A stretch of DNA of 57,740 bases, counting the filler, from Sphacelaria rigidula (lineage: Eukaryota): NCBI GenBank assembly GCA_964200075.2. It is 4 parts of 4 records of this genome, joined end to end, with 100 filler letters (N's around TTAATTAATTAA, not from the genome) between each part and the next. Parts side by side here need not be neighbours in the genome. Positions count along the whole stretch, not along the records: positions 28,926 to 43,283 come from CAXNAA020002294.1; 3 more parts are not named here. One strand, 5' to 3'. Under the pieces are notes generated by a model. The model ran no database searches, was not told where the DNA came from, and saw only the letters and a list, made by a program, of their open reading frames with translations. Every line of letters starts with the position of its first letter. Within the stretch, counting starts at the first letter, position 1. Below are positions 1 through 57,740 of this stretch, piece by piece. The translations under genes were made by a program, and so were the position numbers.

Positions 1-67
1 CGTACTCATTTGTTGCTTGCCTTAGTCATTTGACCATTGACCACGCATCCCTTTCGAGACGGAGCAC
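1..67 (-). repeat. Copy of ~66-nt structured dispersed repeat (GTGCTCCGTCTCGAAAGGGATGCG...GAGTAC), at the contig end
   Basis: Reverse complement matches the copies at 14464, 49414, 54263, 57496 and 57578. Confidence 0.9.
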
Positions 68-429
68 CGGGAGAGGGGGGGGGGCGTCAATATCTAGTGG
101 CGGTTGTTGAGCTCAACTAGCCGCACAGAGCTAACGTGCACCTCCGACCAAGCCTCATCAATTTCAGTACTTCGTATTATCGAAGTTCCAACATTCCATC
201 TTTTGACCGCCGGGGCAGATCATCTGTTGAATTGCAGCCATGTTCGCGGGAAACCTTACTCCTTGACTCAGATAACCTACCCCGGCGATCAAAGGGCTCA
301 GCGGATCGTGTCCCTGTTTCATGAAATAAAACTCAATGTCTCCAAAATATACAAGAGTAAGAAGTAAGAAGTGTCTTGGCGTCTGCCGCCAGAAGAAGTC
401 ATGGTAAGACTGAAGAAAAACTTTGTGGC

Positions 430-3400
430 TCTAGGGGCGCCCTGGACTGTTCCATGGGCCAATTTTAATGGCAACGCATGCTAAGTGGACGGCTGAGGGA
501 TACAACTGAGGTATGCTTCGACGCACTTTTTGGTTGTATACAGTCTTGGGCCAAGAGAAAAAAAATGATCGGTTCTCACCGCGGTGCGCACTGCTGCAGC
601 GCAAACCCAGATTCAGCGACATCGGGTGTTTGATTGTGGTTCACATGACACGTGGACGATGCTTCAGGGCGATGCAGCGCCTTCAGCGCGCGTATAACCG
701 TGTCTCCCGAACCGAGCACCTCTACAGGCGACAGGTCGATGGCTTTTGTGCAGGTTGTCATTATCCAGAGGATGCCCAATGAGTCACGGTGCACGAAGTC
801 TGGGCTACGGGGAGGTTGTGTTAAGGGCGGTTTTACCCAAGATCGCTGATTGCTGTGTTCTCGTTCGTACGCGGCCCGAAACTGGCGCCGATTGGTGGAC
901 ATGCTGCCTGTGTTGAGTCCGACTAGTGCGCCAAGTTTCACGGCGGATAACCCGCCCCTGGTGGAGTAATCCACAATTGAAGGTTCTACGAGCTGGGCAA
1001 GCAGTAAATCCCGCATTCGCTTCCCCCACCACAACTTCTCAAGTTTCCCAAATCAGCGCGACTTGAGCAAACCGCTGAACTGCAGACCAACCTGGTAAAA
1101 CACGGCACCGCCGCTGGTCGATTGGCGCAGTTTTGGCGACGATGTTATTGTAAGGCATTGAGTACCGGGTACGTCTCGTGCCATTGGGTGAAAGCATGCC
1201 TGGAGGTGTTTCGTTTCACAAAATGCGGTGGAATCACGGTATACAATTACGCCGCACAGGCACGCGAACACCCAAAATGCGCGCAAAAGCACACTGATAG
1301 CGCTGCAAGAGGGGATCAAGCTAGTCAACAGCTGCATCATGGAAGAGGAGCCGACTGTCATATACCACCGTACGAGGGAGAAGCACTACTTGGAACTGCG
1401 CTGTACCCCCCCCAAAAAAACAAGACCGTCACCAAATATCGAAACCCTTTGCAACCGCGGAGGAAGAAGACATCATGCACTATACACTACACGGTATGCA
1501 CAAAAATATTATTGTCGTGTCGTGTCGTGACCTGTGTAAGTGGAGGTTGTTGTATCAGTTTGACCGATGGGGCGCAGTCGTGTCACGAAAAGCGCGATGC
1601 GACGCACAATTTGAGGGGTTTTTGGCCGAGAATTTGCCAGGATCTCCTGGGCACAAGTGCCCACAAGCAAGATTGTTGGCGGTGGAGCCGCATTTTCCCT
1701 GTTTTCGCTGAAACTTCAACTCGCTCCAACTTCCTGTGTTTTTTTCCCTCGGCACCCCCAACCCCAACAATGTCGCGCATGCTGATGATGAAAATATCGT
1801 GTCAAAATTTCAGCGCCTAATAACTCTTCGAATTACCAATCGCATCGCCAGGATACACTGGGCAGGATACATTCGAAAATCACCGTCGGCTGATCCAGCT
1901 CGTATTCTAAAGTGCAGTGATTTTCAGATGCGGGCCAAATGTGGGCATTAACATTTACAATTTTTGGTAGTACGGGCATCGGCGGGCTGGCAGAGAAAAG
2001 GGTGTGATGCACAACCCAACACAAAAACTTGCGGGAGTGGCTCACTACCCCCGCGAACAAGGCACATGACTGAGGCCTTCGCTGGTCCTCAGCTGAGCAC
2101 CTTGCGCTTTGCTCTGATAAAATTTGTTTAGAAACAACGAGAAATACCTACTCGCGTCCGACACGCGTCGAAAACACCGATGCATCTTGGGAGCCAGCAT
2201 GGTCACGTTTTCGGCGGCGGTACCATGCATAGTGTAGATGAGCGAGGGCTAGGGTTAGATCGAATGTCGATGGGCGGTGTGTGTGTGTGTGTCTCTCACA
2301 TTGGGGGTCAGTGTGTGCATTATACGTCATGCGCTTCCTAGTCGCGTCTCTTTCGGTACCAACACGGAGATATTGGGTTGACGCACACGACCAGAACCAC
2401 CGCATTATCAGCCTGTACGCAGACCTGGCTTGCGTCTAGACAGCAACCCTTCAAGTGTTAATTTCCAAGCCGAGTTTGCAACGAAGTTTGATGATGCTGC
2501 ATTCGTTGAAGTCGACGCCGGTCCCCTGTATGCACTGGCACAAGAAACACGCGACAGGCACCCAGACATTGAACTTTTACACCGAGCCCCACAAAACATC
2601 CAGCTCCAAATCACGCCAGCCCTTGCTCATCTGCACGTAGCAGTTTGCTAGAGCGAAGTCCGTTGAGCATTGGATCAAAGGCGGCCGTGTGCTTGTCGCA
2701 TTCTTTAATTTAAAAACTGTGGTTCCTGAAACCGTTAGTCTTTCGTGTGTGTTCGGGGCATATTCGGCGCAAATGTTCGCCTATTCAATTACAGATACAT
2801 ACATCCACTGAAACAAAGCCGAGTGACCTCTTGTGATCAACAGCTATTGCTTGAGCTCCATCTATTGTGCTTCGCCGGGAGCAGTGCGGCTCTTAGCCCC
2901 TCGAGCGGTTGTGTTGGCTCATGTGCCTACAACTTGGGATGAACTCCTGGGGTGGCTAGGGGCATGTTCTCATTCCATGCAATTCAACACCTGTTCGTGA
3001 CAAACGATTTGAAAACTCCGAAACTCTTCTTAAAAAACGTTTTCCACGAACACACTCTCAACGTTTTGCCAATCTTTTCGGGAGGGGGGGGGGGGTATTA
3101 CATCAATCGATATCAGAACGTACAGGGCAAAGCAAGGGAGAGAAAAATGGTTAATATGTCTCAAGAAGACACGCCTGAGGGATAGAGCCCATGCCAGTGC
3201 ATCACAAAAATATTTTGCTCTGTCTGTAACGACACTGGGGTTGGCGATCGCCAGGGCGGGTCATCTGGGTCTTCCGCTTACGTTACGTGTAAAGCTGACG
3301 CCTGTTCAACAGATGACACACCCAAGAGATCGAATGGTTGCTCAACTCATAGACACCCGTAGGTCTTCACACATGATGTGCACATCTCAAATTGGTCAAC

Positions 3401-6400
3401 GACATGATATCGACATTATACTCGGGGTCAATCAGCATCGCCTCGAATAGTTTAATGCTAATCGTGTCGAGGACACTGCTCACCAGGTTGCGTCCAACGT
3501 ACTTCCGATATCACCTGATTCGAGCTGTCTCCAGGTACATCTTTGCTGAGTTACCGTCTATATTACAAAGGCATCTCGGCTACAGTTACAGCCGAGACTA
3601 GGGTCACCAGCAGCTCTGGAGGATGTGAATTAAGTGATAAACTAATGGATACATGGCCGAGACTTACATAAACTTCCCGAGAAAACACGCTCGAGAAAAT
3701 CAACATGACGTAATAACAGCTCCGCCGAACCACCACGGGGACTAGGGACTTCCAAGGCGGAGGACGGGGTACAGGTTCCCACGCATGTGTCGAAAAGTCC
3801 TTTTCACCCGAACGGCGCAATTTAACGTTCGCCAACGTGCTAGCAAAGGGTGTGAGAGTCAGGATTGATGTCGGGGGCTTGTTTGTATGGAGCTTGGCTT
3901 GAACCAAAAATATGAAGTCATGGAGCCCCGGTCATGTGGGTCAGGAATGGTCAGGAGCATGAGGAAATCAAGTCAAAATGATGCCGATTCACAACAACAA
4001 AAATCGTCGATGGTCAGGAGCATGAGGAAATCAAGTCAAAATGATGCCGATTCACGACAACAAAAATCGTCAGTGGGTTCCCAAAGGGTTAACAGATACA
4101 AGTACTACATTCGTCGTTCGAGGTGACTGTTAGACGGCGAGGGCAGTCTATCTGAATCATGTATACTTTTTTCGGGTGAACCTGATGTCTTTTTGCCGTC
4201 GACGGGTCAAATCGACACCGAATAAAAAAATGAACCCATCCTGGCAGCCAAGGGGTCGAGATAGGCAATGTAGGGCTCAAGGAAACCACTAGTAACCCGA
4301 GCTCCAAAACTTGTCCCTGTTGTAAGGTCCTGATGCCCTGAAAACGAAACATTGCTGGTACGAACATGGGTGAGAGGCAGATAACCATGGCCTGTGGATT
4401 TCGACACCTTCAAGGTAAGGTTCCCCCAGTTCAGTACCATTATGTTCATGGGTGACACATGGCCGACAAAATGTGAATCCTAGTCCAAACCGAACAAAGC
4501 ATACCGAGAACCGCGGGCAAGGGGGGGTGCAAAGTATGTCCACGGCAAACCGCGCATTGGCAGACATCAAATCGGAGGCGGCGCCTGCGGCACCGACATG
4601 GACAAAAATGTGTTTTGCATACGCTGGGGGGCACTGTCAGCCCCGCGAAAGATCCAAAGCTTGGTGTTCACTCCAATCAAGGAACGTCAACCATGAAAAT
4701 AATCGCCCCGAACTGAGACAAATCTAATGCTCAACAACACGTAGACCGCGACACGGGAAGTCCATCCGGATCACACAAACTTTTTTCAAGTGAAACTGAT
4801 GCCGATCCCGCAGGTGACCTGACCTCGCGGTCGCGGTCTCGCGGTCAAAGGGTTGAGGCGAACCCAACACAACAGTGGGGTAGAGGAGGTGTACAATGGG
4901 TCCCTAGAAACAGTGTGCGTTGTGTTGCTCGAATTAGCGCCTTTAGGTCGCATCGTGGAACAGAAATACCCGGTACTATTCAGAAACTGGGTGTTAGAAC
5001 AAGAGAAACTCCTGTACAGGTGTGAATATCCGGATGCGTTTTTTTATGCCTGACGATCTAGGGTATACCGGAATTGATAGCTGTGCACCAAAAGTTTAAC
5101 ACATACTTGTATCTAGAATCGAATGGAGTACTTGGCAGTCGAAACCGCTCAACTCTTGAGCAATCCTTGAGGTATCAAAATATTGACGATACAAAGCGAC
5201 ATATTCGGATTTATGCGATCTTTCGGTGTGGTTGTGGTTATATGTTCATTTGCCTAGGGCACTAAACGACTCGACGTACTGGCAAACCGGCTGGCGCGTC
5301 ATCATCTCCGCGATACAGTCGTTGGAGCCCTCTAGAAATGGTAACATTGGTTGAAGAGAAAACTTACAAGAACAAGGTATACACATACACGTTCGGGGTC
5401 GGGCTTTGCGACGCCGAATACACCTAGAGACCTGACCGCCTAGAGTGGGTTATAGTCAGCACAGCAGTCCCTTCCCTCCCGATTCTTGAGCACTGCGACA
5501 TCATCTTGAGGTATTTGTTTAGAATATGCAGCGCAGAGTGCAGATAAAGCCCCACCGGGGGTGCAACGCGCACTACATCGGCGACTGGAAATACAGGAAG
5601 CTTCTTTCGCCCGGTACAACTGGAGGGTCATCCACACAACCAAAACTCAATTGCGGCTATCGACGGCGATCAAGGAGCGGAAAATAGCCAGGCAGTGCGG
5701 TACTTACAGTATATGCCACACCGCGCGGTGACGAGGTTTCCAGCTTTTACGCCTCCGGCACAGCTGAAGTTCCGAGCAGTGTCGCCAAGACATAGTTCAG
5801 TTTTCATGATTTACCGGAAATGTGTCCACTTTAGCCTATCCCTCCAAAATATGTATGTACCTTTCTGCCCATGGGCTTTTCGGAATCAGTGAGCGATCTT
5901 TCTTGTTTTTGCACCAACGACTCATCGCCATGACAAGAAAAAGTAAAGCCGAGCGCCGTTTTAGGCCTGTAGTCAGCAGTTGCGCGACGCAATGGAAAAC
6001 TGTAGAAGGCTTTGAGGCGTGAAGGGACCTGAACCTTCATGCTGGAGAGGAAACGTGACGGAGAGAATATGCTATATGTGCGATTTTTGAACGGTCGAAC
6101 GTGGTAGTTCCAAGTACCCCCCGCCAGCGCCAGCCCCTCCCTCTGAACTTCGTAGATGACGTGCTGGTTTCCACCAGGGGCGAACGCCTACATAGTGTGC
6201 GAGACAGCTCCCGATTCATACCCAACTTTTTCTCAGATCAACTTTTTGGCGGTCATGACAAATCCTCCACTATCGTATGAGACACCCCATGAGGATGTGA
6301 GTTCACGCCATGATTGGATTGTTCGGCCGGTACGGCTATGTTCTTTGTATCACACCGCTGTGCCGTAGCACACATTGTCACAACGAACCGCCCCCCAATC

Positions 6401-6750
6401 CTAGCGACGACGAACTGGCGAAGCAACACTCTTGGCTGAGCAGTCTCACAGCCTCAAAGCATGATGAATGTGAGGGGCCACTGATATCCTGCTCCAGTAA
6501 GAGTATCGGTACACTATGTCAGAGAGCCTACTCTAATCGTCGCCATGTGCGGGCAGTTGTGGAGGTCGTGAAGGTGAGGGCGTGGACTACGGCACAGCAG
6601 CATCACCACAGCATCGTCACACAGATCGATTGGGTTGAATCATTCCGGTCGTGCAAAACCGAGAACCAAACACAATCCACATACCGCATAAGAAAATGCT
6701 CCCTCGCGATGCCCCCCTGATACAAGATGCGCAGGCCGACTGTGGATTTC
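430..6750 (-). pseudogene. Decayed, apparently intron-split gene relic, probably a KDZ (Kyakuja-Dileera-Zisupton)-type transposase
   Basis: Coding-like minus-strand blocks with stops and frameshifts lie at ~6040-6740 (SWIM-like Cys/His, HNCPH), 4160-4460, 3280-3590, 2420-2630 (FLCQC), 1053-1361 (WVFACLCGVIVYRDSTAFCET, resembling the KDZ core xCGxI...ES motif) and 430-1030 (...FFSW). The assignment is by eye only. Confidence 0.4.
3947..4071 (+). repeat. Two-copy 63-bp tandem duplication containing the TCAAGT(C/G)AAAATGATGCCGATTCA MITE-family motif
   Basis: ATGGTCAGGAGCATGAGG...AAAAATCGTC is repeated at 3947 and 4010. Confidence 0.9.
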
Positions 6751-6929
6751 GTTGCTCAGCTCGTTTAATATCCAAAATCAGATCGCCCCTTTGTCGTGAT
6801 CTTCTGATGATTTTGTCGTTTCATGCCGCTGCACCATAGCTCAAAGCTTTGAATTCGAAGACCACGACTCAACAACCGTACCGTGGTGACGATTGGGGTC
6901 AGGTCTTGTACACAACGTACTAACCACCA

Positions 6930-7300
6930 GTCGCCCCGGTGGCTCAGTTGGTAAGCTCGAAACCTTCTGACGGGTGGGTCGTGGGTTCAAATCTCGGAGC
7001 GATCTGGGATTTCTTTACCATGCTCAACAGTGGAGAGCAACTATTATATGTCGTGGGTACACAAAATTCGACTTCATGGTCGACGAGGGAAAGGGAGTCC
7101 TGAACCCTTCTCACAAAAAAAGAATGAAGGCAAGCACCACAGAAGGAAGGTGGAATACTACAACAAAGAGAAGAGAAAAAAAAAACTCCTGTGTTGGCCT
7201 TCCTCTTTTGACCCCGGCTGGTGCGCCCACATATACAGAAAGGTGTTTACCGGCGCCCACGACAGATGGGAAGACAACACAACACACACGGACAACACAC
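6930..7300 (+). mobile_element. tRNA-derived SINE
   Basis: tRNA-like head with A box TGGCTCAGTTGG, B box GGTTCAAATC and acceptor-like pairing TCGCCCCG/CGGAGCGA. The body and tail recur at 11664-11900 (-) and 43384-43452 (+). It ends in an (ACA)-rich tail. Confidence 0.75.
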
Positions 7301-9980
7301 TGACAAACTTCATAGGGGGGCTACTTCACGTCTCGGGCTTGGGGTGGGCCGCGGACGCCACGTTGATACCGAGCGACACGACTTTATTCGATTCATGCCG
7401 AGATTGAATATATCTGATAACAGCATGACCACTACCGCCCATGCAACCCTCCACCATGATGTACTGCCCCACTCAGTGCTTTAGCACGTGATCAAAGACA
7501 TATTTTCTTCGACTGTTGGTTCGCTGCTGTAATAGAAGTTGTGAGCTGTGGGAAAGCGGCATGAAAACAAAAAACACCGCCATAGGTACGTGCAGGTTAG
7601 AATCCAAAGGCGAATACATGCTACATGATGCGGCTTGATCCTCATGTCATGAAGCTCCGATGAGCAGTGTCATATGGGGTATGAAGTTACATACTCCGTA
7701 CAACAGCACAGCAATACGACGTCACGTTGGCAACTATCAGAAAATATTCGAAACGGCGTCAAGTGTGCGTTAATCGAGGATCTACCCATCCGAGCTTTGA
7801 ACTTTGAACCGATGGTGATGAAGCCCCGCCATGCCAGCATTCATCACATTTCCTACGTATCCCTGTCAAAGATATCTCGAACTCGAGGTTGCCAGAAAAT
7901 AAAATTATAAAAGTATACCTTGTAATAATACACAACTTGCGTGGGCATCGGTTCCCATAGCGAATATGCTTTGCGGCCGAAAATGACAACTGATTGTTGG
8001 GAGGGTGAGGGGGCGGGGGGAGACTCACTATGCAACACACAGAGAGTAACAGAGGTATCTCAAACCCGACGTTACAGATATATATATATATATATACACA
8101 CACATTGATAACTAATTTACAGATAAATAATCGGGAACCTCGAGTTTGATCTGTGAGAAGCCTCGTTTGTAGTGAGCTGTAGTCCTAGAGGTGGCTACAC
8201 GACCTCGGATACTTCACACTGTTGAGTTGAAATGGATTCAAAACACATACTAGAAAGTCTCACCGAAGGGAGGAGCATGTGCTACGAACACCGTAAATAT
8301 GAACAGTGTGCACAACGTTAGACTCCACATAGAAGCAGATACACTATAGCGCAGTACATCTACTTGGGGATGACCAATCCCGAAAACGACAGGGCTCTGT
8401 CACCCAGCCTCTGGATGTGATGCAACATAGAAGAGGTCATCTCCAGAGTGCTGCCTTGCCACTGAACGTGTGAAACTAAAAATCTACCGTAAATCTCCGC
8501 CCAGACACCAATGCTCCGTGTGGTGGAGAGGATGCCTGCAAAGTCCTGCTCCAAGTCATTTTCTTGAAATGACAGTTGCCACGGAATGAAAAACAACACA
8601 CTACAAAATGCCCGCCCGATCCAACCCGGTGTGTGAGACACGAACGCAAACCAGGTGCAAAACACCCCTCAGCTCCCCTGCAGCTGTGTCCGATGACTCT
8701 ATCGTAGACATCGATCAAAGTACCCCTGCAGAATCATGAAACCTCCAACGTTTTCGCGCGAAACGACCGGGGCGCTGCGGAAATGACGGTTGTGTAGCAC
8801 GATCCTATAACTGTCCTGACTGTGCTGTACTGTTGTTGTGGAACCAAGGCAACCGGGCTATCGCACGTGGAACTGTACGGTGCCGTACACGTATATACTG
8901 GGGTATCTATTGTTTTATTATCACGACCGCATTCCCTCTTCCACCTCGTATCCCTTTCCACAACTTATCTGCACCAGTGTCATCAAATATGAATGATCAA
9001 AACAGTTCATCAGAGACAGTACAGAGCATCTGGACCAGACGTTCGTTGCATGAACTGCGGCTAAACTCAACGAAACCCCCACCCGCAAAGAAGAATGGAA
9101 AAAACTTGTTGCAGTTTGGAAAAAGTCAAAAATAATGATGCCACCAAAAGTGTACAGAAAACAGTATTAGGCCTTCGAAAACAAGTGACTAGCAAAAACA
9201 GCAGAAACGTGTTCTACTCGTCTTCGAGTTCTTCAGCCCTAGGGTTGTGTTTTGTGAGGGGCAAGCAGCACTGGGCAGCCTGAATAAATAGCACCAGCGC
9301 ACCACGACGCCATACTGTGTTTCTCCTCGCTTTGGGGGCAGTACAGCTGTCGACTGTGTCGGTGAATGGTCCCGAAACCAAATTATGTTTGTAGTACGGT
9401 GAATTTTCCGATGTTCATGTGAAGCAAAAACTCCCGCATGAAATGTTCACTCCGCTCAGAAAGCGGAAGATGAAGATGAGCCAAACAGGAAACCACTGTA
9501 CTGTGCGGAGGTACCATGTCAGTTTTAGTGTTGAAAAAAAGCGTAAGTCAACGGTTGACCGGAGGCAACGCTCATGTAACCTTCATGAACCCCAACCCTT
9601 GTTGTGTGGGAAGGGTACAAGGTTGTTCGTCATCGTGGGTCTGTCCTGTGAGAGCCCCGTGTTTTTTCTCCACTTCTACTTGTTTCAGCGAAAAGAACCT
9701 CCACCCCGGCCAAAAAACAAAAAAATAAGGCGCACCAGTATGTAGCAATCACCGCACGACCTACAACACGTCGTTCGTATCCAACAAGCAGTGTGCAGCT
9801 CTGGAGATTCGCCAAGGATTGTAATGCACGATGAACGTTTATGGACAAGCGAAATAACCCTAGAATGACTCCAATGAAGCATTTCCCCCCAAACCAGCGG
9901 AGTGTACAAGATATAATGGGAGTGTTGCGTAGCCGACATAAGAAACAGACTCTCCCTAAGGCCGGCCACATCGCTCCAAA

Positions 9981-10061
9981 TACTACTACAGCGACAACAA
10001 CAACAACAACAACAACAACAACTACGACGACGACCATGACGACGACAACGACGACGACACC

Positions 10062-10099
<38 letters not shown>

Positions 10100-10131
10100 C
10101 TACAATAACTACAACAACTGCAGTAACAACC
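9981..10131 (+). repeat. (ACA/ACG)n trinucleotide microsatellite
   Basis: About 50 ACN triplets; these produce the spurious poly-T and poly-V ORFs. Confidence 0.95.
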
Positions 10132-11663
10132 AATTCATCCTTGGGAAAAGCTGGGGGGAAACAGCGGCGGAACAGTGGGCAGCATTTCACAGATATGTAT
10201 GAGCGGGTTGTTCTTCTTTCGCCACGCGCAAACCAGCGGAAATGTTCCTGCCATCGCGCTGGGTAGTTAGGCACAGAGCCGCGGTTGCCAAGGGCACTCC
10301 GAGTACACATCACAACCATGTCTACCGTATAACACGGGTCACGCATCTGAAAGTCGACAGCAGGTGGACGAATACAGGATCCTGTGAGGGGTAGAGAAGT
10401 CTGGATAAACCAAAGCATGAATATTGTGCGCTCCTCCATCTGTTTTTCGGCCTTTCTTGCTGGGAGGAAAAACAGAAAGCACCACCCTTGTCGAAGGATC
10501 TTTCGCTAAAAACGATGGGCGATTGCTAGTTGGCGTCCATCATGGACGGACAAAAGTTGGCTGAATAGGTTATAGGTTGGGAAAACGAACGCGCGGTAGG
10601 CGACAATGGCGACAAGGGCAACAATCAGTCAACTGGCTCGGCCTCGATATCATCAAGTCACCGTTCAGACTGTGACCCCCTACCCAAAGCGCCAGAACGA
10701 ACAATCCAATCCAACTTGTATGATCTTCTCTGTTCGAGCTGTTCCGACCGTTTGTTTGTTGGATCTGCTGCACGGTCTGTTTTGTCTGGCTCATAGGTTG
10801 TCTGAAAGAAGGGACCAGTTGACACGGTGCTATTGCCACAAGCCTCCAGGCCTACACGAGACCTGGTACAATTTAACTCAAATTTTGGTCGTAGCTCATT
10901 GCCGTCGATCCAGTTTGCAGCACCTCACACTTCTCACCTGTTGTAGGTGAGCCACCGCAGGAGCCAGTCGTACTCCGTCTTTCACGAGAAGCCAAAATCG
11001 AGGGTAGCAGACGAGTTATCGATCTCTGATCTCGATCAATTTCGCTGAACCGAACTACAAGTCGAGAGACACAGAAAAAGCTTGCCTCGGCCCGGTGGTT
11101 GGTGTGCTCTTGCGCCGCTTGCTGGAGCTAGCAGACTACTGGCAAATGCAGGGGATGCGATACAGTGCAGTGGTATATACACTACTATCTGGCTGGGTGT
11201 GCAGCAGCTGTATTACTACACTGTCAACAGAAACGATATTTGGTCCGCGGAAAGAGATTGTCCTGTGTACCGTATTGTACTGTCTGTACTGTCTGTACTG
11301 TACTGTCTCTCTGTGCTGTTTGTCTGCCCAACAAACTCTTGACCCAATGTAGTTCCAGATTTTCGACACTACTCAGAAAAACGCCTCCGTTAAGTCTCTG
11401 TCCCATTCACACCATACCACAGCATACCCTCCTGCCCTCCAAGACAGGGTGCAACCTTCGACAACCTTACCGTATTCCTGCCACATGACCAGGAAGGCGA
11501 AGATTTTGCCCAAAAAACAACGAACGGTGTTCCGAAGCACACCGTTATTTTCAGTATCCTTAGCAGCTACGGTTTACCCACTCGTCCAACCGGTTGTGCT
11601 TGCAAACCCTTCCCCTATTGTTCCCTGCTGAGTATATCTGGTACAACAACAGTAGTATTATTA

Positions 11664-11900
11664 TTGTGTGTTGTCGTCCAATCTATTCTGGGCGCCGGTC
11701 TACACCTCTCGGTATGTGTGGGCGCACCTGCCGGGGTCACACAGGAGGAGGGACAACACGGGAGCTTCTATTTCTCATCCGTTTGTAGTAACCCACCTTC
11801 CTGCTGCGGTACTCACCTTTATTTTTCATCGCGAGAGGGGTTTAGCAGTCCCTTTCCCTCGTCGACCGTTTAAGTAGATTTTTTTCACGGTAGTACCCAA
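11664..11900 (-). mobile_element. SINE body and tail copy (same family as 6930-7300)
   Basis: Reverse complement shares GTCGACGAGGGAAAGGGA, GTGCGCCCAC and GGCGCCCA...GACAACAC blocks with 7075-7290. Confidence 0.75.
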
Positions 11901-14293
11901 AACAAAAGGTTGATTACTGTTCGTGTTTTTTATTACCAACAAATTTCTGTGTCGGGCTGTAGAATCTTGAATCTTCTACTGGTATATTTCGATCACGGAT
12001 CCGAGTACTTGAAGGCAAATGTGAATATGCATATTAAGAAATGGAGCTTCCTCGCTCGTACCAGAAAGCGACTCGAACAAGCAGACACCCCAAGCGGGAA
12101 GGTGAGTGTTTGTGTGTAATTGGCGCCCGATATGTATCGTAGATGGCATTGATCCTTTTTATTTTGAGCACCAAATCTGAGACTTGTATATACTCGAGCC
12201 GTGAGTCTTCTGCGGCTGGATGTATTCTCGTTTTGTTCTCATGACCAGCATCAAGCTTGCCTTCTACTGTACAAGACCTCTCAGTGTACCCGCAAATCTG
12301 CAACATGGAGGATCGGCATGTGGATCTGCAGCTCCGATCTTGAACTAATTTCGTTCAACTACAGTTGTCTGCACAGCACGGGACGGTACTATCCTGCTGT
12401 ATCATCTGTGCACAGCATAGTAGTACAGCACAGCACAGCACAGCACTCGGTACAACAGTACAGTAAAGTTCAACAGTACATATCGTAACCGTACCCTCTA
12501 GCTTATGCTTGTTGCCTGTACAGAACTACCGTGGACCTCGCCAAAAGCTTTGAGTTTTTGCACGCAGGTCGGGGATATCTCTGCACATGACGTTGAAATT
12601 GCCTTCGCGCCGCCGCCGCGCACTCGTGCCGTGTCGCTGGCTTGACGTTTTAAGGAACGTACCGTACGCAGAAAACAGTGCACTCGAGGTGCCGTGTGTA
12701 GTGCAGTACGAAGTCAGTACGTGACGCCCAGCACTTTATCCTAGGGATACAACTGACAGTAATACCGTGCAGTCAGTGCACCCGAGTGTCGCGCGATCTG
12801 CGCTTCGCAACATTGACGAATGCATTTGTGTACGTGAAACAGTCCTCAAGGCAGCAACACTATCCTGCCAGTGGTATATCATGAAAACTGGCCAAGCATT
12901 AACATGAAATTTTTACAGACACTAAATCTTATAGTGGACCACTGCTGTCTGCCCTGACTGAACATTCAACTGGTCAAATAGTTGCTGCACGCCTCCAGTT
13001 GAGTCCACCACTTGGTAAGTCTACCCGACGTGGTTGTAGACTGGACACAGAAATACGGATCTTTAGTGGGGGCTGTGCTGCTTGCGTGCGCAGAACGCGT
13101 TCTTGTCTAACTCAGCGCCGAGCTCTGGTAATTCACACTTTGCCTAGGGAACTGTGCACTCCCCTTGCCCGACGGTTCTCTATATGCCTTCGTTGGAGTG
13201 AGGGTTAGGGTTAGAGTTATTCAAAATCGTAAACTTCCAAGAAACTTCTTTACCCTTCCGAGTGGTATACTAACCTCTCTGCATCATCAACGAAAGAAAA
13301 ATATGTAGTCTGATCTTGGGCCACTGCACTGTACTCTCTCTACTGCGAGGCAACCTAACTCAGAATACGGGGTCAACGGTTCAAACGCAGTTCCAGCTGC
13401 AGTTGCTCCGAGTATCACCGCATGAGCCGGTCGCAGTGCCCAGTTTATGATCACATTTCCTAGATATTCAATCCTAGATCATTCAAAAAGTCTATTTTGC
13501 TCTCCCCAGCAGTGCATTTCCGTTTCAATGATATGGAACCGACAATGTTGAAGTTTAGACACCCAAACACAGCCCACCTGGCGTCTAATTATGCTGAAAC
13601 TTCACGTATGTGCAGCACGAAGCCGCAGGTAGGTGTTGGCGTAGCAGTTTCGGCGACCCAAGGCATTTTTGTGCGCTGCGTGGGTCGAAGGGATGATTCT
13701 GCACGATGTGAACTATTTCGGAACATCTCATTTTCTAATGACAATTCTGGAGGGAACGATATCAAATCCGTGCGGAGGCAGCGGTAGATCTTGCCAGCGT
13801 TGACGTTTAGGTTGGCCGCTTATCCGTCGACGCTTGCAGTAACACGGGAAACAACCACCAGTCAGGGTTCGTCATATGTTGGAGATAAATTGCCCTTGGG
13901 ATTTACACACTGTCTCGCAAAAGACGCGGCCGTACTGTCGAGGCGGAGAGAACAGTGTCTTCAGCCAGGACCGCTGTGAAGCTGCTCGGAAAGGGAGCAA
14001 CGTCCCCTCACAAACGGCAGCAGATTCAGCGAGCTGGAGACCACGACAGTCTGACGACAACGGGGGTTGTTGCTGTTGTCGTCTTCTGTCAGAATGAACC
14101 TGCAATTCTTGTAGAGGATGCTCCCACGTCAGTATTGAGCTTTCTCCGACAGTCGCGTGATAGCCCTTTTGCAGAGTTTTCATCATTTCACTTGGTTCCA
14201 GAATAGGACAGAGCGCAGGTTGCAATTTTCCTGAATGGATCGAGTATTTTAGCCCTCCCGGGGCGTGGTTCGCATCGTATAGTCATAAATACT

Positions 14294-14363
14294 GCCGCGC
14301 CCCGGTGGTTTAACGGTCCGACTGTCGCCGCTAGGGTGGAGAGAACGGGGGTTCGATTCCCGA
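14294..14363 (+). mobile_element. tRNA-like (SINE head) sequence truncated at the contig end
   Basis: A box TGGTTTAACGG and B box GGTTCGATTCC; no canonical anticodon arm is evident. Confidence 0.55.
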
Positions 14364-14463
14364 NNNNNNNNNNNNNNNNNNNNNNNNNNNNNNNNNNNNN
14401 NNNNNNNTTAATTAATTAANNNNNNNNNNNNNNNNNNNNNNNNNNNNNNNNNNNNNNNNNNNN
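14364..14463. other. Artificial contig linker N44-TTAATTAATTAA-N44
   Basis: Identical 100-bp spacer with stops in all frames, present three times. Confidence 0.97.
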
Positions 14464-14530
14464 CCGTCTCGAAAGGGATGCGTGGTGAATGGTCGAACGA
14501 CTAAGGCAAGCAACAAATGAGTACGCCCCC
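14464..14530 (+). repeat. Copy of ~66-nt structured dispersed repeat at the contig start
   Basis: CCGTCTCGAAAGGGATGCGTGG...CAAATGAGTACGCCCCC. Confidence 0.9.
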
Positions 14531-14679
14531 AGTATCACTCTCACGAAAATTGATGTTTGGGGAAATAATTTTCGTGAGAGCGGAGGGGCATTCGCGTGAG
14601 AATGCGAAGAGGAATATGACATGGTTGGAAGAAGTGGGCTGTTGAGCTTTTCATGGGACAGACAGTTGGGATCCGATCA

Positions 14680-14889
14680 CTAGCAGTAGCCACGCGTGGG
14701 AGACAGATACACTCCACGTGCACAGCTCCCCCAGAGAGATGCGCACAGCTATTTTCCCAGAACCTCGCCGAGTAAGTAAGCATGGATCCATCGGCGGGTA
14801 GCACTTACCAGCGCTGTCCAGCACAGTGGCCATCACTCGCAAGGTGCGTCAGTGTTGTCGCACGGTCGAAACGCGGACCGTCCACGATG

Positions 14890-14920
<31 letters not shown>

Positions 14921-16230
14921 TCGGCACCAGCTGATTCAAAACCACCCCCAACCGTACACATGTACTGGCAATAAAGATGCTGCTGCTGCTGCTGCTGCTT
15001 CTTTTCGTGCGGAGGGTGGTCCGCGTTTCGACGTGCGACGATACCCATCCACCTGGCGCGTTATTTCCTCCTCCCCACATGAAATCGATCATGATCTGTT
15101 TGCGGGTAGTTACCCTTATCTTGTATCAGTATACTGTTGTAGCATTTCAGTACAAGTACATTTCACTTGTTTTCCCCTGTATTGGACGCTGGCTATATTC
15201 TTGCAACGCCGTCACCAGCAGTAGCCACGCGTGCGAGACACACCCGATGTGTACAGCTCGCACAGAGAGATGCACACAGCTGAATCTTTTAGCACTTAGC
15301 CTGGTGGAAGAGCATAGACTTATCAGCGGGCAGTACAGACCAGCGCTTTCCGGCATGGTAGCTATCACGCGCCAGGTGTGTGGGCGTCGTAGCACGATTG
15401 AAACGCGCACTGTCTTTCGCATGAAGAAAAATGGCAGCAGCGGCCTTCGGCAGTAGCAGCAGCAGCAGCAGCAGCAGCATCGGCATCGGCTGATTCAGAC
15501 CCACCCCTGGCCGTACACATTTACTGGCAATAAAGATACTGCTCCTGCTGCTGCTACTACTACTGCTGCTTCTCGTGCAGGAGGCGGTCCGCGTTTCGAC
15601 GTGCGGCAATACCCATGACCTGGCGCGTTATTGCCCCCTCCTACAGTATTATTCAAAGTAGACTACGATATGTTTGCGTGTTGTTACCCCGATACAGACA
15701 GTAGTAGCATTCTCAGTACGAGTACGTATCACTTGTTTTCCCCTGTATTGGACGCTGGCTTCATTCCCATCAGCAGCAGCAGCCACGCGTGCGAGACATA
15801 CCCGACGTGCACAGCTCGCACACAGAGATGCGCGCAGCTATATCTCCCAACACTTAGCCTAGTGGGCAAGCATAGACCTATCGACGGGTAGTACGGACCA
15901 GCGCTTTCCAGCACCGTGGATATCACGTGCAAGGTGCGTGGGGGTTGTAGCACGATCGAAACGCGGACCGTTTCTCTCATGTGTAAGAACGGCAGCAGCA
16001 CCAGCAGCAGTATTGGCACCGGCTGATTTAGACCCACCCCCAGCCCCGTACATATACTGGCAATACGATGGTGCTGATACTACTGCTGTTCCTTCTTCTC
16101 GTGCGGAAGGCGGTCCGCGTTTTGACCTGCGACAATACCCATACCCCCTTGCGCGTGATTGTCGCCCTCCTTGAAGTCGCTGGTCTATTCGCGTGCTGTT
16201 TTACCGGTTCTGTATCACTTGTTTCCCACC
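14680..16230. repeat. Tandem array of three diverged ~540-560 bp units with internal (CAG)n and (CTG)n tracts
   Basis: AGCCACGCGTG(C/G)GAGACA recurs at ~14688, ~15223 and ~15781; GGTCCGCGTTT recurs at ~15018, ~15586 and ~16112. Confidence 0.85.
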
Positions 16231-16766
16231 CAAGCATACTCGATAAAAACGGTGTGTGATTTCTCGTGATGATGAAGTTGTGAACCGTCACTTCACTATC
16301 ACAATCATGAAATGATTCTCATTTTCCTTGTTTCGTTAAAACACCGCCTTACACAGGGACCCCCCCCGCAGGTGGACTAATGAACTACGCCACATTTGAG
16401 ATTTAGAACAGCTCTTTTCTCCCTACACGAAACGTCTTTTTTCATGAACACGTGGTTGCTGGGCATCTACATCGCAACTAGTCTAGGAGAACTCCTGATG
16501 GGTTTTGACTCTGCAGTCTATTGCGTGCAGAGGCAGTGTGCATGTGTGCTGTATGCCTACGCTCGATACAACGACAATAAACAGTCAGCGTGCCACCGCT
16601 TTCCACTGAACAGTCTCCCGCATGCTGCTGGTGTCTCTACTCAGTGTTCCACAACACCGAAGACAGTGCGAAGCTATGCTGGCAACACATGAGGGGTCAG
16701 GCAGGCGGCATTGACCACAGGCAGAGTAGCAAGCACGTTAGCTGTGCCCATGTTATCAGTGGTTAA

Positions 16767-17217
16767 CCCTCAGACCGCGATGCGGGTGGTTCATCTGGAT
16801 AATGGCTACTTTTTTCAAATGGAGTTAATGCCGATTCAACAGCTGATAACTACTCTCACAGTTGTTGTTGTTGTCTTCACAATAAAAGCCGTTCCGATAT
16901 CTGCGCGGTACATTCGTATTGGGCATCTGATGCGGACGCCTTCCGTGGTTACAGACTAGCCACCTATAATAAGCTTTGAGGAAAGCAAACAGAACAAAAA
17001 AAAATCAGATTTAAAACCTCATACCACGCACATCAAGACAAGCACCCCATGACAAAACGACACCCCTCATCGGGGGGTTCAAGCCCCACCCCCCCTTCTC
17101 TGGACAGTCGTTGTAGCTGTGTTATATGTTGGCTTCTTAGGTCTCCCATCCAATCGCACGCAGCCGGCTGGCCTCCTCTGCATTTCTGTGCCATGAGGTC
17201 ATGACGCAGTCTAGGGG
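16767..17217. mobile_element. piggyBac-type MITE
   Basis: TTAA on both sides (16763-16766 and 17218-17221); imperfect TIRs CCCTCAGACCGCG / CGCAGTCTAGGGG. Confidence 0.65.
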
Positions 17218-17855
17218 TTAAATTATCACGACCAATATGAGATACGGCTAGACAGCGAAGTAGGCCATCTGCATTTCACCTGAAGGGGAACAAAGTGACC
17301 GTTTTGATAGCCATTATTCATCAGAATGGTCACTCCGCTCCTCTCGGGCCTCATCCCTGGCTCAGAATTTTCCGTGGGAAACTTCTGACCACACATGGTT
17401 GACTTGGTGAGCTTTTCGGCTGTTCTGCAGACAGGTCCCCACCCGCCTGTCAAAAACCGTTACTCCTCCCTCTGGAAACCCCCGAATGTCCCCGTGGATT
17501 GTCGGCCCATGAAACTGTTCCAAGGTGACGCTCGCTATCTGAGGACTAGGCCATGTCGTATCAAGGCGAACAAAAGTAGCGGAACAAGTGTCCAAAAGCA
17601 GAATGCTATCTGATCGCCGAGTGGGTCTGGTTTGCGGCGACTGATCAATACGCTGCTTTAGGGTGCCTGTTCCTTTTCTCGCTCATGCCTCAGGTCCAGA
17701 CTGTGTGACAGGTGTACACTACCACAGCAAGGGTCATCGCGGCGCTGGTTCATGTTGCCCTTCATGGACAACAGCCCCCCACAAACCGAAAATTATGAAG
17801 CGATTGTTTCAACCAAGCGCCGCAGCATGGAAACAAGCGTCGCGCCGCTCTGTAT

Positions 17856-17886
<31 letters not shown>

Positions 17887-17929
17887 AAAAGGAAATTGTT
17901 TTTTTTTTTTTGTTTTTTTTTCGCTCTCG

Positions 17930-17939
17930 NNNNNNNNNN
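17930..17939. other. Scaffold gap next to poly-G and poly-T tracts
   Basis: 10 N. Confidence 0.95.
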
Positions 17940-18258
17940 TCACGGACGTCGTCTTGGGTAAGATCTTCGTGGGCTTTGGTTGGGATTTGGGCGGGGGGTG
18001 GTGGTAGTGATGACAAATGAATGTGCTTCTTGTTCCTTGGTTTCTCTTCGCGCTAGACTCCTGAAGTGGTGAACTCACCCCTCGAAGGTCAAACCATCTC
18101 CAAATAATGTCGCCATTTCTTTCGTTATTCGGATGACTTCGTGATCCCACCATGAACCAGGGAGGTGTCTTACGGTTGAAAACAAAACAGACGAATACTA
18201 TTACATCACGCTAAGAGTCACCGCAGCGGGAGAGACCACATTTTTTTTTTGTGCTCAC

Positions 18259-21200
18259 CGCCTACATCGGTCTTGAGACACCCATCCGCGCCACACCGCC
18301 GACCACCACCATGCTTCCGGCAATGACCCCCGCCAACGTCCACCTGTTGGCCACAAATCACACACACAACACACGCGAGGAGAAAAACAAACTTCAAGCT
18401 TGAGTAAAAAAGGAAACATTATCACATAGTCAACCGTCTCCATCAAGAAAAAAAACTCAAGAGAGCAGAACAGAACAAACAAGAGGGCTGACTACCACAT
18501 GGTGGGAAACAATGGTTGGTACAATACACGAGGTGCCCACAGCCCTATCCCTTACCCTGACTGACCCCGACCAAGACAGAAGAGAACCCTCGGGCAAGGG
18601 GGGTGCAGAGGCTGCCCTTGGCCAGGTATGCCTTGGCAGACCTCGAATCGGTGCCCGCGGCGTCAATTTTGGACAAAAACACGTTCTGGGGGAGCTACGA
18701 GATCGACGCACGGGACTGTTAGCCCCTCTAAAAATCCGAATTTCGGTTTGAGTACTAAAATCAAATTACATTTATCGACCGTTCTGTAGGTTCTCGACAA
18801 CAAACGTACATCAAGCCAGGTCTTTTTCTGTATCCTTCCTCTTGCCTTTTGTGGCTTTGTGATGAAACCATAGTCAACACAGCACCGGACGTGTATGTTG
18901 TTATATACATACATAGGGTAGGTCAGCGCCCAAGCGAACCGTTGTGATGCCTTGTTTGTAAATGCTGCAATCGGAACAAACAAAAAAGAGCCAGTGCAAC
19001 AAGCTAACCCATTACCGACGCCGACTCCACTGAACCATACTGAACAGTCACTCCATCGTACTTCTGTCCAAGTAACAAGAAATAAAACAATGGCACGCGC
19101 TTCGTGTGCTGTGGAGCACTCCGTCAATGCTTAGTTCGCTTGGGATAGGCACCCGATGTCTCCCCTCGCGCGGAGCATTTTCCAACCGCCTTGGGTTGGG
19201 ATTAGAGGAATAAGAAGAGGCCTCGAAAAAGAGCAAAGAACGCATCAACCATGGACTTCTGCAGAGATGAACCCGCCTAAACATTTTTCATTTTCTCGCC
19301 ATGATCGTTGTTTCTTCGCAGAAAGAGGGCGCCAAAATCCCATGGATCACACATGCTTTTGTTTTTCGAACGCTAGGGCGAACGCCAACCCAAACCGCAA
19401 GCACAACCCGAGGCAGACCGAGAACGCTCGGAGAATGACGGATAAATCGATTGTCCAGAGCCAAGTGCGCTTTGGTTGCGGCGAAGATGGGCGCCGAGGC
19501 GCCCACTCTGGCCGCGCAAGATGCGCCGAGCGATGGCCAATCTTTCGTAACTGTTGAGCCACGAAAATATGCAACTATATGCCCTAAAATCAAGTGTATA
19601 TTCAACCATCGGATTTTGGCGCCCAAAGCTTGAATAAACTCTAGTGTCGTGGGGTAGATCCCAAATCCACACCGTCGAGCAGATAATGAGCGATTATTCG
19701 GAATTCTATCGGAGGATAATGGCGCCTATCGGGTTCGTTTCCCCGAGCCAAAATTAGCTCCTGCCCGTGCAGTTGTGACGGTTTACTGTACCACAGTCCG
19801 GCGTCACTATCTGCGTGGTTCTTCTTTCTTTCCGTGTCTGCCTCTTTTGCCGAGATTCCTTCAGTTAGTGTTTCCGAATACATACAGATCAACCTTGCGC
19901 CAAGACTAAAAATACAGAAATATATTATTTTTCCGCATACACGTGTAAATGCCCGCATATGGTTCGCATACAACAATTAGTGCGGGCTGGACCAGCTGCC
20001 GTGAATCTTGGTGCACTAGCCGCACATAGCACAAACTGCATGTGCACCAATCGGCGGCACGTTCGGGCCGTGCTACAAGATGCGACTACGGATTGTAGGT
20101 CAATATCGTCAATACACCCTTGAACACGGCTTTCCCCCAATCCAGACTGCGTGCAACACCAGTGAAAGCAGATGTCGCCATGCTGGTGCACTAACTTCCA
20201 CATAAATAGTAGAGTGACTTCACCACTTGGTAGTCGACAGATATTTCTAGGAAATTTGTGGTTAGTGCAGGTGCTGATGCATTTCGAATAACACCAACCC
20301 TAACCCTAATCCTTACCCCAACCCCAACGAAGACATACCGAGAACCCTCGGGAGGCATGACCGTATACCCGCTGTCTAGAGTTCACGGTTAGGGTTAGTT
20401 GAAACAAATAGCATCGTCACTTTTTGTGAATCCTTACAATCGGCGTTGTTGGCATCTGGGAAAATGTTCCTCTCACACATGTGCCCTGTGCGCAGGGCTT
20501 TATTGATGCATAATTCCGAAAGCCGAGTACAAAGCTTTAGTTTGAACAAAGCAATATTTCGACCATTACTTAGTGGCGCCGAACTGGGGGGGAACGCGCC
20601 GCGGCTAGATTGGCAGCCGGTCCCAGGCCATGACTTAGACCGTGTCTAAGGCTGTGTCTCAGCAAATCATTTTTCGATCGAAAAGTGCGGTGGAAAGAAA
20701 AAAAAAACATCTGATGGATCGTCATTCATGCCGACGTCACTTGTGTTGACGTGACGACCTATCACATCAGATTTTTTTTTCCACCGCACCTATGCGATCG
20801 AAGAATAATTGCTGCGGAACGGCCTTTCTCGAGACCCCAAAATAGGAGCGAGAAATGAAGCAAGCAAGCGTCCAAGAGCAGCAAGTATGTTCATTAGTTG
20901 CCGCGACTCAACCCTTTCGGGACCGGATTCCTAGGAACATGTGGTTTGCACGCAGGGGTCTTTCTGTGAATCGGCATCATTTTCATTCGTCTTCAGTCTT
21001 CAAGTAAAAATTATGTCGGTTCACGGAAATGCACCTGCGTGTAAACCCATATGTTTCTGGGAGTCCGGTCCCCAAAGGGTTGAGACTCCGCCAAGCGATC
21101 GATCAACGCGCTGCTTTTGAACACTTGCTTCACTTTCTTCTTTTTTTTCCGTCTCGACAAGACAGGGCCTCAGCTCATGTTTCACCATCAGCCAACCAAC

Positions 21201-24200
21201 CAACCAGCGGAAACGCTGTACACAAGATAAAGCCCTGTCTGACATTTACTTCATGTTCTCCATTCTCGCGTGCGTGTACGCGGTGCGATGTCTTCAGGAT
21301 TCGACTACAAACTCTCCTCTGTCCAACATCTCGGCGGCCATCCTGGCATGGCCTTGCCCTGCTTCCTATTTGCGACATTTCTACGGTTCGGACGAATCAT
21401 CGCCGGTTGGAATCACCAAATCCACGATTTTTCAGGCCTGATTGCTCGAAAGAGAGAAGACAAGTCGAAAGCTGGTGAAAAAATTCTCCACGCAATGTTT
21501 GCGCCATTCCACGTGCCAGGGGTGCGTATACCTTGAATGCAACGCCGTGAGCGAAGCCCAAGGATTGATTCGTACGAATCAATCACGCTAAAACCAAGTA
21601 ACTTCCAGACGAATCATGAATTCGTCCGGCCCTTGGACATTTCACAGGGACTCAGGCTTCTACCGCTGTCAATAGTCCCATTTCCAACACACCCAAATTT
21701 ATTCGTTTTCATGTGGCATCGACTTGAGCGAAGTGTAAACTCTACTCCTAGCCGAGGGCAAACCCCACTCTTGACGTGTCTCGCATCCTCCGTTTTTTCT
21801 CCTGACTTACACCTCGATCCGTCGCAATACCAGCATGAGGCGGACTGATTGATGTGAGTCATTGATTGGCTGAGTGGTTATCGGACACACTACCCGATTT
21901 GCCACGTATGTAACCGTGATTGCCGAAGAGACACGTCAATATCCCAAGATAATAATAGTAATAACAAGTGGAGGAAACGCGTTTGCGAAGAAAGCTCTAA
22001 TAAGGGGCAACATGGAAATACACGCAGCAGCGAAAGTGAAAAAAAATTGAACAGAGCAAAAAAAAAACATAAGGGAGAGGTCGATCCTCGCTCAGAACAA
22101 AGAAAAGACATCATCTCCCAGGGACTACTTTCGCCGCCATCTCTCCATTCACGGATATCGCGACATTCTTCATCCAGTGTTGTTTCGAAAGGTATGCACA
22201 GCAGGAGAGGCGCACTTGTGCAGATGTCCCGAATCAAAAATATCGTTGTACATATGAACATCCTTTCTGATGAACACACCGCAACATGGGGTGAAACATC
22301 ATAAATGCGATCAAGGCCCTCATTCCCACCACACCGTAGCAGGAATTCAATTACCCCTACATTCATCAGTGATATTTTTTCTCACAATCTCCAAAGCAGC
22401 TACCCCAAACATCAAATTAAAAGAGCACCCATTCCATCCGCTTTCCACGACGAAATTGTCTTGAGGTTCAACCTCACCCGTCCCCTGTGCACAATTCCAA
22501 GGGATCGATAGGTGAGAGAGTAGAGAAACGGACCAGGGTAGGAAACACCACAGCCCCCACGCCCCCGCCCGCCCCCACAACCGATCTTCTCGAGGGGAAG
22601 CCAAAAATCGAAAAGCGGTCCAAGTCGTACCTTGCTACACCCTGGAGTCTTGCAGCGACGGCCTTCTCCATGCCGCCGGCAAAATCTTCGCCCACTCATC
22701 GCAGGCTTAGTGCAACGCTCGTACTGACATGACGAGACCAGCCAGGACTCTTCCGCGTCATTTGTTCTCTGTACCGCTGTGTTCGGTGAAAACGGACAAC
22801 GAAGACAGCGGTAAGCAAGCGAGTGAATCACGCACACACACGACCGACGGCGAATGAATACAAAAGTATGCTGTGTACAGTACATACATGCGCTGGACGA
22901 AAATACATGAGAACCCCCCCCCCCCCCTCCCGAAGTGTTACAAAATAAATTATTCGAGGGATGAGAAGGGACGTGCTGTATGAACAATATTATGAGCTCG
23001 TTATACAAGTTCCACTTCGAACTAATCGACCAACTCCTCCACCACTTATCGTGATTCAGAAATATTACAGTCGCAGTAATAGAGCAACAGCACCGCCATT
23101 CAGACAAATTACCATGTGGCAACACAAAAAAAAAGCTTCCAGAGGTGCATGGAAGGGATACAGCAACCGCACGAGCTATACGAGCAATTCTTCTTCTACG
23201 ACTACAGTCACGTGCGCGCATGCATGCATGATTGACATTGATTAACAATCCAGCCCGTGTTGCATACATGCGAACAACCAACCTTCGTTTTGTGTCGAAG
23301 AAAATAGCATTTCCCAACTCATGTTTCTTCGTCTTTGAGGAAACGGCTGCTGCTGGAGGGGCGACATGGATATGACACAAGAGGCGAAAAGCACGCTACG
23401 GTGGACACGTCGTGCTTATTTATACCCCGCCGGGAAGAATATCTTTGCCGACCGTTCGTCCACGACTAAAATACGTTGAAGGCGTTATAACTGCGGAGTT
23501 TTCGGTCGATAATAGTCAATCGTCCACACAACACGACGTATGTGCATATTTGAATGCAACCAGCAAGCGTTCCAAGACCCGCACTTCTTAGATACGACAA
23601 AAAAACGACGACCTCCCCGTTAAACCCTTCGAGCGCCAGGGGTGGGTCCGTCATTTGTTGAATCGGCATAGTTTTCACTTAAAAAATGACCGTGAGGCCC
23701 ACCGAAAGGGCTAATTTCAGAGCGAGCGAGGAGTCACGACTGCGTGATTCATTTTTCAAGTGAAAATGATGCCGATTCAATGGATGGCGGACCATGGGAG
23801 TTTGAGCGACAGATGTCACTGGAAGATACATGAACCATAATCGCTGTCGTTCAATCATCCTACACGTGCCAGAGGTTAGAGACCTCGGAATATACGGGAT
23901 GCTACCATTGGGGCGATGCTCGAAAAACAGAGAGAGGCTGGTCGATCAGCTATAGGGCCGGGATCACCAGTACAAAGAGATTAACCGCCGACAATCTTCC
24001 GAAAAGGCGGCACCGCGCAACCCGAAGGGTCCAGCGTTTGACGTCAGTGTGGGGTCGTGCATTGAATCGGCCCAATCGGCTCCCATGATACCCCATTCCC
24101 CCCTCACCCCCAGGGCCTGGTCCGGTGAAAACCCGGCGTGCTCCGTCGGGGCTTTGGAGGAATGACTCTCGCATGCAAGATCATGAGTACCATCCCCCCC

Positions 24201-27200
24201 CCCGCGTGCCCCTACACACAGCTAGAGTTTACCCGGTTCGGTGCATGTGTATCGATGATTGAACATATACCATATTTTAGCTCGTAGCATCATATTTGGA
24301 TCTTCACATGGGTAGGTACCGATTTGAGCCCAAAAAAAACGCCTGTATGCCTGTAATAGGACACTCTTTGCACCCCCTTGCCCGGGAGTTTTGGATCAGC
24401 CTCGGGCTGGGGTTGGGCTGGGGTTAGGTTTAGGTTCAAGATTAAGGTTAAGGTTCAAGGTTAAGGCCAGCGTTAAGGTTTTACAAAAACTGAGCATGTA
24501 CCAACCGCCGCGATCCTATACAAGTATTCGCCGAACTGTAAACTGCACCCTACAAACGTCACGTGGAATAGCTCCTTCCATGTTGTTTCCTGCCCTCTTC
24601 CAATCCAGCTGTTCGATACCTTCCTGCAAGGTGTCTTTGCCTTTTACCCGCGAGGGCGGGTCATCTGAGTTGCATTAATTCTTCATGTGAAATGATGTAC
24701 CGCCTTGGCGGTCCCATCTGGGTCTTGTATTCGCCTATCAAGTAGAGAAGTTCCGATCCACAGATTGCCCACGTCGGAGGTCAAACGCTCAAAAGATGGT
24801 TACGCTGAGGGGTATCGTCGACCAACACAGTGGGGGGGATTGAGATTGGAAGGTGTTCAGGGTACGCATGTGTTCGGTTGGGTCGGTGCTTGGTGTGCGC
24901 GGTGCTGTGGCTGGCACTTCCGGTCCGTAATCAATGGGCAGTGGTCATTAACTCGCGAAAAAAAAGGGGTAAAAATCTTCAATGGTCGGGAGTGGAGGTA
25001 TCTCAGATTCGAGGTTCCTGGTATATTTCACAGCAATTTGCAGTCAAATATACCGGGATCCTCGAGTTTGAGATACCTCTAGTAACGCTCATAAAAAAGT
25101 ATCCGTTTTACGTTTGAGGTTTCACCGAATAAAAAGCAACCGTCATATCTTGCAGCCCGAAATGGTTATCGAAACATGCTCGAACGCATGTGCAAACGCA
25201 TGACACTGTTGTTGTATACATGAGTACACAAACGACGCAATTCACGAAGAGGTGAAGAGAAACAGAGTCAATCATCCGACGTTTGTGTACCCAAGAGTTC
25301 CAGAGGGCGAGCAACTTGCCAACAAGGCGGGATTTTTGTTTTTTCGAAGACTTGACGTTATCCAAGCGTTATCCCGTTATTTTCTTTGGACAACATCTCC
25401 CAAAAAAAATTCCTCATATGCGAGACATGCATGTTGGTTCCACGCGTTCATATGTTTTGGAGAAAGGTGCGTGGCTCGACTCCTGCAAGGCGCTATGATG
25501 CCCTACAGTGCACGAGAATCATTGTTTTAAAAAAAAGAGCGTCTCCAGGACATCTTCGCCGATGCTTTGTCCCGGCAAACGTGAGCGACAACCGAAATCG
25601 ACGACGGCGTGCTCGATGGTCGGACAAGAGAACGATTGGGTGAACAAGATCCAAGATTGATTTTCGGATCTCCTCGGCAAATAAAATTGAGTAGGTCCAG
25701 CCCGAAGTGATGTCAACCATTCAATAATTTATTCATTTTACTTCTGTCGTGGAAATTACGGAATGGGTCTGCGCAACCATGACGTTTCTGGGTTGTTGAT
25801 GAGAGTTAGTTGAACACACCCGCTCTTTTCACTTTTGTATACCCAATCATCGATCGTCCACAAGGAGATTGGGTTCAGCCGATGTCCAGGCTAAACTGAA
25901 CCCCAACCGAAACAAAATCACTGGGGCGGAGGGGTGAGTTGAACGTGCCAGCTGCCCGTGCGTGTAAATCGCCAACAACTTGCTAGATTGCTGCTGTATC
26001 TTGTGTCCTCCGTCTCCTGTCCTCCTCTTGTGTATCACGTGCTGCGGTTGGGTTTTGCCCGTGGCCGACGGGCAGGCGCGGTGGTTGTAATGAATCATTT
26101 GGACGGAGACGTTGTTGAAAATGTGGATGTGACACAGTATACTCGAGCACAACCGTGCAGCGTCACAGCTTGTTCCAAGCACCAGGCATATGATACGTCG
26201 CGGGGAGGAGATAACATGAGCAGCGACAATTGACATTCGAATTCGGATAACTACCGCCACAGCCGGTGAGCGCAATCAACTCGCGAACGCGTACTACTTC
26301 ACGGCTGTTTGGTGTCGGCACATCTTGAGGTTTTCGACTAGACTTGGATTCGGACCAAAGCACTCAAAAAGAACAGAACAGAATACACAGAAGGTGTTGC
26401 TGGGAGGTGTCCGCAGTATACACGAATTGATCATGTTTGCCGAATATCCCAGTCATCTCCGATGCGCATGAAAGAGGGTAACAGCGCCGAGACTACCTTT
26501 CCTTTCTTATGCTCGGACCATACTGTGGAACCCATCTGATCTGAGACTTACCTACAGAGCTGACTGAGAACGAAGCACATCACGAAATACTGGGAGCACA
26601 ATCCGTGCGCGATCTGGGACCATGGAAGGGAGACTAAAACAGCCGGCACACAGATATTTACATGTATAGAGATGTTTTGAAATACAAAATCACATCCTGT
26701 GGCTGTTTTACAAAATACTGTATTTCACTGTTGCTTCTAGTTTTTGCCATTAATGCCCGGGGCTACACTTCCTGTGAGATACATGGTAACCTACTGCTGT
26801 ATCACATTCACATTTCCACCACATGGACCGCAGGTGTGACCACAAACTTATAAACATCACGATTAAACTTTATACTCGTACAGTGTATAGATGCAAAGGT
26901 CAATGGAAATATCCTGTTTGTGCTCACAGAGTTAGCCTGCATACCCTGTACCAGCCAGGCGTTTATTTTCAGCGGCCGGCCTGAGCTTCCGTATTTCCCT
27001 CCGACACATTTCCTAGGACTCTGAGATAACAACTGAATCACACACAGTTCGTGCCAGTATACATGATACATAAACACACAGACACTGCTAACGAAAAAAC
27101 AGAATCGTCACAGGCAGCAGGGGCATCATTATTGTACTGGCCCGAAGTAGAATGTAATTCGAACGGACTACGGACTACTACTATTTTGTACCGTACAGTA

Positions 27201-27825
27201 CTCACACGCTACGAGTCACATGGATTCAACAACCGACGCGCCGCCCACCATCTCTCTTCGCACCTTCATCAGACGGTATAGCAGACCTTTCCCCCACAAC
27301 GGCATGGTGCGATGTTTCATCGCTTTCCGAGGTTGACGAAGAAGTGCCCAACTTGTTCTCCTGCACACCTCGCTCACCAACTCCAGCACCACCCTCAGTA
27401 GCACAACCACCACCTTGCTGCTGCTGTGCGTTCGCGGGGAAGTTCATAAACACGCGCTGTCGTTTCCTTGTCCCGTTCCCTAAACACACTTCTGCTGCTA
27501 CTGCTGCATCTTGTGTTTGATGAGAACGCTGTCCGGTGCCGTCGCTATCATTAGCAGCCGTCGCCTCCTCGCGGCTACCCGATGTGTAGCAAGCGGGTCT
27601 AGGGTCGACACGCTGAGCGGTGGGGTTGCTACCACTGTTTTCGTTGTTGTTCGCCATTTTCTTGGCTGATGGTGGTTCTGGTGTAGCTATCACCGAAACC
27701 ATCGCTGCGGGCACCGCCTCAGCCTCTGCCGCTGCTAGTGCTGGTGCTGGTGCTGGTGCTGGTGAATTTGGCGGACTCAAAACGTCCATCTCTTTCGCTA
27801 CCGTGTCAAGTAAACTCTGCAGCAT
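18259..27825 (-). CDS. WRKY19-like C-x4-C-x9/10-C-x2-H-GGG zinc-finger repeat protein (partial, spliced)
   Basis: Exon 22776-22631 (..SCQYERCTKPAMSGRRFCRRHGEGRRCKTPGCSK) splices in phase 0 to exon 18343-18259 (VDVGGGHCRKHGGGRRCGADGCLKTDVG), with GT/AG boundaries. A probable low-complexity first exon at 27825-27264 (MLQSLLDTVAKEMD...) has a phase-1 donor matching the 22776 acceptor. The 3' exons were not found. Confidence 0.75.
20648..20826. mobile_element. Foldback / Tourist-like MITE (long imperfect hairpin)
   Basis: Arms of ~65 nt are complementary (AAGGCTGTGTCTCAGCAA..GTGCGGTGGAAA..CATCTGATG versus CATCAGATT..TTCCACCGCAC..TTGCTGCGGAACGGCCTT). TAA precedes the GG start. Confidence 0.65.
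23645..23793. repeat. Inverted repeat (~45-bp arms) of the TCAAGTGAAAATGATGCCGATTCA family
   Basis: GGTCCGTCATTTGTTGAATCGGCATAGTTTTCACTTAAAAAATGA versus TCATTTTTCAAGTGAAAATGATGCCGATTCAATGGATGGCGGACC. Confidence 0.8.
24995..25079. mobile_element. Small palindromic MITE (TIR GAGGTATCTCAAACTCGAGG)
   Basis: Complementary arms; related TIR sequences at ~7870, ~8052-8150 and ~47022. Confidence 0.65.
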
Positions 27826-28310
27826 GTTTGATCCTACTATACTGGGTGAGATGCCGAAAATTGTGAGAGAGAAAACCCTCACAAAGCGATGTCTACGCTC
27901 TACTATCCTGGGAGCCTTGGGTTTGTTGGGTGCACGGAGACAGGTTATTGCGTTATAGCGTGTGGTCCTGCAACTACCTGCGGAGCTTGTGGTAGTCTTC
28001 AAGACTTTCGCTTTCAGTGCAACGCAGTCTGTACCGCTGCACTGTCTGCACTGTCTTAAAAATTCTCGAGAGAGAAGGCAACAACAATATGTCATGGGTG
28101 ATGACTTTTTATTTACAGCAATCGTCACGTTGGACGCAGTTACAATCGTCATGATCCAAGGGGGTGTTTTCCCCAATGAAGATGGTTCTGTGATTTTTTT
28201 TTTTCCTGCGGAGGAGATTCCTATTCTGCGGGCACTTGTGGATACGGTAGTGCCCGCGTTGTCCACCAACTTTCATGAGTTTGTTTTTCTTGGTGTGGTT
28301 TGTTGTTTAA

Positions 28311-28407
28311 CCCTTAGACCGCGAGCTTAGTCTTCTTTTGGATCGGAACAATTTCAAGTGAAAAAAAGTATGCATGGTCCAGAAAGACTAATCTCGCGGT
28401 CTAAGGG
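28311..28407. mobile_element. piggyBac-type MITE (97 bp)
   Basis: ~24-bp TIRs CCCTTAGACCGCGAG(C/A)TTAGTCTT; TTAA on the left and TAAA on the right. A second copy starts at TTAA|28767 and runs to the contig end. Confidence 0.75.
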
Positions 28408-28825
28408 TAAATGAGAAGAAGGGTTTCCAGAGGCGGCTTTTCTTTCTTTTCGCCAGCAAGCGATGGTGGGGAAGTCATCCACTTCATAATATCAGTATCA
28501 TGATAAAAACACGGGATCTTAGAAATGGGGGATGGATCTTTTATTATTGGGGATGAGAAACCCGGAGAATTAAAATCTTAGTATACAAACCAAATCTTCG
28601 AAATATGGTTCCATTTCTTCACCTACTGATAGCTATTGACAACTGCTACACGCCGTAGAAATTTCGATTTCGATCACTGAAATTTGGGGGTCCCAGATGA
28701 AAAAGCAGTTTTGGAACCATTTTGGCGTCCGTTCGGACACCCGAAATTCCAAAAAGTGATAATTAACCCTTAGACCGCGAGGTTAGTCTTCTGTTGAATC
28801 GGCATCAATTTCAAGTGAAACAAAG

Positions 28826-28925
28826 NNNNNNNNNNNNNNNNNNNNNNNNNNNNNNNNNNNNNNNNNNNNTTAATTAATTAANNNNNNNNNNNNNNNNNNN
28901 NNNNNNNNNNNNNNNNNNNNNNNNN
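28826..28925. other. Artificial contig linker
   Basis: N44-TTAATTAATTAA-N44. Confidence 0.97.
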
Positions 28926-31699
28926 CTGGCTTGCAACGCTGGAATAAGGCCGAGGAACTGATTCGTCACGAGTCGACTCATTATACTAAAACCAAGTAGT
29001 TTTGAGACGAATCATTATTTGTCCGACCCTTGCATCCGTTGCAACCGGTGCCAGGGGTTGGCAAACCATGCCACGGTAGGGGTTGCACATTTGGGCCCGG
29101 ATCGTTCTCATTCTTCGGCTACTACAAGTAGAAGGTACACAAAATATGGGTCAGGAAATTTCCGCCGCAATATCCATTCGAGACATCCCTGGCCCATCAT
29201 ATTTCTGATGGTGGCGTGTTGTTGTGTTCTGCTTCAGTCTACCTTTTTGGATAAAGGGTTCCCACAAATTCAAACCTCACAAACATTTAATGCACCTCTA
29301 CCGCGGCATTACTCGGACAGTCTTTCGACACAGCATTCATATGTCTGCGAGACCGACATATACACACGATTAAAGCTAACGATACCTCTGCACAGCACGT
29401 TCCCTTTATCACGACACCGCACCGTCGCCTCGCCTTCAGAAAGCACCCGACTTCACCATCACTTCTACTCCATCACCCGAGTAGAATCCGGTCCGAATAT
29501 CGTGCCCCCACGTCTCCGTTCCCCTCCCCCTCTCAGTCACAAGACGTTTCCGTTGACTGGCTGCTACCAAATTTGAATTCAGCGTCTTTACTGGTCGATT
29601 CCCGCACGCTATCGCTGTCCTCCACCTCGCTGTCATCACACAGCTCTAGCCCAAACCCTCGCGAAAAAAAACCTCCGGTGGGTAACCCTTCAGTTTGGAA
29701 CCCTTCAGTGAGTAACGCATGAGTGGGTAACCCATCAGAGAATGACCTTGACTGACCTGCAGATAAGTTGCGAACGCCGCCGGGTGCAGACGGTGTCATG
29801 AACATTCCAACAATCGGGGCCGCTAACCTAACCGTTGTCCACGGCGGTGAGCAGCACGCAACAGAACGCTGTGACGGAAGCCACCCATACAGTACAGTAG
29901 ATGGTACTCATGCGATATAGTACAGGGCCCTAATGTGATGGACAGCAACGTACAGTATAGTACAGCACACAAGTGCACATGACGGTACCCGATAGTGCAT
30001 GATACCGGGCCGCGCACGACGGTTTACAGTACAGTGCAGCAGAGTTAAACAGTCCAGTGCCTTGCTGAACGGCAAAGTGCAGTACCGTTCAACACAAACG
30101 ACTACAGAATTTGACCGTGTGCGATAGTCTCTAGTGCATAGCAATTAAATGGACTGCAACGCACTGCAGTACACGACACTGTCGGGCAGCACACAACAGC
30201 GTGTTCTGCTTTCTCATCGCACAGGACCCCGTACGTGATCGTGGGCCACCCTAATCAGTACAGGACAGAACAACACAATAGGCTCGAATGCAGCACACGA
30301 CCGCAGCGGCTCAACTACACGGTGTGTTGTGTACTGTCGTCCAACAGTGCACCGTAGTGGATCGTGCACCGCACTTTCTACTACATGACGGTACATCACA
30401 CAACACTCCAGTACACAACACAACAGCACAGGCCAGCACGCAACAGTGAGCTGCGGTACAATTACCGTAGCAGTGGAGTACCCAAGACATCATGACAGGG
30501 GAGCGTGGATAATCTTTTACTATACTGGAATTAGTATGGAATTCGCAGCCGCGATCTTGCACCAGACATGCTTGCAGTCAATCGACTCGATAATCGTGTC
30601 CCATGAACGTATCGGCATTTTTTGTTTCAGAGGGACTCGATGCATTATGAGCTGCCTCATACGCATCGTGCGGCCCACGCCCTCGTGGTGTGGCCCCCAC
30701 CCGTCTGCGTACCCTCACGCACAATCGAGACCACGAGAAACCTATACACAGCAACACCGTTCAGACCGCCCAACGCGTGAACTAATCACCTTTTTATCCA
30801 GAAATTACCACCGACAGTCCGCCTCGAGCACAACTTTCAATGAATGCCGCGCGTGGGACATATGCTCCTTTGTGTAGGGCTCGCCACCGGGGTGAGCTGA
30901 TCGTACTTTGCGGCTGATGCTAGCTCATTCAGTGTGCAATGGTTCTTGTATGCGGGCGTTTTCCGAAAAAAGTTTTTCTTTTTATATCGGCGCAGGCCTG
31001 GGTACGCTGACAAAACTGGTCGATAGTGTCGTTTTAAAAAAACTTATGGGGGTGATTTCACACAAATTCTGATTTGTGATGTGGAGGTTACGTTTGAAAA
31101 GGCCATGCTCCGCTGAACCAAATGTGCTTACTTTGAAGGGGCACACGCCCCTAGAAGAGAAGTGTCCACATCAGCACGGAAAGCTGGCGATACAAACGAC
31201 GTCCTGGGCTACGAGCTGCACTAGCCTAGAAGCGGATCTGTAGGTTTCAATGTTGCCCATAACTCATGAAGAACTTCTCTTCTCGTCCCACGACATGTGA
31301 TTCTTCGTATGCCCCACAGTTAGGGGTGCGAATCGCTCACAAAACACATGGGAATTTTCCCCCCAAAAGTGTCCTGGCTCTTCCTGATGGACAAATCAAG
31401 CTAGCCGCTCAGAAACAAAGGATCCGTCCGGTCGGTTCCAAGAGGACCCTGGAAGGCCTTCTGCGCAGATCACACACTCTGCCGCAGGTGCATTTCTCAT
31501 GGGCGCACTGATGAATCATTTTGCAAGCAAAGATTATTCCGATGCAGGTACCGACTTTGAGGGTGACAACAGACAAAGACAAATTAAAACAGAGAATCCA
31601 ACAACAGCACCACAATGCAGTACGAAAGCTGTGTGGTAAAGACTGTACCGTGCAGGGTTGTATCATCTCCCCCCCCCCCGCTGCTTCCCTTCTTTCGAT

Positions 31700-32430
31700 G
31701 GGCACCATAAATGATCAGATTACACAAAATCTTTGGAAAGCGTTGAACCTGTGAGCCTCTACGGTGGGTCACCTGAGTCTTGCGTTCATCTTTCAAGTCA
31801 AAATTATGCCAATGCACAACAGATTACTCTCCCTGAAGGTGACTGTATATGGATGGACAAAGCCCAACAAGGCTCAGCACAGCACGGGACAATGCAGCAC
31901 CATGTAGAACTGTAAAATTCAGGAGAGTGTTGTCTTCTCTCCCGCCTCCCACTGCGTTCCTTCCCATTGCTCCCATTATCCATGGCCATTACCATGAACC
32001 AGAGTACAAAAAAGCTTTCGAGAGCGTGAACTCGTCCTGCCCCTAGCTCTGGAATTGAACCCTTGGACCTCCACGGTGGGTAATCTGTGTCTTACACTCA
32101 TCTTTCAAGTCAAAATTGTGCCAATGCACAACTGATGACTCGCCCTGAAGGTGGTCATGTAAAGATGGGCAAAGCCGAACAAGGCACCAACAGTACAATA
32201 CAAGGCAATTCAGTATAGTCCAGTTCAGCAGAGTTTTGTCTTCTCTCTCTCCCTCCGTGCGTTCCTTCCTACTGCTCCCATTAAGTATGGGTATCACCAT
32301 GGACTAGATTGCAAGAAACCTTTGAAGAGTGTGAAATCATTCTGCCCCGAGCTATGTACGTGAACCGTTGGGCCTTCACGGTGGGCAATCCGGATCCTGT
32401 TCATATTTCGAGTCAAATCATGCCAAGTCG
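31700..32430. repeat. Tandem ~310-bp repeat (about 2.3 copies)
   Basis: TGAACC..ACGGTGGG..TTTC(A/G)AGTCAAA..TGCCAA recurs at ~31744, ~32057 and ~32361. Confidence 0.85.
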
Positions 32431-33403
32431 GTATGTGTGAACACAACACTAAATCTTCATGGCAGCGCAGAGATTATGTACAGCCGGCAGGCCACATGTG
32501 GCGGTAAAGGTGGACTCTGCATAACCAGGAAAGAGAAGAGCACAAGACAGTCACCATGGTGTTGTCTGTTCCAGTACACCCCACGCTCCCTTACGTGGGT
32601 TCCCAGAGCGGCTAGGTATACAGGCAGCAACGCTTCTCTGTTACTATGCTGTCGGAGTGCATTACACACGGACATACTTTTACGGAACCGAAAACGTTAC
32701 TCCGGCTCAGACCTCTCCTCCCTTCTTGCCTCTACCGTCCCGTCTGCGTCTTTTCTGTTCATTTGCTCTTGTCGGAGACGGTGGTTTGTTGGAAAGAGTC
32801 CATCGATGGGTCACCTGAATCGGAGACGATCTCGTCGACCACGAGTGCGATTCGAGCGCTGTTTTTTGCGTTGTGTGCTTCAAATCATGATGCATCTTGT
32901 GATGACTTTGCTTTCCGGGAACGCCCCACGCTCGGCACAACAGGCGGCAAAAAGTATTTTTTTGCAGAGTTTCACCGAAAGCTACAAGAGTTGAGAAGAA
33001 AGGATGTCATCTTGCAGTGTGTGTCAGGAATGTGAACGTGTATGTAGCGCCTGAACAGGGAGCACGTCGCCTGAACGCACGATTTTCTCGTTCTAATGAT
33101 GTTGTGTTTAATCAAGCGTATCCACATGGAAGAAAGGAAACGAGGATGAGTTGTCTCTGGTCGATAAAATTCCGTCGAACGGTCTGACAAAATTCGGATG
33201 CTAACACCCCCCCGATTCGCACCCCTAACAGTGTTATTTCTTTTCGATAATATGGAGGCATTAGTCACGGTGATGTGTATGTTCTACTAGCTGAAGTCAT
33301 GTGCCGCAGTTCAATTATCTCGAGCTCAGACAGGAGATCATCGTCGGAAGAGGCTTGGGCACTTGCCATACTTCATGTTAAAAGGAATCATACCCTGGGC
33401 AAT

Positions 33404-33772
33404 AGGTTACAAAATCGAAAAACTGTACTGGGTACAGCATGAAATGCATTGTCTACTGCAATAGCTGCAGAGTGATGCTACGGTAGGGTTGCACAAATAT
33501 TTTCTGAGGTTGAAATTGTTAGGAGCCCTTTATCTCATCCAAAACACGACTTCTCGAAATATGTGAGAGTACGCCAGGATTACTATTTCAATGTGCTGGG
33601 AATATCCCGGATGAATTTGCGCACGGGGATGTCCTGGCCCATATTCTTGTGCATCTAGAATCGTTAGGAGCCCCTGAACCAGACGAGATTTCGCGCAAAA
33701 AGTGCATCCCTACCGCAGCATTGCTCTGCAGTAGTCGATACTGTATGCAGTACACTTTTTGAAAATGTAATC
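33404..33772. mobile_element. MITE-like element with long imperfect terminal inverted repeats
   Basis: CTGCAGAGTGATGCTACGGTAGGGTTGCAC versus GTGCATCCCTACCGCAGCATTGCTCTGCAG, and AAAACTGTACTG versus CAGTACACTTTT. Confidence 0.6.
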
Positions 33773-34819
33773 CATCGCCACGGTGTGAAATGGACAGGTG
33801 TATTGCCGCGTAAACAGGGAGCAAGTTACCTTCCGGATCCGTTTTTTCTCAGTCTCTTCGTCAGTTGTTTATTTTCCAACAAGAACCCCGCGGGCGAATA
33901 CGAACAGCTGTCCATCAGGTGTCAGGGTTCCCCTCTGAAAAGCGAACATGATTTGTTTCAGGGGGGGCATAAAGAGGCGAGGAACAGGGGAGAAGAAGAG
34001 AAGCCCAAGTACACAGATGTCGCCGCCTAGAAACGGGCTTTGAACGCTGTTTTTGAAATCTGGAACACCTATCCCCATCCCAATAAAATTGTTATCATGA
34101 GGTGTGTGACGGAATCGGAAAATCATCTTGGAGGGGGGGGGCATACCCGTTTGGTTTCCAGTGGAGTTCTTTTTTCGATGTACCGGGCTCTGGAGACACC
34201 TCCAAAGCAACATCTTCAGTACCCCAGTATTGAGGCAGCTGGCATCTACCCTTATTGGAGGTGATATACCTTGGTTCAGCTCGGTAATACGGTGTGTGGA
34301 TTGCCGAAACTGTGGTGCGGTAAGGTACGGTGGTTGTGCTGCGCCTCCATTTCTCTGCTGCGTCGTAATGCAACCCACATGTCCAAGTTCTCTGCTCAGC
34401 TACTTCGTGTGTTTTTAATATTTGTTTTCGTAATTGTTTTTATTGTGGAACTTCTTGTAAATAAATTCAGCGGGTGTAATGACAAATATACGTCATAAAA
34501 TAGAAGAAATGCGCGAACGGAGAGTTTTGAGTTGATCCAAGTAACGCTACCGGAATGAGACTGCACTGCTCTCTTCAGCCTAGTAGGGTAAATTGTGAGT
34601 TACGAACTTCGATTGACCGCTTTCACCAGGAGCGCGGAAGAAAATTCAAGTAGCCCCAGCAGTGGTGAGAAAACGATGTGACTGAAAAGTAAAAAAATCT
34701 GGCATGTTAGACATTCCAAAGCTACGAAAGTACGCGCAAAAACAATATTGAGCGGATACAAAATAGCAACGGTCGGTTGAACACTTCTTACCCTGTCGGG
34801 AACCATTCATGTGTAGTTG

Positions 34820-35800
34820 CCTATAAATACCTCTTCCAGAGAAATATTTTCCAACTAGTTAGTTGCCTGTAGAAAACCACTGGATGTAGAACCTGCACAT
34901 GTAGCTGTCTGTATATGTCATTTAGATGAAAAATTTGTGCAGCTACTTTTCTGTAGACGGCTTTATGATGAGGAGAGCCTGTACACCTAGTTGCACGTGA
35001 ATGGCTCTCGATCGACAACTTCTTATAACTACTCACTGGCAAGTGGATAACCTTGCGGTGGGAAACCTGAGCAAATAGTTGTGTAGCAGCATCTACAGTC
35101 GAATGCTGCTCATTTAGTATACAGGGTATGAACCACTTCCAAGGATGGGACGTGCACATTTGAGGAATCAACGATCAATATCTCACCAAAACCAAGAAAC
35201 TGATGCGCAAGGAAATATATTTTGAGACGGGCAACATATGGAACATGAACGTGATTTTCTCGCTGCACATGCATGTAGCGCGACCACTTGAGACCCTAAA
35301 AAAGTCAAAATATAAGAACCTGATGAGAACAAGAGCTCAGTTCCGAGGTGTCGATGAAAACAAGAACCCCCACCTGATACATCTGGTTAAGGATTGCATG
35401 CACCAATCAGAAAAGAAAAAAAAACTCCAATTTCAGCCATAATCGGCCAATGATGAACGTCAATTTCTCTCGAGGTTAAATAAATTATGTCCTGAGCGCT
35501 TGAAGACTCGAAATAGTATCACCCCTGTCGAATAATGGTTTGATACCATTAGTCGTGCAGCAGTAGAAATGAACATTACCGGAGTTTGGGGGGAAAGCGG
35601 CAGACAAGAGGGGCAGATGGACGGTGTTCAACCGTGGCAGAACTTGCTGAGCGGTACAAGGTGCAGCCACCGTTCAGTGTACAGTGTTGGTGAGTAGATT
35701 AGGGACCGTGTACTAACGAATAGCGCCCGCCAACAATGCAGGCATTCATCGTGGAACAAGAAGCAGAAGTTGAGCTTATCTGTGGGTACCGTGGTGTCCT
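34820..35800 (-). pseudogene. Decayed CxC5-like / KDZ transposase fragment
   Basis: Minus-strand translation DKLNFCFLFHDECLHCWRALFVSTRSLIYSPTLYTERWLHLVPLSKFCHG* (~35790-35630), then LNEQHSTVDAATQLF..YRKVAAQIFHL. Resembles CxC5 by eye. Confidence 0.3.
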
Positions 35801-37129
35801 TCGCTGCATTATTATTGTGGTCGATGCTTCAATCGGGCATTTGTATCACACGGTACGGCACGCTGCGGTGCGGTGTCAGGAAACGCAACGTGGTCTGCAC
35901 AATAGCTGGGAGTGCAACCTTACGCGTTACCGCGATGAAAGACAGCTGGAATTCATGCCCTTGCTTCCAATAATGGCAATGCAACGCAGTGAACGCATTG
36001 CAGTGACGCCACGAAGATAAGCCCTGTAATTTTTGTAAGTTACTCTGTCACTTCCCCAGGCATTCTTGCGATCCGTTGGACTCAAGCGTTTTCGTGAATC
36101 CTTTTCGGAGTCCGTCGAAGTTACTTGAAATGATGCTGAAAAACACTGTCCCGGAAGAGGCATCACATAGCATCATTTTTTAATAGCACTTCTCGGAGCA
36201 TCCAGTGAGCACCGACGAAGCCACCAAAGCATCGGGGGAAGATGGTGAACCCAGGCACGAATCACCGCCTTTTGACAACGCTTGTTTTTTCTTAGTTTTG
36301 CGATTGCAATGGTGTAATTAGCCTAACCGCGACGGACAAGAGACTGGCCGGTAGGTCGGCAGACGGAGATATTCATCTGACCGTGCCTGTGGTTAGTTGG
36401 TCCCTATTTTGGAACGGTCAACATCACTTATTCAGCCCTGAAGAACGAGTGCAAAAACTGCCGATGTGTTCATAATGTGATATGTGTTGCAAAATTATCG
36501 TGTGCTCTTGCGCATGTTCCCTGGAGAGAAATATTACAAAATTGCTGTTTTCGTGTATATTCATCTCATCGGTCATCCGCCAATTTCATCAGTGCTTCAA
36601 TGTCACATGGAAGGCCTCTACAATGGATACAAATATTTTCATCTGAGGCCCGCCAGTCGGGGGCTGTCAATTGAAAGTTTTTGTTTATCCCCATCTTGAG
36701 GCCATATGCACCCCGAAATATGTTCGCCACTAGTCCGCAGTCACCATGCATCCTAGGGCAGCGCCTTCTGCGTTATCTGCCGATATCGTTTACTACTCAG
36801 TGTGTTGCGGTGCAGATAGGGGCAGCAAGGAGCACCGCACCCACAGTAGCAAGGAGCGTCGTGATTGCCTGCGGCCATCGTCGCTGGCTAGATCAGTGCA
36901 CCGTTGGCGTGGTGATGGCATCCGGTGTGTTGCCGTGTGGTTGCGTAGTTTGCAAAAGCAGCGGTATGTGCTAATGCTGGGACAGCAGTAAAACCACATG
37001 GAATGTGCCGAAAGAGCGTCACACCTTCGCTACTATGTTTTCTTCCACAATACGTCCATCGAGTGTTGTATTGACTGGATGTACGTGCTTAGGCCGTCTG
37101 CAACGGTTTGCTATTATCCTGCTGGCTCA

Positions 37130-37561
37130 AAACACGGGATTTTGCTAGTTGAGGATGGATCTTCTATTGGGGATGAAAGCCCGGGGAATGAGATCTTCGT
37201 ATTCACACCAAATTTTCGAAGTATGCTTCCACTTCTTCATTTGCTGGTAGCTATTCGCAACTACTATACGCCGTACAAATTTGGATTTCGATAACCGAAA
37301 TGTCGGGGTCTTGGGTGAAGAACCAATGTTGGGGGATTTTAGGTGTCCGATCGGACGCCAAAATTGATTTTTTACCTAGGACCCCGACACTGCGGTTACC
37401 GAAATCCAAATTTGTATGGCGTGTTGTAGTTGTCAATAGCTACCAGCAAGTGAAGAAATGGAAGCATAGTTCGAAGATTTGGTGTGGATACGAAAGTTTT
37501 AATTCTCAGGGTTCTCATCCCCAATGCAAGACCCATCCTCAATTTGTAAAATCCCGTGTTT
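37130..37561. mobile_element. ~430-bp foldback (near-palindromic) element
   Basis: Arms AAACACGGGATTTT... and ...AAAATCCCGTGTTT are complementary over ~200 nt, with centre GGTGTCCGA|TCGGACGCC. Related arms lie at 28507-28750, 42480-42672 and 47125-47761. Confidence 0.85.
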
Positions 37562-39405
37562 CAATTTAATTCTCGGTCGTCTAACGAGCGATACAACATC
37601 TGATGTTTCGGTCACCTGATGATGGTACAGCCTTCAGAGTTTGAGCTTCGATTTGTTCGTGCAGCAGCGGCTCTGCTCGAGGAATTTGTGATTTTTCAGC
37701 CGCACCAGCATGAATCATCTAAGACGGTCGTCTTTCAAGGAAGTGGCGTCCTAGGATAGTGAATTTCATGGAAGTGGTATTGGGTTTGGAAGCATGGCGG
37801 TTGCGAAGTTGTATCAGTTTGAAGGGACGTCCATCTTGGCACCTACGCACAAAATTACGCAAACAGGGACGATTTCACCGTGGAGGACCGCAGACCTGTA
37901 CCCTTGTATTATTATTTAGGTGTGAAATATATTTAGGATGAGCCAAGTGTGTACTCCCGGTGACGTGTGCTGCTGATCAACAGTGTTCCTGCAGACCTAC
38001 AAGAGTCACTGAAGAATCTACAAGTGACGTGTAGATACTGCAATCATCTTATGGATTTACGGGGACCTGGTTGATCTGCGAGAACTTGAATCGGTCAGGT
38101 GCGCGGCCAGTGTAAACTTGCAACATGCCGCTCGCACAGTTGCTAGTAAGCAATCATTTCCCGAGGCATCTACACTGGGTATTTCCTGCATTCGACAGTT
38201 CTGTTGGTCCTGTAGGCATCCCGTACCCTTACCCGACAGTTGTGTAGGTTCTGTTAGCCTCCCATAGCCCGACTTGATAGTTCTGTAAGTAAGTTCTGTA
38301 TACAGTGCTAGCCCTCGCCTAGGTTTAGAGTATATCCTTGCAGGAATACCATTGTGAGGAAACGGGTGCCTGTACAACATTCATACCCTACCAGACAGGT
38401 TCTGCACGTTGTGTAAGACTTTCATATCGGTCCTCGAACGTTCTCGAGGTTCGATAGGAGACATCATCACCTACTGAGCGTACACGTACCCAACAGGACA
38501 CATATTTGCTCATTTGAGTAAAGAGCTGGTATGTCGCCTATTTTTCGAGTATATTATTGTACAACCTCGTTGGTATGGCTTTGAAAGCGCTCACGTTCTG
38601 CGGTATATGGTGGATACAGCAGCGAAAAATGAATACGTGCAAAAAGGCATATCAATTTCAAGTTTTGCGTCCCCGAGTTGCTTGAATCCCGCCCGTCCCT
38701 GCGTATTCCACGAGCCCAATATGATGCACTTTTCCGAATCTCTTTGTTCATGTATGTGTATAACAACAGCGTCCGTAAGCGTGAATCCACACCCAAAGCA
38801 CACGAGTATCTGTCACTAATGCCAGCAAGTGACACCCAATGTTCCCTTTCTTTCTCTCGCATACCAAGCGGCATCTCCTTCGCCGTTACCTGAGTTTCGC
38901 GTCCGCGGATGGTACAGTGCGACTGTACCCCCGTCTCACTTCAACCATCGCCATGACGCCATGATATTTTTGTTTTTGCAATGACGTCAGGTCGATGACT
39001 AAAGGTCACAGCCGGTTGAAAGCGATACCCTGGGCAGAAAGGATATTCTGGAACAGCTGGGTTTGACTGTTGAGGAGGGCCTCTAGCTCAAATGAAGAAC
39101 AGGGCGTAACGGGGGCCACGAAGTTTACGTCATCAGCTCCAGCTCTCACTGCACACGGGATGAATAATCGTCTCATAGTTGAAGCAGCGGTAGACAGTCG
39201 CAAAAGCAGCACGCGTTCCAACGAGGGTTGTTGTGCGTATTGCGAGGCAGTCGTAGCTTGGAGTTGTGCTCACCGCACGCTGAGGTGGGGGTAGGGCATG
39301 TAATGGAAAGGGTGTGTTCGCACACGGGCTACTTCCAAACAGTCGTCATTTGGGTTTGCGGAAAGCAGAAGGCCGGAGTGTTGCCCACAGCATGCCGAGA
39401 CCGGA

Positions 39406-41781
39406 ATGGTGAATGTCCACGCGAGGGCGTGCTCCCGCGGGGGCTGCTCCAAGAAACCGTCGTTCGGGTTGGCGGGCAGCGGAAGGCCGGAGTTTTGCTC
39501 GCAGCACGCCGAGGATGGAATGGTAAATGTTAGCACCAAGACGTGCTCTCGTGAGGGCTGCTCCAAGCAACCGTCGTTCGGGTTGACGGGCAGCGGGAGG
39601 CCGGAGTTTTGCTCGCAACAGGCCGAGGATGGGATGGTAAATGTGATCGACAGGACGTGCTCTCACGAGAGCTGCTCCAAGCAGCCGTCCTTCGAGTTGG
39701 CGGGCAGCAGAAGGCCGGAGTTTTGCCCACAGCACGCCGAGGACGGGATGGTGAATGTCCAGGCAAGGACCTGCTCTCGCGAGGGCTGCTCCAAGCGGCC
39801 GTTGTTCGGGTTGGCGGGCAGCAAAAAGCCGGAGTTTTGCTTACAGCACGCCGAGGACGGGATGGTGAATGTCCAGGCAAGGACGTGCTCTCGCGAGGGC
39901 TGCTCCAAGCGGCCGTCGTTCGGGTTGGCGAGCAGCAAAAGGCCGGAGTTTTGCTTACAGCACGCAGAAGACGGGATGATAAACGTCAGAGCAAGGACGT
40001 GCTCTCGCCAGGACTGCTCCAAGCGCCCGCGGTTCGGGTTGGCGGGCAGCAGAAGGTCGGAGTTTTGCTCACAGCACGCCGAGGCCGGAATGGTGAATGT
40101 CCACGCAAGGACGTGCTCCCGCGGGGGCTGCTTCAAGCAACCGTCGTTCGGGTTGGCGGGCAGCGGCAGGCCGGAGTTTTGCTCGCAGCACGCCGAGGAT
40201 GGAATGGTAAATGTTAGCGCCAAGACTTGCTCTCGCGAGGGCTGCTCCAAGCAACCGTCGTTCGGGTTGGCGGGCAGCGGAAGGCGGCAGTTTTGCTCAC
40301 AGCACGCCGAGGACGGGATGGAAAACCTTCACGCGAAGACGTGCTCTCGCGTTGGCTGTTCTAAGCGACGGTCGTTCGGGTCGTCGGACACCAGGAGGCG
40401 GGAGTTTTGCCCACAGCACGCTGAGCGCGGAATGGTGAATGTTCGGTCCAAGACGTGCTCCCGCGAGGACTGCTCCAAGCGGTCGTCATTCGGGTCGGCG
40501 GGCAGCATAACGCCGGAGTTTTGCTCACAACACGCAGAAGACGGGATGGTGAATGTCCAGGCAAGGACATGCTCTCGCGAGGATCGCTCCAAGCGGCCGT
40601 CATTCGGGTTGGCGGGCAGCAGAAGGCCGGAGTTTTGCTTACAGCACGCGGAGGGCGGGATGGTGAATGTGATTGACCGGACGTGCTCCCACGAGAGCTG
40701 CTCCAAGCGGCCGTCTTTCGGCTTGGCGAGCAGCGGAAGGCCGGAGTTTTGCTCGCAGCACGCCGAGGACGGGATGGTTAATGTGAAGGTGAAGACGCGC
40801 TCTCGCGACGTTTGCCTCACGCAGCCGTCGCGCGGGTTGGCGGGCAGCGGAAGGCCGGAGGTTTACTCGCAGCACGCTAAGGATGGACTGGTGAATGTCC
40901 AGGCAAAGACGTGCTCCCGCGAAGGTTGCCCCACGCAGCCATCGTTTGGGTTGGTGGGTAGCAGAAGGCGGGAGTGTTGCTCCCTACACGCCGAAGAGGA
41001 CATCGTGTATCCTCAGACCAAGACATACTCCCGCGAGGGCTGCCCCACGCAACCGTCGTTTGGATTGGGGAGTAGCACGGGACGGGAGTTTTACTCACAG
41101 CTTGCCGAAGAGGGGGTGGTAAATGTTGGGGCAAGGACGCGCTCCCCCGACAGCTACTCCAAGCGGCCGTCGTTGGGGTCGGCGGTTAGCGGAAGGCCGG
41201 AGTTTTTCTCACTGCATGCCGAGGACGGAATGGCGAATGTCCAGGCAAAGACATGCTCTCGCGAGGGCTGCTCCAAGCGACCGTCGTTCGGGTTGGCGGG
41301 TAGCAGAAGGCCGGAGTTTTGCCCACAGCACGCCGAGGACGGAATGGTGACTGTAGTCGACAGGACGTGCTCCCGCGAGGGCTGCTCCAAGCGAACGTCG
41401 TTCGGGTTGGTGGGTAGCAGAAGGCCAGAGCTTTCCTCTCAGCACGCCGAGGATGGGATGGTGAATGTTGAAGTAAAGACGTGCTCCCGTGAGGGCTGCT
41501 CGAGGAAGCCGTCGTTTGGATTTGTGGGCAACAGAAAAATGGAGCTCTGCGGCCAGCACAGCGAGCAGGGGATGGTCGACGTCTGCGGCAGAAAAAACAT
41601 CCGACGAGGAGCCCGTCGTTCAGAACAACTGACGAGTTGCGCAAAAAAAACGAAACTTGAGATTGTTCTCCAACAATCCGACGATGAGGGAGAACCTACA
41701 GTACGGCCGTCCATGGCCGCAGAGCGCAATGTCCGAACAGGCTGCACTTTCCACCACCACCAGCACCATGAGGAGAACTAG
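39406..41781 (+). CDS. EsV-1-7 cysteine-rich repeat protein (19 x 38-aa C-x4-C-x16-C-x2-H repeats plus a 69-aa tail)
   Basis: Exact 114-bp periodicity; consensus MVNVxxRTCSREGCSKRPSFGLAGSRRPEFCSQHAEDG. This matches the EsV-1-7 / IMMEDIATE UPRIGHT repeat family of brown algae. Confidence 0.92.
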   Translation: MVNVHARACSRGGCSKKPSFGLAGSGRPEFCSQHAEDGMVNVSTKTCSREGCSKQPSFGLTGSGRPEFCSQQAEDGMVNVIDRTCSHESCSKQPSFELAGSRRPEFCPQHAEDGMVNVQARTCSREGCSKRPLFGLAGSKKPEFCLQHAEDGMVNVQARTCSREGCSKRPSFGLASSKRPEFCLQHAEDGMINVRARTCSRQDCSKRPRFGLAGSRRSEFCSQHAEAGMVNVHARTCSRGGCFKQPSFGLAGSGRPEFCSQHAEDGMVNVSAKTCSREGCSKQPSFGLAGSGRRQFCSQHAEDGMENLHAKTCSRVGCSKRRSFGSSDTRRREFCPQHAERGMVNVRSKTCSREDCSKRSSFGSAGSITPEFCSQHAEDGMVNVQARTCSREDRSKRPSFGLAGSRRPEFCLQHAEGGMVNVIDRTCSHESCSKRPSFGLASSGRPEFCSQHAEDGMVNVKVKTRSRDVCLTQPSRGLAGSGRPEVYSQHAKDGLVNVQAKTCSREGCPTQPSFGLVGSRRRECCSLHAEEDIVYPQTKTYSREGCPTQPSFGLGSSTGREFYSQLAEEGVVNVGARTRSPDSYSKRPSLGSAVSGRPEFFSLHAEDGMANVQAKTCSREGCSKRPSFGLAGSRRPEFCPQHAEDGMVTVVDRTCSREGCSKRTSFGLVGSRRPELSSQHAEDGMVNVEVKTCSREGCSRKPSFGFVGNRKMELCGQHSEQGMVDVCGRKNIRRGARRSEQLTSCAKKTKLEIVLQQSDDEGEPTVRPSMAAERNVRTGCTFHHHQHHEEN

Positions 41782-43283
41782 CCTTGCCCACACGGCTAAT
41801 AGGCTTGTCTCGGCGCAAGTCGCATGTGACGTGAATATCGCAGACGTGCCACTCTATGAGGGTGGAACGAACGCCAAGTCTGAGGTAATCGTCTTATAGC
41901 ATCCTTCGTCCGTCTTGACTTCGCATTGCGAGTAATTGGTGCCACGCCCGGTGAAGGTGGCACGCGATATACTACAGATGCATCGCAATGTTGTGCTTTC
42001 GTCGAGATCTGTCACTGCTACGTGGCAATATTTGTGGGCAGGCATCTGGCGAGTAGTAGGCACTTGAGAACCACGCTTTGATCGCGCAAAAATCTTTGTT
42101 CCTCGTGACTGGCAATACATGCATCTCTTGCTCCGTATATTGAGTATCGAAGTGTTCCAGCTCTTCGCTAATCTTGCATCCAAGAAACGTGCACATGTTG
42201 CTGTACCTGCAGGTGTACACGACGTGTGACTGGGCGATGGGCGCTTTGGGGGAGGGCAAGCGAAGGGTAGTATGCCATATTCTTCAATGGTCCCATTCAT
42301 GTGTTTGAAAGAGTGAATATTTCCCAAGGAGGACCGATGTGTTTGGGCAGGAAAATGGTTACTGTGCCATTCCGTGAGGCTTATTCACCACACCGGATAA
42401 CCCTGATGACCGTGGAGTTTTTTCACCTCTAATGGAACCCCAATATTTTGGCTGGATTACCTGATGTCCGTACAGAGGTTTTTCACCCGGGCCCCCCGTA
42501 TTTCAGTTATCGTAATTCAAATTTGAATGGCGTGAAGTAAGTGTAAAAAGCTACCAGTAGGTGAAAAATTGCTTAGTACATGTCGAAGAATTGGGGTGGA
42601 CACGAAGATTTTTATTTTCCGAACTATCAACCTCAGTAGGAAGCTCTATCCTCAATAGTGATGATCGACTGTTACTTCACACCACGCAAGATGATAACGG
42701 CAGTGCGATGACACTTTGGGGGTTGATCGAAGTCACTTGAAGAATATACTGAACCGAACGAACTGTTCGGGGAGGATCATCACGAGGATGCGGTCGAAAA
42801 CGTTCCATGACACATTCAGTGTGGTCGCAAAGGTTGGCCCTGATGGTGAAACCAAGCGAACAGATTTACTGCGTTGGGAGTTTTTGAACAGGAGATGGTG
42901 TCGAAGGTGCTGCTTACCGGCGAGAAAGTCCGAAATAATCCACCAAAGTGCTGCACAACCTGGAGAAGAGTAACAGGGAAGATCATGTTAGTGTAAATCT
43001 CGGGACTCAGCACACAGGCACAATCCACCGTGTTGCCGCCCTTATCCGACTCTGTGGGAGCACAGGTCACCGGGATGTTTGGGCCATACGGTAGACACCC
43101 TGACACCAAAAGTCACTCATACAGAATCCGCTGTAAACGTGTAGGCTAGACTGACGCAACTAGTCAGGTACTTGTGCCGACTCCATCCCACGAGTCGAGG
43201 TCAAAGACGCTCACAGAAAACAGTGTTTTCGTGAGATTGAGAGTAGATGATACGATTGAGAGTGGCTTTGATCATTCGCTTCA

Positions 43284-43383
43284 NNNNNNNNNNNNNNNNN
43301 NNNNNNNNNNNNNNNNNNNNNNNNNNNTTAATTAATTAANNNNNNNNNNNNNNNNNNNNNNNNNNNNNNNNNNNNNNNNNNNN
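43284..43383. other. Artificial contig linker
   Basis: N44-TTAATTAATTAA-N44. Confidence 0.97.
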
Positions 43384-43452
43384 TGCTGCGCCCACATATC
43401 CCGAAAGGGGTAGGCTGGCGCCCAGAATAAATGGGACGACAACACACACAAC
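43384..43452 (+). mobile_element. SINE 3' tail at the contig start
   Basis: GCGCCCACATAT..GGCGCCCAGAATAAATGGGACGACAACACACAC matches the tail at 7220-7290. Confidence 0.7.
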
Positions 43453-43919
43453 ATAGTTTCCCTGAAACCCTGTAGACGTGCCCCACAGGGTGCCATCTGT
43501 CCACGTGTGATATTTACAAATATTACTATTATCGTCACAATTGTCATTATTATTATTGTTGTACTTGTAATTGTAATTGTAATTATTATTTACTATTCGT
43601 TATGTGTCGCACTTTTAACTCCTCCACTTCCTCGGGATGAGTCCGTAGTTTCAAGGGATCAACTCATGTCTCTGTAGCAGCTAAAAGCGATCGTCAAACA
43701 GGCTTCTTAGATATGATCAGGCCGGGCTCGGTGAAGCGTCGGGAACAACTGTTGAAACATTGTCAGGTATCGCGTCAAGTCCAGGAGAGCATTTTTAACA
43801 TCGTCAGAGATGATTCCAGTCCGTTTAGAACAACTTCCCGACGGTTGTCCGATAATCGGTTTGTGTGGAACATGCTGTGCTCTAGAACGAATATCTACAA
43901 TAGAACACGCACAATGTGC

Positions 43920-44017
43920 AGCGCTGTGACGATTTACAGGCAACCGATTAGACTACCGTACAGTTAGCGCTGACAGTACGGTAGTCTAATCGGTTGCCAA
44001 TAAATCGTCAAAGCGCT
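43920..44017. ncRNA. Near-perfect 98-nt hairpin (candidate pre-miRNA or tiny MITE) downstream of the last identified haloperoxidase exon
   Basis: AGCGCTGTGACGATTTACAGGCAACCGATTAGACTACCGTAC pairs with GTACGGTAGTCTAATCGGTTGCCAATAAATCGTCAAAGCGCT with 3 mismatches. Confidence 0.45.
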
Positions 44018-44283
44018 CTGTCGGATCCTTGTATGTAATGAACGATATATGCGTGCCAATTTTCGTCGGATGTTGAACTTGTGGGGCATCAGCACTACCC
44101 CACTTTCATGTTGCTAAGGCATCATCACCATGAACAATCGGCAACAACAGGGGGCTTATCTTGAGTCGTTTCTAAAGTCACTCCTGATTTTCTTTACAGG
44201 TCAACGCCGAATTGTGGTTAATGACTTTGGTATCTTCAAATGTGAGAATTAGCTCAGTGGCGGCGTGGGGATGGGAGACTTAC

Positions 44284-47200
44284 AGCGTGAAGTATTCTGA
44301 CGGCGACGGTCTCTCCCAGCAGCATGCCCTCCGTGCTGTCGAACCTGTAGTGCACGCCGAGGTGATTCCTGCCAAGATAGTGCACACATCGAATAAAGAC
44401 CGAGTATGTGAGCTCCTTTGACTAGACGAGCCATCAAGGTACATACGCGCCTCTCGTACCATGGCACATAGCAGTGTGTTGCGGTAGTACCACATGCTAT
44501 GATGAATAAACTCAGAAGTGAATAACTGCCCGTTGGAATACCACAATGTAGAGCGTGTTAGGTGTTCACTCCGCACGTCATCACAGAATAAAGCGGTCGC
44601 TTGAATACACAGGAAATCAACTGTTTCATATACTAGCTGCTCTTTCCATTTCTCTGTCCAGTCTGAATAGACGAAACTTCAACTCTGCTACTTGAATGAC
44701 ACGACACGGTAGCGGGATACCATTGTTAACTATTTTCTCAAAAGCACTAGCGCGAGGTACGTCTTGTCATTGACCGCCAAACGTTGGAAGTATACTGCAC
44801 TTCAAACATTCGTGTCGAACAGTACTGTAGATACATTATAGAGCCGCGGTGTTAATCGTACACGGAAACTATCTTGAGCACGCATATTACAACGATCAGG
44901 TTGCCATTATTCTTCCAACCATGAAGATCCCCACCAGGCGGTAAAAGACACAAAAGTTGTTCCGCACGGCGACGGGAAGGCAAGCTGCAGCGCTGGTGTT
45001 TCTGGTGTGCCGTGTACAATTCGCGCATTAACCTTGCTTTACCTGCCAAAGGCGACGTTGGCACCCATCTTGTTGATCTCGCCCGCGAACGTCAAGCCCT
45101 GGGTCTGTTGGAGTGAGAGCGAGTTGCAGAAGGCGCCCGGTATAAGGGGTACGAGCAACGGCGGTGCACATGCAGGGTCAGGCTTGAACTGTTGCACATT
45201 TCGCTGTAAACGATATTCATTTCGTGTATGGCTGCAGCTGTGCTCGGAAATATTTGCTCCAACATAGGCGATCGCTTTGCACACTCTAGACGCATCGTGT
45301 AGACCGCAATGGGGATAGCCATCTGGGATATCCCGTGATGTGCATATCACGGACGGACATTTCAGGTGGACATTGGTATCCTAAGTTGATGGCACATGTG
45401 GACATATTTTCCCAGATGGAGGTGGCACGATAATGCAAGGGTTATCTATCCATTTTGGTCAGTTGTGCAACTGTTTTCAAGGAAATGAGGAAGGCTCCCC
45501 CATTTTGGTCCTTGCCCAACAGTGGTAGACGTAAGACATGGCGTTTTACGGGACACGATTGTCGTTTCAGACTCAATTGATGTACCTCCAAGCCAGTATC
45601 GGCATCGATACATCTCTCGTCAGCTGCTGGTGTGTAGGGAATCATCCGCTTCCCGTCAGGGTCGGCAACAATGAGATCGGGCACGCAGTAGTCGCCGCGC
45701 TCACCGCACATCGCCTGCTCGCGCAAGACAGCCGAGAAAAATGAAACATCACACACCATCCGTGAGCAGAGATCGTCGAAGCTGTGCTTAAAATCGAGCA
45801 AAAGACAGTGTTCAAACGCACTCAAGGCTGCTAAAACACACTGAAGCACGATTTTATACGCGCGAGCATGGACTCGTGGTGTATTGAACTGTGCACAAAT
45901 CTCCAGAAAGATTTTGGTGATGCCCTCAGACCTTCGCCTTCAACTATTCAGCACTCACCGCGAACCAAATCTACATATTTTTCTGTGTACGGCACGACGC
46001 ATGGGTCGGACGCAAAACGTGATGGACAACAACTATTTCTGAATTGTGTCATCAAGCGTCGAGTCAGAGTATATCCAAAAGTGACCAAAATCAACACGTT
46101 TGTTTCGCAGCCTAACCAAGCTGGGCATGGACTCATATTGTTTCAACAAAATGTAGCGGTAGCAGTGCCACTATGTTGTAGTACCTTGAGAATTGTCGCG
46201 TAAGCACCGTTCTGGACAGCGTGTCCCGCGGGGTAGGATGGATGGGCCGGAGACCCTTCGTTCAAGGCCTAGCGTGTCAACGAACAGGATGGTGAGCGGA
46301 GGGAAGAGAGGACGAACGCAAACATAAGAACGAAGTAGTTACCACGTCGAGGAAACGAAGCAATAAGGAGCAAGCGCAAGGTTCAACGACGATAAGGAGT
46401 TATGACGACACCTGCATGGGGTCACATGTCAATGGGAAAGGATGGGGGAAGAGGTACGGTACGACGAAGACGGCATGGAGACGAGCGGCAGGATTAACAA
46501 AATATGGGCGCGTATGATACCGTCCAGGCCAAAGTCTCGAAACCTTTCTCAATGATGTTGTAACCCGTGACGTTCTCCAAATCATTGTGTGTTGTACCCC
46601 GGGAATGGACGAAAACTCCAACTCTACAGTAGTAGCGTCTAATACTTCGCTCATGTGGCACATGCTTGACGGTAGACCATTGGAGCTGCGATCGCAATAG
46701 AATAAAGCGTAATGGGTGAGATCCACTGGCATCGATGAAGGTTATCGAAACCCAGCAATGACCATCGATTGACAGCTGGCGACATCCGTTGCAGCTGGCG
46801 AAGTCTACAGGCTAGCGCGCACTTCCGACCCAATAATCATTCGAGAGGGTCTCATTGAAAATGAGATTGAGCATTGCCATTAGGTTCGACTTCGAAACAG
46901 TGCTTTCGCTGACCTGAAGTCATCACAAGTGCTTAGCCTCGTCTTGATGTCCAAACTTATTTTCGAGGGGACTCTCTCATTCGAATGTTCATGCCGGTTC
47001 TTGGAGTTAGGGACACCATCAGAGGTATCTCAAACTCAGGGTTCACGGTACATTCAACAGCAGTTATCTCAAACTTCATATTCCCGGCCTTTTCAACAGT
47101 AATTGAACAAAAGTACCTCTATTGACAGCCGATCATCGAAATTGAGGATAAAACTTTTCGTTGAGGATTATGACCCGAGAAATTAAACTTTCGTATCCAC

Positions 47201-50200
47201 TCTAATACTTCGAAATATGGTTGCACTCCTTCACCTACTGGTCGCTATCGACAAGTACTACACGCCACACAAATTTAGATTCTGATAACCGGAAAAGTGG
47301 GGTCCTAGATGAGAACCAATTCTGGGGAATTTAGGTGATCCGTTCAATTCTTCGAAATATGGTTGCATTCCTTTGGCTGCTATTGACAGCTACTGCTAGG
47401 ACCCAAACTCCCCAGGTATTTTTCAACTAGGATTCCAGTATTTCGCCCATCGGAATCCCTCTTTGTATGGCGTGTATTAGGTGTCAATAGCTACCACCAG
47501 TAGGTGAAGGAATGTAACCATATTTCGAAAAATTCAAGGGATCATCCAATTTCCAGAGTTGTTTTTTCGCCTAGGATCCCAATATTTCAGTCATCGGAAT
47601 CCAATTTTCTAATCAAATGTAGTAGTTGTCAAAAGCTGCCAGCAGGTGAAGGAATGAAACGATATTTCGAAGAATCGCAGTGGATGTACGAAGACTTCAT
47701 TTCTCCGGGTTGTCAGCATCCTCAGCGAAAAGCTCCCTCCTCAATTTCGATGATCGGCTGTTATTAATGGAAATTTATTTTCAGACGGAACCTCCGATGA
47801 ATTCGGACAGTTTCCACTTTTCCCGCAAAAATGTGAGGGCAGGATCCTCATCCAGTTTGCGGGATATATCAAGTTTGAACGTCTGTTTCTTCGGAATGAT
47901 ACAGCGCTTGTCGGGCAAGGACAACGCGCATCGGGTATAGTAGCTCAACGACCCTGGACATTCTCGAGATAGCAGAACCGTCAGAAAAGCATGGCAGACA
48001 TAGTCAACGCAATCCAAAAAACTGGGAAACCCGAAGATCGGTCCAATAGCCGTTATGTGGCGCCAAAGTACTGAGTGTACACATCACACGCGGCCATTCG
48101 GCTACCCCCAAAAACACTCTGTTCCGGTCAACTTTTCGAGCCTCCAGAGGAATTAAGCGCCTCCAGAGGGTGCACGGCCCTCCAGAGGGGTTTGATCGAA
48201 CGCCTCCAGGGGCTGGTTTCGCCTCTCGCCTCTGGAGGGCCGCGCACCCTCTGGAGGAACTTGGAGGATGCGCAGCTCTCCAGAGCATCATATTTTTTGT
48301 TACTCTCCAGGGATTCAGACCTCAGAAGTCCCCGGAGCATCAGATGCCCTCCAGAGGATTTGATTTTTGACCGGAATTGAGTATGAAATACCCTCTAGTG
48401 GGTATCTTTATCCTCCGGAGGGTCACTTTGCCCTCCAGAGGATGAAAATCGCGATAGAGGATGTGAATGGGGGTAGCCGAATGGTCGTGTGTGATACGCT
48501 CACCCGCATTCAAGCATACACACGCAGACGCACGCAAACGCACACTGGCAATATATCAACACAGCGGCGGGTGACTTCATACCCACGCGCTTCCAGAGAC
48601 ATGCGGCGACGGACCAAGTTGCCGACTTTTGCCGTGGCTTTTCAAATACTGCCGCTGTACGTTTGTGCGTGTGAATGTGCGTGTGTGCATGTGCTTGCAG
48701 TCAGTGCTCAACACTGGATCCTGAAAATTAGGAACGGGATTCTTCTATGGGAATGAACTGAGGTCGAAATTGCAGATACTCTGGGTAAATAGTACCCTTC
48801 AAATGTGCCCCTCGAGGGGATGGATCTCATCACCTTCGAAGGTACGGTGGCTGAGGTCAAAAGCAGGCAAGTATGGAGCAGATGTTTTCCATGTGGGGTT
48901 CAGCTTTTCGTGGAGACTGAAGTGACGAGGGAGATTCGTAGAAAACACAAAAACGCAGGAGTATCGACCGCAACCACTTTAGTCCTGGCTTTATAAACGA
49001 AAAAATCAGCGGCTTCCTCAATACGAGTACTCAAAAGTAGACGTACGATGAAAAAAGCAGCTTTTCAAATCGGACGGGTGCTCTACACAGCACGGCGTGC
49101 ATCACGCTACGGATGCACGGAGTACGACCAAAGCTAAGTACAGCACGGTGCAGTGCAGTAACATGGTGTTGCCTTCTCTCTCGCTACACGCCGCGTGGTC
49201 GACTTCCTTTCCGGCTAAGTGACCTCCGGCTCGCAGCTCGAAAAATCAAAGATATGTTCCGCCTGCTTTTAAAAATCAAAGCTGACCCATTTTCACGGCG
49301 TAAGGCAAACCGCTCGAACGACTTCCACGGCGTAAGGCAAAACGTCACTCATAAATACTAACAAGGCAAACCGCCCATTTTTTCGCGTCCCCCCCCCCCT
49401 CCCTATCGTGGTATGCTCCGTCTCGAAAGGGATGCGTGGTCAATGGTCAAGCGACTAAGGCAAGCAACAAATGAGTACGCCCCCCCCATCATAGCATGAC
49501 TTGGACACCTCTCAAAAACATCGTGTCATTTGCAATGGGTAATGGTAGCCCACCCCCCGTGTTCTATTGGTGCAACGATAAGCCTTTGTTGTCTCTTTTT
49601 TTCAGGGTGTGCTGCATGGACACGGCACGTACCTGGGAGAGGAGATAGGTACCACCGCCCGCATCATTAACCTCGTTTTGAGCAGCGTTCGCTTCAAATA
49701 CCATGTCCAATAGCTCGGTGTTGCCAAGCAGCGAAGGGTGCACGTCGAAGTCGATGTAGTCGAAGCCATTGCCCGCGGTAAGGGCCCTGTGCACAATTCC
49801 TCCCATTGCCTCTGGTCGCAGCGTCATATGCACATGCCATTTTTGGTACCACGAGTTCCTGCAGTATACATGTTGTCCACGACATCGTGAAATTGTTGTA
49901 GTACGGTACATGTCGTTATGATTCCCCCACTGTCCCCTCTCTTCTCCGGAATGTACCTTGCGTTTTGTGGATATCGAGCATGGAATCACGCTTTGCGTAC
50001 CCCGTCATATATTATGAGATATGGTACTCAGTACGACGTTTTGCGAACTCTGATCACGACATTGTAAGACGAGAGACACCAGGAAAAAATCTACCGCCGG
50101 GATTCAAGTATGTGGAAGCCAATTAAACTGATGTTGTGTTGCGATCGATTGACTAGGCATGTGAAGACCGGAGCTCACGATGACCAAATGCCATTTTGTG

Positions 50201-53200
50201 GGGCCTAGTTGCGGGAGCGTGTTGGTTTCGGCCTGCAGTATGACGTGAAGGCCAAGTGCGTCACTAGGCTGCTCCTGTTTCTTCGGAGCAGCCAAATATT
50301 ACGACAATCTCTCATTAAAACGTGAGAGGACTACGCTTCGTATGCGCTCGACAACATAATAATGAGTATCGCGGGGTGGGGCATTATCAGCCGCTGTGGT
50401 GCGGCCTGCCGATAACGCGAATGGCAGTACCGCGGCAGCCGGGTTCTTCCATGCTGGCTTCTTGATGCACCATCAGAACACCACATCAGTACTGCGGTGC
50501 TATCACGGCGGCTCCATCACGATCCTGTGTTGTGCCATGATTGTTTCATGGAGCTGCCGCCGTACTCTCACCCGGGATACTTGCAGTGAAACAAGGAGCG
50601 TAATGCTCTTCATCCACTTCACATATGTCATCAACACGATAGTGCTATACTTATGACGCGATGTGCACCTCTGGGCCCCCTCTCCTCTGCCTAGCATCTT
50701 CAGGAAGTGCGAGGGGCCCCAGTCCGTGAAGCCCCTTTGGCGGGTGCTTTCCAAATACGGACCATTAGCCCCCGTCGGTGCCACCCCGTCTTTGGCCAGA
50801 AGAACCATCGCGCCACGGAATGCCTCCCTGTGGTGGGAGCAATAAGAGCAACGAGGTAGTGACACGTGCCAAAGGCTTGCAAAACGAGCGTGTGACATCA
50901 GCAACATGGAGATATGTTGTGCATTCATTTGTTTGTTTGCCTTTCCCCTTCCTCTTATTCCGTCTCACTTGTACTCCACCTCGTCCTCGGAAAGTTCGGA
51001 CCCTCAAGAAATATTCAATCCATCGTAGACCTATCTGTTCGACCACTGATCAATTATCCGGTCCGCGCTTGCACAGTTCATCGACTGTTATCGATGTAAT
51101 ATTTTAATACTTTGAAGGACCTGCGCCCTCACTTTTCCGATGACCGAAACTAGATTTTTCAGTGGAAAGAGTTCGAACCCACAAGGTCCGCCCGAACTGT
51201 CCCTACGCGGGGTAGAAACCAACCTCGGAATTTACGAATCTTCACGAGCATGTGGAACAACGGTCATTCACGCACACATGGGCGTCATTCACGAACGCTA
51301 ACACTGTCGGTAAGGCGTGTACCGGGGGAGGGACGCCTTGATCCCCCGACACTATCACCTCATACCGAGTAGGGGAAGGGATTGATGTGTGACAGCAGCA
51401 ACAAAATACTCGACTGGGAGCAGTCCGAGGGTTGAAACTCGTGGCTTGCTGTGTGTCTGTGTGTATCTGGTCTTGCCAGGCGTCCGTGGGGCTGACGTTC
51501 ACCACGTGCTGTTGGTGTATGTAGACAACGATATTACGGAGGCGAGGCACGAGGAGAAATCGAAAGCGAACGAAACTCACGTGTAGATGGTATCGGTGTG
51601 GACTAGCCTGGCCAGATCGCGGCCGTTGCGGATGAAACGCTTAACAGGGTCTTCACGCATCTTCTGCAACGGTGTGCCGCCGTTCTGATACCGTTGCCCC
51701 CCCCCCCCCCGCCCGCCCAAACAAAAAGAAGGCAAACAAACACAATGGACCAATTGTCACGTGAATGTTGTGATCAACTTTACCAAACAGGTAGATGTAC
51801 AGTACGTGCCTCACCTCGAGAAAATTGCTATGTGCGGGGATACTTTTTCATATGTCTACATTGAGCCGATGTATCTTGGAAATCAGTTTATCATACACCT
51901 GTATATTGAGCCAGTTCTCCCAGTCCGTCATATAGTCCACTCCTGCTACGTTGGTAGTCTGTTTCACTTCCACGTCGATGGAGTCGAACGTGAGGTCATT
52001 CGCCAGTAGCTGCAAAAAAAAACGCGTGAATGTGGTCAAAGGCAGGTGGGCAAAACAAGAATCAAAATCAAGTCTACAAAAGCAGTAAGAACATGAATAG
52101 CACACGAAGGACACCAACAAGTTCACCTCTGTACAGGGACAAACTAGTGGAGAAGAATCCCTGAAGAAGGGGCGTACAAACTACTCTGGTAATCGAACAT
52201 AAACAAAACACACGTACTGCTGTGGCGCAGACGTACCAGTAATACCTTTCACGCATACGCGGCGGCATTCCGGCGGAGAAAACGGAAGGAGAGGCGCAGT
52301 CACAACAAGCTTGTGCAGACATGTCATGACAGAAACGGATCCGACAAATGAGCAACGTGCTTTCTTTGCTGCTGGTGTAAGCCGCTGCTTCACCATTACC
52401 ACCTCGATCCTGCTGGATGCAAGCGCAGATCCGACGGACAAGGTTTTGTCGAGCTACAGAAGTAACCGCTACCGCAGCATTCAAGAATGGCGGGTGCAAA
52501 TGCTTGCCCTCCTCGTTGACGTGCCGGACATCGCGCAGGAATATATCAAAACAAACGGCATTTTGTATCTGCCTTCCCAGACTTGGGCGTAACATGCAAA
52601 CCACGCCTCTCAGAACTTATCAGCCTGGTATTGCCACCCCTCGCCCTCCCATCACCGCCGAAGTCCGCACCTGGGACATGTAAGGTCCCTTGTCCACGCC
52701 GAGGAAGTTGGGACGATACAGTTGTTTTTCGGGGTCAATCGATCCATCCGTGCCCATGGCCACGTAGTTGGTGTCTAGGGGGAAGCCCTCCATTGCGGCC
52801 AGATTTTCTGTGCTCCCGAACGAAGAGTGGCGGTTTTGACGATGGTCGACAACAACAAAAAGGGTATACCGTGCCATGGCGCCTCCGTCAGCTTGCTGCT
52901 AAACGAACCTCGAGTACCTCCTTTGGCCGTTCGAGGTGGAGAATTTTGGGTGTCATGGAAACATACAACACTCTCTACTTGGACCAATCGTTACCATGAT
53001 GCCATCCTCGGCCAGAATTCCCACTTTAACTTCTTGCCGTCAAGGCGGGACGCTCATGTTGTTTCGATAGCTTGGAAAAATGCAGCAGCTCGCCATCACA
53101 GGGAAACTCTAATTCCTGCACGATTCACCAAGCCAAAAATATTGTACAAATGCCCAAGATCCAAACTGAGCTATTTTGTCTCGATGGGCTCTGGCCCCGC

Positions 53201-56200
53201 AAGAGCTCCATCGGTGCAAAAACACGGGCGTTGGAATTTAAGAGCGGGATTTGGGCCATGTATCTGGTCCATTACTGTCGAAACCATTCATGTTTTCTTC
53301 GCGTTTGTCGTGCTCAACGTTCCCGGCTAGAAGTCCGACGAGCATCATCATGACGCCAACATGAAACTTTGATACGCTGATGAGACCATGCTGGATGGGC
53401 GGAAGAGCACGACTGAGTGAACGGTCATGTGCTGTGCTGTACCGCACCTGCTGCCAGCTTGGTGATAGGGTTGGAGCCGTACTCGGTGAAAGGCACGTCT
53501 CGGGTGAGCGACATCCAGTAGCACTCCGCCATATGACCGGCCTGATTTTGCAGTTATTCCCAACGAACAGCAGCACCAGCCAACAGCAACCATCATAGAC
53601 GGTAGACACAAAAATCGCACCGAACGGTACGGTACAGAGTGGATGTCAAGAATCTTGTCAACTGTGAGGTACATGAGAGAAATACGTTCAAGGGTGGTTG
53701 TAAATGTCGATGTTGGAACCATGTTCCCCATCCCGTCCCCCCTCCCTGCTCATCGCTCCCTTTTTGATGGCTGGCGTCGGTTGACAACGCCGCTGTAAAA
53801 CACGCCCCTCACTGCGTATGTCAGGCAACCACACCTTGCCGGGAATTTTTTCGCGTGCGCTTTTTTGCGGGCGTCATGAGGGTGGTCGAGCTAGGTCATA
53901 CTGTGCGGAATGGGAAACTCGAGCTCCGCGCAAGGGAGATGATCGCGTAGTGGATATGTGGTCAGACACCCGTCAGGTAATGGGTAACCTGTGGCTGTCT
54001 CTGGAAGTGGCAATACGAGAAAATGAAGCATCTCATTCGAGGCTGTCATACGTATGCAAGATAATCTATAGGCTTCGGGCCGAACAATCTTGGCAGGGTA
54101 CAGCTTACCCTTCATGCGACTCGCCGAACACATCACGGCGCTTCGCGCTTGGTGACTACGAGCCTGGTCCGACGAAAACCCGGCGTGCTCCGTCACGGTT
54201 TTGCAGGGATGCGAGGTAAATGACCTTATGGTTACGTCATGCAAGATTATACATACATCCCCCTCCGTCTCGAAAGGGATGCGTGGTCAATGGTCAAACG
54301 ACTTAGGCAAGCAGAAAATGAGTACGCCCCCGCCCTCCCCGCTCGGGGGAGCTTGGGTTGACATTTTGCAGTGGTCCAAGTACTTGATCGTTACTGTGTA
54401 GACGTGATACCCACCATCTCGGGGGACGAAAGCGTTGGCGCCGGTGGTATGGATGTAGAAGAGCTGCACAGGACACACACGCATGATAGGGTGGGCAAAC
54501 GCAGTGCGACGACACAAAGGTGAGCATTTGCATCCTCTTGGTTCTTCATTTCTCAGCACCGCTACCCCCAGCGCCACGGTCGCTGTCAAAACCAAAAGTA
54601 GCAGTAACACTCCAACGTTGTGATGCGGCCCTTCAGTAGAGACTGCAGGTCACCCTGCAAAAACGGCAGCGCCAATGGTTAAATATGCGGCAACCGTAAA
54701 TGACGCCACAGAACATGAAAAGGTATCGCAGCAAATGCACAGCAGACACAGCCAGTTCCATCGCACTATGCATGGTACTTTTCCTCAACCCTTTGTCCTG
54801 ATGATGTGTACAAGACCTACCCACAGGGGCTCCCGAGGTCCACAGCCATACCGCCGAGGGGGTTGACGAGGTAACCTTCGCCACCGTTTGGAATGCTTTC
54901 GCATGTGTCGAAGTCTCCCGAGATGATGCAATCCTGAAGAACGGCGAAAGCAGCTTCATCCACCTGTGTGCACGAAATTCCCAAAAAAGCATGAAACTCC
55001 ACACGTAGGAACACTTCGAATAATCAAATCCTTCACAACGAGATCGCCCCGAATCTCGTGCGGATTGGCGTAAAGCACCACATACTGTACAACAGAAGGA
55101 GCGCGAGCTCCGTCCTTCCTTGGGAAAGCATGCTCACGACGACAGTGTTCACGTTCGACTCGCCACCTGTGTACTCGTGTGAACTCGTAGTAGGACCGAA
55201 GCGTATCCATATTCTTGCAAACCGGGCACGCCTTCTCAAACACGTACTGACGATCCACCACTATTTACATTCCTCGCGATCAGATTGTTTAGTCCTGCTC
55301 TACTTGCCACTCGCTCTTTTTTTCCCCGGTCCGGGGAGTCTGGCATTATTGGTCGCAATGGTAGTTTCCACGACACTATGGTGGTACTACCTTGGCAGCT
55401 CGTGGTGGTACCATCACAGTAAATTGGAGCCGTTCGTGGAACTTCCGTGAGACCTGGTATCATGGGAGATACATGAAAGGTCCCTCGTCGATCAGGCGTG
55501 CCGACGGCGTCGTATGAGACCTCCTGAGTAGTACAACAATATTCATTGTTCGCCAGTGTGACGCAAACCTTTGTCCGCTTTGTGCATGCGGGTTCATGTA
55601 TGGTTCCGGGTTAATGGGCTGCACGTCACCAGCCGTCAGCTGCGCCACAACACCAACGCGGATCTAAAATCAGGAGCTGGCGCCAACGCTTCGGACCTTT
55701 TGTGTACGTCGGTGGGGTATACTGTAGGTGTGGCCTATGTAAGCTCGTAGGGTATACACACCGGTGATGTGCATTAGAAGCGTGCACAGCTATGACATAT
55801 GCGTTGAAGGGGTGTGCACATGGGCTACATGTGAGTGAGCGCCCCCCCCAAATGGCAGTCGTACATCAAGGTATGATTGAGGATGTGTCCTGCACCATCT
55901 TTACACCACCATGGGAAAGTAGTAGCCCATGGAAGTAGTTCGAGAGCACCGTGACCATTGCATAAAATCATGACGGCCCAATGTCCCCGTGGCATCGCCT
56001 TGGCCGTGATATGACAATTTCATGAGGGCATCATAGTAGCACCGAAGTACTGGTACGATGTTCTGGTGGTGCATTCATCAAGTCACCACGAAAAAACTCG
56101 GCTACCATAGTTGTCCCATGCATCACCATGGTATTCCCGCCTTTGCGACCAACAATGCCAGTCACCCCTTTCCCGCGTCTTTCGTCGGCTCCTGTCGTAT

Positions 56201-57183
56201 TTCTTCTCGTTTGCTTCTTGTTTGCTTCTTGTTGTACTTGCTGTTGTCGAGTTCTCCCCTCCACAAGTGCCACCTTACATCAACGTCTGAGCTACGTCGA
56301 TAATGTCTAGACTACGGCGGGCTTGGTATCAAATCAGTCAACACGATACAGCAATCGGTCAACCACCAACCCCTGCGAAGACTCGTTAGCACCCACGCTT
56401 CGCCATAGTCACCTCTCCCAGTTCATTGTGAGGCAAAGTTTTGTGGAACTTCGCCATCAGGGCCTTGTCACGGTTTGGCCGCTGACAAACCGTCTGCGAT
56501 CCGGCTTTTTCCCTCTCCGCGGCCTCAAACCGTTGTTTTTTGGCGTCGGTAGCGCGGCGCCTCGGTCTCTGTACATTAGAGGGACGCAGTGGAGAGGGTA
56601 GGGGCATGCATCGCGCGCTGAAAACGATCAAGTCTGCGGCCCGGGCAGCAAAACGTGCAATCCATTTACTGCACCTGCGGTCGAGTTGCTTTTACCGGCC
56701 ATTCAAACCTGTCACACACTTCGTTTGCTCCGCGCATGCCTCGCGACTGGATGGACATGCTTCCCCCTTTCACAGGTGGAATGTTTGAACTTTATCGGAC
56801 GTTTACATCACCTGATTCAGCTCAGAAATCTTGAAACGACATCTATAGTGTCTCCTCGTGCCCGTCGAAAGCACTCTTTGTCTCTTGGCTAGGACGACGA
56901 CGAGAGGCCAGTAGAAGGCCAGAGAGTAGTTTATTGTTCAACTTTATCTCTTTTGCTACCATATTTCGGTGCTGAGGGGTGCAGTTGCGCTCACGCTGCT
57001 ATAAAAGTCCCACGAGTCATCTCTGCTGCAAGAATTGAGCGTCCAGAGGTGTCTTCCTTCATGCTCCGCCCCCCACACATTGTGAGGACTGTGCCGTTCG
57101 TCAACGCCGACAACTGATGCAACAGCTACAAGAAGCAGGCTGGCCGCCAGGGACGCCACTGGCAGCCCTCGAGAAGCCATCAT
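44284..57183 (-). CDS. vHPO: Vanadium-dependent haloperoxidase (iodoperoxidase-like), secreted, 14 exons identified, 3' end missing
   Basis: Exons 57183-56995, 56568-56413, 54963-54821, 54463-54415, 53541-53448, 52807-52671, 52009-51899, 51684-51581, 50827-50669, 49858-49633, 46268-46185, 45714-45586, 45104-45043 and 44368-44284 all have GT/AG boundaries and matching phases (1728 nt, 576 aa). Motifs: signal peptide, KFHKTLPH, YWMSLTRDVPF, RFIRNGRDLAR, WYQKWHVHMTLRPEA, GSPAHPSYPAGH, GEINKMGANVAFGRNHLGVHYRFD. Confidence 0.95.
47125..47761. mobile_element. Foldback MITE with internal duplicated arms, in haloperoxidase intron 10
   Basis: Perfect 23-bp TIR ACAGCCGATCATCGAAATTGAGG / CCTCAATTTCGATGATCGGCTGT; internal arms are homologous to 37130-37561. 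Confidence 0.8.
48143..48440. repeat. Minisatellite-like cluster of CTCCAGAGG / CCTCTGGAG motifs in both orientations
   Basis: The motif recurs about 12 times in 300 bp. Confidence 0.75.
49414..49478 (+). repeat. Copy of ~66-nt structured repeat (intronic, C-tract flanked)
   Basis: Matches the family consensus. Confidence 0.9.
54185..54325 (+). repeat. Divergent plus canonical tandem copies of the structured repeat
   Basis: A variant at 54185-54256 is followed directly by a canonical copy at 54263-54325. Confidence 0.8.
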
Positions 57184-57495
57184 CTGTGTTTTTGTGTGCA
57201 AGCGGCAAAAGAATGTGAATCGGTAGAGCGAAAGGGGAGGAGAGACCGGTGGGTTAGGGCAGGTGGTCGATAGATTTTCGCGGGGGCTCCACAACGTTCG
57301 AGTTGGTCTCATTCGAAAATGAAAGGTTACGTCAAAAGCTTGTCTAGCCAGTATCCAGTATACTTCATACTAAATGTAGACGGTAAAATTTGAGCGGTGC
57401 TTGAGTGTAAATGGATAAGCGTTGAAGTAGGACTTCATCGTTCGGCAATAGGAAAACGACAAAATGCTGGACGTGTCTCTATTCGAAAAGGAACA

Positions 57496-57642
57496 GTGCT
57501 CCATCTCGCAAGGAATGCGTGGTCAATGGTCAAACGACTGAGGCAAGTAGAAAATGAGCACGCCCCCTCCCCCCACCTGCTCCGTCTCGAAAGGAATGCG
57601 TGGTCAATGGCCACACGACTAAGGCAAGCAACACATGAGTAT
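57496..57642 (+). repeat. Two tandem copies of the ~66-nt structured repeat upstream of the haloperoxidase
   Basis: Copies at 57496-57561 and 57578-57642, each followed by a C tract. Confidence 0.9.
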
Positions 57643-57740
57643 GCCCCCCCCCCCCCCCCCCCCCCCCCCTAACCCCCAAAACGAAAAACACAGAAAAAAC
57701 CAACAAGCGACGGGGGAGAAGGAGGGGGAAAGGACAAAAA

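What the first reader, a model, noticed from the sequence alone, without database searches (positions are those of the whole stretch)
39406..41571. EsV-1-7 zinc-finger-like array with TALE-like hypervariable positions: a candidate programmable nucleic-acid reader
Seen: 19 repeats of exactly 38 aa with no indels on a conserved, basic scaffold. Variation concentrates at residues 5-6 (HA, ST, ID, QA, QA, RA, HA, SA, HA, RS, QA, ID, KV, QA, QT, GA, QA, VD, EV), with smaller toggles at residue 17 (K/Q/R), residue 26 (mostly G/R) and residue 32 (mostly S/P/L). Known: EsV-1-7 repeats (C-x4-C-x16-C-x2-H) occur in phaeoviruses and in an expanded brown-algal family including IMMEDIATE UPRIGHT; to my knowledge their ligand is not established. 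Inference: a fixed-length, Zn-stabilised, Arg/Lys-rich array with a variable di-residue resembles TALE, PPR and C2H2 arrays, so each unit may read a base or short motif. That would be a rapidly reshuffled recognition system for viral or transposon defence, or for development.
Basis: partly seen in the sequence, partly recalled or inferred. Interest (0 to 1): 0.75.

Follow-up and report, generated by a model that had tools for sequence, protein, structure and literature searches.

The report
Nineteen-unit EsV-1-7 cysteine-repeat gene
A transcribed gene of a brown-alga-type genome encodes 19 tandem copies of the already known EsV-1-7 zinc-finger-like motif; one residue at the start of each linker varies freely, but the tests run here show no TALE-like base-reading code.

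Summary
Window 39406-41571 (+) holds 19 units of exactly 38 aa with no indels. They lie in an open frame of 825 codons, and Pfam PF19114 (EsV_1_7_cys) matches 19 times (E 1.8e-264).

The TALE analogy does not hold up:
- Only position 5 stands out (2.87 bits, 9 residues); position 6 is Ala in 11 of 19 units.
- Codon 5 changes at about the neutral rate (ratio 1.64, P 0.05 before correction for 38 codons); codon 6 gives 1.01.
- Position 5 is the last residue of the Pfam model. Positions 5-8 form a 4-residue linker of fixed length between modules.
- In 240 relatives, 17 of 38 positions vary strongly between units.
- Positions 5 and 6 are also among the fastest to change between orthologue-like proteins.
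- AlphaFold2 gives confident small modules (pLDDT 78.9) with no confident packing between them (pTM 0.40).
- No solved fold matched clearly.

Six of 19 units have lost zinc ligands, and those units fold poorly in the model. Contigs that behave like RNA show that the locus is transcribed and spliced.

Verdict: a long, young, partly decaying member of the known brown-algal EsV-1-7 family. Its ligand remains unknown.

The parts
38991..39405 (+). 5' leader inside the large exon. It begins after a splice acceptor (T-rich tract, then cag at 38988-38990) and holds six upstream ATGs.
   Evidence: In runs X1, X2 and X8 (kind guessed as RNA), contigs start at 38987, run to 39484 with no mismatch, and carry 36-78 unmatched letters before 38987. 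These runs have no cover over 37595-38954, apart from depth about 2.5 at 37937-38270 in X2. The DNA-like run X5 is flat at depth 75.9 across the whole stretch. Sequence read; upstream ATGs counted.
39243..39405 (+). Decayed 5' edge of the array: a frameshifted remnant (about 39243-39305), TAA at 39301-39303, then an in-frame partial unit 0 (about 39334-39405) that lacks the first Cys knuckle.
   Evidence: A unit HMM built here hits the open frame at residues 11-41 (model positions 7-37, i-E 3.9e-10). It hits another frame weakly (39183-39530, residues 21-41, E 0.048). Sequence read.
39406..41781 (+). Coding sequence of 791 aa plus stop. The first ATG after the in-frame TAA has the context GGAATGG.
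39406..41571 (+). 19 tandem EsV-1-7 units of 38 aa (114 nt). Unit k starts at 39406+114(k-1).
39520..39633 (+). Unit 2, ligand lost (H34 to Q).
40546..40659 (+). Unit 11, ligand lost (C14 to R).
40774..40887 (+). Unit 13, ligands lost (C9 to R, C31 to Y). Weak HMM score (24.1 bits against about 59-62 for intact units).
   Evidence: Model pLDDT is 42-56 over its first 20 residues.
41002..41229 (+). Units 15 and 16, each with three of four ligands lost. They have the weakest HMM scores (17.5 and 20.9 bits).
   Evidence: Model pLDDT is 39-45 over unit 15 and 42-61 over unit 16, against 70-76 for the intact unit 14 in the same model.
41344..41457 (+). Unit 18, ligand lost (C31 to S).
41572..41778 (+). 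C-terminal tail of 69 aa. It starts like a unit (MVDV), then has a basic stretch (GRKNIRRGARR ... KKTK), an acidic patch and a His-rich end. No family match.
   Evidence: The resemblance of the basic stretch to a nuclear localisation signal is judged by eye and was not tested.

Best explanation
This is a lineage-specific, transcribed member of the known EsV-1-7 cysteine-rich repeat family, which is greatly expanded in brown algae.

**Shown**
- One large exon encodes 19 tandem 38-aa modules.
- A module runs from reader position 9 to position 4 of the next unit: a C-x4-C knuckle, a short strand at F20-L22, C31-x2-H34, then the conserved G-M-V-N-V strand.
- Modules are joined by a 4-residue basic linker (positions 5-8, x-x-K/R-x). 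Its length is fixed across the family.
- The units are under purifying selection overall (omega about 0.4).
- The most similar units share descent: units 1-2 resemble 7-8, unit 3 resembles 12, and units 4, 5, 11 and 17 resemble each other.
- The array is decaying at its 5' edge and in units 13-16.

**Inferred**
- The array grew recently by unit and block duplication through unequal crossing-over.
- Each intact module binds one zinc ion through its CCCH ligands.
- The modules fold independently, like beads on a string.
- The protein most likely binds a nucleic acid through many modules at once, as polydactyl zinc-finger proteins do.
- Whatever recognition there is would be spread over many surface positions, not a di-residue.
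- Position 5 stands out here because it is the least constrained residue (the first residue of the linker) in an array too young for the other variable positions to have diverged.
For: **Family.** PF19114 matches 19 times at 853.6 bits. There are 131 long and 224 short relatives, the named ones from Sphacelaria, Pylaiella, Ectocarpus, Scytosiphon, Laminaria and Ascophyllum. The best reaches only 43% identity (long) or 66% over 15% of the query (short), so no orthologue was found.

**Selection.** Omega is 0.39 pairwise and 0.41 on a tree. No stop is seen where 7.5 are expected.

**Young array.** Mean unit identity is 0.67, against a median of 0.49 in 119 arrays. It has 19 units, against at most 11 in the 240 relatives retrieved. 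The eight unit pairs at 89% nucleotide identity or more all share residue 5.

**Position 5 is near-neutral and at the linker.** The Pfam model covers reader position 9 to the next position 5. DSSP shows strands at 20-22 and at M1-N3 of the next unit, with coil over positions 5-8. Codon 5 gives a ratio of 1.64 (P 0.05 uncorrected) and codon 6 gives 1.01. Nucleotide diversity of codon 5 is 0.60-0.66, against 0.12-0.70 (mean 0.41) at 11 four-fold sites.

**Fixed linker.** V4 to the next C9 is 4 residues in 333 of 390 cases. H34 to the next C9 is 12 residues in 496 of 577.

**Variation is spread in the family**.

**Independent modules.** pLDDT 78.9 with pTM 0.40.

**Decay.** 13 of 19 units are intact, against 618 of 656 (94%) in relatives. 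This is the third-lowest share of 64 arrays. With the same 49 alignment rows, pLDDT falls from 78.9 (units 7-10) to 57.7 (units 13-16).

**Transcription and splicing.**

**Nucleic-acid leaning.**
- pI 8.98.
- K/R at position 7 in 190 of 260 units.
- An Ectocarpus Tc1/mariner transposase has an N-terminal EsV-1-7 domain (PMC12477816, passage read).
- IMM, a family member, is a developmental regulator (10.1101/2024.02.19.579948, passages read).
Against: - There is no direct evidence of zinc or nucleic-acid binding.
- The only structural resemblances are weak, and they are to protein-binding zinc modules. The best Foldseek E-values are 1.1 (nsp13 zinc-binding domain) and 1.3 (PZP), followed by LIM and RING; VIA gives Z 3.2 or less, to RING domains.
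- Codon 5 is nominally above neutral, so mild diversifying selection cannot be excluded.
- The same positions (17, 6, 5, 19) are the most diverse in 16 other homogeneous arrays. That could reflect adaptive diversification rather than weak constraint.
- The 415-nt leader holds six upstream ATGs, one of which opens a 76-codon frame overlapping the main start. Translation may therefore be poor.
- A third of the units are broken, so the gene may be on its way to loss.
- I had no model coordinates, so the exposure of residues 5-6 is inferred from secondary structure only.
- The upstream exon seen in the RNA-like contigs was not found in the window.
Confidence: 0.55

Rival explanations
1. One reading: a programmable reader. 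Each 38-aa unit reads one base or short motif, and residues 5-6 act as a TALE-like specificity di-residue on a constant scaffold.
For: - Position 5 has the highest entropy (2.87 bits) on a fixed-length, basic, indel-free scaffold.
- Codon 5 gives a ratio of 1.64, nominally above neutral.
- Linker length is fixed across the family.
- Positions 5 and 6 are in the top three most diverse positions in 5 and 6 of 16 other homogeneous arrays.
Against: - Position 6 is Ala in 11 of 19 units and evolves neutrally.
- The codon 5 excess is P 0.05 before correction for 38 codons.
- The units differ at many other positions, with 115.5 of 140 nonsynonymous changes lying outside codons 5-6.
- The most similar unit pairs never differ at residue 5 (8 of 8).
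- In three homogeneous arrays position 5 does not vary at all.
- Between orthologue-like proteins positions 5 and 6 change in 36% and 35% of comparisons. That places them among the fastest positions, not conserved as a code for a conserved target would be.
- No confident packing between units (pTM 0.40).
- 6 of 19 units have lost ligands.
Confidence: 0.04
2. A protein-binding scaffold. The zinc modules act as docking sites between proteins, as RING, LIM, PHD and B-box modules do, and do not read nucleic acid.
For: - The only structural resemblances, though weak, are to RING, LIM, PHD/PZP and B-box-type modules.
- Each unit keeps an identity of its own over many surface positions that is partly conserved between orthologue-like proteins. 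For example, position 29 differs in 0.15 of orthologue comparisons against 0.63 between units, position 3 in 0.18 against 0.64, and position 26 in 0.18 against 0.59.
- A preprint states that none of the Ectocarpus EsV-1-7 domain genes carries any other Pfam domain annotation (10.64898/2026.04.27.720984, passage read).
Against: - All fold matches lie in the range that the tools call common arrangements (E above 1, Z 3.2 or less).
- The scaffold and linker are basic.
- An EsV-1-7 domain sits at the N-terminus of a transposase, where DNA-binding domains usually sit (PMC12477816; the usual placement is recalled knowledge).
Confidence: 0.2
3. A gene on its way out. The array is a recently amplified, still transcribed copy that no longer makes a working protein. 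The open frame and the omega below 1 are left over from its functional past.
For: - 6 of 19 units lack ligands, against 6% in relatives.
- The ligand codons are not strictly conserved: 11 nonsynonymous changes against 41 expected if neutral, a ratio of 0.27, close to the gene-wide 0.41.
- The 5' edge is decayed, with a stop.
- Six upstream ATGs.
- Units 15-16 fold poorly in the model.
- No orthologue was found.
Against: - No stop and no indel in 2478 nt, despite 302 differences from the consensus (0.0002 of simulations).
- Omega is 0.4.
- Transcribed, with depth 86-138 in the RNA-like contigs.
- Degenerate fingers are also common in working polydactyl zinc-finger genes (recalled knowledge).
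Confidence: 0.15

Closest known systems
EsV-1-7 domain family (Pfam PF19114; Ectocarpus virus EsV-1 gene 7; Ectocarpus IMMEDIATE UPRIGHT; 2018 members catalogued in 31 brown-algal and sister genomes)
   Same: - Same motif, C-x4-C-x16-C-x2-H, followed by G-M-V-N/D-V.
- Same commonest period of 38 aa.
- Same tandem arrangement, and no other Pfam domain.
- Relatives are from brown algae (10.1101/2024.02.19.579948, passages read).
   Different: - 19 units, against at most 11 in the 240 relatives retrieved here. IMM has five.
- More homogeneous than most arrays (0.67 against a median of 0.49).
- An unusually high share of units without ligands.
- No orthologue found.
Polydactyl C2H2 zinc-finger arrays (for example KRAB-ZNF proteins)
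   Same: It works like them in outline:
- small zinc modules in tandem;
- a linker of fixed length (4 aa in 333 of 390 cases);
- a basic protein;
- growth by unit duplication;
- degenerate units tolerated;
- lineage-specific expansion.
   Different: - CCCH ligands with different spacing.
- No zf-C2H2 Pfam match at E 1 or better.
- No helix of 4 or more residues in the model of the intact units.
- In C2H2 arrays the linker is conserved and the helix positions vary (recalled knowledge). Here the start of the linker is the most variable place.
TALE repeats (also PPR and PUF repeats)
   Same: Fixed unit length, and one position far more variable than the rest within this array.
   Different: - TALE repeats are helical, pack into a superhelix and are near-identical apart from the two specificity residues (recalled knowledge).
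- Here the modules are zinc knuckles with short strands and no confident packing (pTM 0.40).
- The units are 78% identical in DNA, and variation is spread over many positions in the family.
Zf_WRKY19 cysteine-rich repeats (Pfam PF24906)
   Same: - A similar C-x4-C ... [FY]-C-x2-H style motif.
- It occurs together with PF19114 in three relatives (P0007, P0049, P0203).
- It is present in another ORF of this window.
   Different: A shorter module (24-position model). The array itself does not match PF24906 at E 1 or better. Its function is also unknown to me.

Membership tests
EsV-1-7 cysteine-rich repeat family (PF19114) | Match to the Pfam model above its gathering score | tested here: met
   853.6 bits against a cut-off of 25; 19 stretches; E 1.8e-264.
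EsV-1-7 cysteine-rich repeat family (PF19114) | C-x4-C-x16-C-x2-H ligand pattern in each repeat | tested here: met
   Intact in 13 of 19 units. Units 2, 11, 13, 15, 16 and 18 have lost 1-3 ligands. Relatives: 618 of 656 units intact.
EsV-1-7 cysteine-rich repeat family (PF19114) | Tandem repeats at the family's usual spacing | tested here: met
   The period is 38 aa throughout. In 120 relatives the commonest spacings are 38 (347), 37 (131), 39 (45) and 40 (24).
EsV-1-7 cysteine-rich repeat family (PF19114) | Zinc binding by the CCCH residues | not testable with these tools
   AlphaFold2 as run here models no metal. Only the ligand spacing and the drop in pLDDT in ligand-less units bear on it.
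TALE-like programmable repeat readers | Near-identical repeats whose differences are confined to the specificity residues | tested here: not met
   Mean unit identity is 78% in DNA. 115.5 of 140 nonsynonymous changes lie outside codons 5-6. The 8 most similar pairs do not differ at residue 5.
TALE-like programmable repeat readers | Repeats pack into one continuous solenoid that tracks the polymer | tested here: inconclusive
   pTM is 0.40 with per-residue pLDDT 78.9, and only 3-residue strands are predicted. No ligand was in the model and I had no coordinates.
TALE-like programmable repeat readers | Specificity residues show a selective signature distinct from the scaffold | tested here: inconclusive
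   Codon 5 ratio 1.64, P 0.05 uncorrected; codon 6 ratio 1.01. In relatives, positions 5 and 6 change between orthologue-like proteins as fast as, or faster than, other variable positions (0.36 and 0.35 against a mean of 0.30).
TALE-like programmable repeat readers | Sequence-specific nucleic-acid binding with one unit per base or motif | not testable with these tools
   The complex predictor takes no nucleic acid. No binding data were found in the papers searched.
C2H2 polydactyl zinc fingers | Match to the zf-C2H2 sequence families | tested here: not met
   The Pfam scan at E 1 or better lists only PF19114 and two sub-threshold chance-level rows.
C2H2 polydactyl zinc fingers | Beta-beta-alpha fold | tested here: inconclusive
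   No helix of 4 or more residues in the model of units 7-10. There is no clear fold match in Foldseek or VIA, and a missing match does not exclude a fold.
C2H2 polydactyl zinc fingers | Conserved fixed-length linker between modules | tested here: met
   Length is 4 residues in 333 of 390 cases. The first two linker residues are the variable ones, unlike TGEKP (the latter is recalled knowledge).

The most novel reading that the evidence does not exclude
EsV-1-7 arrays are modular readers of a linear polymer (DNA or RNA). Specificity would be set by a small recurrent set of fast-diverging positions: 5 and 6 at the linker start, and 17 and 19 flanking the conserved Pro18. Long young arrays such as this one would be new specificities being built by unit duplication and diversification, for instance against transposons or integrated giant viruses. 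That would be a new class of programmable zinc-finger array, specific to stramenopiles and their viruses.
Probability: 0.08. Interest if true: 0.85.

Novelty: new member of a known kind. Interest (0 to 1): 0.3.

Why it matters
The EsV-1-7 family is one of the largest gene-family expansions in brown algae. It includes a developmental regulator (IMM), is shared with giant viruses, and has no known ligand or structure.

This locus is the longest array I met: 19 units, against at most 11 in 240 relatives. It is young enough to show which positions diverge first.

The practical output is a short list of positions to mutate in a binding study:
- positions 17, 6, 5 and 19 diverge first in young arrays;
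- positions 29, 3 and 26 differ between units yet are kept between orthologue-like proteins.

The report also cautions that the eye-catching di-residue is mostly one nearly neutral linker residue.

Tried and rejected
- **Whole genome:** none is held for this window.
- **Solved structures by sequence:** 0 matches at E 10 or better.
- **Foldseek against PDB with the 4-unit model:** 0 matches at E 0.001 or better. Best rows were the nsp13 zinc-binding domain (E 1.1), JADE1 PZP (1.3), LIM, RING and NEIL3 zf-GRF (7.3).
- **VIA wide search:** 8 chains at Z 2 or more, none at Z 5 or more. The best was a RING domain at Z 3.2, rmsd 2.5 over 42 residues, all on model residues 1-45. I draw no fold assignment from these.
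- **ESM Atlas**, named clusters without PF19114: no usable hit.
- **Sequencing runs:** no RNA holder is listed as such. The RNA nature of X1, X2 and X8 is my inference from their cover pattern. X1 and X8 may be one data set filed twice.
- **Upstream exon:** the 30 letters that precede 38987 in the RNA-like contigs, and two 16-letter parts of them, have no match in the window at up to 2 or 1 mismatches. The exon therefore lies outside the window, in one of the seven N runs (274 nt), or the contigs are chimeric.
- **Orthologue of this array:** none among 131 long and 224 short hits. Only 8000 candidates were scored in each search, only the best 120 of each are listed, and proteins over 1385 aa were not searched. 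Conservation of residues 5-6 at this locus could therefore not be tested.
- **Orthologue analysis, first version:** with 9 hand-made groups, position 6 looked conserved between orthologues (0.14 against 0.79 between units). This did not hold with 18 automatic groups and 86 unit slots (0.35, bootstrap 0.19-0.52). I go by the larger set.
- **Covariation:** no signal between positions 17/19 of one unit and 5/6 of the next (corrected mutual information 0.03 or less). The top pairs were the same position in neighbouring units. My idea that these four positions form one patch therefore has no support beyond the strand order.
- **Other EsV-1-7 units in the window:** none at E below 0.01 outside this locus.
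- **Pfam on 15 other long ORFs of the window:** one hit only, so I found no sign of a virus insert. This was not a proper test.
- **Macaisne et al. 2017** (the founding paper): not held. I know it only through passages in papers that cite it.
- **Supplements:** the tables of the two preprints that list the family members are closed. I could not check whether this gene is already catalogued.
- **Base-change spectrum of the units**: nothing of note.
Full report
**1. The observation**

Window 39304..41781 (+) is open from stop to stop for 825 codons. It is the longest frame of the window; the next has 348 codons. From the ATG at 39406 the protein is 19 consecutive units of exactly 38 residues, ending at 41571, followed by a 69-residue tail. 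Tandem Repeats Finder sees one array of period 114 with 19.4 copies, 79% matches and score 2299. Pfam PF19114 (EsV_1_7_cys) matches 19 times at 853.6 bits against a cut-off of 25.

The array is basic, with pI 8.97. The frame is kept by selection:
- With the observed 302 differences from the unit consensus placed at random, 7.5 stops are expected and none is seen. Only 0.0002 of 5000 simulations had none.
- The other five frames of the array hold 7-24 stops.
- Omega among units is 0.39 by Nei-Gojobori and 0.41 by a parsimony count on a tree.

**2.

- Only 13 of 19 units keep all four ligands. Units 2, 11, 13, 15, 16 and 18 have lost one to three.
- In relatives 618 of 656 full units (94%) are intact. 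This array has the third-lowest share of 64 arrays with six or more units.
- With the same 49 alignment rows, AlphaFold2 gives mean pLDDT 78.9 for the intact units 7-10 and 57.7 for units 13-16. In the second model the intact unit 14 scores 70-76 and unit 15 scores 39-45.
- The array continues upstream in decayed form: a partial in-frame unit after a TAA at 39301-39303, and a frameshifted remnant before it.
- The Pfam model runs from reader position 9 to position 5 of the next unit.

**3. How concentrated is the variation, and is it more than neutral?**

Within the array, position 5 has 2.87 bits and nine residues. Next come position 26 (1.85), 6 (1.78), 37 (1.61), 12 (1.51), and 13 and 32 (1.48). 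Position 6 is Ala in 11 of 19 units.

All three bases of codon 5 have diversity 0.60-0.66. Eleven four-fold sites range from 0.12 to 0.70 with a mean of 0.41. First and second codon positions elsewhere average 0.17.

The tree was built without codons 5-6. On it, codon 5 shows 16.5 nonsynonymous changes against 10.0 expected at the synonymous rate. The ratio is 1.64 and the Poisson P is 0.05 before any correction for 38 codons. Codon 6 shows 8.0 against 7.9, and every other codon is at 0.80 or below. The tree rests on 108 bases and ignores gene conversion, so these are rough figures.

The eight unit pairs at 89% nucleotide identity or more all share residue 5, and seven of them share residue 6. 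Units fall into types that differ at several positions together. For example, units 3 and 12 share I5, D6, H11 and S13.

Position 5 is therefore the fastest site, at or slightly above the neutral rate. Position 6 is simply unconstrained. The youngest duplicates show no diversification.

**4. The family**

Two searches gave 131 long and 224 short relatives, of which 240 were listed and retrieved. The named ones are from brown algae. The best identity is 43% (long) and 66% over 15% of the query (short), so no orthologue is on record.

Spacing:
- The commonest period is 38, then 37. The difference lies in the C14-C31 spacing (x16 in 514 and x15 in 193 of 757 cases).
- The linker from V4 to the next C9 is 4 residues in 333 of 390 cases.

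Spread of variation:
- In 260 units of period 38, entropy exceeds 3 bits at positions 5, 6, 10, 11, 12, 15, 17, 19, 22, 23, 29, 33, 36 and 37.
- In 18 groups of orthologue-like proteins (86 unit slots), 17 of 38 positions differ between units of one array in 60% or more of comparisons.
- Between orthologue-like proteins, positions 5, 6 and 17 differ in 0.36, 0.35 and 0.39 of comparisons. The mean is 0.30 for the variable positions and 0.22 overall.
- An earlier run on nine hand-made groups had suggested that position 6 is conserved between orthologues (0.14). The larger set does not bear this out.
- Positions 29, 3 and 26 do show the pattern 'different between units, kept between orthologues' (ratios 0.24-0.30).

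In 16 other homogeneous arrays the most diverse positions are 17 (0.76), 6 (0.70), 5 (0.61) and 19 (0.57). Position 17 is in the top three in 9 arrays, position 6 in 6 and position 5 in 5. Position 5 does not vary at all in 3 arrays. A small set of positions therefore diverges first in young arrays, and 5 and 6 belong to it, but it is neither a di-residue nor constant.

**5. Structure**

The 4-unit model has pLDDT 78.9 but pTM 0.40. Its only regular elements are 3-residue strands at F20-L22 and at M1-N3 of the following unit, and positions 5-8 are coil. I had no coordinates, so exposure is inferred.

Foldseek found nothing at E 0.001 or better, and VIA found nothing at Z 5 or more. The weak rows are zinc modules of many kinds. 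No solved chain matches by sequence. Covariation gave no support for a patch joining positions 17/19 with 5/6 of the next unit.

**6. Expression and gene model**

Eight public runs of one coded organism hold the stretch. I laid four of them on 37000-39520.
- Run X5 is flat at depth 75.9, as DNA would be.
- Runs X1, X2 and X8 have no cover over 37595-38954, apart from depth about 2.5 at 37937-38270 in X2.
- In those three runs a contig starts at 38987 and runs without mismatch to 39484, at depth 86-138. It carries 36-78 foreign letters before 38987.
- The genome there reads a T-rich tract followed by cag|G, which is a standard acceptor.

I infer a spliced transcript whose large exon starts near 38991. 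X1 and X8 may be the same data set. The upstream exon is not in the window.

The contig is colinear across the TAA at 39301, so the coding frame starts at 39406, in a good context (GGAATGG). It follows a 415-nt leader with six upstream ATGs, one of which opens a 76-codon frame overlapping the start.

**7. What is known**

The family is described as a possible new class of zinc finger.
- 2018 members have been catalogued, and the genes tend to lie in tandem arrays. IMM is a developmental regulator (10.1101/2024.02.19.579948, passages).
- It is the largest orthogroup across brown algal genomes. Its genes are expressed with high specificity, preferentially in unicellular stages, and in Ectocarpus carry no other Pfam domain annotation (10.64898/2026.04.27.720984, passages).
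[quoted passage not shown] Four full-text searches found no paper that reports a ligand, a structure or hypervariable positions. The founding paper (Macaisne et al. 2017) is not held.

**8. Verdict**

The object is real and is a new, unusually long and young member of a known family. Nucleic-acid binding is the most likely activity but remains an inference. The TALE-like di-residue code is not supported. I put the strict version at about 4%. A looser version, with modular reading and hot-spot positions 5, 6, 17 and 19, I put at about 8%.

Noticed in passing
window 22415-23395 (-): A 327-codon open frame holds a match to Pfam PF24906 Zf_WRKY19 (E 6.5e-07, 29.5 bits against a cut-off of 27) at CQYERCTKPAMSGRRFCRRHGEGRRCKTPGCSKV. 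The Cys/His motif is in the same C-x4-C ... FC-x2-H style. PF24906 also occurs together with PF19114 in three relatives (P0007, P0049, P0203). The two motifs may be related.
   Followed up: partly
window 37255-37594: A high-copy repeat lies about 1.4 kb upstream of the exon. Summed contig depth in the DNA-like run X5 is 30,798 to 378,332 against 75.9 in the flanks. The RNA-like runs also cover it, and several joints and loose ends fall inside it. It is probably a short transposable element.
   Followed up: no
window 38987 and upstream: The RNA-like contigs carry 36-78 letters before the acceptor that occur nowhere in the 57.7-kb window. The first exon is therefore more than 39 kb away, hidden in an N run, on another scaffold, or the contigs are chimeric.
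   Followed up: partly
window 14364-14463, 17930-17939, 28826-28925, 43284-43383: There are seven runs of N. Six are of 44 nt and lie in pairs 12 nt apart; one is of 10 nt (274 nt in all).
   Followed up: no
window 38001-42000: The array is richer in G+C (0.60 over 40001-42000) than the rest of the window (0.45-0.53), with positive GC skew.
   Followed up: no
relatives (240 proteins): Positions 29, 3 and 26 of the unit differ between units of one array (0.59-0.64) but are mostly kept between orthologue-like proteins (0.15-0.18). This is the signature expected of unit-specific functional residues.
   Followed up: partly
window 37937-38270: Run X2 alone has two low-depth contigs (about 2.5) inside what I read as the intron. 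They may be unspliced RNA, another transcript or DNA carry-over.
   Followed up: no
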